Positions 1-64,000 of a DNA stretch of 64,000 bases are shown here, one piece after another (within the stretch, counting starts at the first letter, position 1; every line of letters begins with the position of its first letter). Origin of the DNA: Blepharisma stoltei ATCC 30299. Lineage: Eukaryota > Protista > Ciliophora. The notes beneath the pieces are model-generated. The model saw only the letters and a list, made by a program, of their open reading frames with translations, was not told where the DNA came from and made no database searches. The stretch is taken from NCBI GenBank assembly GCA_965603825.1, contig CBFDEM010000023.1, forward strand, positions 186,001-250,000, in the 5' to 3' direction. The position numbers and the translations under genes are program-made.

Positions 1-151
1 CTGGACCTTGGAAATCTTTTTTTGTGAACATTGAGGTGAATCTTTCGTCAAGCTTGACTTTTTGGTCTTCAGGCTTTTGGGTGCGGAATCGAGGATCGGT
101 ATGAATTTTGGAAAATCGAGAGTCTTTGATATGGCTATCTTTTTTGCCCAT
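1..151 (-). CDS. ESF1: Pre-rRNA processing protein ESF1 homolog, N-terminal part (runs off the window)
   Basis: ATG at 151 gives MGKKDSHIKDSRFSKIHTDPRFRTQKPEDQKVKLDERFTSMF, matching the ESF1 N-terminal DxRF..(T)DPRF...KVKLDxRFxxMF motif. Confidence 0.75.
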   Translation of the reverse strand, partial: MGKKDSHIKDSRFSKIHTDPRFRTQKPEDQKVKLDERFTSMFTKKDFQGP

Positions 152-1431
152 TTTTATAATATAAATATGCTTTAGTTTAGGATAAATGCGATTTTAATCA
201 AGATTGAATTTGTTAATATAGCTTCTATTTTCCTAATGCTAATTATCTTGATATCTCGAACATTCTACTGAATAAAAATTTAGGAAAAAATTGAGTTAAT
301 GCAAAAGTATTGATTAAAAACCTTCATGATAGCCTATTCATATCTCTGAAACCATTTTAAGTAGCTTTACTGCAAATCTGTATCTCAAAATGTTATCGGA
401 AATGCTTGGCATTTTAGCTATTATATAAAAAATTCTAATATTGCAGTTTTTCATATAATAACTCTAAGAAACGGCTATGATGCTCATTGTGACTCATTAT
501 TGTGCCAAGGCTTGATTATTTATGCTATTAGCAGAGCTGGGAGAAGAGAACCGGCGCGAACTGACAATTAGCCAATGAAGAATGATAGAGTTAATATAAA
601 GGCTCATTCAGAATATCACAAATAGCGTCTCTGCAATTCTAACTAATAATTAAGTTAGAGGCTTGAGGCAACGCAGCTTGATGAGATTTCTATTGTCTTT
701 CTGATTTCTCATCTTGAAGAAAATACCTCATTGATATCAAAACTGATTATTCTCTAAATAAAATCATCTTATTCCCTAGTAAGGATATTTATATTATAGT
801 TAGAATGATATATATTTCATAATAAATATTTACCCTTTTGATTAATAAAATTGTTCTATATCCAAAAATGGCTTCATTGCTATTTTATTATTTTGATTTA
901 TTCTTTATAAATGATTTTTGATCACTTGCAAATTTTTATATGTTAGATTTCTCTAAGGTTTATTAATATAATTATAGACTATTGATTCTTATAAAATTGC
1001 TGCCTCAATAAAGTGTATTCTTCACTATTTAGCATTTTGATCCTATTTCCTGATGCATCTCAGGAGTTGAATAAATTGACTAAGTTGTTTAAATAACTCT
1101 AAAAATCTGCAATATATGCTAGATTTACTACTTAGAGAGTTGCTTCGATCGAAATAAGTTGGGATGACAAAATTTCTCTGAAACTGCCCAAAAATTAAAT
1201 TTCAATTTGCTTTTATTAAACCATAATTATCTTCCCTAAGCATTTGATATTCAAATTTTCTATAAAAATTTAACAATATGTGCGAAATGATTATTGATTT
1301 CCACACTTAAAAGGAAAAACAGTTACCTTAATAAAATTCAAGCTTAATTTAAATTTTAACCTAAAGCATTTTTACTCTGATTTTATTTCCCACAAATTAT
1401 ATCTACTTATATCTAAGGGAGAAGAATAAAT

Positions 1432-2295
1432 ATGGACGTCAACGTTGTTCAACCAGGCAACTCCAGAATTTCTCGTGAAAGAAGGAAGATCCAATACAAT
1501 TCGATAATGCTTTTGATATTATTTGTTATACCTATCCCACTAGCATTCATTATTGTAGATCCTGCTTACATTTTAGTGGGTTTATATTGGGCTATTTATT
1601 CCATTCCATATGTGCTAATAGGAATTTATGGGCTTGCAGTGTCAAAAACTGACAAAAGTTCTTTATTGAGTGCTTACTCTGTGCTTCTTGTCATCTTTAT
1701 AGGTTACTGCATATTCAATTTGGTGTTTGACATTCTTCTTTTTATTTCGTTCTTTTTCCTGATTGGCTTTGCAGGAGTTAGCATATTTTTCTGTATTATG
1801 GTGGTCTATTATATATATTCAATATTGTATGCAAGAAAATCTGTGTTCGATTCGAGAAGATTAAAGGAATCCTTAGATATTGGATTTCCAATTCAAGACC
1901 CAATAATTGTAGGAGATTATTCAATGCAGCAGCAATATGTACAAGCACAACCTAATTATGGACAAGGATATCAACAGCCTTATCCTGGGTATTGAAATCA
2001 ACAATATAATTCGGGATATAATAATCCTCAGTTCAATCAAGGATATGGTAATCCTCAATATAACCCGGGAGCTAATAACCCAGCTTATAGAAATCCTGGA
2101 AATGCCCCTGGGTTTGTTAATCCAGCCCCTATTAGCTCTGGATTAAATTATACAGGAAATAATCCTAATAATAGTCCTGGATCAAATTTTACTGGAAATA
2201 ATTCTGCTAACAACCCTGAAGTAAGCAGCACTGGAAATAATCCGGCTAATAGTCCTGGATTAGCAAGCTCTGGAAGTAACCCTTCTAACATTTAA
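1432..2295 (+). CDS. 4-TM membrane protein with a long Q/N/G/P/Y low-complexity tail (287 aa, TGA=Trp at 1993)
   Basis: ORF reads through TGA 1993-1995 in the same low-complexity composition (YPGYWNQQYNSGYNNPQ...) to TAA 2293-2295; four hydrophobic segments. Confidence 0.8.
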
Positions 2296-2794
2296 ACCAT
2301 TTAATCTTTCTACATGTGAAAAAATTATTAAATGCACTGATTATTTTTAAAATAAATAAATAATTCTCTTAATACATTTTCAAGTGTTTATTTTTTTATT
2401 AAAATTTAATTAGCAACTAAAATTTTTGGTTATTCTGCTTTTTTTTAAAATCATATACCATGCATTTCTGTTAAAATTATCCTCTCTCATCAGATTAATT
2501 TAATTAAGGAATAGAATTCATATAAAAATCATTTAATAAGCTTTAGCTTTTAGTTTTTGAGAGAAAATCATTATAAATTTCTGAAAATCCAGACCATACT
2601 TTAAGATAAAATTGTTTAAATTTATATGAGTTTTAAAGCAGCAAAAGCACTATTATTGTGATATATAACTTAACAATATATCCCAGGATATAGAAGCTCT
2701 CATTTAAATAAGTATATCGCGATCCTTCGTATAATTTAATTAATTAATAATTATCTAATCGTGCTACATCCTAATTAATATCTTATTTATAATT

Positions 2795-4204
2795 TTAATT
2801 AATAGCTAAAGTTTTCGATAAATCTTCCTGCTCATTTGCAGACTCAAGTCTACTAGAGTCATAAATTTTAGCAGTAAACAGATGCTGACCATTTTTTCTG
2901 TCCCAAACCCAAAGCATAGATGCAGTAGTAACCCCAATCACAGCTACAATTATAAAGAAAAGCGACACATATGTGTAGCCATATTGATGCTCTGTTTTAT
3001 AGTGTATTGCTCCAACTATAATAGGTCCTATAGTCATCCCAGTATTCTGGGCCGCCGTCACAATCCCAAATCCAGTTCCTGCTGCATATGAATCTACCAA
3101 AAATGGGATCGACCCTCACATAGTAGATCCATATATTGAATATCCCATACCCAAAATTATCAAATTTAGCCCTCCTCATATACATTTATCACAATCAGGC
3201 AATAAAATAAAAATTACATGGACTATCAGCATCATCAATGCAGACGAAAAAATCCAATAAATATGTCTACCTAGCCTATCAGCTAAAATCCCAAAAATTG
3301 GACTAAATAAAGCAGCTACAATATATGTGATACTTATAAAATACCCAGCTTCAATAGAACTGAAATTAAATCTCGTCTGAAAATATAAGCTTGCAATTGA
3401 ATTAAAAGTTAAAACACATATATAAACTACCAAGCAGTTGCCGGAAAGCATCCAAAAGCCAAAATTGAAGGATTTTATGTCAGAAATTTTGATTTTTTCA
3501 CTGGATTTTTTCTTAGATGGGCCAAGTAAAGTGTCTTTGTGAATATCCATAAAAATTAAAAAAAGGCCTAGTATTAGTGACAAAATACATAAAAATAGCC
3601 CAAATCAAAGACCAAAAACGACTGAGCCAGTTGAAGAGTAAAATTGAGGCTCAAGGATGTTATTTATTACGCTTCCCAAACGACCGATGCTTATAGTCAT
3701 TCCGTAAGCCATTGATAGCTCTTTTCCGGTAAATCATTCAGCCAGAATTGTTCCTTGGACTACGCATAAGTTTTCTCCTCCAAGTCCAAATATAAATCTT
3801 CCCAAAACTGCTATTGGGAATGATTCTATTGTGATAGCTAAAGCGAAAATTGCTTGCCCAAAGCAAACTAATAAAGAAAATATAAAAACTGCGAGTCTTG
3901 AACCAAAAGTATCACTTAAAAATCCACCGAAAAAAGGTAAAATCATATTTGGGAAAGAATAAACTGAATAAAACCAGTTGAATTCGAAAGAGTTTATGTG
4001 TAAACGCTAATTGTCAAATACATCCATAATTTCTGGTTGGAGAACTGAAGGAGTGTCATAAGCAAAGTAATTTCCTAAGCACAAAGTGCAGTCAAAGAAA
4101 AGAAACAAATATCTTCATTTAGTTTGAGTTAAGTCGTGAATTGGCACAAGTTTTGGCTGAATTTCAATTGTGAGTTGTTGACTTTCTGAGTCTTCATTTG
4201 CCAT
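2795..4204 (-). CDS. MFS transporter, MFSD1-like (464 aa; one 15-nt intron; several TGA=Trp)
   Basis: Motifs LGNYFAYDTP, FYSVYSFPNMILPFFGGFLSD, GRFIFGLGGE and LAEWFTGKELSMA; ORF-track fragments join in frame through TGA and intron 4007-4021. Confidence 0.85.
4007..4021 (-). other. 15-nt spliceosomal intron GTATTTGACAATTAG
   Basis: GT-AG, A at -6, carries an in-frame TAG; removal restores the MFS frame. Confidence 0.85.
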
Positions 4205-4574
4205 TTATTTTTCACAATTTTAAATTTTCAATCAAATTTTATTATAATTAATAATCTTATAGTTACTCCTACAACTTTCTTTGTCAGATTTGTTTTAATA
4301 TAAGAATTTTTTCAAAGTGCCCTAAAGGACAGAGATGGCTCAGAGGTAAGGCTTCTTTGATATATTTCTCTCTGAAGATGGGTGCTGCAGTGCAATATTT
4401 TCATGCCACAAAAAATTTTATATATCTCAAAAGTATCCAGTATGGTTTTATAAAATTTTACCAGAGTAAATAGAAATATCTAGCCTTTTATTAGTCGAGA
4501 TAAAATATGTATTAAAATCTATTTATAGTTATAAATATTATGGGCATTTTAATCTAAATAATAATATTTTTATT

Positions 4575-5355
4575 TTAAGTCATTTCAATGCTGTCAGGGG
4601 CAACAGGATTATAAGAGTAGTAATTTTGAGCTTTATTTTGAGGATTATTCAGAGGCATATTCTGGGGATTATTCAGAGGAATATTTTGAGGATAGTTTTG
4701 AGGGAACTGCTGAGGAAAACCCTGAGGAATCTGCTGAGGATAACCCTGGATCTGTTGAGGATAATTCTGAGTAATCTGTTGAGGGTAATTCTGATTAATC
4801 TGCTGAGGACGCTTACTAACTTCTATTACAGTATTACCAACCTCTATTACAGTTGATGGGGCGAACTGATTATTATTAGTTGCTAATATTACTGTCCTGC
4901 CTGGGCCCTGGAAATATTGGGCCCTTCTTAATATTTGCATGCTTATTTGCGAAAACCCATAAAGCAAACACTGAGCCTGCATACGCTAAACCAATAAGTG
5001 AGCCTACAACTGGATCCTCACAATTCCTTTTACAATTTCCAAGTACAGCAAAAAAATATATAATTGCCCAAATAATATTTATTATGACAAGGATAAGCGT
5101 GCATTTCAGGTAGCAAGAATAGCAGTTTGTATAAGACATTTCGTTTGATGAGGCAAGGAATCCTAAAATGGCTGAAATGAGGTAGGGAAAGTACCAAGTT
5201 ATGGCGGTAAAGATTAAATCAGGAGGACTTTGCACAATAATTACTAAAGTAACTGGAAGAAAATACATAGTTAAAAATAGCCCTGCATCGTGTTTTACAC
5301 TCCTTTTTGCAACTTCTATATCATAGTTGTTAAAAACAGACGATGATAGATCCAT
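4575..5355 (-). pseudogene. 4-TM family paralog frameshifted by a 17-nt deletion; PQQ-repeat tail is out of frame
   Basis: N-terminal ORF 5355-4876 and C-terminal ORF (LRRAQYFQ...PQQI repeats) are each collinear with the paralogs at 8934-9566 and 10201-10845; deletion at ~4933. Confidence 0.75.
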
Positions 5356-5767
5356 TTATTTATTATAATTGACGTGGTGTTCATATGATTACTTGCTATT
5401 TTATAAAAGAAGTTAAAAAATACATAAATGAGAAGAATTATTTCAGCACTTGATTTCTTAATTTGATGCTTCAATTCTATTTAAAAAATGTAGGAAATTT
5501 TAATTTTCTCTAGAAATATGAGAATTAAAATAGATTAATAAAAATTATGCAACAATTTTGAATCAGCTTATATCACTCGAAAAATTGCAAATGAATTCAC
5601 TATAACAGAAGCAATAAGTATTGTAATATAAGAAAACTAGGCCAAATCTTCTTTAACTTATTATTTTTATCAATTAGAGTATTAAATCATAACTAATATG
5701 TCCAGCTATTTTTGAAATAGCTAAATAATGATATCAAAAATTATTAGAATTTAGAAGTGCAAAACGC

Positions 5768-6674
5768 GGAAAGCAGATTTTATTATTATTATTATGAGTG
5801 GTATCGCGCCCTAGGCGCCTTTAATTTTTATTTCCAAATTTCTTCTTTCAAATTCCTCCACTTATCATCAATTTTCCTGAATTTCTTAAATTTATACCAT
5901 TTCTTGAATTTACGTCGATTTTCCTTAATTTCTTTTTTTAGTTTTTCTTCAAATATTCATTTTTCCTCAGTTATTTTTAGTCTTTCCGCTGAAACTACAC
6001 ATTCTTTTTTGAGGCAGAATTTTCTTCTCAACTGATCCTGAGTCTTATCTTCAGAACATTTGCTTTTATAAAATTTCTTCTCTCTTTGTGCTTTTCGATT
6101 TATTTTCTTTTTATTTCCATATATATTTTTGAATTCCTTCATATTGCTTTTTTCGCGGCAAAACTTTCCCATGAGCTGAGCCTGAGTTCTGTCTCCAAAG
6201 CGCTTCTTTTCATCAAATTTCGCCTCTTTTTGTTCTTTTTCATCTATTTTCTTTTTATTTTTATTTTTATCCTCTTCATCTTCATATCCTTTTTCTCCAT
6301 AGTCTCATTCCACACAGTCTTCACATCCAGTGCCCTCATCTGTGTGACATAAGTCTTGTGTTACGGCAAAAAGGGTATCAGCAAATTCTGAGTCTTCAAT
6401 TTCATAATCTTCATCTTCATAATATCATTCTGAGCAGTCTTTATTTTCCCTCTCAACCCTATCACACCCTCTGCACGCAAAATCTCCATCAATTAACAGA
6501 GAGAAGGCTAGATCGACATCTCCTCTGCATAGATTTAGCGCTTCCACTGCATTTTCCATGTCAAAGCCTAAATTTGCAAGCGCTACTGCTTTTTCCAAGT
6601 TGGCATCATCCTCGACCATTTTGCCTAAGAAAAAGATGAAAATTGAAAATCCGTAATATGGAAAGCAGATTTTA
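5768..6674 (-). mobile_element. Putative retroposed / non-autonomous non-LTR cassette (~877 bp) with a 15-bp target-site duplication
   Basis: GGAAAGCAGATTTTA at 5768-5782 and 6660-6674; (TAA)5 tail on the minus strand at 5780-5794; GCGCC-CTA-GGCGC hairpin at 5806-5818; single intronless ORF inside. Confidence 0.6.
5828..6619 (-). CDS. UBA-like domain protein with an acidic/Cys middle and a Lys-rich basic C-terminus (263 aa, TGA=Trp)
   Basis: AVALANLGFDMENAVEALNLCRGDVDLAFSLL is a UBA signature; frame is open from ATG 6619 to TAA 5830-5828 when TGA is read as Trp. Confidence 0.7.
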
Positions 6675-6958
6675 AATTTCTAATAAAATGTAGTTTAATA
6701 TTTTTTATAAATTGATGATAAGTTAACCAAACCCGTTTTTATTGATTCTTTTAACTCATTTAACACCTTTATCAGTCTTCTCAGCGCATTTTCTTTTCAA
6801 ATCTTCCTGTTCCATAAGTTCTTTAAGTTCCGCACTGGTTAAATGGTAATTTTTAAGCAAAAGTCACCTCTTAAAGTTGATTTATATGATGACATTGAAT
6901 ATGTCTACACCTGCAGTTAATGCTAGTGATGCTTGTGATACTAGTGCTGTTAATTTGG

Positions 6959-7238
6959 TAGTGTTGCTAGTGTTGCTAGTGTTGCTAGTGTTGCTAGTGT
7001 TGCTAGTGTTGCTAGTGTTGCTAGTGATGCTAGTATGCTAGTTTGGTAGTATTGCTAGTGTTGCTAGTGTTGCTAGTGTTGCTAGTGTTGCTAGTGTTGC
7101 TAGTGTTGCTAGTGTTGCTAGTGTTGCTAGTGTTGCTAGTGTTACTAGTGTTGCTAGTGTTGCTAGTGTTGCTAGTGTTGCTAGTGTTGCTAGTGTTGCT
7201 AGTGTTGCTAGTGTTGCTAGTGTTGCTAGTTTTGCTAG
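6959..7238. repeat. 9-bp minisatellite (GTGTTGCTA)n, about 28-30 copies in two blocks
   Basis: Directly visible tandem array with a short degenerate interruption near 7025-7052. Confidence 0.95.
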
Positions 7239-7352
7239 AATTACTGATGGTGCTAGCTCTTGATAAAATTGCCAATATTGCTGATGGTGCAAGTGTTGCT
7301 AGTGCTGCTATTATACTGAAAAGGAACTTTATATGAGGAAAGTAATAATTGT

Positions 7353-8120
7353 CTATGTTTTTGTAGAATATTTCAAGAGAGAACGATTTCCTGGAATTAA
7401 AAGGTTCCCATTGAATACTATGTTATGATATAGCTCAGTTTGAGGTGTCGGTGATAATTTAATCCACCGATACTCATCCAAATCAAATCTACTCGAATAA
7501 TTTAAATGATAGCTCATATAATTTCCTCCAAAGCAGTAGATAGATCTATTGAAATAAATAGCTGATTGGTAATAATGAGATACTCTATGAGGCAGCTCTT
7601 GAACTTGGTAATTTCTATCAATGATAATAGCTTGAAAAGAACTGTTGGATACATTATAGCAGAGCATTTCACCGTTTGGAAGCAAAGCAATGCGTGATCT
7701 ATATAATTTGTTTGAAATTTTCAACGCTTTTGTTTCTTCTCTTTCACTTTCAGTGTCATAAATGTATAAGTTGTTAGTAAATCTATCAATTTGATAAAGA
7801 GTAGTAATTTGGTGATAAGCTTTAACATATTCTTCATAAGCTTGACTCAGGCATGGATCAGCTGTGTTTTTCTGATTTTCATATAATGAGTAGATTTTCC
7901 TGAATTCTTGCTCTACATGTGCAGTATTTGGCATGCTTAAGATAGCAGATGCTTTAATTCTTAGCTGTTGGGGGTTTAACAATTGGTTAGATTTATTTTG
8001 GTTGAACTGATTTTTAGCATCATTTATCTCATTATAAAGAGCTTCTTCAGTAGGATTTAGCTGAGAATTAAGCAACTTGAGATAATTAGGGGCTTTTGTA
8101 TCCATATTATAAAATCCCAT
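7353..8120 (-). CDS. Kelch-like beta-propeller family protein, C-terminally truncated (possibly a pseudogene)
   Basis: SAIYFNRSIYCFGG and RFDLDEYRWIKLSPTP Kelch-type motifs; stops about 90 aa earlier than the paralogs at 18-21 kb, next to the minisatellite. Confidence 0.65.
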   Translation of the reverse strand: MGFYNMDTKAPNYLKLLNSQLNPTEEALYNEINDAKNQFNQNKSNQLLNPQQLRIKASAILSMPNTAHVEQEFRKIYSLYENQKNTADPCLSQAYEEYVKAYHQITTLYQIDRFTNNLYIYDTESEREETKALKISNKLYRSRIALLPNGEMLCYNVSNSSFQAIIIDRNYQVQELPHRVSHYYQSAIYFNRSIYCFGGNYMSYHLNYSSRFDLDEYRWIKLSPTPQTELYHNIVFNGNLLIPGNRSLLKYSTKT

Positions 8121-8933
8121 TAAATTTCCTATACTTTTATTTTTCTGAATAATTGATGTGTTTTCCTAAAAAAATTGGATTTTTAATAGTTTAGCTCACT
8201 TTCGTAGTTGAGTTAGAAATATTATTTTATCATGCTATCTCCTATTTTTTAAAATATTATATAAATTTTATTTTTGCAATAACTTGAATGCTATCAAAGT
8301 TAGTTTATCCTTAAGTTTAATGTAATTAGCTGAATTTCACTATTATTATTATCTTTTTATCAAATTCTTTTATAAATAAATATTTATGTAAACTTATAAC
8401 TTTGACTTATAGCAGAATTTCTGCAATCCTCTTATTTTAACAAAAACAAATACAGACATTTAACAAACCACTTAATCATCACTAGAATAGCAAATCTTAA
8501 TTATCACAGTATCAAAAACAACAAAAAATCCAATCACAACTGCCCCAGATTTGATAGCAGCTCTAACAACGACAGAATCTGAACTTTCAAGAATTTTAAT
8601 GTATACCGATTTTCACATTCCTGCCCATCAAAATGTCCTTTATTGCTTCCATGCTATCTTCTATTTTTCCGCAATCTTCTACAAACTCTCCACAGCTTTC
8701 GGCACCCTTCACTTCTGCTTAACTATTTCGTTTGTTGTTTGGCATAATGCATCTGCATTTAAATAAAAATAAAATATTTATGTAAAATATATTTTAATCA
8801 CTAAAAAGAGGGTTAATTTCAAAAATTAAGAATTTTCTAATGGTTCTTGCTAACCAAGAGGCGTAAAAGTTTAACACTCTAATTAATTACTACTTAAAAT
8901 AATTATTCTATAATCTGAAAGAGAAAAGATATC

Positions 8934-9566
8934 TTAAGCTATTACAATGTTGTCAGGATAATATTGAGCATAATGCTGAGGATATTTACCAATTTCTATT
9001 CCAGATGCAGGGAAGAACTGGCCATTAGTAGATAATCCTCCTGTCATATTTGGATTTTGGAAATACTGGACTTTTCTTGATATTAAGTCTTTTAAGCTAT
9101 TTGCATGCTTGTTTGCAAAACACCATAAAATAATCGCTGAAACTGAGTATACTAAGCATAGAAATGCTAAAAAAAATAAAAGCACAACTATGGAAATATC
9201 AGCCGCCATCCTTCCCCCGGACTGGTCTCTACTCACTGCAAATAGCAGAAAAATAAAAATCAATACAACTATTGTAGTGCCTGTAATGATGTATATTAAA
9301 GTGCACTTTAGCATTCCAGAATAGCAGTTTAGGTAACACATTTCTTTCGATGAGGCAAGAAATCCTAAGACAGCTGCAAGTCAGTAGGGAGAGTATATAA
9401 TAGAGATCCAAAAAATAAGCTCAATAGAGTATTTGTGGATACCTGTAAAAATAGTCAGGAGGTTTGGAATAAAATATAGCACTAAAAATAACCATGAGTC
9501 ACATTTTATACTTCTTTTTGCAGCCTCTATATCGTAGTTGTAAAAAGAAGATGAGGATGGATCCAT
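8934..9566 (-). CDS. 4-TM family membrane protein (210 aa, TGA=Trp at 9381)
   Basis: Two ORF-track pieces join in frame through TGA; clear paralog of 10201-10845. Confidence 0.8.
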
Positions 9567-10200
9567 TTAATTTAATTACTATTAAAATTTAGCTTTTAAA
9601 GAATTTTTTATGCAGCTGAATACATAAAAAGAATATTAAGTCAAATTTAATGCCCTTCCAAAAAGACCATAACTCTGTCACTTAGAATTACAGAAAAGAA
9701 AATTATAATGAGGCAAATAGCGATAAATTCCTAAGCCAGACAGGAAAGAACTCCAAACAGGTCAGAGGCTCAGTAGCTAAAATTAATAATTCTTAATCCT
9801 TAATGTATACTTTTGATATCTTATTTACGTTTTCTATTTATTTCTGATATAAGTTGTGAAATAAAAATGCATGGATTTGCGCAGAATGAGTTGATTATGC
9901 TCTTATTTGCATGAAAAAACATCAAAGCTTTCACTTAGTCCAAAAAATATCTTTTGCTTATAGAATTTCTTTGATTTAAACATTCTATAACTGATAAATC
10001 CTTCTTATTATCTGAATTATATATCGCTAGATAAGAATTTTGAGTATAACTCGATAATTATCTATTCAGAGAAATTTTAGTCTTGAATTGATAAAATTAG
10101 CCTATAAGTTTTAAATAAAAGTATATATATAAATTAATTGTTATATATATTTAATCGGCATTCAAATTTGAATAATAAATATTTTTTATTTAACTCTACT

Positions 10201-10845
10201 CTAATGCATTTCATAGCTTCCAGGATTATATTGAGGATAATACTGCGGAGAACTGCCAACTGGAATTCCAGGAACAGGCATAAACTGTGAGTTTGTTGTA
10301 ATGCCTCCAGTCATAAACGGATTTTGGAAATTTTCAGCTCTTCTTAATATTAAATCCTTCAAAGTATTTGCATGCTTATTTGCAAACCACCAAAGAATAA
10401 ACCCAAAAGAGGAGTAAACTAAATACAAAAATGATAGAATGACTACTAAAATCAATATGCCTTCCACAAAACCACATCTCTCTTCTTTAGATGGGTCGCA
10501 ATGAGAGGTTAAAGTTCCAATCAGCATAAAAAAGAAAGTCACCGTTGATATGCCAATGCTTAACGCGCAGTAGACAAATGTGCATTTCAGAAACCCTGAA
10601 TAGCAGTTTATGTAGGATTTTTCATTTTGAACGGTAAAAAACCCAAAAGTTCCTGTAAGTCCATAAGGAGAGTAATAAAGGGCAAACCAGAAAATTACTT
10701 CGATTGCTGCTTCTTTGTTTTCTATGCAGCATGCTATGGCAATTGGAATGAAAAATAGCACTAAAAATAAAATTGAGTCACATTTTATCCTTCTTTTTAC
10801 GATCTCTATGTCGTAATTGCCAAAAACAGATGAGGATGGATCCAT
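10201..10845 (-). CDS. 4-TM family membrane protein (214 aa)
   Basis: Intact ORF with four hydrophobic segments and a P/Q/Y-rich tail. Confidence 0.85.
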   Translation of the reverse strand: MDPSSSVFGNYDIEIVKRRIKCDSILFLVLFFIPIAIACCIENKEAAIEVIFWFALYYSPYGLTGTFGFFTVQNEKSYINCYSGFLKCTFVYCALSIGISTVTFFFMLIGTLTSHCDPSKEERCGFVEGILILVVILSFLYLVYSSFGFILWWFANKHANTLKDLILRRAENFQNPFMTGGITTNSQFMPVPGIPVGSSPQYYPQYNPGSYEMH

Positions 10846-11099
10846 TTATTTTTATTTATACAATTAAATTTTTATTACTCATAAAAAAGAATATCAGATG
10901 TTGATTGCACAAATATTTGAGAGCTAGATTTTTTTATTTCTTAATAATAATTATTTATCTAATCGCATCTAATAACATAAATTAAAAATATAGAACGACT
11001 CTTAATATATAAAAATTAATTTTCACAATTTTGCATAAACAATATTAATAGTAATGATAGAGATTAAATAAAATTTGCTTAAATTATTGATTTAACGAT

Positions 11100-11345
11100 T
11101 TAGAGCATTAGCCTCATCATTGATATTTCTAGCAAAAAATTGTGAATTATGGACTGCTGGCAATAATACTGGGGATTAGATGCTTTCTCTTTTTGGCTTT
11201 GAACAATTAAGGCTGTGTGCATTTGTTCTCCTGTCTCAGCATTGTAAATCGCTTGAGTGCTTGGGCTTATACTTGAAATCGTTGAGAGTAGTGAGTCCAT
11301 TATTCTTGATGCTTAGACAAGCATAAGGCCCATCCCTGCTCCACA
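11100..11345 (-). pseudogene. Probable 3' relic of a 4-TM family gene
   Basis: Fragmentary ...GAGWALCLS / MDSLLSTISSISP...NPQYYCQQ resembles the last TM plus tail of the family; no 5' part. Confidence 0.3.
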
Positions 11346-11477
11346 TTCGAAAAAAAAACCTATTTACACCATTTCTAACCTAATTTATAATTTACATTTA
11401 AAAAAATAAACTATGATTAGCAAGCTTATTTTTGTATTAAGTTTATGTGGATTATATGAAAAATAAGCTATTTAAAC

Positions 11478-11692
11478 AGGCGGCTCCATTGAAAAAGGCA
11501 AATACAGGGATTTAGTAATATGGTCTCATTATGAGCGAATTAAAATTAATGAAATTTATCCAGAAAATGAAGAAATATCTCCATTTTTAGGTCAGGAAAT
11601 TAATGGGAAAATTCACAATGTTTATGTTAGAGTAAAGTCGGCTATATTAAAAAGAATTTTTTATTCATAGAAAACAGAAGCTATGTTGCTAA
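11478..11692 (+). pseudogene. Degenerate 3' fragment of the allantoinase-like gene
   Basis: GSIEKGKYRDLVIWS...EEISPFLGQEINGKIH matches 36000-36217, with frameshifts. Confidence 0.85.
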
Positions 11693-11769
11693 TTCAATTG
11701 ATAATTTTACCCGTCATAATTTTTAATAATAATTATAATTAGTCAAAAATACTTAAAAAATAATTAATT

Positions 11770-14028
11770 TTAATTACTCAGTTGAAAAGGAATTGATTTG
11801 AAGTCTGTCGTAACTTTTTGGTAATTTGGAGGGTCCTCAAACTTTAGGTTTTTGAGGCTCCTTCATTTATCTACATCAGAAAATTTTCCGTACAGTTTTT
11901 CGTCGACTTGAACCTTACTTCACATAAGGCCTTTTATCACAATAATTGGGATATCTGGGATCAGGACATTCAGGACTATTTTCAGGATAACTAAGCTGTG
12001 CTCAAGAATAAGGAATATCAACCATTTATTTTTGGTATCCTCAATTTCGAAAGCATCAGTGGTAAATATTATTATTGCAATATTTGTCCCTGCCCCAATA
12101 AAAGAAATCGCCTGAATAATCTGAAGCCAAATTCCAATAGAATGTAACCTCTGGGGGTATGGCCTTTGAGTTAGCGTGCACAACTTCCAAGCATCAACTT
12201 TAATTTCTATAAAAATTAAAAAGAAAAGCAAAGCCAAAGAAAATGGAAAACTGGCTCCAAAAAGAATGACATACCCATATGTCATAATAATTTCCATATA
12301 ATCCTACATAAATTTTACAGATAAGGGAGAGTCATATTTAGATAATTTTGCTTGGAATTCGGCTGGAGTTAATTTGATTCTATAGTTAGGATCTTTTTCT
12401 CTGAGTTTTTTGACCCTTTTCTCTTCAGACCAAATTTTGTACTTAGTAGTTAGCAATGGTAAATAAATTTCTACTAGGTTTAAGCAGAAATTTGTAATGA
12501 AAATTGATTCAAACTGCCTTTTAAGTTCATAAATACAATCTTCATCAACGCACCCCTCAAAGTTTCCTTTGCAGAAAGCAATATAAAATAAGCTAGAGTA
12601 ACAGTTGACAAACTGAAACAAGAAAAGTTTAAGAGTGAGCATATCATTATAATCATTATAAGTTTCATAGTTTTCCCAATCATTAAGTTGCTTTGCGACT
12701 CTTGAGTAAATGAAGTTAAAAATTTTGATTTCGATTGCATTTCCTACTCCTACAGCTGTAACTTTCCACGATCTCTGATCTAAGGTAGATCTATAAGCAA
12801 ACAAAATAATCACACAGAACAAGTCAAGTGCGATGAAAAGTGCTAAGACAGAAAACCCAATCGCTTTCCTTGTGGTCCAATGACTAGCTGGTACGACTTT
12901 TTTCATTCTTCCAGTAATTTTATCTATTTTGAACTCTCCTCGAAATCGTGGCCTCTGCTCGTTAAAGACTTCAATTCCTGTAGTACCCCAGCGCCAAGCC
13001 AACTTTGATTGCTCTCGGAGCCAGAATTGCTCGTAAAGAGTAGATAAAATAGGCAGCATAAAAGCAAGAATCACAATTGTTACTTCTCCACCTGAAAGTG
13101 AGTCGTCCTCGTCATCTTCATCGTTAAAAGCATAAAACATGATTCCTAAAATAATGCTAATAATAGCAAAAGGAGCCAAAAACGCAGTCAAAAACTCAAT
13201 TCATGCCAAATACATAGCGATTTTTTCACCAAAATAATCCCTCAGCATGTCAATATTTTGGAGCTTAAAAGGATTTTTGTTGAGTGCCCAGTCTTGTATG
13301 AGATAATCTAATTGTTTTTTCCTATGCAATACTAACACATGAGTTAGTAGTCCTTCTGTTTGAAGGTTAGCCAGATCTATGCTGCTCTTGATAATTGACC
13401 AGACAATTCTTTCTCTGTCTTTGTATTGGAATAGCGTACCTTCACTGTCAGAAGTCTCCATTTCCATGCCATCATACCTCTTATATAGTTTTAGTGAGCT
13501 TTCCGTCTTTTTAAAAGGGCCATATGGTGAGACCTGCTCGAAGTCCTGCAAATCCATTGTCTGCTTCTTAAACTGAAGAGGGTACTCAATGAGTTCTGCC
13601 TGCGCCATCAGGTTAGTTTCGCTACATGTGACTCTGCAAAATATTTCGTCACAGTCTCTCGAATAAAAGAGCTGAATTTCTAGCTTCAAGTGGTCTTGTA
13701 AAACCTTAAAAACATTTTCGATTATGGATGAGCCTATATCCCTGAGATTTACTCAGCCGTCTTTAGCGCATCCTTCTATTAGGGGGTCGATTTCTTTTTC
13801 AATCTGCTTTAATAGAGGGACTTCAGTCTCTTTGTTGTGAAGTTTGAAAATGACTCGGTAAAATTGTTTGGCTTCTTTCTCTTTCATCCAAGAATTGAGC
13901 TGGCACAGCAGGCCTTTGTCAGGATCGGTGTAGGGGTTCTTGAAAATTAAAACTAAATCTGCAGGGTCGTCTTCTTGTGATTTGTCCTCGACTTCTTCTA
14001 TAAATTGCTTCTCTTCTTCAGCGGACAT
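11770..14028 (-). CDS. Anoctamin / TMEM16 family channel-scramblase, copy 1 (15-nt intron 12304-12318; TGA=Trp)
   Basis: Motifs RDYFGEKIAMYLAW, LNDWENY...KLFLFQFVNCYSSLFYIAF, DYMEIIMTYGYVILF and EIKVDAWK; frame is open to TAA 11772-11770. Confidence 0.9.
12304..12318 (-). other. 15-nt intron GTAAAATTTATGTAG
   Basis: Removal joins SPLS to DYMEI (anoctamin xYxE motif); identical in the paralog. Confidence 0.9.
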
Positions 14029-14109
14029 TTTAGCAATATTAATAACGCATAAATATTGACAAAAATAAGCTTTTAAAGTGAACTAGACGGTTTTTCATTA
14101 AATTTTTAT

Positions 14110-14553
14110 TAGAAATAAGATAATTTACATTATCTGTGGTCCCTCAGATTCTTTATACAATAGTAAGCTTATTCGGTCATTTTTCGTTACATAGCTACTG
14201 AAATTCACCCTGGAGCAGTTCCTTTAGCTATGATTCTGCTTCTTTACATCAAGCTCAATTTTTCTTCTGGATTAGTCGCAGTTATCCGTTATACCAGTCT
14301 ATATTTTTAGGGAATTATACCCTATAATATTTCGGTCCAGGCCACTTAAAATTTGTTGAACTTGTCCAGTTCATTGGGTGGGGACTTCAGTTTTTCAGGC
14401 ACGCATTAAAGATAAAAGACCAGCGTTGGTAGACAACATTTTACTTACTTTGGCGGCTCCATTGTTTGTTACAATTGAAGTAATGCTTTTCTTTGGGTAA
14501 AAGCCTGAGCTTCAGAGATTATGTGAATCTAACCTCCAGAAAAAAGCTAAATA
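14110..14553 (+). pseudogene. Mpo1-like (DUF962/YGL010w) membrane protein pseudogene
   Basis: Fragments NKIIYIICGP, FIGWGLQFFRH and RPALVDNILLTLAAPLFVTIEVMLFFG*KPEL, with frameshifts and an in-frame TAA. Confidence 0.7.
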
Positions 14554-14879
14554 ATAAAACTAAACTAAAATCACATATAGAATTTTTTATTTTATTTCTG
14601 ATGCTATCTAATTGAGAATTCTGTAGCTCATATTTTAATATAAAACTCTTTAATACAAGTAAATTTATTGAAATCGTTCCATAGCAGCCCAAGAATTCTA
14701 TTTTGTATACTTTTTATTTTTATTGATTTTACCTATAATATATGTTAAAAATTAAAGCAAATAAATAAATCAAACTAAGAAAAAGAAGTTGACGATCCTT
14801 CCATCTTAATCGTTAGCAAAATTGTTTTGCTAATTAAGCAATTATAATAAGCTTAAAAGATTTAAGAATACTTATTGAC

Positions 14880-15515
14880 TTAAAGACCTGAACTATCAGT
14901 CATTTGATTTATAGATCCAGGCGCAGCTTGAGAATTATTTGAGGCCCTGTAATAATTTTGAGTATTAATAAGTGGTTGTCCGATCTGTTCTGATGTGCTT
15001 GAGATTGAGAATAGTGGAAATCCCATAGCAGAAGCAGAACGATTTTGAGTATCTTGAAATAAATCGCGCTCCAACAATGCTGCTGATCTAAAAGGTTCTT
15101 TTGATGCCATTACCCCTATAAAAGCTATAAAAGCACAAAATCCATAGTATATGACTTTGAGAGAATAATTCAATCTATAGCCACTCAGATATGAGTAGTA
15201 ATACCACAAAACCACAAAGTATGTTAATAATCTGAAAATAGAAAAAACTAATAAGTAAAAGTTTAATGCAATAAGGCCTTTCATATAGCTAGGATTAGTA
15301 GTTTTATATAGGAGCAATCCAGCTACTCCTACTGCTAGAATAGAAAAAGACCACAGAAGAGATCATAATAGGCTTGGTCCTTGATTTTCTATTGAAGAGA
15401 AAAAAAAGGATGATGAGATAGCAAATAAAGCTAAAATTATACAAGAGTTTATTTTCAAGGTTCGCCTGTAATCTTTGAGAATTAAGCGATCAAGTTGAGT
15501 CAAAATAGCATTCAT
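14880..15515 (-). CDS. 4-TM family membrane protein, divergent member (211 aa, TGA=Trp)
   Basis: ATG 15515 is in frame with the ORF-track fragment; four hydrophobic segments and a polar tail. Confidence 0.7.
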
Positions 15516-16260
15516 CTTTTTATTTATAAGCATTGGAAATTAATGAATCAAAAATATTTGAAATATTGACAATTTATTAATCAAAAATTTTTAATTCTCT
15601 AAAAATATTTCTAAAAATCAATATCTAATTTATTTGAAAGCTTATCTTAACTTTATGTTTGCAAAAAGCACCATTGCTTTGTGATGGCTTAACTTAGCTT
15701 GGGTATAAGACTTAAAAGGGAGCTTCACGAGCTGAGTCAACTAATACAAGTTGGATAATAAACTTAAGAGTTAATAAATAAATTCAATTAAAGGATGATT
15801 TAATAAACGATTAACTGCCATGCAAATAAAATATAGAAAGGCTAGGCAACTCTAAAATACTAGATAACTTTCTCCCATTTTTATATTGGATTAATGCATT
15901 TTAGTATTTTTATGCTTTTGCATTTAAATAAGGTTTTTATCAGCACTTAGATTTTTAAGTAGCAGCATAATGACACCATTTAATTTTATTTGCCTAATAA
16001 ACCACTCTTTTTATATAATTAAAGTATCTCCTATCTATCTTATAGAGTCATTCTTTAAGTGCTTAAACTGATACCAGAACATGCGAAATCTCTTAAAAAA
16101 ATCAAATATACAATTCATAAATTAACTTATTTACGATAGCACATTATTTCTTTTCACATCTTAATTCTACTACTTACTATAAAAAATTTTTTTAATTGTC
16201 ATATTTTCTTAAAGATAAAAAACAATTCAAAAAAACTACTTAATACGTAAGATTTGGAGT

Positions 16261-16815
16261 TTAAGTTCAAGTATTTAGAGGATAATCATTAGCTTGTGAA
16301 TAGCCAACACCATCTATTTGTTGCTGATATCTTCCTAATACGTTTGTCATGGCTTTTGAAGCTTTAAAACCTCTCCATCCCATTCAAGCAGCAATTAAAA
16401 AATAAGCTACCCCGACCCCAGCTATTATTATGAGCACAAATGTAATTGCTCTTCCTAGGCCTGTGTCATCATCATTGCTTCCAGAGCCGTTCGCAGAATA
16501 AGAAATCATAATTATGAATTCAATGACAAAAAACCCTGCATTAAGTAAGCAGTAAATCAAAAAGCAAATGAATACTATGGCTAGAGCTCTCAGCCGACAA
16601 GGATTGTTTGTATTTGATAGAAGTCCTGAGATTCCTGCTATTGCAAAAGGGCAGCAATATAGTAGTGACCATAGGGCAACTTCCAAGATGAAATCCGAAT
16701 TTATGAATATTGATAAAAGTAGGATAGGGAAGACTCATAGGCCTAGAAGTATAACAGAACTTATCTGAAGTCTCTTTTTATCACTAGTATTTGAAGGACC
16801 ACCGTTGTTAATCAT
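16261..16815 (-). CDS. 4-TM family membrane protein (184 aa, three TGA=Trp)
   Basis: ATG 16815 (MINNGGPSNTSDKKRLQISSVILLGLWVFP) open to TAA 16263-16261; same layout as 1432-2295. Confidence 0.75.
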
Positions 16816-17869
16816 ATTTTTATTATAAGCTATTATTCGCCATATCTCTTAAATATTTTACAATAGTTTCATACAGCTTAAAAAAATTGTTTAAGGTTAG
16901 GCTTTTGAGTAATTTATGGTGATTAAAAAGAAAAATATGGATATTTTATTTCCCCTAAGAGTAATGAAATTAAAATCCATATTGTTAGCAGTTTTGCCAA
17001 TTATGCTTCATAAATGTCAATTTTATACTGAAAATTAAGAAGAATAGCTTGAATCTTTTATGTAGTGTCAAAATTACTATATTTAAAGAATTTATCGATC
17101 ATTGTAGAGCCGCCTATTTCATAATTTCCCGTTTTCATATTTTACCTTAAGTTAATCAAAAAATACATAAACCTTAACTTTTATACACCAAAAAACTACG
17201 AGAAGGAAGCGCCACTTCTCACTGACCATTTGAAGTATATATTTTGAATTATCAATTAATAAATTTTAATAAAGGTCATTTAATCTAACTAACTAGATAG
17301 TTAAAAAACATTAAAATTGATTTTAAATATATAATGTATTTGAAATAAAAAATTCCACTGCATGAATGAAGAATAAATTTGCTTGGCTTAATAGTAAGTT
17401 TCTCATTTTTAAACCGCCTTCTATTGCTCATGTATAAGCAAAAATAGCTATTGAACTTTTCCAGGTATCAATTTATCTCAGACGCCTGATAAATTTAGCT
17501 TTACTTGTGCCTCAATCCAATTGGGAACTATTGGTGATTCGTTTGCTGCTGTAAAAAAGTTAAAAAATTTAGATAGAAAGCGTCAAATAAAAATAGTTGC
17601 TATTGATTATCTGACCTTATATATCTATGGCTTATTCTGAGCTCAGTTATCTGTGAGTGAGGGGTTCATTATGGTCCAAGAAAGAAAAATTATAATTTTA
17701 GTGCATGACATTATAGACTTTTGTAATCCTAAAAGCATTGCAGGGTATCTTATATAGCTGACTCTTTAAGTGATAATTGATGAGATAATATGAGACTTTT
17801 GTAATCAAATAATTTTATATTTTATTTCTTTCTTATCTTTTAGAAAAAATTAATTAATACAAATCTCAA

Positions 17870-19554
17870 AAATGATTAGCTATTGGCCGAAATTCTAACA
17901 TAGATTTTTTGTTCAAATCGAACTTATAGTAAGTCAGCATTATATGAAGTTCTTCTTGCTGCATAAAAAAATCATTCCAACTCGTTATTTTTAAATTTTA
18001 ACTTATAACTTTTTTATGTTAGAAAATCCTTTGTTGAAAATAAATAAAAACATTCAAGCTCTCATTGTAGAAGAAATAATTATATAAATTTCTCCTTTAT
18101 TATAAGAAGCATACATTTGATCTGTATATTCAATAATTGAATTTGCTATTTTATTTCAAGCATACTCATTTCCAACTTCGCTCTCATATATATGACCCTT
18201 TCTGTCCTCAATCAAATACAGCCTATCTGCATTTATAATGATCTTTGTTTTACACTCTGAAAAATCATAAGGAATTATAGAAAAAGAATCCAAGTCAACT
18301 GAGTATAACAAAATATTTTTATTTACATGCCCAGAAATTAGAATATTTTCATTAAATATAGCACTATGACAAATCGCATCAGCTTTTGGCATTGGAGCTA
18401 TATTAAATCATAGGTTTTTATCTAAATCAAATCTCATAGATATAGGAAAAGCAACATTTTTTTCACCATATCCTCCAAAGCAGTAGACATTCTTATTGAA
18501 ATAGATATAATTTTTTAGCATATACATAAAATGGCTGCTGGAGAACCGTCCTCCTAATGGTAGGTGTCTTGATATATATCTGAATCTGATTTTCGGTGAA
18601 AGAGCTCCTTATTGGTGAGTTAGCTTCGATTAAAAGGGCCAGGATTATTTTATCTGATTTTTAAATGGCTCAAGTAGCGGTGTTTGGACTTTACCCTCCA
18701 GCATATAGCTAAGATTTCATCTGAGAGAGGGAGGGCGAATTACCTGTCTAAGCTCATGATGGTCTGCTCCTAATGGTGTAAGCTATTGAGCTTATTTTTG
18801 GAGCTAATCTTGGAATAAAAGGGGAAATAGGCTCAAAAAGTCTTAAGGACGCAAATCTCTTCAGTTGAAAGGCTCTGAAGATACAGGTGATTTTAGCTGA
18901 ATAGTTTCTGAAATGAAGTATTTTCTTTGTTTATCGCTTCAATTAAGCTTAATAGCCTATAGCTGATGTGCCTTTAAATGCTTGTCTAAATGGTAGCTTT
19001 TTAATATTAAAATTTTTATCAACTATCAAGGCCTTCCTATTGCATGATTCCTCATAAATATACCGAAAAGAAAAAGGCTGACCAAAACCAAAGCAGAACA
19101 ACTCACCATCTGGGAGTGGAGCTATGCATGTTGCATCATCTCACATTTCTGGAGTAATCAGCTTTTTTTTCTTCTTCTCTTTCATTTACAGTGTCATAAA
19201 TAACTAAATGACCTTCCCCAAAATCATCTTGAAAAATAAGATAAAGAGATGTGGCATGATGATAATTGCTAATATACTCCTTATACTCCTGGCTTGATGA
19301 TAGATCAGAATCAGAGCTTCTAGCATTATAAAACGAGCAAGTTCTCCTAAAATCTTGCTCTGAATCAGGGCTATTTGCAATCTTCATAAGAGGAGATCAA
19401 TTCCTTTTTAAATCTTGAAGGATCAATTCATTTTTTTGTCCTCTGTTGAAATCGCTCTTGTTATATCTTCAATTATACATTTTGGTTCTTGAATTTTACT
19501 TTTGAGTTCAATTTTCACTCTTCCGAGGTCTTTAGTCTCTTCAGTATTCGCCAT
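17870..19554 (-). pseudogene. Kelch-like family gene interrupted by a 454-bp TA-bounded insert and two frameshifts
   Basis: Motifs SEQDFRRTCSFY, CIAPLPDGELFCFG, SAI|YFNKNVYCFGG, PMPKAD, YNKGEIYI and YYKFDLNKK are collinear with the paralogs; frameshifts near 19470 and at the T-run ~19165; 3' end approximate. Confidence 0.75.
18506..18961. mobile_element. IES-like TA-bounded insertion, 454 bp
   Basis: TA (ATA) direct repeats at 18506-07 and 18960-61; ends TATAATTTTT and (reverse complement) TATAGGCTAT; excision leaving one TA rebuilds TCA GCT ATC TAT TTC AAT (SAIYFN). Confidence 0.75.
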
Positions 19555-19767
19555 TTAAGATTATATCTTATAAATCATAAAAAAATTATATCTCTACGAC
19601 CTCAAAGAAAATCGAGAAGATAATTAAAATAATGACTTTAACAGATAGATTAGTTGGCAACAATGAAAGTACTAAAAGTTAAAGTGTGAAAATTGTAAAA
19701 TTTAGCTAAACTCAAATGGTTTATTCTCAACTAAAACCATTGCAAAATCTTATATAAATAAGATAAA

Positions 19768-21199
19768 ATGGAGGTTTCAGGATTCAATTCTAATCAATTA
19801 TTAACTCCATCAAATCTAAGAGCTAAGATATCCACAATTTTCAACTCCACTAATTGTCCAGAATTGGAGCAAGATTTTAGAAAAACTTGCGTATTGTTCG
19901 AGAGTCAAAATTATGCCTCTAATTCACAACTAAGTCAAGCTTATCAAGATTATATCAATGCGTACCATAAAGTGACCTCTCTTTATATTATTAATAAAAA
20001 TGATAAAAGCAGTCTTAATTTGATTGTTTATGATACTGAAAATGATACAGAAGAAGTGAAAGAGTTAGAGACTCCTCAAACATATAGTATTGGAATTTGC
20101 ATTGCTCAACTTCCAAATTGTGAGCTATTTTGCTTTGGTAAAGGTCTAGGCAATGGGAATACCTTTATAATTGATAAGAATTTTGGAGTTCGTATGCTGC
20201 CATCTGGAGAAAATATTAATTAATATTTTATTTAGTAGAAGAGAATAAATTTAAATTTGCTCACAAATTAAGCAAAACCAATCTGCAGCACCTTCTCTCC
20301 AATCCTCAGCTATCTACTACCAAAAAAATATCTATTGTTTTGGAGGATCATTTGGTCCAAATCTTTTAGCTCTTTCAGAGAGATTTGACTTAGATGAAAA
20401 TCGATGAATTAAGCTGACCCCAATGCCGAAAGCTGATTTCAAATGTCATAGTGTAGTATTTAATGGAAATATTTTAATATCTGGATGAACAAAAAAAACT
20501 ATTTTGCTATACTCAGTCGATCTTAATTCTTTTTCTAAAATTCCTTATGGCTTTGGAAAGTTTAAAAGAAAGATATTAATAAACATAGGGAGATTGTATT
20601 TGATCGAGTGTGATGGGTTTGTGTATGAAAGTGAAGTTGGAGATGAGTATAATTGAAAACAGATAGCAAATTCAATCATTAAATTTGAGCATTGGCAAGT
20701 TCATTGCTCATATAATAAGGGAGGAATTTATAGCATGATATGATTAAATTTTAAATTTTGAAAGAAAATGCATGATTTTGTAAAAAGTCCTTTGAGTTTT
20801 AATTTTCAAAGAGAAAATACTAATTAAAGATGGCAATATATTGGCATGATAAAATGCTGCTATTTTGTAAGAATTTCTATTAAGCTAAAATATATAAAAT
20901 ATACTTAAAATGTTAAAGGCTAGTCAGTTATTACGATTTATAGAAAATTTCTATGTAATTTCTAAAGGACTACATCCATCCATAAAGCCATCACACTTGC
21001 CTACCAGTTCGCATTTAAAAAAAGCTATTCATTTCATAAGAGTAAAATTTTGCTATGATCGATTTGAAAGCTCTGGTGCTTGTCAACTCCAAGATAGATA
21101 AGTGCGATGCTATAAGCAAAAATAGACTTTATTACAGCGAATCTGACCAATAGGTATTACAAGTTTGATTTAGGTCGTGGATTAATGGTTAAACTTTAA
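19768..21199 (+). CDS. Kelch-like family gene interrupted by two inserts (79 bp and ~380-384 bp); gives a 322-aa ORF after their removal
   Basis: LPSG|APSLQSSAIYYQKNIYCFGG, RFDLDENRWIKLTPMPKAD, YNKGGIY|...YYKFDLGRGLMVKL*. Confidence 0.7.
20202..20288. mobile_element. 79-bp AT-rich insertion bounded by the imperfect direct repeat ATCTG(G/C)AG
   Basis: Repeats at 20202-20209 and 20281-20288; removal gives the 8-residue LP-to-SAIY spacing seen in both paralogs. Confidence 0.65.
20729..21124. mobile_element. IES-like insertion of 380-384 bp, TA-bounded
   Basis: Non-coding block between YNKGGIY and YYKFDL; inverted ends TATAGCAT (20729-36) / ATGCTATA (21107-14); alternative ATA-ATA junction 20738/21122 restores the full frame. 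Confidence 0.6.
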
Positions 21200-21890
21200 T
21201 AAAAATGAATTTTTAATATTCTATACATGGGGGCATTTCTTTATCCAATTTTTCGATTGCTGCTTAAACAACTTTCCATAGTTTCATATATTCATTTTTC
21301 TAATTTCGTTAATTTCATGTCGAAAATTATTGTAAGCTACTGTTATATCATTCATATATTAAAACTATTCTTTCCAAAACTCCTTTGATAGTTTCTTAAA
21401 CTAGAATTGTGATGGTTTCATATAATATTGTTAGGCCTGCAGCTTAGATCCTAAAAAATAAATTTTATTCCAAAGAAAATACATATCCTGTGATTGATCA
21501 ATTGAAAATTTTCCTTCTTTACTTGCAACTCCGATTTCATAAACTATTGAATTGTAAATATCTCCGGTTAATACTTTTAAGTGATATAAAAATGAATTTT
21601 TACCAACATGAACTATAAGCTAAATCTATCAAATTTATTTTAGCCTTTGGCAAATATTTTTTCATGAGAGCAAAATTAATAATATTGATGTGTTTAATAT
21701 TAACTGAGATAAATCTCAAGAATTGAGTCGATAAATAATGCAAACTGAAACGATTTTCGCCTAATGTGATTATCATAACACTATATATTCTATACATTGC
21801 TATATAATTATAATTAATCGTATCAAAAGTAAGTGATTAAATTTTAATCAAGCCATCTGCTTAATATCTATCTAAGCCTAATGTATAAAA

Positions 21891-23963
21891 ATGAAAGGCA
21901 AAAAAGGTAAAAAAGTAAAAAAATCCCATGACATCGACGAGTTTATCAGCAAAGAATTCGAGTTAATGAAAAAGAACCGTAAAGCCAAACCCTTATTAAG
22001 AGCCAATGAAACTGCTGAGCAGCCTTCACGCTTAAATCAAATGATTAGACTTAAAGAAAATGAAGACTTGCCGCCTCCTCACCCTCAGCCACAGCCTCGC
22101 GAATCTTCAAAAAAATCAGAAATTAAGCCCAAAGAAAAAGAAGTCAGAGACGAAGAAATATATGAAGAAGATTTCGAGCCCATAGAAGAGGAAGAAATGC
22201 CTCCGCCTCCTCCTCCGCCTCCAAGGCCTAAGAAAGGTGTACGAGATATCACTCCAATCGGCGGAAAGCGCCAATCCTCAACTTCTTCATCATCAAAAAT
22301 CGACTACTCAATCGAAGACATTAAAAAAGGAATTGCGCATGAAAATGAAATTGCAAGAAAAAAAGAGGAAGAAGAAGAATCGCCTAGTAGCCGCAGTGGA
22401 GTAATTTCACATATAAAATCTGCCCCAAAACAGATAGAAGAAGTAGAAATTTCTCAAGAAAAAGTCGAAGAGCCTGCTGTGTTAAAAGAAGAAGAGGAAA
22501 ATAATTTGATTTATAAATTGAGTGAATTTGACGTGATGATAGAAAAACTGAATAAAGGGGTGATTCAGAATTCAACAGTTCAGTCGAATAGTGATAATGT
22601 AGAAAAAGAAATACAAACTTCAGAAATTGAATATCAAAACAAAGAAGCCCAATGGCCTGGAGATATGGGAAAGCTTAATGAAGAAAATATAAAGCCAACA
22701 GGGTCTATAAATAAGTTTCTCAGAAAAGTACTGCCAGCTATGGAAATTTTATTGGAAGAAAACATAACAAATAAAGGAGGAGAAGTAAAACTTAAAGCTC
22801 AAGAAAAGCCTGAAACAGAGTATATCAAGTCTCAGCTTTCTCTTCCAGTACCAACATTTCTGAACACTCGCTTCCCGAACTCTTCTTTTAAAATCACCGA
22901 TTTAGCATTTTTCCCTCAAAAAAGAAACTTCCTGGCAATTGTGTATTCATTAGAAAAATCAGGAAGCTTAATTTTAGTATGGGATGTCCAGCAGCCTCGA
23001 AAGCCATCTCGGCTATTGTTATCAGATTCTACTGTGTCTACAGTAGTTATTTCAAGAAATAGTGAGCATATTGCAATTGCTGGCACAGATGTAGGCGGGA
23101 TTTTATTATGAGACTTACGAGAATCATCATCTTTTCATGAGATTATTCACATTGACGATAAAAAATACACCCTTAGAAGGCCTACTTATAGCACTGAAGG
23201 TGTAGTTGAGAATTCTCACATAGGCTCTGTACAAAAAATAATAGAATTAGCTGGACCTAAAGGACAAAGTTTTTCCATTGCAAGCTTGGACAACTCAGGG
23301 CAGTTAATTTCTTGGAGTATTGCTGAGCTCCCAATCGCTGATTTGGCAGGATCAGAAATCGATCTAGGACTAAGGGTAGGGGGAAGAGTAAAAATAGTGA
23401 AAAGCAATAGCCTAGCAATCCCTAATTTATTCAAGCTCCGAGTTGCAAGTGGAAGCGTTTTTGGAATTGACCCAAGTGACAACCAAAAATTCATATATGG
23501 AAATTCTGGGAATTTATATCATGGAAATAGATTTGGAAACTGGGCAAGTCCTAACAATTTTGAAGGAACAGGGAGCACTCCTACATGTGTTGCATACTCC
23601 TCTTCAGAAAATTTTAAACATTTTCTTGTTGGGTTTAGCTGTGGAAGTATAGCACTTTATGATAAAAATTTTAGTGCGCCTAAAGAAAATTGGGCGCATG
23701 TCTGTGGAAGTTTGATAAGGATTGGCTGGGATCCGAATGGGAAAGAAATTTTTTATTGTATAGATATGAATCAGCAGCTAATGGTTTGGGATTTGAAGAG
23801 AAAAAATAATGGGCCGATTTTGACTATTAAGCTTAAAGGAGAGTGGCAAGCAATTGACTGGATTTTGCCAGAAAATATAAATCAGGAGCTTATTCTAGCT
23901 GCAAGTAATGGAGAAAACGCAAAAGTCTATTCAATTGCAATAAATTCATCAAATATTAGATAA
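21891..23963 (+). CDS. WD40 protein, cytoplasmic dynein-2 intermediate chain WDR60/DYNC2I1-like (690 aa)
   Basis: Charged N-terminus with YEEDFE, EIQTSEIE..AQWP and FLRKVLPAMEILLEEN, then WD repeats; TGA 23109 falls in GGILLWDLRE. Confidence 0.7.
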
Positions 23964-24051
23964 TAATTTTAAATAGGATATCTTAATAAGGTTATCACAA
24001 TGGTATAGCCTCGTAATTATGTAATAGAGCAGGTATAAATTAAATAAATTA

Positions 24052-24651
24052 ATGAAACCTCTGAAATCTGATCTAAACTACACCCAAACCCTTATCCGAA
24101 ATCTTATTTCTGACAACAAAAGCTTGCATGAAGACGTTGAAGATTTTCGAGTCGTCCTAGAAGCAGTCGCAGACAAGCTAAAAGATCTTAAAAAGGAACT
24201 CGATAATGAAAAAATTCGCGGCCAAAAGGTTGATTTTTTAGAAGAACAAATAAGCCAGGAAAGAAAAAAAGGCGACTCTTTGGCTGAGTCAAATTTTCGG
24301 CTAAAAGAAAGATATTTAAGCATGCTTGAAGTGATGAGACAGGCAGCTTTTGAGATCTCTGAACAAGATAAAGAGGATCAGCTTGTAATTGACCATTTAA
24401 TAAGAGAAAATAAACATTTGAGAGAGATGTTGGGGATTTCAAGGCTGGATGAGTCAGCTATGAAAGAAATTGATGAAGCTCTTTTAATGGAAGAAGAAGG
24501 GCTAGTTTCTATGAATCAGCAAGAGTATCAAACCATAATTGCAGAATTTGTGAAGAAGAAACAAAAAAAAGAAGAAAACTTGTTGCTGCCGCCAAAACCG
24601 ACGAAAAAATCGTATTTATTAGCCCCAAAGCAAGAGTCAAATCCTCAATAA
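24052..24651 (+). CDS. Coiled-coil protein, SIKE/FGFR1OP2-like (199 aa)
   Basis: MLEVMRQAA...IDHLIRENKHLREMLGIS resembles the SIKE-family C-terminal motif MxxVMRxA...LxxENxxLRExLxI. Confidence 0.55.
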   Translation: MKPLKSDLNYTQTLIRNLISDNKSLHEDVEDFRVVLEAVADKLKDLKKELDNEKIRGQKVDFLEEQISQERKKGDSLAESNFRLKERYLSMLEVMRQAAFEISEQDKEDQLVIDHLIRENKHLREMLGISRLDESAMKEIDEALLMEEEGLVSMNQQEYQTIIAEFVKKKQKKEENLLLPPKPTKKSYLLAPKQESNPQ

Positions 24652-24671
24652 TGCTAATGCTGTTATTAATA

Positions 24672-25646
24672 TATAGTTTGGCTGATCATGATACCCTGAA
24701 TCCTCTTATCCATGTTATGAGAATTTTTTAGTTTTTCTACTATTTTTTAAATCGCTACAAAATTTAACTAATTTTCAATTATTATTTCATAAATGAATTG
24801 ACTGCTTAAAGGTGATACTCCAGTCCCACATAAAAAAAGTTTAGAGAAAATCCAGTAAAATGATATCTGTCAAAACACACAAGAGATTGCAGTCAGAAAC
24901 AAATCTTTATACACTTCGATGTGTGCTTGAATAGACCAATAATTTCAAGGATCAATATTAAGAAGTAATAAATTATCCTCTGGAGATGCGGTGATTACAT
25001 TTACTGCTGGAGGATTTATGAGGAATTAATCAAAAGAAGCTTCATCAAATTAAAGGACAATGAAAGAACACTTATAATACCCTTAGGCGATTCGTCATAA
25101 ATAGGGAGATAACCTATGCAAGATATAAAATAAGGATTATCTTAACCAGCATGCATCGTGATAGAATAGGTCATTGAATTATTAAATTTACAATGTAAGG
25201 TGGTAGAAGTCATAATGGAGAACTCAATTTTCTCAAATAAGCAAGTTATTACAGTGACTTTGTTGCAGAATCCAGGTACAGCTTGTAATGTAAATTTCAA
25301 TCACAAGAAAAGGCCATAACTTCACCCCAATAAATTAGAAATTGGGAAGAAATGCATATACCTCAGACATTTAGAAACTATGTCTTGCTAAATTTGTGAG
25401 CACGCTGGGCATAATGCAGAGGGACATGAACGAATACAAAAATGAGATAAAACAGAAAATCAAAAAAGTTGAGAAAACTATAAGAAATGAAGAGGGAATC
25501 GATCATTCAGTTAGTAACGAAGACAAAACTAAAAATTTGCAAAGGACAGCCTCCTAGAAGGAATAATAATTTTAATCTTTAATCTAGTTGTGGGATTCTA
25601 ACGTTTGGGGAGCTGGTAAAACCAATATAGCCCGTTCCCGGCTATA
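24672..25646 (+). mobile_element. Decayed ~975-bp TA-bounded element with a zinc-knuckle-like relic
   Basis: ATATAG / CTATAT inverted ends; stop-riddled coding-like sequence with SC*ICEHAGHNAEGH at ~25383-25427; terminal hairpin ATATAGCC-N7-GGCTATAT. Confidence 0.4.
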
Positions 25647-25698
25647 TCTTTAGAAATATTATATATTATAATTAATGATTTTTATAGCTTTATAATTA

Positions 25699-26730
25699 TT
25701 ATTTTTGATATTTAGATCCTAATAGCGCAAAATAATCATCAATAAACTGTCTTAAATCTTCTGGATTTTCCACAAAATGATCAACTGAAACTGTGCCTTT
25801 ATAGTTTGGCTTAAAAATAGGCTCGAGCTCAACTTCAGGATTTTCTGGCGGAATTGGAGAAGTCTGGCAAGACCTCGACTTTTCTCTTGACCCTTTTGTC
25901 AAATCTTCATAATTTTCATTAGTCTCCAATTTCAATTTGCTTTCACTCAATTCTAATATAAATTTCAAAGCAATTTTCATGCTTGTAAAAGTTCATCTAA
26001 ACTCTACATTATCTCTATGATCAATTCTTGGAGGATACCTAAACCTCTTAATATAATAATAATTGCTAAAAAGCTTAGGGGTTTTAGACTTCAAAACAAC
26101 ATATACAAACATAGGCAAAGACTCATCAGCGCCATGAGCCACGCTTCCTTCATTAATGCTTGATATAATTTCTATATAGAGCCCTACTGTTAATAATTCT
26201 AAAACAATTTGAAATACATACCAACTTATCTCGTGGTGAGGTGTATTTATTGATATTTTGTATTTCTATCTGATATAAAACATACGTTCAATTGCTGGGG
26301 TAAAAATTATTTCTTTATCTGGTGGGATTTGGATGTCTAAGTGTCTTGGTTTTATAAATTCAAATGAATTGAAAGCTAGCATGAGCTGCTCGTCTAAGTT
26401 TCTTTCAAGAGGTTCTGTTTCGAATAGAATCCTGAATAAATTTTACTTGTATTTTTCTCTTGTTATTATGTACTCTAATGCTTCAGAACTTTCATCAATT
26501 TCACTTCAATCAGAGCCTCGCCAGCAAGAGTAGTTTCCTAGCTGTTTTTCAAACTGCTCTACTAGAGCATGGATTCTGGCACTTTTTTCAGATCTTGGAA
26601 GATCAGGGGTGAGACGGTATTCGAGGAAGCTGGATATGGAATACTAGAGGATTTGGTCTAAGAGTTTTTTAGATGAAGGATGCTGGAGTTTTTCTTTAAA
26701 AGAATTTATGTTAATTCCACGATCTCCCAT
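25699..26730 (-). CDS. VPS9-domain Rab5 GEF (321 aa; four micro-introns)
   Basis: INKYTSPRDKLVCISNC, GADESLPMFVYVVLKSKTPKLFSNYYYIKRFR and WTFTSMKIALKFI; introns 26630-44, 26432-46, 26266-85 and 26172-87. Confidence 0.85.
26172..26187 (-). other. 16-nt intron GTAGGGCTCTATATAG
   Basis: GT-AG, A at -6, restores the VPS9 frame. Confidence 0.8.
26266..26285 (-). other. Putative 20-nt intron GTATGTTTTATATCAGATAG
   Basis: The only GT-AG removal found that restores the frame (AIE-QIQNINKY); the 16-nt CAG acceptor frameshifts. Confidence 0.55.
26432..26446 (-). other. 15-nt intron GTAAAATTTATTCAG
   Basis: GT-AG, A at -6, removes an in-frame TAA. Confidence 0.85.
26630..26644 (-). other. 15-nt intron GTATTCCATATCCAG
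   Basis: GT-AG, A at -6, converts TAG to TAC. Confidence 0.85.
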
Positions 26731-27433
26731 TTATATAAATATAAATTGGCTGATGTTATTTTGCTTGTCAATAGCTTGAATAGCAAAACATCTATAACAC
26801 TTTGGAATAAGTACTATTTTGCAGTTTTATATATCAGATATCAAAAAATGCTTTAAATATTTTTAGCAAGATCTGCTGACTGATTAAGATGGCCATACAT
26901 GCATGTATTTTACTATTTCTGAGGTGAATTTGATGAATACCATATCAATTAGACCAAAAATACCTTTTCTATTCAAATTATATAAGATACAGATTTTTAT
27001 TTTATACTTTATTCAATTAAATGAGTAAAAATTAAGGCAGATCTTATATTTTTGTCCTTTAATTTAGTCATGAAGCTACGTTTATTTTCTTATTTATAGC
27101 TCTTCTTGAATAAATGTCATCTCTTTAGCGATTTTCTGCTGAAAAAATAAATTATCGTTATTTTCTTAAATTTTATTATACCGAAAAATGTTATTTCCTT
27201 ATCCGACCTCCATTTTATTACATCTTAACTTCGCTTTTTCTTATTTTACCCCTTATCCATACAATTTTTTGTTCTCTTATATAGATTTGTTACTTTTTGA
27301 TAATTTATCATAACCCTTAAAGCTTTCCAGCACCGATTGGTAGCATTGATTTGTCAAGCCAAAGGGTTTGCGCTCTTATTCAAATATTTTTAACCATTGT
27401 AGCGTTTTAAGAATTAAATATGAAATAATAAAA

Positions 27434-27754
27434 ATGACAGAGAGTAACGTTGATACAATATTATCTCGAATATCAGAAGTCTCTGAGCAGTGGGAATCAA
27501 GTGAAGGACCATCTCCATGCCATAATAATTTTCGCTTTAGCAAAAAATCAGTCCCTACTATGAGAGAGGCTCTCTGGTTGATCCAAGAAGAAAACGAAAA
27601 TGAACTGCATAGCCCTAACCCTTCCAAAAAGATAACAGTAGATTCAGCTGAAGAATCCCCAAACGACGAAAAGAATGCTGAAATTAATTTGAAAGAATTT
27701 GAGTCTAAATTGGTAGGAAAAGACAAATGTTCATGTGCTTGCACACTATTTTAA
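27434..27754 (+). CDS. Small acidic protein with a C-terminal CaaX box (…KCSCACTLF), likely prenylated/palmitoylated (106 aa)
   Basis: ATG in AAAATG context; terminal Cys cluster plus CTLF. Confidence 0.65.
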   Translation: MTESNVDTILSRISEVSEQWESSEGPSPCHNNFRFSKKSVPTMREALWLIQEENENELHSPNPSKKITVDSAEESPNDEKNAEINLKEFESKLVGKDKCSCACTLF

Positions 27755-28552
27755 TACTAAATTTTAATTGTAACCTATTAATTACAAAAATTTAAGACTT
27801 TACCAGTTTTATCGTATAAGGATGGATGAGAGAATATAACAATTCTTAATTACAAATTATATGTAGAAAAATTATAATAAACAACAAAAAAAATGAAATT
27901 TTGGCTTTCTTTATAATCAAAAAAAAACTTACAAGCGTTTTTGGTGTATTTAGAGATTTTATTCTTTGCATTATATTTAAGGGATTTTTCAAAAATTTTA
28001 ATTATTGAAAAAGAAGTCCTTGAAAAGCTAATTGGGAGGAGCATGTACTTACAAGCCTCAAACAGATATTTAGGATGTAATGCAATTTTTTGACTCTAAT
28101 TAGAAAATTAAGGATATTTTTATAAACCTATTTAGATGGAAAACCAGGTCGAACTTTAAAAATTAGCATTATTGCTTAATTATTTAGCTGATATTATAGT
28201 CTACAGCCAAAATTTCTAAAGCTCAAACTTAATTTAGTAAATTAAATAATAAAATTTGTGTATTAAAAACTAATTAATTTATCTGTTTTGAATATAAACA
28301 ATAAAAAAATGGAAAAGCATATTTCAATCTTGGTATTTTATGAGGATCCCTATTAAAATTTAATCTTTTAAGGAGTTTGCTAATATTAATATCTTTGAGT
28401 TTTTATTCTTCATAGTTTTCCGAATCCTAAATTAAAATGTAAATTGCTCTGTCTGCTTTGTCTAGATTTTGATCTAAATGATTTTCTTATGACTAGGTAA
28501 GCTGAAATTAAACTCTTCAGAGATTTTTAATTTATCTAAATCAATTATATTA

Positions 28553-31500
28553 TTAATTTGAAACAGTCTTTGATCCCTTTTTAAACTGTTCAAGCCTCTT
28601 CTTTGATACCTTCCCAAACGTAAAAGCAAATTTAAATAGAGTATTGGTATCTCTCGCTTTTGCTCTATAAAGCATGCTTGGGCACTTTTTGTGCTGCACA
28701 TAAATCCCAAAAGATACCATCAAAATCCACCCAGAAATTAAAATAAGCAGCAAAGGAGTCAAAAAATTGCTACTTTGAAAACCCAGTCCAATCGTTGAAA
28801 GCAACGCCAACCACACGACTCCTATCAAGCTTATGCCTTGCCACAAGCTGAATCTTGCATAATTATAAGGCCTAAACTTAAAAATAAATGCAATATAGAC
28901 GATCATAACAACAATAAATATAATTCCATGACCAATATCTGATGCCCTTTTGACTGTCTTATTCAGGACAATCAAAATCGTCTGAATAATTGTTTTCATC
29001 ATCAAAAACAACGGAGTCGACTTTACATGAAGTGTTGGCTGTAATTCTTGCTAAAGAGGACGACAAAATACAGCTAGTGGCTCATAAGCTATTAATGCAA
29101 TAAATGAGAAAATAGCATAATATAAATGCTCATCTTTCCAGCAGAAATAAAAGCAGTCAAACGCAAGAAAACTGTCAGTGAAATTTTCACCGATAGAGTG
29201 GTCACACACAAATATGTCAAGGCAGATTGAAACGAAAGGAATAAAGCAAAGATTCCCCAAAATCGGCATTATGAAATCTTCAGCAGATCCTAAAAACCTG
29301 AAAATCCATATAAATCCCCATTTTTCGTCTAGTCTAAATAAAACAACCACACAAAACACGACCCATAAAAATATTCCTCCATAGATAGCATTAACCACAA
29401 TCCAAAATATCCCATTCCTCATTTTAAAAATATTCCCCAGGTTTAAAGACATGGCATTGCTAATATTAAACAGGAAGGGGCTTATAATAGAAGCATCTGG
29501 TCCCATTGCTGCAAATTGAAAAAACTCTACAGCAATAGTTAACCCCACAATGGTATCTTGTAATGAAATTTCATGCTTTTCTTTGAGGGCTTCTATTGGG
29601 ATGTTTCACCATTGTTTTCATATTAGAAAAGTAATTATCACAGTTGTCAAACTTACTGCAAAACAAATTACAAAGAGAACGGCTCGTCCTTTGACAAAAG
29701 TTTTAACTTTATCGTTGGGGAATGGGCATTCATAATTGGCATTTCTCAAATCGCTTGACTTATTTGTTGTCCCATCTGCATAAGTTATAGGCTCTATAAT
29801 AAATAGTCGTTGGGCACTATATGGTTTTATCTCCCCAACGTCGTAGACTATGGGATTACCATCTTGGTTTGATTTCATTGCTTGGATTAAGAATTCGTCG
29901 AAAATTCGGTCATTGCTGCCATTATCGATACTTACAGCTCCTGTGCACCCGATGAATTTTGTACTTCTTATTGCCTTCATTAATTTTATTGGGTCAGAAT
30001 AATTTTGTCCTCTGTTGATCATGTAGTCTAAAGCGTTTCCTACTAAATAAACAGAGTCATAATAAGAACAACTGGCTCCAGCTGGCTGTTTATGGTATTT
30101 AGTAAAAATTCTATTTTTGGTATCTTCTCCCACTTCTCCAGCCCATACTGGGTAAAGGATCTGCACAGCTGAGTACCCAACTGCAAATCTTTTATATAAA
30201 TTTGTATCATTTGTTAAAAAATAGTTAAGGGTGTCTGATGCTCCTGCATAGATAACAAGATCTCCTTTCCTCATCCCTAAATCATACAAATATTCAGCTG
30301 CATAATTCGATGTGGGGTACTGACATAGTAGTATTAATAGTCTTGCTTGTGAAATTATGATCGCTTGGAAAACATCAGCATATTGTAAAATTGTGGTTTC
30401 ATTCAATCCTGGAGGTATAGCGTGTAGGTTTATAGGATTAATCAGCTCGATTCCCAAGAGTTTTGACATTTCTACTATAAGTTTATAAGCGGTGATGCTC
30501 CATCCATTATTTTCGTATATTATTGAAGCCTTTTTCCACCCCATAATACTTATTAGTGATATAAGTTGGCCATATGTAGACGAAGCAATCGTCCTCACGT
30601 ACATGGGAAAAGATGCTGAAGACTGCAATGATGGGTCCATATTTGTGCTCCCGATGCATGGGATACTCATGTTTAATTTTGGAAGTAAATGCAAAGTTCC
30701 AATTGCTACTGCAGACCCAAAGCCAGTAAAATGAGCTAAACCTAGTTCATCAGCATCTTTTGTGAAGCAGGCTTTTGCAAATGACTCATTGAATATAGTG
30801 ACCCCACAGTCAAAACTGTAGAGGCTGACTTGAAAATTAGATAAAATATTGGTGCCTTCATTAATTTTATCTGCAGCTATATAGGAGCCCATTGAGCGGA
30901 TTTGTGAGCCCTCACTTGGAGCAAAGCCTGGATTAGTTGTCCCATCATTTATGCTGAGTTTTAGCACTTTTTTGGCTGACTTAGGAGGATTCTTAGTTTT
31001 GCCAGGAAAGACTAGGTCTTTAATGACAGTAACATTGCTATTTATAATGGAGCCGACAACAATTCTTTCGCCATTTTGAATATTTACAATTGAAAACTCA
31101 TTTTTTATACTGTTGTTGTTTGGCAGGTAAAAATCAAACAATGACACAAGCTCGTTGAGAGATTCTGAAGAAATATTATCCAGCAAATATGAAATGACAT
31201 CAATGATGGACTTTGCTAAATACTCAGTAGTGTTGGAATCAAATTCGTGGCCTTTTTCAGTAATAATCAGAGCTCCTTCGTATTCACAATTGTAGCCACT
31301 TTTCTGATCTAAAATAATTCCAGTCCCAGAATTCAAAAGGTCTGCATTTTTCAAAGAATCTTGCAAGTAAGCTGATTGTAGCGGATCTGTTAGAATATAG
31401 TAAAGAGTTGCTCCAAGCCGGAAAACAATTTTTTCTACCAGCTCATCAATGTTTGTATCTGATCCTACAGGAATAAACTTAAGTGTAGATGAAAATTTAT

Positions 31501-31990
31501 TAGTTTCAGTTTTTAATTCATAGCTAAGGCCATTGCCAAATACTATTCCTTCTGTCCAATTAAAATATCTGAGTAAGGAAAAAAAAGCATCCATTTGGCT
31601 TGATTTTGAAGGCGCAATTGAATAAGTTCATTTATTGGAATACTTTAGGTCATTATTAAAAACCAAATGAATCAGCATATGGTCTTTGCTGACTTGGGAA
31701 AGGGAAAGGTGGACATCAAGATCACTTGACAAGTCAAGCAAGATGGAGGCGTTTGGGTAAAATGAGAGACACTCAAGTATATTGATAAAGCTACATTCGT
31801 GAAACTCAGCTAAAGGTTCAACAACTTTAAAAGTTTCAAGAAAATAGGGCTTATTTGCGTATTTGTTGTCAGAATTCACATTTGTTTCGGGATTATCAGA
31901 AAAAACTGAGATGATTTCTATAGAACTGATTTTACCTAATAGAGCAAAGAGCACTAGCGTTTTCCAAAGTTGACGTTGAATAGGATGCAT
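28553..31990 (-). CDS. Cell-surface receptor-like protein: signal peptide, tandem Venus-flytrap (ANF_receptor/PBP1) domains and an ~9-TM module; one in-frame TAG at 29051
   Basis: FFSLLRYFNWTEG, LQSSASFPMYVRTI, MGWKKASIIYENNGW and FIGCTGAVSIDNGSNDR are VFT motifs; all ORF pieces are in one frame. Confidence 0.75.
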
Positions 31991-32794
31991 ATTAATTGTA
32001 ACAAAATAAAAAACAATCACTTTTTAATAATAAAAATCTTGATTAAAGCCAGCCCATTGAATATATTTTAAATTATTAATTAGTGACGGTAAGCTTTTGT
32101 TTGGCTTGAACCAAAAATTAAACTTCTAATATTTTAAAATTTTTAGCTAAAAGTTGAAATTTACCGAACATTATTAAAGATGCATAATAAAAATTTATAA
32201 TAATGATTAAATAGTAAATGTTAGAATTAAATTATCATTAATTTGATAATTTTTGATTTAAAACTTTAATTTAATTAAGCATCCCACAAGATTTTCTTTA
32301 ATATCAATTAGCATCCATTAAGCACTAAAATATTTTCAAATCATATTAAAATTTAATTGAATTTATGATACAAAGAAATGTGTATTTTCTTAATGAAAAT
32401 CAAGCAGTATCATTTATTTTTATAAAATAACGCTATAGCTATAATGAATTATTTAACAGCTTTCAGCCTGGTTTTTGTTGAGGAACTTTATACTATTTAA
32501 ATTTGATTAGTAGAATTTCTTATTCTTCCCATCTAAACTATGAGAGCTAGTTTGAAGTTTGACAAGTTCATAATTAGCCTGACCTTGCAACTTTACTCGT
32601 TCATCTAACGACAGAAAACAAAAAAAAAATTAGCTTTTCCATATTTAGTTTGAAATTTTAGCAAATTATCAAATTTTATATAGAGCGCTCTTTATAATAA
32701 TCTATGTAGCTATCGATTAATTGAAAAAAATTCTGCTGAAAAGAAATAATTATTAATAAGGATAGATTAAATTTTAACTCCTTTGAATAAAAAT

Positions 32795-34169
32795 TTAATG
32801 AAAATCTTGTCGCAATATTTCTTTTTGATAATTGATTGTAGTCAATAATAGACTTTCCAGCTCACAAAGCTTGACTTCCATAATTGGCCTTAAAGGAATA
32901 AATCTGTTGATATAAAGCTGCTGATACGTTAAGCATCTCAGCTTGCTTTGGCTAATTTCTAAATCAATAATCTTATTATTTCCTGCTTCATTAAAAACTT
33001 TATAAGTCGTATTAAGCTCGCCATTACATTTCGACTGAATTCTATAACTAATATCATTTTTCTCCAAAATTTTTACAAGAATTCCATAAGCTTCAAGCTT
33101 TACTGAGTTATGGACTAAAATATTTATAAATTTTACAAGCAATTTCCCCCCTCTTTCCTTCTTAATTATAAATTTTTCAAATAAATTGTCCAAAATCTTT
33201 TTCTCTGTGGCGCTTTCTTGCAGCTCATCTTTTGTTTCAAACTGTAATGTTAGGCTTATCCCTTTAACTTCTGTCTAAATCTCCATTACATTGACTCGAA
33301 TTTCTATATTTTTTTCATTAAATTTTCTTACACTATAGAGTTCTGTGTTTTCAATTTCATTATAAATTGTTTTCATTAATGCGAAATCTTTGACTGCTTC
33401 TTCAGCCCGGAATAAATCTTCATTTATGATATCATTTTTGAATAAATTAAGAGCTGGTAAAGATAAATTATTTGATTTCATAACTACATGCAAAAATTTC
33501 ATCTTTTTCACTTCTGGATGAAGCTGCACCTTGAAGCCTTCTTGCTTATCGATAAATAAAAATGCTTTATGGATGTCTCCGACCAAGTTTTTCATTTTTC
33601 CATTCCAAATTAGAGCATAAACTGAGTTGCCTTCCCGCAAAATTTTTCATTTTTTCCTGATTTCTAATAAATTGTGTATAAAAATATGCTGCCGATCCTT
33701 ATTTTCTTCAATTGATTTAATTCTCTCGTCCATAATGTTTTCACAGTCTGCCAGTGCTTTATATTTAAGTGCAATTCTCTCGATTCAATTTATAGGTGTA
33801 GATTTGTGCTTAACTAAATGTTTGATAGAAAAGAATTGCCTTGTTCCCATACGGCCGACTAATTTTCCAATTGAGTTTGATTTGGCTTCACTAGGACGAC
33901 ACATTTCAACCATATCTATGACGGACTGAATTTGGAAAAGAGCAGCTCTATGATTAAGGTTACTTTAATGAAGCATCAGCTTTATGCAAATCTTCTCAGT
34001 CAGCAAGATTAGGGGATTCCTGATTGAAAATTTCTAAAGAATTCAACTGGGTCGAGAACTCTTGAAAAGGAGTTTGCTTCCTTACTATATTTTACTCATG
34101 GTATACCGGATTTTCTTGTTCATCATAAAATTCCACTTCATTCTGCTGCTTAGGCTCAATTGATACCAT
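32795..34169 (-). CDS. Mediator subunit MED17-like (442 aa; introns 34081-95, 33948-63, 33275-89)
   Basis: LKAALFQIQSVIDMV and KYKALADCENIMDERI...FIHNLLEIRKKWKILREG resemble MED17 helices; frame closes after three micro-introns and TGA=Trp. Confidence 0.5.
33275..33289 (-). other. 15-nt intron GTAATGGAGATTTAG
   Basis: GT-AG, A at -6, in-frame TAG. Confidence 0.8.
33948..33963 (-). other. 16-nt intron GTAACCTTAATCATAG
   Basis: GT-AG, A at -7, restores the frame. Confidence 0.75.
34081..34095 (-). other. 15-nt intron GTAAAATATAGTAAG
   Basis: GT-AG, A at -6, removes an in-frame TAA. Confidence 0.75.
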
Positions 34170-34276
34170 ATTTCTGAATTTATTAAATAACCCATAATGA
34201 CGTATTTTTCAATCACACTATTTTTTCCTCGTTTTTATTACATTACTCTTTTGACTTATAAGTATGTAAATATATT

Positions 34277-36217
34277 ATGGGTAAAAAAGCCATCGTTAGC
34301 AAACATATCGTCCTTTCAGGAGACCACCATCTATACTCCCACCACCCTATGTATGGGATAATTCTGATCGAAGGTGAATTTATTTTCGATGTTATCATAT
34401 TAGATGATAACGTTCCCGTCAACGCAGTTATAGAAAAATACTCTGAGTGGAGCCCTCAGGACTATGCGAATTTCTATATTTCTCCTGGGATCATTGATCT
34501 GAATGTAAGAAGGGAATTTGAAAATTATACATTTTTAACTAAATCAGCTGTTAGTGGAGGAGTTTCTCTTATCATAGAAGAAGATGGATTTTATACAGCT
34601 GATTTTCAAAATGGAGATCTCTATTGTGATATTGGAAAAATCTTGGTGCTTGACAAGAACAATTTTGAAAGGCTTGAGGAAATACAGAGCAAAGAATATC
34701 TTGCAGTGAAAAGCTACCTTTTCCCTCCAAGCACATCGGTCCAAACTGTCCCTTCTGATCTTGCTGTGTTTTTTGATAGAGTTTCTGAGCTAAAACTGCC
34801 TGTTTTTATTGATCCTACTCTTCCTGATGCAAGAATGCTATTTATGGCTTCACCGATGAGGTTTGAAAAAGTGGAAGAAAGAAATACAGCAGAGAAGTCA
34901 GAAAATTATAACGTGTTTGCAGCAGCTTTTCCTGACACAATTGACTCTGAAGATGATTCTGAGTCCAGTCAGTCTATCCCAGATTTAGAAGTAACGCGGT
35001 CGTTCTGAAATGAAGACTTAGAGAAGCTCCAACATCAGATGATAAAATCTCGGTCAAACTCAGGCGAAAATTTTGAGTGCCTTCAGATCCATAAAGAAAT
35101 CCAAAAAGAAATTTCTCCAGTCAATGACTCTGATGAATACTCATTGCTAATTTATAGCAGCAAATCTCCTCACTTGAGATCAAAAACTCATACTATTTTC
35201 GACGACTTAGACAAAAGAATCAAGCAAAACCAAGTCAGTATTGAAAATATTTCTCAAGCTGAACAATTTACCTATAAGCAAGCTGGGAGGACTGAGTTTA
35301 GAAGGCAAAGCTTTCCTTTTGCAGGAAATACCATCCCAATTATGGAGATGCCGAAAACTCAAGCTGAGCCTGTGAAAAATACTTATGAAGATCGTATGAA
35401 ATTCAGAAGACCTCAAGCTTTAAGCATTAAGCCGCAGCAAGAAAAGCATGAAGATAAAAAAAGAATTTATGTGTATCATCTCGCAAATTATTCAGAACAT
35501 TGAGAGACATCAGGAATTGAAAAAATTTTAGCGAGTTTAAGACCAGAAATTCCTTTACATATTGTAGGAATTTCTTCAGCTATTGCAATTAATAAAATAA
35601 GACAGGCTAAAGAGCATTTCCCAAGGCTAACATGCGAAATTCCTGCGCCGCATCTATATTTTACATGTGACTCTGTAAAAGATGGGAGCACGATTTTTAA
35701 AAATTCCCCTCCAATAAGAAACAGAGGCAACTGCAACCTACTATGGGATTTATTGAAAATGAAGGCTATTGACTGCATATCATCCCAGCATGCCTTTATT
35801 TCTCCAAGATGTAAAGATATAGAAAACGGGAATTTTCACAAAGCCTTAAACGGAATTTGTAGCATTGGATTCACTCTGCAAGCTATTTGGACAATGTTAA
35901 ATGTCCCTGTTTCTACTCAGTCACAATTAGAGCACTATATCATCAGGATTTCTAAGTGATTATCACTATACCCAGCAAGGATTTTGAACATCCAAGACAA
36001 GCGAGGCTCTATTGAAAAAGGCAAATACTGTGATTTGGTTATATGGTCTCCTTACGAACGAATTAAAATTAATGAAATTTATTCAGAAAATGAAGAAATA
36101 TCTCCATTTTTAGGTCAAGAAATGCATGGGAAAATTCACAAAGTTTATGTTAGAGGTAAAGTCGCTTATGATGAAAAAGAATTTTTTATTCATGGAAAAC
36201 AGATGTTAAGTGGCTAA
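34277..36217 (+). CDS. Allantoinase/dihydroorotase-like amidohydrolase-fold protein (646 aa, three TGA=Trp)
   Basis: ISPGIIDLNVR, TKSAVSGGVSLI, LTCEIPAPHLYF, FKNSPPIR...LLWDLL and RGSIEKGKYCDLVIW...SPFLG. Confidence 0.8.
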
Positions 36218-36299
36218 ATCAATTGATAATTTTACCCTCATAAATTTTAATAATAGTTCATAATTAGTCAAAAAATATTTGTAAAATAATTAATTTGAA

Positions 36300-38558
36300 T
36301 TACTCAGTTGAAAAAGGAATTGATTTGAAGTCTGTCTTGACTTTTTGGGAATTTGGAGGGTCCTCAAAATCTAGGTTTTTGAGGCGCCTGCATTTATCTA
36401 CATCAGAAATTTTTCCGTACAGTTTTTCGTCGACTTGAACCTTACTCCACATAAGGCCTTTTGTAACAATAGTTGGGATATCTGGGATGAGGACATTCAG
36501 AATTATTTTCAGGATAATTAAGCTGTGCTCAAGAATAAGGAATATCAACCATTTATTTTTGGTATCCTCAATTTCAAAAGCATCGGTGGTAAATATTATT
36601 ATTGCCATATTTGTCCCTGCTCCAATAAAAGAAATCACCTGAATAATCTGAAGCCAAACTCCAATAGAATTTGACCTCTGGGGGTATGGCCTTTGAGTCA
36701 ACGTGCACATCTTCCAAGCATCAACTTTAATTTCTATGAAAATTAAGAAGAATAGCAAAGCCAAAGAAAATGGAAAACTGGCTCCAAAAAGAATGACATA
36801 CCCATATGCCATTATAATTTCCATATAATCCTACATAAATTTTACAGATAAGGGAGTGTCATATTTAGATAATTTTGCTTGGGATTCAGCTGGAGTTAAA
36901 TTTATTCTATAGCTAGGGTCTTTTTCTCTGAGTTTTTTGACCCTTTTCTCTTCAGACCAATTTTTGTACTTAGTAGTTAGTAATGGTAAATAAATTTCTA
37001 CTAGGTTTAGGCAGAAATTTGTAATAAAAATTGATTCAAGCTGCTTTGTAAGTTCATAAATACAGTCTTCATCAACGCACCCCTCAAAGTTTCCTTTACA
37101 AAAAGCAATATAAAACAAGCTAGAATAACAGTTGACAAACTGAAACAAGAAAAGTTTGAGAGTGAGCCCATCATTATAATCATTATAAGTTTCATAGTTT
37201 TCCCAATCATTAAGCTGCTGTGCGACTCTTGCGTAAATTAAGTTGAAAATTTTGATTTGAATTGCATTTCCTACTCCTACAGCTGTAACTTTCCACGATC
37301 TCTGATCTAAGGTAGATCTATAAACAAATAAAACAATCACACAGGACAAGACAAGTGTGACGAAAAGCGCTAAGACAGAAAACCCAATCGCTTTCCTTGT
37401 TGTGGTCCAATGACTAGCTGGTGCGACTTTTTTCATTCTTCCAGTAATTTCATCTTTTTTGAACTCTCCTCGAAATTGTGGCCTCTGCTCGTTCAAGGCT
37501 TCAATTTCTGTCGTCCCCCAGCGCCAAGCCAACTTTGATTGTTCTCGGAGCCAGAACTGGTCATAAAAAGTAGACAAAATAGGCAGCATAAAAGCAAGAA
37601 TCACAATTGTTACTTCTCCACCTGTAAGAGAGTCATCCTCGTCATCCTCATCTTCAAAAGCATAAAAGATGATTCCTAAAATAATGCTAATAATCGCAAA
37701 AGGAGCCAAAAACGCAGTCAAAAACTCAATCCATGCAAAATACATTGCGATTTTTTCACCAAAATAAACCCTCAGCCTGTCAACGTCTTGGCGCTTAAAA
37801 GGGTTTTTGTTGAGTGCCCAGGTTTGCACGAAATAATCTAATTGTTTTTTCCTATGCAATGCTAAAACATTAGTTAGTAGTCCTTCTGCTTGAAGGTTAG
37901 CCAGATCTACGCTGCTATTGATAATTGAGTAGACAATTCTTTCTTTATCTTTGTATTGGAATAATGTACCTTTACTGTCAGAAATCTCCATTTCCATTTC
38001 ATCATACCTCTTATATAGTTCTAATGAGCTTTCTGTCTTTTCAAAAGGGCCATATGGTGATACCTGCTTGAAGTCCTGCAAATCCAATATCCGTTTTTTA
38101 AACTGAAGAGGGTAATCAATCAGGTCTGCCTGCACCATCAGGTTAGTTTCGCTACATATGACCCTGCAAAATATTTCGTCACGGTCTCTCGAATAAAAGA
38201 GCTGGATTTCTAGCTTCAAGTGGTCTTGTAAAACCTTGAAGACATTTTGGATGATGGAAGAGCCTATATCTCTGAGATTCACTCAGCCGTCTTTAGCACA
38301 CCCTTCAATTAGGGGGTCTATTTCTTTTTCAATACGCTGGAATAGAGGGATTTCTGTTTCTTTGTCGTGAAGTTTGAAAATGACTCGATAAAAATGTTTG
38401 GCTTCTTTCTCTTTCATCCAAGAATTGAGCTGGCACAGCAAGCCTTTGTCAGGATCGGTGTAGGGGTTCTTGAAAATTAAAACTAAATCTGCAAGGTCGT
38501 CTTCTTGTGCTTTGTCCTCGACTTCTTCTATAAACTGTTTTTCTTCTTCAGCGGACAT
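36300..38558 (-). CDS. Anoctamin / TMEM16 family, copy 2 (747 aa; intron 36831-36845)
   Basis: Same anoctamin motifs as copy 1; one TGA at 38283. Confidence 0.9.
36831..36845 (-). other. 15-nt intron GTAAAATTTATGTAG
   Basis: Identical to the intron in copy 1. Confidence 0.9.
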
Positions 38559-38851
38559 TTTAACAATATTAATAGTTCATAAATATTGACAAAAATAAAT
38601 TTAGGAAAATTATAATAAGTAATGATAGATTTTGAAAAGATTTTAGTCACATGATTAGATAAGTAATGAAAAATTTTGAAAAGATTTTAGCCACATGATT
38701 TATTTGGGCTATCGCACAAAAACTTTATTGCGACTTATTAAGATTTATACTGTTTTATTGAAAGCAGCTTAGTTTACTGCTTATGATTGAGTAATTAGCT
38801 ATATCAGCAATAGCAACGAGATACTAATTATAAAAAAACGTTATTATATAA

Positions 38852-40030
38852 ATGGGCCTTAATTGTTCATGTCTCCGCAACTCCACTACTGATGAAAAGC
38901 AACTACGACTTGACGGAGAGAGGGTTTTACAAATGGAATCAGTCAAACTCAAACCCCTCCAGCAAGACTTAAAAACAAATAGCAATGCAATTTTAACCTT
39001 AGAAGACATCGTAAAACTGCAATGTGTTCTTCGTGGCTACCTAGACCGCCGTACAATTAGAAAAGTCTACAACTTTAAAAACTCTCAACAATCAAACGAT
39101 AACCGTTCTACAGATTTACTCAAAGACTCCAACTCCTTTTCCTCCCCAAATCTAGCAAAGCACTCCATCAATAACTCTTCTGAGCCCATCATTCGGCTCA
39201 CTATCAAAGAAATTGCTGAATCCCAAGTCCCTGACTACTCTACAAACGCAACTCGTCTAATCCTCTCTAGGCTTGGCCCTTTCAAAATCACTGAAGAATT
39301 CCCAGACAATGAGCCTCGGACCAAACGTGGCCCTGTAGAGCTAGAAAACCAAGCTATTTATATTGGTGAGTGGAATAAGGACAATCAACGCCATGGCTTT
39401 GGAATCCAAATTTGGAGCGACGGATCTAGATATGAAGGGTACTGGAAAAACGACCAGGCCCATTTTAAAGGCAGAATCATTCATGCAGATGGAGAAATTT
39501 ATGAAGGAGACTGGAAAAATGATAAGTCCCATGGGGTTGGCATTTATATTCATACAGATGGAGCAAGATATGAAGGAACCTGAAGCAATGATTTACAAGA
39601 CGGCTATGGAATTGAGACCTGGCCAGACGGGGCAAGATATCAAGGAGACTATAAAAATGGGAATAAAGAAGGAAAAGGAAAATTCGTATGGGCAGACGGC
39701 AGCATGTATGATGGGGAATTTCATAATAACGATATAGAAGGAGTTGGAGTCTATACGTGAAATGATGGCAGAAAATACGTTGGAGAATGGGCTAATAATA
39801 AAATGCAAGGAATTGGCACGTTCACGTGGAATGACGGAAGAATATACAAAGGAGGCTACTTTGATGACAAGAAGCAAGGGTATGGAATTTTCGAATGGCC
39901 AGATGGCAGAAAATATGAAGGGTGCTGGTTTAATGGAAAACAGCATGGGAAAGGGATTTATTATACAGCGAATGGGGCTGGCAGAGAGGGGGAATGGAAA
40001 GATGGGCAAAGAATCAAATGGTGCGAATAA
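38852..40030 (+). CDS. MORN-repeat protein with an IQ motif and an N-terminal acylation motif (392 aa)
   Basis: MGLNCSC; [15 protein letters not shown] (IQ); repeated YxGxWxxxxxHGxG; TGA at 39581 and 39758 in Trp positions. Confidence 0.9.
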
Positions 40031-40058
40031 TTTATAGTGACAATAAATTACCAATTAG

Positions 40059-40661
40059 TTATACATGAGAGTTAAAGTGTTTGATGATAAGGTGATTAGC
40101 TTTCTTCGTGACATCTTCATGACTAATTCAGGAAACTCCAGGAATATCTTTGAAAAGGATGGCGTAAAAGACTTTTCCATCAATTATCTTAGCTTCAGTG
40201 ATCTTTAGAGCTTGATCTGTTCCTAAAGTTCCTTTCCTTGGCTCTGAAGGTTTTAACTTTTTTATCTTTTGATTTATTTTTGTCTTTCTCAGCCTTTTTT
40301 TCGGCAGATGTTTCTCAAGCTCAGGGTCAAACGTAGATTCCCTACTGAGATTATGTTTTTTCTCTTCAAACTCTTCAACTGCTTCTAAGCAGCTTTTCAA
40401 GTTTTCTTTAGGCTCCCACGTCAAATTTTCATATCCTTTTCACTTCACTAAATACATTCTGTCTTTTCCTTCGCCTCTTTTCTCTAGAATCTTTTCAACG
40501 ACAAAATAGCCCAGTCCCGCCATTTCATCTTCACTCATTTCTGAGTCGCTCGAAATATAGCAGGTAATTGGCTTCTTCCGTGGCTTTTCCTGCAGGTGGT
40601 TTGCTTGGGACAGAGGTTTTTTCTTTGGGGCCCATTTTCGTGTGTAATAAAACTTCTTCAT
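40059..40661 (-). CDS. HP1-like chromodomain protein with a chromoshadow-like C-terminus (200 aa)
   Basis: YFVVEKILEKR...YLVK(W=TGA)KGYENLTWEPKENL; C-terminal ALKITEAKIIDGKVFYAILFKD..SWIS...ANHLIIKHF. Confidence 0.85.
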
Positions 40662-40682
40662 ATTTTATTATCAAGGGAAGAA

Positions 40683-41738
40683 TTATTTATTGACTATAGG
40701 ATAAGAGGGCATCATCTGTATTCCACAAAGGCCTTTACCTTCTTTGATTGCGATTCGGATGTAGCCGTCTTCACCCCAGGAAGGACCCCAAGAGTTCTTG
40801 ACGATGTAGTAAGCAGGGACTGTGGTTCTATTGAAGCCTACTACAAGGACTCCATGGTCTAGATTTGTCCCGCAGCTTTTGTCTATAACTCCACCACCAT
40901 AAAATTGCCAGGCAGCTTGGTCAGCTTGAACACCGACTGAAACTGGGCCATGAGTAAGAGCAGCAAGCAATGCAGTGCTGTTATTAGGAGTGACATCTAC
41001 ATAACCAGAAATGGTAGCAGAAACATTGGCGACTTTAGTTTGATTGCAAATTCCATCTCTCCCTGTATATTTGTAATGCTTTTCAGTAGTCAGGCCATTC
41101 TGGATTACGAACTCAAAGCCATAATCCATAAGTCCTCCATTGCAGCCTTCATTCCCATAAGACCTTGAGCAATCAATAAGTTCTTGCTCACTAAGGGACA
41201 CCAAGGTATGGTTAGCCAAAAACCAAGCTCCTTCTACAGCTCCAGTTGTAGAAAAAGCCCAGCAGCCTCCACATATTCCTTGGTTTTTCACTTTGGTTAC
41301 TGCTCCTGCTTCTCTCCAGTCAATTGCATCAGGAATTACTACATTGTTTTCTTCAGCTACCCTCTTTGTGTAGTGAGCTTGAGCCTTGGTTCCTAAATAA
41401 AGGCTCTTGAATTCTGCGAATGAGACATCAGCGAATTGGTTTGCTTTTAATACCCAGCTTCCTGCTTGTGAATTGTGAATCCTAATAAAGGCTGAGTTGT
41501 CGCGGAACACCTTAAATCTGCGGGCGTATTCTTCAGCAGTTGAATATAGCTTGTTGTGACGGGCAAGGAAATGGTTGAATTCTTCAACTTCTAGTTGAAA
41601 TTGCTGAAGTCCTGGTGAAGAGGAATTTGAAGATGTGAGAGCAATAGTGCCGACTACACAGATTATCCCAACAAGGGCAAGAGATGTGTAGAGGATTTTG
41701 GATTTCTTTGAAGAGGTATCGAAGGATAAGGAATCCAT
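40683..41738 (-). CDS. Papain-family (C1A) cathepsin L-like protease with an N-terminal TM/signal and I29 prodomain
   Basis: ERFNIN-like prodomain, QGICGGCWAFS, LDHGVLVVG, KNSWG. Confidence 0.95.
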   Translation of the reverse strand: MDSLSFDTSSKKSKILYTSLALVGIICVVGTIALTSSNSSSPGLQQFQLEVEEFNHFLARHNKLYSTAEEYARRFKVFRDNSAFIRIHNSQAGSWVLKANQFADVSFAEFKSLYLGTKAQAHYTKRVAEENNVVIPDAIDWREAGAVTKVKNQGICGGCWAFSTTGAVEGAWFLANHTLVSLSEQELIDCSRSYGNEGCNGGLMDYGFEFVIQNGLTTEKHYKYTGRDGICNQTKVANVSATISGYVDVTPNNSTALLAALTHGPVSVGVQADQAAWQFYGGGVIDKSCGTNLDHGVLVVGFNRTTVPAYYIVKNSWGPSWGEDGYIRIAIKEGKGLCGIQMMPSYPIVNK

Positions 41739-42326
41739 CTTATTTATTTTGATTCAACAAAATTGCAAGAATTAACAGACTTAGAGGTAATAGGAATGAG
41801 AAGGAGGCCAAAAGCACTGGTAAGAGATTGGAATTAGTTAGATATAGAAAAATTAAAGAAACGTGGGAAGCTTTAATCACTATTAGGCTGAAGCTGCAAA
41901 GAAAAACTCGATATCATGAAGAAGGAAGTAGAAAGATTTAATGTGATGAGAGATAGCCTTCAACCGCTTATCATTAGACCAAATAATCTTGTCATAATAA
42001 ATTTTAACTAATAGTTTTATATTTTAGGAGCATATAACGATAGCTTTTATTGCCAATTGGAGTAAAAAAACCGAATTTTTTTATATATTTAAAAATCAAT
42101 TTATATTTTGTTTTATATTAATTCTTAAAATTAAAGCAATTAGTTAATCCCAGAATAAATAGGTATGATTGCTCAAAAACCATAGCTGAAGTATAAGCGG
42201 AGATTTAATTTCTCATTCAGGCTAAGTATTTATTTTCCAAAGTGTTAATAATATGTCTTTCATTTATTTTCATAATAAAAGAAAAATTAAAAGCCAAAAT
42301 TTGAGAAGGAATCTTAACGATTAACC

Positions 42327-43424
42327 TTAAGCCTTAGTGGCATTATAAGGGTTCAGATAGAACGGGTAAGATGGGTACATCTGGATTCCACAAACACCGA
42401 CTCCATCTTCAATTCCAATTCTGATGTATCCTTGTTCTCCCCATTGAGTGCCCCAAGAGTTCTTGACAATATAGTAAGGCTTTTTCACGACAGAGTTATA
42501 TCCAACTACAAGTACTCCATGGTCTAAGTCAGTTCCGCAGTTCTTGGTCACAACTCCTCCCTTATAAAGTTGCCAAACCTTTTGGTCAGCCTGGACTGCA
42601 ACAGATACTGGATTAGTTAAGAGGCTAATTTCAAGCCATACACTGCTGTTCGAGACTGGGATCTGATATCCATCAATACGGGTGATATTTGACTGTGCTG
42701 CCAAAGTGTAGTTGCAGGTATTGTTAGTTGCTGTATAAGGATAGTTTGATTCAGAAGTCAAGCCATTTTGCTGAATAAATTCAAAAGCATTGTTCATCCA
42801 GCCGCCTTGGCAGCCAGAGTTGCCGAAGCTAAATGAGCAATCAACAAGTTCTTGCTCACTGAGGTCGATCAAAGTGTGATTGGAGATCGCCCACAAGCTT
42901 TCAACTGCTCCAGTAGCTGAAAAAGCCCAGCAGCTTCCGCATTGTCCTTGGTTCTTGACTGAGGTTACTTTGCCCCACTGTCTCCAGTCCCAAGAAGGAT
43001 AAATTTTTAGGTCACTTGGTACAGCTTTAGGAGTGGTAGTAGCTTTAAGTGCACTCTTTGGGACTTTGCTTGTGAGGTATATGCTGCCGAATTCATTGAA
43101 GGAAAGGTCAGCAAATTCATTGACTCCTAAGGTCCAGTCTTCTCCTAGGCTATTGTGGATTCTGATATAGGCTGCATTGTCACGGAAGACTTGGAATCTG
43201 TGGACGTACTCTTCAGGTGTGGAGTATTCTTTATTGTAGAGAGACATGAACTCTTGGAATTCTTGCTCTTCAAGCTGGAATTGTTGGAGGGCAAGTGAAC
43301 TTGGGCCTGAAGTTGCAAGAGCGATAGCTCCGACTATGCAAACAACCCCTATGACTGCTAGAGCTGCATATAGAGCTTTCTTCTTGTTGTTCGACTTCGA
43401 GGAATCGAAATAAAGACTTTCCAT
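42327..43424 (-). CDS. Cathepsin L-like cysteine protease
   Basis: Start MESLYFD (by paralogy); [22 protein letters not shown]. Confidence 0.95.
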   Translation of the reverse strand: MESLYFDSSKSNNKKKALYAALAVIGVVCIVGAIALATSGPSSLALQQFQLEEQEFQEFMSLYNKEYSTPEEYVHRFQVFRDNAAYIRIHNSLGEDWTLGVNEFADLSFNEFGSIYLTSKVPKSALKATTTPKAVPSDLKIYPSWDWRQWGKVTSVKNQGQCGSCWAFSATGAVESLWAISNHTLIDLSEQELVDCSFSFGNSGCQGGWMNNAFEFIQQNGLTSESNYPYTATNNTCNYTLAAQSNITRIDGYQIPVSNSSVWLEISLLTNPVSVAVQADQKVWQLYKGGVVTKNCGTDLDHGVLVVGYNSVVKKPYYIVKNSWGTQWGEQGYIRIGIEDGVGVCGIQMYPSYPFYLNPYNATKA

Positions 43425-44409
43425 TTCTATTATTAACTTCACCAGCTTACGCAAAAATGGCTTTGTAAAGATGAATTTGTTCACCGAAGATATGTCCTTA
43501 GATTGAAAAAAAGGAAAACTGATTAAGGCTTTTTTGGGCAGAAAATATATAGAAAGCTAGTAATTAATAGATAAAGAATAAGACTAGATAAAAATTGAGG
43601 AAAAATTTGATTATTATAAATTTCATTGTAAATTGTAGAAATTTTGAGGAAATGATGATATCAACTTGAAAATTCGATTGGGATGGATTTGTAAGAAAAT
43701 TAGACAGAAATTTAAAAAAATCAAATCGTATGCTTTTTTGATTTTGCTCACCTGTATAAATGGTGGAAGAATTATTTTGCTGAGATGAGAATGCTCTGGT
43801 AGATAGTTAAAAATATGTGTTGAGTAATTGGTTTGAAGCATTAAATCTATGAGCAAATCGTAAAAAATTCAATATTCCTTAAATTAGCGAGCTATGGCGC
43901 TATTGCTTGGGCAGGTTGTTTTGATGCTTGCATAATTTAGATCATAAAGGACTAAGAGAAAATACTAAATTTTATAAAATTATAAGCCAGAATAGAGAAA
44001 CGCAGCTACAAACTGAGAAGTGGCTTTGGATTTTGAGCATATTAAATTTATCTTAAAAAATTAAACCTGCAGATTATTATTTTTATTATAATTAAAGATT
44101 TATTTGAGTAGAATAGATAACGGGGAATAGTGGCTCCATCTCGAAAAATTTCTTTTCCTTCTTCATACCTATTTTTATATAGCCTTAATCACTCCATTCT
44201 ATATCCCATGAATTTTTGGCAATATAATAGCTTTTTCTTTCAATCGTATTATATCCCAAAGATGCATACATGTCTTTATATATGCGTTAATATTTCTGAT
44301 AGCAAATACTGACTAATAATCATCATCAGATCTAAATTTTGAAATCCTATTAGACTGCCTAATCGATTTTCTCAATGCAATTTTCTTGTAAAGGTATTCT
44401 GCATGCATT

Positions 44410-45210
44410 GCTAAATTATACCTGACAGCAAGCACCTATGATTCATTTCAGTCCCGCATCTCTTTGTCACCACACCTCTCTTGTAAAGCTGTCAAACTCT
44501 TAGGTCTGCATCAAGTCCAACAGAGACTGGCTGCTGACTTATAGTCCGCAGTAAATATGCGCTATTATTTAACAAAACATCTGTATAATTATCAATGCGC
44601 GCCAAAAGCTCTGCTTCTTTTTCATAATTGCCCCAGCAATCTACAAGTTCTCACTCACTTAAAGTAGGTAATGTGTGACTAACAAGGAACCAGGCGCTTT
44701 CAATAACTCCTGTACCAGAAAAAGTTCAGTAGCTTCCACAGTTTCCTTGATCTTTTACTTAGGTAACAGCTCCATGCTGTCTCCAATCCCAGGAAGCCTG
44801 ATATTCTAAGCTATTTATTTATAAAAGGTAATTCCTTGGTCTATGAGTCTCAATTCTTGTCTGAAGGAATTTATTAGAAAATTCTTCAATAGTGAGATCT
44901 GCGATTTGTTAACAAATAAAGTGAAATCTTCTTCTTGAGAATTGTGAATGCGGATATCAGCCGAATTGCTCACAGAAGATTTTGAAACAAAGTGCATATG
45001 CATAGGAAATGCGTAAGACTTGTGGTGAAGCAGCATAAAATTTTGAGCCTCTGCCTCTTCTAATTGAAATTGCTAAATTGTGATGCCATGAAGATTGTCA
45101 CTTGAAAAAGAAAAATAGTTTGCGATGCAAATTATTTCTATAAGAGTAATTAAAACATAAGCTATTTTTGCTTAGAAAATGATTGAAGAAACATAGCCAA
45201 AGTTTTCCAT
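44410..45210 (-). pseudogene. Cathepsin L pseudogene
   Basis: SWDWRQHGAVT*VKDQGNCGSYW (catalytic Cys changed to Tyr), PVSVGLDAD..WQLYKRGVVTKRCG; stops and frameshifts. Confidence 0.85.
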
Positions 45211-45310
45211 CTTTTATAAAATACTCCTTAACGCATATGTATTGATATCTTTTTTGAATAAAATATTTTCATATTATTATTTAACACACAGTTTAACGAA
45301 TAAAGCTAAA

Positions 45311-46400
45311 TTAAGGCTTAGGACTGTTATAAAGAGCTGTAGGGTATGATGGTGCCATTTGGATACCGCAAACTCCTTTTCCTTCCTGAATGCCAACTTT
45401 AATATATCCGTCTTCTCCCCATTGCGTGCCCCATGAATTCTTAACAATATAGAAAGGCTTCTTAGCAGCGGTGTTGTAGCTAACAGCAAGGACTCCGTGG
45501 TTTAAGTTAGTTCCACATTTCTTGGTGACGACTCCGCTCTTGTAGAATTGCCATGAAGTAGCATCAACGGCTACTGAAACAGGAGTCCGAAAGACAGAGG
45601 ACAATAATGAGGTTGCGTTGTTAGAGAGCACATCAGTGTAGCCAGTAATCCTCACCCACGGCATAATTACTTTCATGTAGTCGCAGGTTGAATTTGTACT
45701 GTTAGTTGAATTTCCAGATGTGTAAGGGTATTCCTTTTCAAGGGCTAGACCATATTCAAGAATATATTCGAAAGCTTGGTCCATATCTCCTCCATCGCAT
45801 CCTGCGTTTCCATAATCTTTTGAGCAATCAATAAGCTCTTGCTCACTTAAAGACACCAAAGTGTGGTTACCTGAGGCCCAAGCTCCTTCTACAGCACCAG
45901 TAGCAGAGAAAGCCCAGCAGCTTCCACATTCTCCTTGATCCTTAACTGGTGTAACAGCTCCATGCTTTCTTCAATCCCAAGTAGGTTGATAAGTAAGTTG
46001 TTCTGGGAGGATTTGAGTATGTCGGCGTTTGTTAACATCAACTCTGCGAGTGAGGTATCGGCTTTCGAATTCCCCAGAGGTGAGGTCAGCAAATTTGTTG
46101 ACAGCCAAAGACCAGTCTTCTTCAGCTGCGTTATGAATTCTGACATATGCTGAGTTTTCACGATAGATTTGGAATCTCCTTGCGTATTCCTCTTCAGAAG
46201 AGTATTTCTTGCCATAGAGGGTCATGAAGCTCTGGAACTCGGCTTTTCAAGTTGGAATTGCTTAAGTACAAGATCGTGACGATTGTCTGAAGAAAAAGCA
46301 ATAACACCAACAACACAGACAATGCCTATAGCTGCAAGGGCTGCGAGCAGTGTTTCTTCTAGTTGCTTGTTTTAGCTGAATCAAAGTAAAAACTGTCTAT
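45311..46400 (-). pseudogene. Cathepsin L copy with a decayed 5' end; intact 304-aa ORF from ATG 46225
   Basis: Relative to 47460-48560: ATG changed to ATA at 46400, a TAG and two 1-nt deletions; 46225-45311 is open with TGA=Trp and the catalytic Q/C/H/N are intact. Confidence 0.75.
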
Positions 46401-47459
46401 TATTTTTATAAAGGTTTATTTATTACGTAATGTGACTTTGTATTGCGTAATTTCTTCCCAAAGATATCAAAACACATCAGATAAAATGGCAAAATTTAAT
46501 TGATATAGACAGAATTTTTGACTTGATTCGGAAGGAATTAGAACATAGATAGCATGAAGAACTAAAGAGAAAACTAGGAAATCGAGAAATTTGTAAATTA
46601 GAATATAGTGAAGTTAAAGAATCTACAAAAGGAAAAGAATTTTAAAAAAAAATAATGCAGGAAACAACTATAAAAATAATTAAAACTACTGGGGTAATTA
46701 CTTGCAAATTGGAAAGGCTTGTCATTTTAAAATTTTTCTAAGACAAGAAAAATGATTAGGCGAAGCCGGTGATTTATATTTCAAAAATGAAGAATAAGAA
46801 AAGTTAAAAAATCAAAGATTTACTACACCTAATAACTTTTAGCTTACTAAATTCTATCTATAGGACCTTAATTTTTAAAAATTTTTATCTCTTTATCATA
46901 TATTATAATTTATTTAAATTACTATGTCTAAATCGATAATGAGTTTCAAAACTTCTCTTTTAATTTTGATAAGAGATAAAGAGATAGCTTAAATTTAGTT
47001 GCTGTATAACTGGAATATTTTGACCTAAAAGTTATGCATATTTCTAACAATTTTTATTATGAAGTTTTTAAACCCGCGAATGCTACTTAGATTGCTGGAA
47101 CCCTCTAGTTTCTATCTTCATTTGATGCACTGACTTTATCTATTTATAAGACTGGCAAATTTGTTTATGGCATGCATTTGACAGTTTTAAAAGTTAGAAC
47201 GATAAGTGATAAATTAGAAGATTCAGCAATCTAAGAATCTTCATAAGCCATATAGGAACATTTCACCTTTATGTACCAGTTAACAAAACAAGCATTTTAT
47301 GCATAACGCTTCGAAAATTGGTATATTCTATATAATAAGCTTTTTATTTGAGATTTCATAATGTATTACAAAGTTTGTATTTCAATTCAAATATTGATAT
47401 CTAATTGGGTAAGATTTTTCATATTTATATTTAACACACAGTTAACGAATAAAGCTAAA

Positions 47460-48560
47460 TTAAGCCTGAGTATAGTTAAAAGTAACCACAGGGTATGATG
47501 GTGCCATTTGGATACCGCAAACTCCTTTTCCTTGCTGAATACCAACTCTAATGTATCCTTCTTCTCCCCAAAGTGCGCCCCAGGAATTCTTAACAATATA
47601 GAAAGGCTTCTTAGCAACGGTGTTGTAGCCAACAGCGAGGACTCCGTGGTTTAATTTAGTTCCACATTTCTTGGTGACGACTCCGCTCTTGTAGAATTGC
47701 CATGAAGTAGCATCAACAGCTACTGAAACAGGAGTCCAAAAGACAGATGCCAATAATACAGTTGCGTTGTTAGGGTAGACATCAGTGTAGTTAGAAATCC
47801 AGGCAACTGCCTCTGACTCTCTCCAGTAGTTGCAGGTTGAATTTGTGGTGTTAGTACCGTTAGTTGAATTTCCAGAAACGTAAGGGTAGTTATCTTCAGT
47901 GGTTAGACCATGTTGAGCAATAAATTGGAAAGCTTGGTCCATATCTCCTCCATCGCATCCTGCATTTCCATAAGCTCTTGAGCAGTCAACAAGTTCTTGT
48001 TCACTTAAAGACACCAAAGTGTGGTTAGCCAAGAACCAGGCCCCTTCTACGGCGCCAGTAGCAGAGAAAGCCCAGCAGCTTCCACATTGTCCTTGATCTT
48101 TAACTGGTGTAACAGCTCCATGCTTTCTCCAATCCCAAGTAGGTTGATAAGTAAGTTGTTCTGGGAGGATTTGAGTATTGAGACGTCTGTGGACATCAAC
48201 TCTGTGAGTGAGGTATTTGCTTTCGAATTCCCAAGAGGTGAGGTCTGCAAATTGGTTGACAGCCAAAGACCAGTCTTCTTCGTCTGCGTTATGAATTCTG
48301 ATATATGCTGAGTTTTCACGATAGATTTGGAATCTCCTTGCGTATTCCTCTTCAGAAGAGTATTTCTTTCCATAGAGGGTCATAAAGCCTTGGAACTCAG
48401 CTTCTTCAAGTTGGAATTGCTTAAGGGCAAGATCGTGACGATTGTCTGAAGAAAAGGCAATAACACCAACAACACAGACAACGCCTATGACTGCAAGGGC
48501 TGCGAAGACTGCTTTCTTCTTGTTGCTTGTCTTATCTGAATCAAAGTAAAGACTGTCCAT
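47460..48560 (-). CDS. Cathepsin L-like cysteine protease (366 aa)
   Basis: [22 protein letters not shown]; intact ORF. Confidence 0.95.
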   Translation of the reverse strand: MDSLYFDSDKTSNKKKAVFAALAVIGVVCVVGVIAFSSDNRHDLALKQFQLEEAEFQGFMTLYGKKYSSEEEYARRFQIYRENSAYIRIHNADEEDWSLAVNQFADLTSWEFESKYLTHRVDVHRRLNTQILPEQLTYQPTWDWRKHGAVTPVKDQGQCGSCWAFSATGAVEGAWFLANHTLVSLSEQELVDCSRAYGNAGCDGGDMDQAFQFIAQHGLTTEDNYPYVSGNSTNGTNTTNSTCNYWRESEAVAWISNYTDVYPNNATVLLASVFWTPVSVAVDATSWQFYKSGVVTKKCGTKLNHGVLAVGYNTVAKKPFYIVKNSWGALWGEEGYIRVGIQQGKGVCGIQMAPSYPVVTFNYTQA

Positions 48561-49819
48561 TATTATTATAAAGGTTTATTTATTACGCAATATGGCTTTG
48601 AATTGTGGAATTTCTTCCCCAAAGATATCAGATAAACCAGATAAAATGGCAAAATTTAATATATATACCCAAAATTTTTGACTTTATTCTGAAGGAATTA
48701 AAGCATAATAAGCATAAAGAATTAAAGCAAAAAATAGGAAATTGAGAAATTTGTAAATTAGAATAAAGTGAAGTTCAATACGTCACAAAGGGAAAAAATT
48801 TTAAAAAAATTTTTACAAGAAGCAATTATAACAATAATGACAGCTACTAGGGGTAATTACTCAGAAATTGGAAAGGCTTGTCATGTTTAAAAATTTTCTC
48901 GACAAGAAAAATGGTTAGGTGAAGCTGGTGATTTTTTATTTCAAAAATGAAGACAAAGAAAAATCAGAAAATCAAAGGTTTACTATACTTAATAATTCTT
49001 AGCTAACCAAATTATCTCTAGCAGGACCTTAATTTTTAAAAATTTTTATCTCTTTATCCTATCTCATAATTTATTTAAATTACTATGTCTTAAATCGATA
49101 ATGAGTTTCAAAACTTCACTTTTTAATTTTTGATAAGTGATAGCTTAATTTAGTCGCAGTCTTACTGGAATATTTTGGCTTGAAAGCTATGCATATTTCT
49201 AACAATTTTTATTATGAAGCTTTTCTAGATCCGCAAAGGCTACTTAGATTGCTGAAACCCTCTAATTTCTATCTTCAGTTGATGCACTGATTCGATCTAT
49301 TTATAAGACTGGAAATCCGTTTATGGCATGCAATTAAAACCTCAAAAGCTGTTCAAGCTAGAACGATAAGTGAGAAATTAGAAGATAAGCAATCTAAGAA
49401 TTCGTAAACTATATAGGAGCATTTCATCTCTATGTGCCAATTAGCACAGCAAGCACTCTATACATAAAGCTTTGCATTTATTGATTATATTAAATAAATA
49501 AATTGCATTTGGCCTTAAAAAATGAGATTCTGTCCTTATTAATATGTTTTGAATCATAAATGAGATGAATATTATCTTGATTTAAGCAAGAGGTATAATC
49601 TCTATTTAATTTGTACAAATTCTGCATATTTCTTTATTATTTGCATTTAATCAGCAATCGAAATATATTGAGATTATAATCATGTTATTTTAAAAAATCG
49701 CAAGAATGACCTTAAAAAGAGCTACATCATTATTAAAGAAAACAAAAGGGTCTGCTTTTAATGAGATAGTAACTTTATTCTTAAAATTTTTAATTTCTTT
49801 GTCTGCAATTCTCAAACTT

Positions 49820-50095
49820 TGCTAAGATATTTATTAGAAAATTCTTCAATAGTGATATCTGCGAATTTTTGTCAAGAAAAAGTTAAATCTTCTTCTTGAA
49901 TATTATGGATGTTAATATAATTGTCATTAAAAATTTTAAATCAAAGGTGTTTAGCTGGAAATGGCTAAAGTTTGTGAAGGAGAAGAATAAAATTTCTGAG
50001 TTTCTTTAGGGTATATTATTTAATTGTGATGACATGATTATTATAATAAAAAAAGAAAGGTAGCTTCTTATCAAATTATTCCCATAAGAGACTCT
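49820..50095 (-). pseudogene. Highly decayed cathepsin 5' relic
   Basis: Nucleotide similarity to 44865-45150 (e.g. ttattagaaaattcttcaatagtga..tctgcga). Confidence 0.6.
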
Positions 50096-50509
50096 ATTTA
50101 AAAATTTTATCCCTTTATCTTACCTATTTAATTTATGCTAATTATTATGTTTTCAAAGAATAATGAGTTTCAAAACTCAACTTTTTAATTTGATTAATTA
50201 AGAGATGCTACTTGAGATCCTGGCTTATAAGTTTAACGAATTTTGATCATACTCAGTTTTGGAGCGTTCTATAGCCCTACGAGTTTTATCCTCTATTTAG
50301 GTGTAGACTCGATCATCTATCCATTATAGTCAACTTTTAAGCTTTCCAAGCTAGCATCGCAAGCCAGAAGCTGGAAGCATCAGCAATCTAGGAAGAAATT
50401 CAATGCCATCCATTAAGGGATAAAGACGTGAAATTATGACTATATTTTTAAAAATTAAATTTTAGCTTAGCATTTCTCAATATTATCAATATTTGAAATT
50501 CTAATTTCA

Positions 50510-50715
50510 ACAAGCCAAAATATTAAATTATATGTTATTTCTTCATCTGCAGTTTTCAATATTTTTTGTCTCCTCTTTTCGCATCTTTTCCTTTGATCTA
50601 ATCCCAATTGACTTCTAATTTCGTTTCATAAAATTCTTCTACACTATAGCTTACTTTATAAAATTCTTCTTCTATCATTATAAGCTTCAAACCTAGCAAT
50701 CCATCTATTTCTGGA
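50510..50715 (-). pseudogene. Decayed copy of the 3' end of the adjacent WD40 gene
   Basis: aagccaaaatatt...tctgcagttttcaatattttttgtctc...ttcttctacactat matches 51469-51660. Confidence 0.75.
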
Positions 50716-51035
50716 GCAGAGAGTGGCTGACAGGCTTCATAAAATTTTGAAGTTTGACTCCTCCCGTTCGATTTATTGAATTGTGATGGTAAAAATTTTT
50801 TCCTTGTAAAAGAAAAATAGCTTTCTTAGCATATTATTCCTGTAAGACCTATCAAAAATATACGTTATGTTCTTATAAAATAAATATAATATTAAAGAAA
50901 ATTATTTAAATTTTTTTCTAAAATAATTTTTGAAGACGATAGTTTTCATTTTTCATAAAATTTAATTATCTTAACTTTAAATAATATTTTCTCATATTTA
51001 TTATTTTAACACGCAATTTCGTGAATAAAGCTAAA

Positions 51036-51182
51036 TTAAGGCTTAGTATAGTTAGAAGTGGCTATAGGGTATGATGCAGCCATTTGGATACCACACACTC
51101 CCTTTCCTTCCTTGATACCAACTCTGATGTATCTATCTTCTCCCCAATTTTTACCCCATGAGTTCTTGACAATGTAGTAAGT
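51036..51182 (-). pseudogene. Cathepsin L 3' fragment
   Basis: [38 protein letters not shown]...KP* plus the shared 3' flank; no upstream part. Confidence 0.85.
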
Positions 51183-51480
51183 TGGTAGGTGATGGGTTTT
51201 ATTTTTATCCATTCTACTGCAATTCTCAAATTATTCCAAGTTCTAAGAATTTTTATCTGCTTATCTCATCTATTTAATTTATTTTATTTTTATGTCTTCA
51301 ATTGATGTGAATATCGTCAAAAGCCTTCGCAATTCGTATGGGAAGAATTCACTTCTAATATGTCAATAAGCAAGCATTTAAAAATTAAATCTTAGCAATT
51401 ATTAACATAGTCAAAATTTTATTCGACATGTCTTAATATTGCTAATGCTTCTTATTCTAATTCCAATTAAGCCAAAATAT

Positions 51481-52788
51481 TTAATTATTCTTTATTTCCT
51501 CCTCTGCAGTTTTCAATATTTTTTGTCTCTCCTCTTCAAACATTTTTTCCTTAGAGCTCATCCCTAACTCACTTCCAGGCTTCAGTTCCACAATTTCTTC
51601 TACACTATCATTTGCTTTCAAAATGTTTCTCCTCTCATTAGGAGCTTCCATACCTAAACAATCACTGAAAAAATTGGAAATAATTATTGCATTTGACGAT
51701 GCATTGCCTATAAGCACTGCATCAAGCTTAGGAACATAATCAATAAAAGTGATCATTTCAATGCCTTCAATTCCTTTTTCTTGAAGCTTTGGCATAATTC
51801 TCTGCTGTGGAGTCCAGGTCAGTGATAAGTTTTCAAGTGAAAACATAAGTGTGCTTGCTAAAATTGACCCGTCACTTTTTCCTATTAATAAGCAGTCATT
51901 TTCATCCGGCAAAACCAAACTGAAAATTTTGCATGAAATTTCTGGGTTGATTCCAGTACTTGGGACACTAAAATTAAGGATTTTATAGCAAGTTAAATAG
52001 TCCCATATATGGATTTCACTGCCTTGTGAGCTCAACGCAATAGCGAAATTCTTTGATTCAACCAAAGAAATAGAAAAGCAGCTTCCTGTAAATCCTTCTA
52101 ATAAAATCGGCTCGAAAGCTTGTGCTAAAGCATTCATGTAAAACATTTTTAAAGGGTTTGAATCCAGCTTTACTTGGCTCCCATCATCAACTTGATAAGA
52201 ATTATCATACCCTGATATAATAAATCTATGCTTATTAGAATAAGCAAGTGCTCTGACTCCAGGCATTTTCGCTGGTCCTTTAATTTCTAATTGAGGCTCT
52301 TGAGCTGCAAGATGCCAAACTCTAATGCACCCATCATGTAACCCTGCATAAAGCAAATCTGGCACTGGGGAAATCATCGTTGTGATTTTTCCAGTCCCTC
52401 CAGCACTAAACTGAGAAATGCTTCGCAACGAATAAGAGTCAATCACTTTAAAGACTTTATCTGATTCTCCTACCACAATGACATTTCCGAGTATACTTTC
52501 CTTGCAATTTACAGCTGAAATTATTTGGATACCGTGCACAGGTGAATATCTAGGGCTTCTTATGTCTCCGGTGAGCAGACAGAACATGTCGATATTTCTG
52601 GGACTTACGGTGATTACATGGAAAAGCTGTGAATACTCTGAAGCATTGCTTGCGTCTGGAAATAAAATAAAAGCACTTAAAATTGGTCCTCGTTGCTGGA
52701 TTGGATACATACGGTTTGATGTAACGTGAGAAGCTATAGGAACGCCGAGTTTTTTATTAGATACAGGTACAGGAGCACTATTTCCCAT
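51481..52788 (-). CDS. WD40-repeat protein with a possible N-myristoylation site (435 aa)
   Basis: MGNS start; LYAGLHDGCIRVWHL and EIHIWDY repeats. Confidence 0.8.
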   Translation of the reverse strand: MGNSAPVPVSNKKLGVPIASHVTSNRMYPIQQRGPILSAFILFPDASNASEYSQLFHVITVSPRNIDMFCLLTGDIRSPRYSPVHGIQIISAVNCKESILGNVIVVGESDKVFKVIDSYSLRSISQFSAGGTGKITTMISPVPDLLYAGLHDGCIRVWHLAAQEPQLEIKGPAKMPGVRALAYSNKHRFIISGYDNSYQVDDGSQVKLDSNPLKMFYMNALAQAFEPILLEGFTGSCFSISLVESKNFAIALSSQGSEIHIWDYLTCYKILNFSVPSTGINPEISCKIFSLVLPDENDCLLIGKSDGSILASTLMFSLENLSLTWTPQQRIMPKLQEKGIEGIEMITFIDYVPKLDAVLIGNASSNAIIISNFFSDCLGMEAPNERRNILKANDSVEEIVELKPGSELGMSSKEKMFEEERQKILKTAEEEIKNN

Positions 52789-52889
52789 TTTAAATATTAT
52801 TTTTATCAAAAATAGGTTCTTTATCAATATCTCTTAAATTTCACCAAAAAAGCACTTATTTATCGTCAAATCCTGCATTTTTACTTGTT

Positions 52890-53219
52890 TTATTCAGATT
52901 CTTCATAATCTTGCAGCACTTCTTTGACTGCATTCATAAAATCTTCATGAAAGTAAGAATAAGCAAACTCTCGGCACGCCAACACCATACAAATTGAGCT
53001 AAAAATCTTTAATTTAGGATTGATGATATGCCGAAATATAATTCAGCTTATACTTATCCCCATCGATGCTCCAAAAATCTGAATTCATTGCTTGGCGTCA
53101 CGTAGTTCGGCTAGAGTTCTCGCTATATTTCTCTCTGTTGGGTTGCTACCGCTAAATTCCCTTCTTTTAATCCTATTTAGCTGAGAGTTCAGTCAAAGTT
53201 TTTCTTCAAGAATTCCCAT
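52890..53219 (-). CDS. Small protein with two hydrophobic segments (109 aa), absent from the ORF track
   Basis: MGILEEKLWLNSQL...QWIQIFGASMGISISWIIFRH...LQDYEESE*; fills the gap between neighbours exactly; three TGA. Confidence 0.7.
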
Positions 53220-53255
53220 ATTTATTAATTCTAAATTTTTATCTTAATGCCTTGC

Positions 53256-54245
53256 CTAGGCTTTAATTTTTGACGCCACAACGTAGATGTGTTGGTCGTG
53301 GCTGTCCAAATTGAAATCTGTCTTTATATCGACAACTTGTAATATATCATTAGCCCACTTGTCTGGGCTAGATGGTGATAAAATTTCTTTGTATTGGTCA
53401 GGGTAAACTTCCACTGTTTCTTTGCAGGGGGAATTGTTCCTTATTAAGTCGATTACAGACTTTGGAAGCTCATAAGGCAATTCCTCTGTTTCTTTTTCTT
53501 GAACAAAATTGAATCTACTATGGGTAGCTTCAAAATCTTTAGAATAAACTCTAGGTCTTAGGGTAACCTTTGGGGAAAAAGCTTCTGTCATAGCTCTTTC
53601 TCGTATTATTCTTGCTCTTGGCAAAACTGTGTTTTCGTAAGGAGGTGGGTCGACTATTATTTTAAGTTTGTCTAGTAAAGTGTGTTTAGGCTGGACACTC
53701 CTAGCTTGGGTCATTGAATCTCTCGGTATCATCTGTGATTGAGGAGCTAGCTTGTGAAGATACAAACATTCTGGTTTCGGACAAGGCACGCCCTCCAGAA
53801 AGTAGGTGCAGTATTTCGTAGTCCCAAACGCAACTGTCAATGACTTGCCTTCAAGCACAAACTCGTTGCATGCCTTAATGCAGAGTGAGGATTCTTCTTC
53901 ATTCGAATATGTAATATAAGCCCCAAAAGAGACTCCTGAGGCTCCGTTTGTGTATGCGTTGGCTTTGTTTACAACACATTTTTTAATATTTCCATATTGG
54001 CCAAAATAGGCATAACTTTTCAAAATTGTCTCCTCGGCAACTGATGGAGGCAAGTTTATAATGTAGACCAAGTCAGTTTGAATTATGCGCATTTTCGAAA
54101 GGTCACCGGAGTTTGACTGAAACTTCTTGGTTTGCCGCTGAGTCCTGAGTAGATATTACGTTTTCGAGCCACTGAGAGGTGAAAAGGGGTGATCTGTGTC
54201 AGCACGAGGATGGAGAGGAATTTGGCAAGACAATTTGCGCTCCAT
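53256..54245 (-). CDS. Not4/CNOT4-like RRM + C3H1 zinc-finger protein lacking the RING (324 aa; intron 54145-59)
   Basis: MRIIQTDLVYIINLP, YFGQYGNI, AYITY and FGTTKYCTYFL...CPKPECLYLH. Confidence 0.85.
54145..54159 (-). other. 15-nt intron GTAATATCTACTCAG
   Basis: GT-AG, A at -6, removes an in-frame TAA. Confidence 0.75.
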
Positions 54246-55108
54246 TAAATATTTATATTAGCTGTAAGAAAATAGCCTTTTTATAGCCTTTAACCAGTTG
54301 AAAAGGATGATAGGCTAATAATTGAAAATTTGTTTGGCCATTTATATATATCAGAAATAGAATCTGAATGCTTAGGAATAAAATTTTTATACAAATGAAG
54401 TTATTATAGGTCTTTATATGGTATGCTGGCTTGTGATCATTGGTGTAATTAAGAAATAATTTTTAGGTAAGAAGGTTTGGAAAATTTTAAAGTATTTTTA
54501 TTATTCTCCATTATAGATTTTAATGCAAGTCTAATTTTCTAAAAACGCTTAAAACAAAATCGATTCAATTAATTAATTTTCTTTATATTTTTGAACTATT
54601 CTGTCGACTATATTGCTGAAATTACTTTTAAATTATTTATTTAACATCAGGTCGAGGTAAAATCAATGATATCAGAAAATTTGGCTAAATCACTTCCCGC
54701 TTAGCTTTAAAATCCTTTCGATAAATTATCTAGATAGCTTATACAAATATTCATATTAAGGCTTAAGCAAAGTAAATTTGAATAGATAATAAACAGCTGC
54801 TAGATCAGTGGACCTTATTTTATTTTTTAAATTAAAGGTCTGTTGCATATTTTATATTTCGCTTTTTACAGTTGAAGTTAGATTCAAAAATATTAAATTC
54901 TACAATCCAATAAAAATCCATAATATTTTAAGCTATTTAGAATGTTAAATGCAATCTCAACCATAATGCAGTAATTCCTTTTCTATTAGCCATTATGTTT
55001 TTTTGATTATAATATTATCACTGTGTTAATTTCTGCTTAATACCTCTTTCTTACTTTATTTTTGCAATTTAAAACCTTTTTATTCTATATGATTTAAATC
55101 GATATAAA

Positions 55109-56551
55109 ATGTCACGCGAAAAACCTTACATTTCTAAGCCTCCTGAAGGATTTTTTGACTTAGTTCAAAGTGCTTTACAATGCACTTTTTTTCTGGTCCA
55201 TGAGTCCGGCCCTACATCGTTTCTCCTGAAAGACGAAAGCCAAAAGCCTATTAAAGTCAGCCTGGGCAGTCGTCATACATGCTCATGTGGGGGTGGACGA
55301 GAGCATTGCTTGCACACCCTCTATGTTTTATTGAAAATATTCAGGATCCTCCCAGACAATCCAATTCTCTGGCAGTTATCTTTTATTGACTCAGAAATCA
55401 ACTGACTCATAAAAAGTCGACATAATCCTATGTTAGAAAAAAAAGAACCAAAAAAGGACAAAAAACCGAATTCAAAAGTCCAAAGAATTTCTCTAACAGA
55501 AGAAGTCGGATGGTAAGAAATATATAGCCCAATTTGCCAAGAAGACATGAAAGAAGTGTCAGAATTAGTTTATTGTAAAATTGGCTGTGGGCATAACTTT
55601 CATATAAAATGTATGAAGATCTGGGCAGAGCATAAAGTTTTTCAAAGAGATAACATTACATGCCCGCTGTGCAGAACTGACTGAGGAAATAATGTGCTTG
55701 AAGAACTAAATAAACTTTTAGCAAAGTCAAAAAAGCCTAAAAAGCAGCATAAGTCAGCAGCTTGTGTTGGGTGTGGACAGCATCCTATCAGGGGTGACAG
55801 ATTCCACTGTCTAATTTGTCCGAGAAGTGACTTATGTAAAAAATGCGCAGATAGCCATGGAGATCATCCTTTCATCAAGAAAAAATCAGAAAGTAAAAAA
55901 TGGGAGCCTGTGATCAGACTAAATGAATTCAGAAACCTTGAAAACCGAGAATTAAGCTCAGAAGACTATGAGAGGCTGCTAGAGCTTGATAGAAATCCTC
56001 CGCTTTTTGAATACCTTTTAAACGTAATTCCAAATGGCCAGGCTTCTATATGCGTAATTTGCAGTATAAACCAGCCTTGTAATAGATGAAAACTTTTAGA
56101 CTGTGGTCACTGTGTCCATGATGCCTGTTTACTAAGTAATTTACAAGAGGAAAATTATATCTGTCCTGCAGATCATTATCCAATATTAAAAGGATTAGAA
56201 ATTGAGTGCTTAAATGTAACTATGCCTGTAAGAACACAATCATTAAACCAAGAATTAACTGTAAATGGCCAACAAATTGCAGCTAATAATGAGGCAAGAA
56301 TAAGAATAAGGAAAAGGCCAAATCCACCGTCAGCACATGTGAGGAGAGAAGAATTGTATTTAGGACCGCCACCAAGAGGAAGGTTTAATGAAACTAGAGA
56401 CAGCTGAAAGAGAAGACAAGTGCAAATGAATTATCAAGCTCCTTCTCGGCAAGATTTCGAGTTTCCTGGACTTGTTATAACGAAGCTTGCAGGGCCAGCA
56501 GCAAGAAAAGGCACTTTAATCAGTAGTGCGCATTCTGTATTAAATCAATAA
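55109..56551 (+). CDS. ZSWIM2/MEX-like E3 ligase (SWIM-RING-ZZ-RING; 475 aa; intron 55513-27)
   Basis: GPTSF...HTCSC...CLHTLYVLLK...LWQ (SWIM); CPICQE...CGHNFHIKCMKIW...CPLCR (RING); CVGC...RFHCLIC..DLCKKC (ZZ); CVIC...CGHCVHDAC...CPAD. Confidence 0.85.
55513..55527 (+). other. 15-nt intron GTAAGAAATATATAG
   Basis: Splicing rebuilds the first RING Cys codon (TG|C CCA ATT TGC). Confidence 0.9.
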
Positions 56552-56683
56552 AATTTATAATTTTTATTTTTGTTACACAAAATAATGGGTAATTTTTAAT
56601 TGCTAATTATCATGTCGTTGGCCAAGAAATTTTTTATTCAGTCCTCTATATATGATTAATCAATTTAAATAAGAAGCTTAGTT

Positions 56684-57193
56684 CTAAGGGAAGGCTTTCT
56701 TGGTCATGATGTTGTAGAAGTCTTCAAAAGACACTTGCCCATCTCCATCACTGTCAGCTCTTTCAATCATTTCCAACAGCTCTTCATCAGTCATGGTTTC
56801 TCCTAGTTCTTTTGCTACTCTTCTTAGGTTCTTGATGCTGATAGTTCCAGTTTTATCGTCATCAAAAAGTCTGAAGACTTTTTGGATGTCTTCTCTGGTG
56901 TCTTTATCGCTCATTCTTGCAGTCATCATGTCAAGGAACTCATCAAAGTCAATGGCTCCAGACCCATCCTTATCTAAATCACTGACCATTTGGTAAATGG
57001 TTTGATTTTTGGCTTCAAAGCCCAGCGATTGCATAGCTGAAGTCAACTCTCTAGGGTCAATTGTCCCAGATCCATCAGTATCGAATAAATCGAAGGCTTC
57101 CTTGATTTCTTCGATCTCATCTTCAGTGAGGCCTGGACGCTCATATTGCTTTGGATTAAAAGCTTTTGCGCCTGTTCCTGCTCTTCCTGCCAT
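56684..57193 (-). CDS. Centrin (caltractin), ciliate infraciliary-lattice/contractile type
   Basis: Four EF-hands; [30 protein letters not shown]. Confidence 0.95.
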
Positions 57194-58044
57194 TTAATTT
57201 CAACAACTATGTGCCAATGAAATAAGTTTAAATTGCCATAAAAAGGGTTTAAAGGAAATTGCTGATGAAATTGGAAGAAAAGAAAAATTTGGTAATAGGT
57301 CTAGTCTTAAAGACTTTTAGCAATCTATAAGGGTTTATCGTTCTCAAGAAATATCCCATTAAATAATAAAATCCATGCGAATGACATCATAGACTTGAAA
57401 CTCACAGACAATGCACTTCGCTTTCTTAATTTCATGCTAACTCTTCACTGTAAACTTGAGGAGCCAATAGAGCCATTTTTTCAGCCTGATAATCCCTGAT
57501 GAAAGGCTAAAAGACTCCTAGAGATATTATGAGCTTAAAAATTGAAGGAATTATTTTAATTTAAGATTAGATTAAAGAAACAGAAACTTCAATATTAAAT
57601 GAAAAGGAGTGGATTTATGAAACCTGTGCAATGATTATTCAATATGTTTTCGATTAAAAATTTATAGTTGAGAGATGCTAAAAATATTTTTTTGCTTGGA
57701 TTTATGAGCATTTTTATAAGGCTTTTACACTAAATAAACTGAAACAGCATCATAATGGAATTAATTTAATAATTAAAAGCATAATTTAACTTCATTATTA
57801 AGTCAACCTGAAGAATGTATTTAAACATTTTAAACTTTAATTCTTTTGCAGCTTCTTTTCTGCTCAATAATATCTCTATAATCATAGCTATTTTCCAAAA
57901 TTTTAACTATATCTATACTTTATCTCTCTCAGTTCACATAGTCTATCCCATATCTTTAGAATTTCCATCTTATCAGTTCTGATGCCATTTCTTTAATATG
58001 ATTGGGTAAACCATCCATAAATTCTTAAAAAGCCATATAAAATT

Positions 58045-61000
58045 ATGACATCCCAAACAGTAGTTCAAGCTGAACTAGTCCATCTAGTTGCAGACTACAT
58101 GGCTTTACGTTTTACAATCCCAGAGATTGAAGCAGGAGAAACTATCGAAGGAGGGGAGCTTTATGCAATGTTCGCAGTTGATAAAAGTGGATCCATGAGT
58201 GGCTCCCCAATGAATGATGCTAAAGGAGCAGCTGAAAGTTTGACAGTGAAATTCCGTAAAATGGACGTCCCTGTCACTGTCTATCCTTTTTCCAACACAA
58301 GTAAAGATTGGAGCTCAGATGCTATGGGCTATGATGAACTCGTAAAAAATTTACAAGCACTTAAAGCAAGTGGTGGGACTATTTTTGAAAGCGTTATTAA
58401 AATGATGGAACAAAAAATAAATGAAAAGAACCTAAAGAACGTCTTTTCTGTTTGGCTCACTGATGGACAAGATAATAATGGCTTGGCAAGCTTAACTCCA
58501 GTTATGGAGTCCTTTAAGAATAGTCTTGAAGCTAAAGGTGTTTCAATTGCAGTTCATTGTATTGGCTTTGGCTCTGGTCACGATGCCACTCTATTAACTA
58601 AACTATCACAGAGTGGAACCAGGCCTGGAACTTTCCAATATGTCCCTGAAGGAGGAAGAATTCCTGTTGCAGTCAACAATGTTTATGAACTAGCATATGA
58701 ATCCACAACATGGGCAAGATTAGTATCTCAAGGTGGAGCTGTTTCATACAAAGTAAACGTTGATAAAGATGGAGACGAAGAATCAAAAACTCCTGGCTTG
58801 AAGGCTTTAGTCTATATCTCTGAAAATGATTTAGAAGACTGCAAAATTGAAATCCACAAAGGCTCTAGTGTTGTTTCTGTAGAACTTGAGCCTACAAGAG
58901 GAGACTCTAAAAATTTCTTTGACTTAGTTGATTTGGTGACAAGATTTATTGCATTTAAAGTCTCACAAGCTTTAGAGCAAGGTGCAGTAGGTGCAGGTGA
59001 GAAGCTAAGAGAACTAAGCCCACTTTTAGAAGAAATGGGCAGAAGACTTGAAAATTTATTGCAAGAATCCAAGAGATTGCGCCCATACAAACAAAAACAA
59101 CTTGCATCCTTTTTTTCAGCAACAAAGGACTTAATTAACTTCTATTTTTCCACTCTTGGAACCATTGGAGGTGGAGAGATTGGAAACGAAACTTTAGCTC
59201 AGCTAAATGGCTATGCTAACAAAGTTTCCTTAAGAAAAAATCTTGAAAAGAAAATTGCCAAAGAGGCTGGACCAAATCTCCCATTGCTGTTCCTAGCAGA
59301 TGACCAGACTGAAGAGTTGATGCACGATTTCGAAAGAAAAGAATTGGTAGAAAAATACCCAGACTTCCAAAGACAAGGAACTTGCATTCTTTCAGGGAAA
59401 AATTGGATTGATGCTGTCACTTCTGGCGACTGTTTATGCTTAACTTTCAGCGTAGAGAGACCACAGAATCTTGAAGGAAACCCACTCGATATTAAAATCA
59501 CGAACATTTCATCAACCATAATATCCCATGATACTTTTCTAGAGTCACCATTATTCGAGACAAAAGCAGGGCAGCTTATACAAGGTCCTAGAAGCTATCA
59601 GCATGGCCAACCAACACCATCAGCCCACACATTGGATCCTAAGCTTCCTCATGAGCCTTTAAACGCAGTAATTCCTCTTTTTATATCTCCAGAACACTGG
59701 AAAATCGCAAAATTAAGACTCAATTCTATGCTAGCATATGATATCACTGTTGACGTCTTAGGTTTCAAGCCTGATCAGCTGCTTTATTTCCCATTCATGC
59801 TCCTATGCAAGTCCTTTGAGTTAAACTTGCCTAAAATATCTCCAGAGACCCATAGTTTGATTCAAGAGACCTGCAGACAAATTTATATCGACAATCAAGA
59901 CTCAATTCTTAGGAACCTAAAAGACAAAGTAGAAAATTACATTGCTGTTCCTGCGATACGTCTTGAAGATTCTATTCCTAGTAACCAAATCTTTTTGAGC
60001 CAATTATATATTGCTAGCTTGGTTGGAGATATTACTGAGTTTAGAGAGATCTTGCCATTTGTTTTCGAAGAAGAGGTCAGAAGATCTTTTAAGTACCCAG
60101 AAACTAAGTTCCATGAATTATGCTTAAAATTGTTAAAAGTTGACGCCACTAAAGAAATTGAAGCTGTCAAAGCTTCTTTTGTGGATAAAAAGTCATCATT
60201 TGCTCAGAGATTTCTTGCTCTGCTTGAAAGTGTTACTGGAGTAAAAGAGACAGAAGAAGTGAAAAAAGAAGAGGATGCAAAACAAGAAGAGCCAGCTGCT
60301 GCTGCTGCTCAAAAGCACGAATTTAAAGACAGAATTTTAGAGCTAAGCGCAGAAACAAACGAGGCAATTGATAAACTCTACTCTGAGCTACAACACCAAG
60401 CTTTTGGTGGTTTTTCACAGCTTCTATCAGTACTCGGACTTACTGTAAACACCCTTGAAGACCTTAGCTTGACAGAAAACGAGCAAAAGCTCGCATTTTT
60501 ACTACAAGTAATCGGCCATCATAAAACTCCAGATCGTAAAGAAGCCATAAACAACAACGCTTACGTTAATTCTTTTGACAAAGAAGCAAGCATTGCTTTT
60601 ATCCAAAACTCCTATACAGCAACATTAAATAGAGAAGTCTTATCATTCAAATCTCAACTAATTGCCCAGCTTGAAGGAAAAGAAGCTCAGCAAAAGGCAA
60701 CTACCTTTGCTATGACTGACGATCTAAACGAAGCAGCTGGACTTGTCCATGGCTTGCATCAAGGTGACATTGGGTTCCCTCTATTCGCAAAAAGTTTAGC
60801 CATGGGTCATGTCCCTCATGTCATTGAAAAAATCAAAATGCTTGTTACAGGCCAGTACAGAGGAGTCAAGCTTATCATGGACACCCTAAAACTAAATCCA
60901 ACATTTATAGAGTGGAAACCTAAGAAAAAATTCACCCACAAAATTTACCTCGCCCATAAGGATGAAGTCAGAAAAGAAGATTGGTTCGAAGCTTTCCCTC

Positions 61001-61110
61001 ACCAAAGAGAGCACTTTGAGCACATTTTTATGAGAAGCAGCGGCACGTTTGTCCCGTACACGAAGCCAAGATCAAACTGTCGTGATAAGAGACATTTTAA
61101 TAAGCCTTAA
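58045..61110 (+). CDS. Large vWA-domain protein (1021 aa) with an uncharacterised C-terminal region
   Basis: MIDAS motif VDKSGSMSG, GGTIF, WLTDGQD, IGFGSGHD. Confidence 0.85.
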   Translation: MTSQTVVQAELVHLVADYMALRFTIPEIEAGETIEGGELYAMFAVDKSGSMSGSPMNDAKGAAESLTVKFRKMDVPVTVYPFSNTSKDWSSDAMGYDELVKNLQALKASGGTIFESVIKMMEQKINEKNLKNVFSVWLTDGQDNNGLASLTPVMESFKNSLEAKGVSIAVHCIGFGSGHDATLLTKLSQSGTRPGTFQYVPEGGRIPVAVNNVYELAYESTTWARLVSQGGAVSYKVNVDKDGDEESKTPGLKALVYISENDLEDCKIEIHKGSSVVSVELEPTRGDSKNFFDLVDLVTRFIAFKVSQALEQGAVGAGEKLRELSPLLEEMGRRLENLLQESKRLRPYKQKQLASFFSATKDLINFYFSTLGTIGGGEIGNETLAQLNGYANKVSLRKNLEKKIAKEAGPNLPLLFLADDQTEELMHDFERKELVEKYPDFQRQGTCILSGKNWIDAVTSGDCLCLTFSVERPQNLEGNPLDIKITNISSTIISHDTFLESPLFETKAGQLIQGPRSYQHGQPTPSAHTLDPKLPHEPLNAVIPLFISPEHWKIAKLRLNSMLAYDITVDVLGFKPDQLLYFPFMLLCKSFELNLPKISPETHSLIQETCRQIYIDNQDSILRNLKDKVENYIAVPAIRLEDSIPSNQIFLSQLYIASLVGDITEFREILPFVFEEEVRRSFKYPETKFHELCLKLLKVDATKEIEAVKASFVDKKSSFAQRFLALLESVTGVKETEEVKKEEDAKQEEPAAAAAQKHEFKDRILELSAETNEAIDKLYSELQHQAFGGFSQLLSVLGLTVNTLEDLSLTENEQKLAFLLQVIGHHKTPDRKEAINNNAYVNSFDKEASIAFIQNSYTATLNREVLSFKSQLIAQLEGKEAQQKATTFAMTDDLNEAAGLVHGLHQGDIGFPLFAKSLAMGHVPHVIEKIKMLVTGQYRGVKLIMDTLKLNPTFIEWKPKKKFTHKIYLAHKDEVRKEDWFEAFPHQREHFEHIFMRSSGTFVPYTKPRSNCRDKRHFNKP

Positions 61111-61257
61111 AATAATCAGTCTTTAAGCGTCATTATTCATTTTTTATATGATTAATATTTTTTCAGCTATTTTTTGGCGAAATTCTCAGCATTTCCTTAC
61201 TTTTATTTTTCACATAAAATCACATGTAACTAATATCAATTTTGTCGAAATTATGAA

Positions 61258-62361
61258 ATGGAAGGCATAGAGGAGCATAAAGTTGCTTTCCAAAGCAATC
61301 TGAGACCTGAGCGTGAAATCATCGAAGAAGCTTTGAATTGAAAGCCTATTGACAACACTGACGATTATAGAGTAGAAAATGCATACGCATATGGAGGAAT
61401 TGCCCTTCTTGATAGTGCTGCATTGTCGAAAATGCGAAGCGTAGGAAAAGAAATCGTCAAAGAAATCGGCAGAAAAATCCTGAGTGGTCACCTCAACCTC
61501 ACACAAATTTCCTTTCCTATTAGATGCATGCAGGCAAATACTGCTCTCCACAATACACTGAAAGGATCTCTTATGAGCCCTCTGTATTTGAATAAAGCAG
61601 CAGCTACGTCAGATCCGTTGGAAAGGATGAAATTGGTAATTGTGTGCAGCATTTCGTCGTATATACACACTTCAACTTTTCTAAAGCCTCTTAACCCTAT
61701 TTTAGGTGAAACTTTGCATGCCCGACTGGAAGATGGTGGAGAAATGTGGGCGGAACAAACCAGTCACCATCCACCAGTTTCCCACTTTTACATTGAGGGT
61801 CCTAATAAGAATTATGTGTGTCACGGCTATTATAATTATACAGCAAAAGCAGGGTTGAATTCTGTAACAGTAAAATTTATGTAGATTACCAACGTTGGAA
61901 AAAAGGTTTTTCAATTCCCAGATGGGCAGATAATCACTCATAACTTGCCAAATGAACTATTCGCAGGGACGTTTTTCGGGACAATGAGACATGAAAGTTT
62001 AGGAGTTTTGGTATTTACTGATAATTTAAATAGATACAAAGCAAAGGTGGAGTTTGCGTTCAATAAAAACTTGCCAAGTGATTATATAAGTGGAGAAATT
62101 ACTGATGTGCATGGGAATAAAATAAGTGAAATAAGTGGGACTTATTGTGGACATATTGAAATTGACGGCAAGAGATATTGGGATGCAAGACATATCAGAC
62201 CATTTAGAATTGATTATGATATTATTCTGCCAAGTGATTCAGAAATCAGAGAAGACATTGTAACACTGAGAAGAGGCTTAGTTGACGAAGCGCAGGCTGC
62301 AAAGGAAGCTTTGGAGGTTCTACAGCGCCATGATAGAAAATTGAGAGGTTCTAAACATTAA
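61258..62361 (+). CDS. Oxysterol-binding protein family (ORD only; 362 aa; intron 61870-84)
   Basis: KPLNPILGET, EQTSHHPPVS, LPSDSEIREDI and AKEALEVLQRHDRKLR. Confidence 0.92.
61870..61884 (+). other. 15-nt intron GTAAAATTTATGTAG
   Basis: GT-AG, in-frame TAG; same sequence as the anoctamin intron. Confidence 0.9.
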
Positions 62362-63067
62362 AGATTATTAGGATAATAAGTCTTATTTTATTAATATTTG
62401 TGATAATAAAATAGATGAGTTTGGAAAATTATTTTATGTTAGATTCTTATATAAATTTTAATACTAAGAAATTTAGCTTTTGATTATGGATTCCATAACG
62501 CAATAAATTATATACTTGCGGAATAGAGTAATCAATTAAACTAATTAACCTATATGAAAATTATAATTAAATGCTTACTGGAAATTATAATTATCAAGGA
62601 TTTTACAAAACATACAGACAAAGTATTTGAAGATATAAAATTTGGAAAATAATATAATTATAGCTTGAGCTTCCAATTTCTTGTACTTATTTAATGGCTC
62701 CCAACGTAATTAAGGATTGATGGTTCGAAAAACACTTTTATTTTTAGGGATTTGAGGAAATTAAAAGGTTGTCAGTAGTAGGGCTACTTAGTCTATGATC
62801 AATGTTTGTTCAGTTACGAGATTTCCTTTGAAATATATGATATAGATGAAGCATTGGATAACTTATTGCAATTGTAGAAGGAGATTGATCTTGCTAAACC
62901 TAAAAATTAATTTCATTTAAAAATAGGCAGAATTCTGTTTGATAATACCTGCTATACAGGCCAAATATAATGTAATTGTTAAAAATTTTATTTTAAAATA
63001 ATTTACTTAACTTCCTTGCTATAAATGTCATATCTTGCCGATCTAAAAATATCCTAAGTATCTTATA

Positions 63068-63979
63068 ATGAGTACTTTCACGTTTGGTAACGATATTCGC
63101 CGTTTTCACCGAATTCAACTTCTCGGTAAAGGTGCCTACGGCAAAGTCTACAAGGCTCGAGATTCTCTCAACAATACATTTGTCGCCCTAAAGAAATCTT
63201 TAATCAGCATGGATGAAGAAGGCATTCCAACCAGCACTATGCGAGAAATCTGCCTTCTCCGCCAGCTTTCCCATCCTGGAGTTGTCTCTCTCTTAGACGT
63301 AATTATGACAGACAGTAGCCTATACCTTATTTTTGAGCTTCTTGATCAAGACCTCGGAACATTTCTTTCTTCACTCGACAATTTGCTTTCAGAAGAACAA
63401 GCAAAGCGCTTTCTATTGCAAATTCTTAAAGCCCTTTACTTCTGTCACTCCCGTCGTATAATTCACCGTGACTTGAAGCCTCAAAATTTGCTGCTTGACG
63501 CTAATTTAAATATAAAACTAGCTGATTTTGGGCTTTCCAGGATTTTTCAGATCCCAATGAGACCATCTACGACATCAGTCCAAACGTTATGATACCGGGC
63601 CCCTGAAATATTATTGGGGTGTACTACATATACAACAGCTATTGATATATGGTCTATTGGATGTATTTTTGCTGAAATGGTAGCTGGAGTCCCACTCTTT
63701 CCCGGAACAAGTGAACATAATCAACTTTATGCGATTTTTAGAATTATGGGGACTCCTAATGAAGAAAATTGAAGTGGAGTTGGAAGTTTGCCGAGGTATT
63801 CGACAGACTTTCCAAAATGGTCAACAATTTTAATGAAAAATTTGTTTCCTAGAATTGCGCCAGAAGGGCAAGATTTACTTGAAAAAATGCTATCAATGGA
63901 TCCAAATAAAAGAATTTCTGCTTATGACTGCTTGCAACATGTAATTTTTATATAGCCATACTTCCAGGGAATGAATTAA
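63068..63979 (+). CDS. Cyclin-dependent kinase, CDK1/2-like (298 aa; intron 63941-55)
   Basis: [19 protein letters not shown] (PSTAIRE variant), [13 protein letters not shown](W=TGA)YRAPE, LQH|PYF. Confidence 0.93.
63941..63955 (+). other. 15-nt intron GTAATTTTTATATAG
   Basis: Removal gives the conserved CDK end LQHPYF. Confidence 0.9.
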
Positions 63980-64000
63980 AGCTGCCTTATTCAATAATAT

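Follow-up and report, generated by a model that had tools for sequence, protein, structure and literature searches.

Elements of the non-LTR class can be mobilised in trans, by target-primed reverse transcription (TPRT). In HAL1, HeT-A and Ag-Sponge (PMC5786205), a single open reading frame (ORF) without reverse transcriptase (RT) is carried on a LINE 3' end, and that frame corresponds to the ORF1 protein of the autonomous partner. SINEs with LINE-derived tails have been described by a head-body-tail model, in which modular heads are joined to LINE tails, parts are exchanged, and SINEs, on that account, cannot be protein-coding (PMC5786205). LINE-mediated retrogenes and host-mRNA/LINE chimeras place a host coding sequence upon a LINE end between target-site duplications (TSDs), and RTE LINEs are characterized by microsatellite tails and by 5' template switching (10.1101/2022.11.04.512097). 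[quoted passage not shown]

The subject of the present analysis is a 0.9-kb cassette within a 64-kb stretch of B. stoltei somatic (MAC) DNA (hereafter 'the window'), which is probably a protein-coding non-autonomous retroelement that was inserted by TPRT using the ORF2 protein of a resident LINE in trans. Like the published LINEs of this organism, it has both somatic and germline residence, and it agrees with local LINE copies in its 3' end, in hairpin and tail, and in the size of its TSD; unlike them, it possesses a predicted UBA-fold ORF, is probably transcribed, and lacks the ORF2 AP endonuclease and RT, which excludes it from the autonomous (RTE/RTE-X-like) LINEs. With HAL1, HeT-A and Ag-Sponge it shares a single ORF, the absence of RT, a LINE 3' end and, presumably, mobilisation in trans, but its ORF is unlike the zinc-knuckle ORF1 encoded by those two local LINEs whose 5' ends can be read, and the UBA-headed family to which it belongs uses the tails of three LINE families. 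It resembles SINEs in its modular head, its LINE tail and its exchange of parts, whereas its head, a 263-aa ORF, removes it from the strict SINEs, whose non-coding Pol III heads derive from small RNAs; its sister at locus L059 gave no Rfam match in a scan of that locus. As in retrogenes and chimeras, a host-like coding head sits on a LINE end between TSDs, yet the UBA-headed chimera has itself spread and diversified rather than being a one-off product, and no host parent gene was found. Its microsatellite tail is like that of RTE LINEs (10.1101/2022.11.04.512097).

Organization of the cassette

The first-pass annotation of the window had described a perfect 15-bp direct repeat, a 40-nt leader, a 263-aa ORF, a GC hairpin and a (TAA)5 tail, each of which was recovered, with unchanged coordinates, as part of the following arrangement:

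6660-6674, no strand: TSD of 15 bp on the 5' side of the element, in the size class of LINE-copy TSDs (13-17 bp)
6620-6659, minus strand: AT-rich leader of 40 nt; leaders are short in relatives too (18 nt in L059)
5828-6619, minus strand: intact, intronless ORF of 263 aa with UGA as Trp, without RT or endonuclease; annotated as P0003 and covered by a probable RNA contig
6488-6613, minus strand: predicted UBA-fold head (aa 3-44), three helices with an LGF loop; common to eight loci
6266-6487, minus strand: acidic, Cys-containing linker, at which L057 switches to another head
6005-6270, minus strand: Lys-rich middle of two ~48-codon units, one of which also occurs in germline L059
5801-5874, minus strand: LINE-derived 3' end, a decayed ORF2 end with RRLGRD in the LINE frame (nhmmer, LINE-only tail profile)
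5806-5818, minus strand: terminal GC stem-loop, GCGCC-TAG-GGCGC, homologous to the stem-loop that ends LINE L009
5780-5794, minus strand: (TAA)5 microsatellite tail, its last unit within the TSD; tail unit as in L059
5768-5782, no strand: TSD of 15 bp on the 3' side of the element

The codons of the ORF occupy 6619-5831 and its stop codon 5830-5828. Its openness depends on three UGA codons (65, 105 and 221) being read as sense, a reading under which long ORFs are open as well, and in the annotated 263-aa window protein of the database (P0003) all three UGA codons are read as Trp. The Lys-rich middle contains an internal duplication of 144 nt, the units of which are 73% identical. Neither LTRs nor terminal inverted repeats were found at the cassette, nor was any RVT_1 match, and Pfam detected UBA alone in the ORF product, in agreement with the earlier statement that no RT or endonuclease is encoded; the intronless structure was likewise borne out by the gapless contig described below.

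The repeat had also been interpreted as a hallmark of LINE-type insertion. In order-3 Markov simulations, 1.87 exact repeats of at least 15 bp at 200-3000 bp spacing are expected per 64 kb, and several others are present within the window; the 15-bp repeat alone is therefore weak evidence. The interpretation retains its value in that a LINE-type end adjoins the repeat and that LINE TSDs measure 13-17 bp, and the two copies bracket head and LINE tail together. The hairpin, previously described as rare, is indeed the sole one in the window to combine an all-GC stem of 5 bp with a loop of 3-4 nt, the (TTA)5 run of the cassette is the sole such run there, and both lie at most 50 nt from the repeat.

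The folding energy of the hairpin is ordinary for its composition (z = -1.17). Across the stem-loop alignment, 94.5% of cells retain the stem and a single two-sided change occurs; the covariation, which concerns one pair (AU:6 / GC:5; 5/500 shuffles) among related sequences and involves changes that are synonymous in the LINE frame as well, is only suggestive of a kept stem. A degenerate hairpin pattern gave 10 matches and 0 in controls, and does not constitute independent support because it was derived from both sequences.

Elsewhere in the window, papain-family cysteine protease genes form a tandem cluster (40686-48800) with a recent ~2.1-kb duplication.

A 3' end shared with resident LINEs

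The somatic (MAC) assembly that was searched (41,464,486 bases, 64 contigs) contains 35 RVT_1 matches, and in several of its LINE families the 3' terminus consists of a GC hairpin and, after it, a short microsatellite. The terminal hairpin of the L009 element has the same core as that of the cassette, and RRLGRD lies in the LINE frame in both. A profile built solely from LINE-attached tails gives a modest match to the window at 5874-5801 (E = 0.022 at 41.5 Mb, the next match having E = 260), and the cassette 3' end is 73% identical to the L009 tail and 75% identical to that of L047. The LINE-derived part, ~75-100 nt in length, begins within the final portion of the ORF; the cassette was missed by plain blastn when a single LINE tail served as query, and tblastx gave no ORF2 homology in the Lys-rich part of the window. 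By these sequence comparisons, the 3' end of the cassette is homologous to that of an RT-encoding LINE of the same genome; the earlier supposition that RT elements might share this end has thus found its counterpart in the L009 family.

The 5'-truncated LINE copies of that family (63-903 bp) display TSDs of 13-17 bp that overlap their tails, in the same geometry as in the cassette, the tail unit being AAT in the window versus ATT in most of the copies. A TSD-bounded, full-length germline LINE, L063 (4.7 kb; L063:3825-8588; 14-bp TSD), which encodes a zinc-knuckle ORF1, an endonuclease and RT, sits within an annotated gene of the MAC+IES assembly.

Two other LINE remnants were observed. At L045 (G000:C58), a 63-bp insertion consists of a LINE hairpin end and tail alone, with a 17-bp TSD, and represents a minimal mobilisable end; at L016 (G000:C11, near 212-700), telomeric repeats cap a LINE copy that has been cut close to its 3' end.

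The UBA-fold head

The resemblance of the N-terminus to UBA domains, pointed out at the outset, falls short when measured by the Pfam score of the window head itself (PF00627, 20.8 bits, below the gathering cut-off of 22.4), and is upheld by a sister protein above that cut-off (P0009, 25.1 bits) and by structure prediction. The predicted head comprises helices at 3-17, 21-30 and 35-44 (pLDDT 88-89 over aa 11-40) and forms the three-helix bundle with an MGF-type loop by which UBA domains are recognized; UBA domains occupy the top rows returned by Foldseek, with probabilities of 0.97-1.0 and an rmsd to Mud1 of 0.5-0.6 A, at E-values of at least 0.15. The description of the ORF as a ubiquitin-binding cargo may accordingly be kept only in part: a UBA fold is predicted, and binding of ubiquitin may be supposed at the level of that fold.

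The eight heads are 54-73% identical, with one pair at 91%. In four distant pairs dN/dS amounts to 0.13-0.32 (p < 0.01), and in close pairs to 0.55-0.75, which is not significant, all values being based on 29-50 codons in DNA-level alignments of sequences partly picked by protein search. Protein searches, for which stop-free ORF pieces served as queries (the whole protein being record P0003), returned no relatives outside Blepharisma but generic UBA domains, and no parent gene came to light, the nearest host UBA being encoded at C40 by a USP-like gene (E of roughly 0.01-0.09).

These properties bear on a HAL1/HeT-A-like origin, in which the UBA-acidic-basic ORF would be the ORF1 (or its start) of an unseen autonomous LINE, and the cassettes its internally deleted mobile forms. 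Internally deleted LINE derivatives do exist here, in that L055 and L056 (G000 C62 and C45) join an ORF1 part of the C4 LINE to its 3' end in a HAL1-like architecture; the two LINE 5' ends that can be read, however, namely those of L063 and of the C4 LINE (which shares 91% identity in its tail with the UBA-headed locus L034), carry a zinc-knuckle ORF1 without a UBA head, and no UBA-profile match lies near any of the 35 MAC RT matches, most LINE 5' ends being judged from search coordinates. The heads are old and look constrained, as an ORF1 would be, and the Lys-rich middle could bind RNA, but long proteins with this head were found neither among 1.84 billion representatives nor among 5.8 billion proteins of 145-460 aa, and the literature search found no publication joining a UBA domain, a non-LTR retrotransposon and ORF1. 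Because the closest partner family (L009, L062) was met solely as 5'-truncated copies, an ORF1 origin of the head keeps some plausibility, and this account as a whole is considered unlikely.

Related loci in the somatic and germline genomes

Neither a second whole-cassette DNA copy nor a second instance of the exact 31-nt tail pattern was found in the MAC assembly, in which the window copy is single. Seven further MAC loci harbor a UBA-like head and/or the acidic linker, mostly joined to ends that come from two other LINE families, and tails across loci group by LINE family. TSD-flanked sister cassettes measure 0.78-0.92 kb and comprise L033 (16-bp TSD, copies 864 bp apart), L034 (13-bp TSD, copies 782 bp apart) and L059 (15-bp TSD). 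The second of these consists of the family head and linker on another LINE's tail, its last 302 nt matching the terminus of LINE L002 at 91% identity. In L051, L052, L053 and L033, the acidic linker is joined to the C-terminal zinc-finger part of the ORF2 of a third LINE family (L054); the tails of L051 and L052 are 78-80% identical to the LINE remnant L054, with one in-frame linker-ORF2 junction in common, through which a 287-codon open frame runs in L051. No TSD was found at L051-L053.

Additional relatives reside in the germline. L057, from the MAC+IES assembly, is identical to the window body and hairpin at 605/648 positions (93%) and lies inside a Cys-rich surface-protein gene, with a head that differs from that of the window and is frameshifted; its 849 bp are absent from MAC and hence germline-limited, and neither TSD nor tail was seen. 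L059, likewise germline-limited by its absence from MAC, combines a UBA head, a Lys-rich unit and an (AAT)n tail. Compared without its 432-bp nested insert, it shows 63% identity to the window over a stretch of 488 nt and 69% identity within the last 111 nt, its last 205 nt (an ORF2 end) match the end of LINE L009 at 79% identity, and it bridges the window copy and the partner LINE.

The nested 432-bp element of L059 (L059:6283-6714, minus strand; 48% GC, no long ORF, 15-bp TSD, (GTAA)n tail) has a second copy, of 82% identity, at L063:13344-13766, while G000:C64:66472-66540 matches a fragment of the element; it gave no Rfam match and looks like a separate SINE-like family. The same locus contains a pure (AAT)n tail of ~2,960 nt between element and TSD (L059:7296-10258), which may reflect reverse-transcription slippage or a long-read assembly artefact.

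L057, L059, L033 and L034 are dispersed copies with unrelated flanks. The first-pass annotation had looked to other copies with different TSDs, as now provided by L033, L034 and L059 together with the 93% identical germline copy elsewhere, and had named as the contrary outcome a single-copy syntenic gene with a 3' end shared by no RT element, which is not the situation encountered. A normal UBA gene of the host, or a one-off retrogene, with a chance 15-bp repeat around it and a tiny LINE fragment in its 3' end, is correspondingly hard to credit: although the intact ORF carries an annotation and is probably expressed, such repeats number ~2 per 64 kb by chance, and LINE fragments down to 63 bp exist (L045), the repeat encloses head and tail together, body and hairpin recur within an unrelated gene at another locus (L057), sister heads are also fused to LINE tails between TSDs, and the homologues outside Blepharisma are generic UBA domains only. 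Of the two earlier proposals, a retro-element and a retrogene with a borrowed LINE end, the non-autonomous retro-element therefore fits better and the one-off retrogene worse, since the head and LINE-tail design recurs at several loci.

Transcription and the somatic insertion site

In a probable RNA run, whose RNA status is guessed, one gapless contig extends over 5764-6578 and none covers the adjacent intergenic DNA; the cassette RNA therefore seems to include the hairpin and tail, through both of which the cassette is probably transcribed. The cassette is present in the MAC assembly, with a depth equal to that of its flanks in run X2, and this presence, together with the lack of a terminal inverted repeat, excludes a TA-bounded IES or MITIES.

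An empty site with a single copy of the repeat had been proposed as a check, and no clean joint of that kind (5782 to 6675) was seen among the contigs of four runs. In a sample that is ~4% diverged, a deep contig departs from the window at 5746 and the cassette is covered by shallow fragments alone, three variants of which (5926, 6123, 6146) are L057 alleles; this suggests that the diverged sample is without a somatic copy at the window locus. On C34 and C38, right-flank paralogues join a motif similar to the upstream one and carry no cassette there, and the alignment of the C38 paralogue spans the reconstructed empty junction at 67% identity; these are weak indications.

A long 9-bp tandem array (window 6910-7300) lies where the neighbouring gene, on the minus strand, has its 3' end, and similar arrays lie beside the C38 paralogue. 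Loose contig ends occur at TA on either side of the cassette (5745-5746 and 6670-6674; runs X6 and X12), and run X2 displays an insertion of 7 nt after 6670; IES junctions may thus flank the cassette, one of them within the TSD, with alternative excision.

That a full germline LINE occupied the locus and lost its interior by IES excision, so that its two ends were left in MAC, is a very improbable reading, for although partial excision of LINE parts as IESs is recorded in the published supplement (PMC9942856 SI) and a contig of run X2 departs from the cassette at 5831, beside the stop codon, that loose end does not start with the TA of a TA-bounded IES, the short form is also found within germline-limited sequence (L057, L059), and one junction common to several loci points to copying of the short form.

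Proposed mechanism of mobility

For a non-autonomous retroelement mobilised by a resident LINE, which is the preferred explanation, the individual steps can be outlined from established LINE biology. An AT-rich target would be nicked by the LINE endonuclease, the (UAA)n end of the cassette RNA would pair with the nicked strand, the hairpin end would be recognised by ORF2p and the RNA then copied, and a staggered second nick would give rise to the 15-bp TSD. The mosaics L057 and L034 suggest that heads and tails are swapped by RT template switching or recombination and, with less assurance, the window copy may be found in the soma as the result of an escape from IES excision, its near relatives being germline-limited.

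The UBA-acidic-basic protein would most likely serve as an ORF1-like, RNA-binding helper of its element in cis. It is also conceivable, as a distinctly tentative extension, that these elements constitute a self-standing lineage of protein-coding LINE parasites, in which a captured UBA-fold gene is under selection because its product helps the element, for instance by bringing ubiquitinated partners to the retrotransposition complex or by shielding that complex from silencing or turnover, and which survives by moving onto the 3' ends of whichever LINE family is active.

Implications

While the presence of LINEs in the B. stoltei MAC has already been published, the short UBA-headed family is apparently undescribed in the literature searched. 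A UBA-fold head apparently unrelated to the local ORF1s, in combination with tails drawn from three families of LINEs, would represent a new design among the non-autonomous LINE derivatives, and would directly link ubiquitin biology with retrotransposition. The pairing of somatic and germline-limited copies that are 93% identical is useful for examining why some insertions escape IES excision, and some of the annotated 'UBA domain-containing' proteins of Blepharisma are products of mobile elements.
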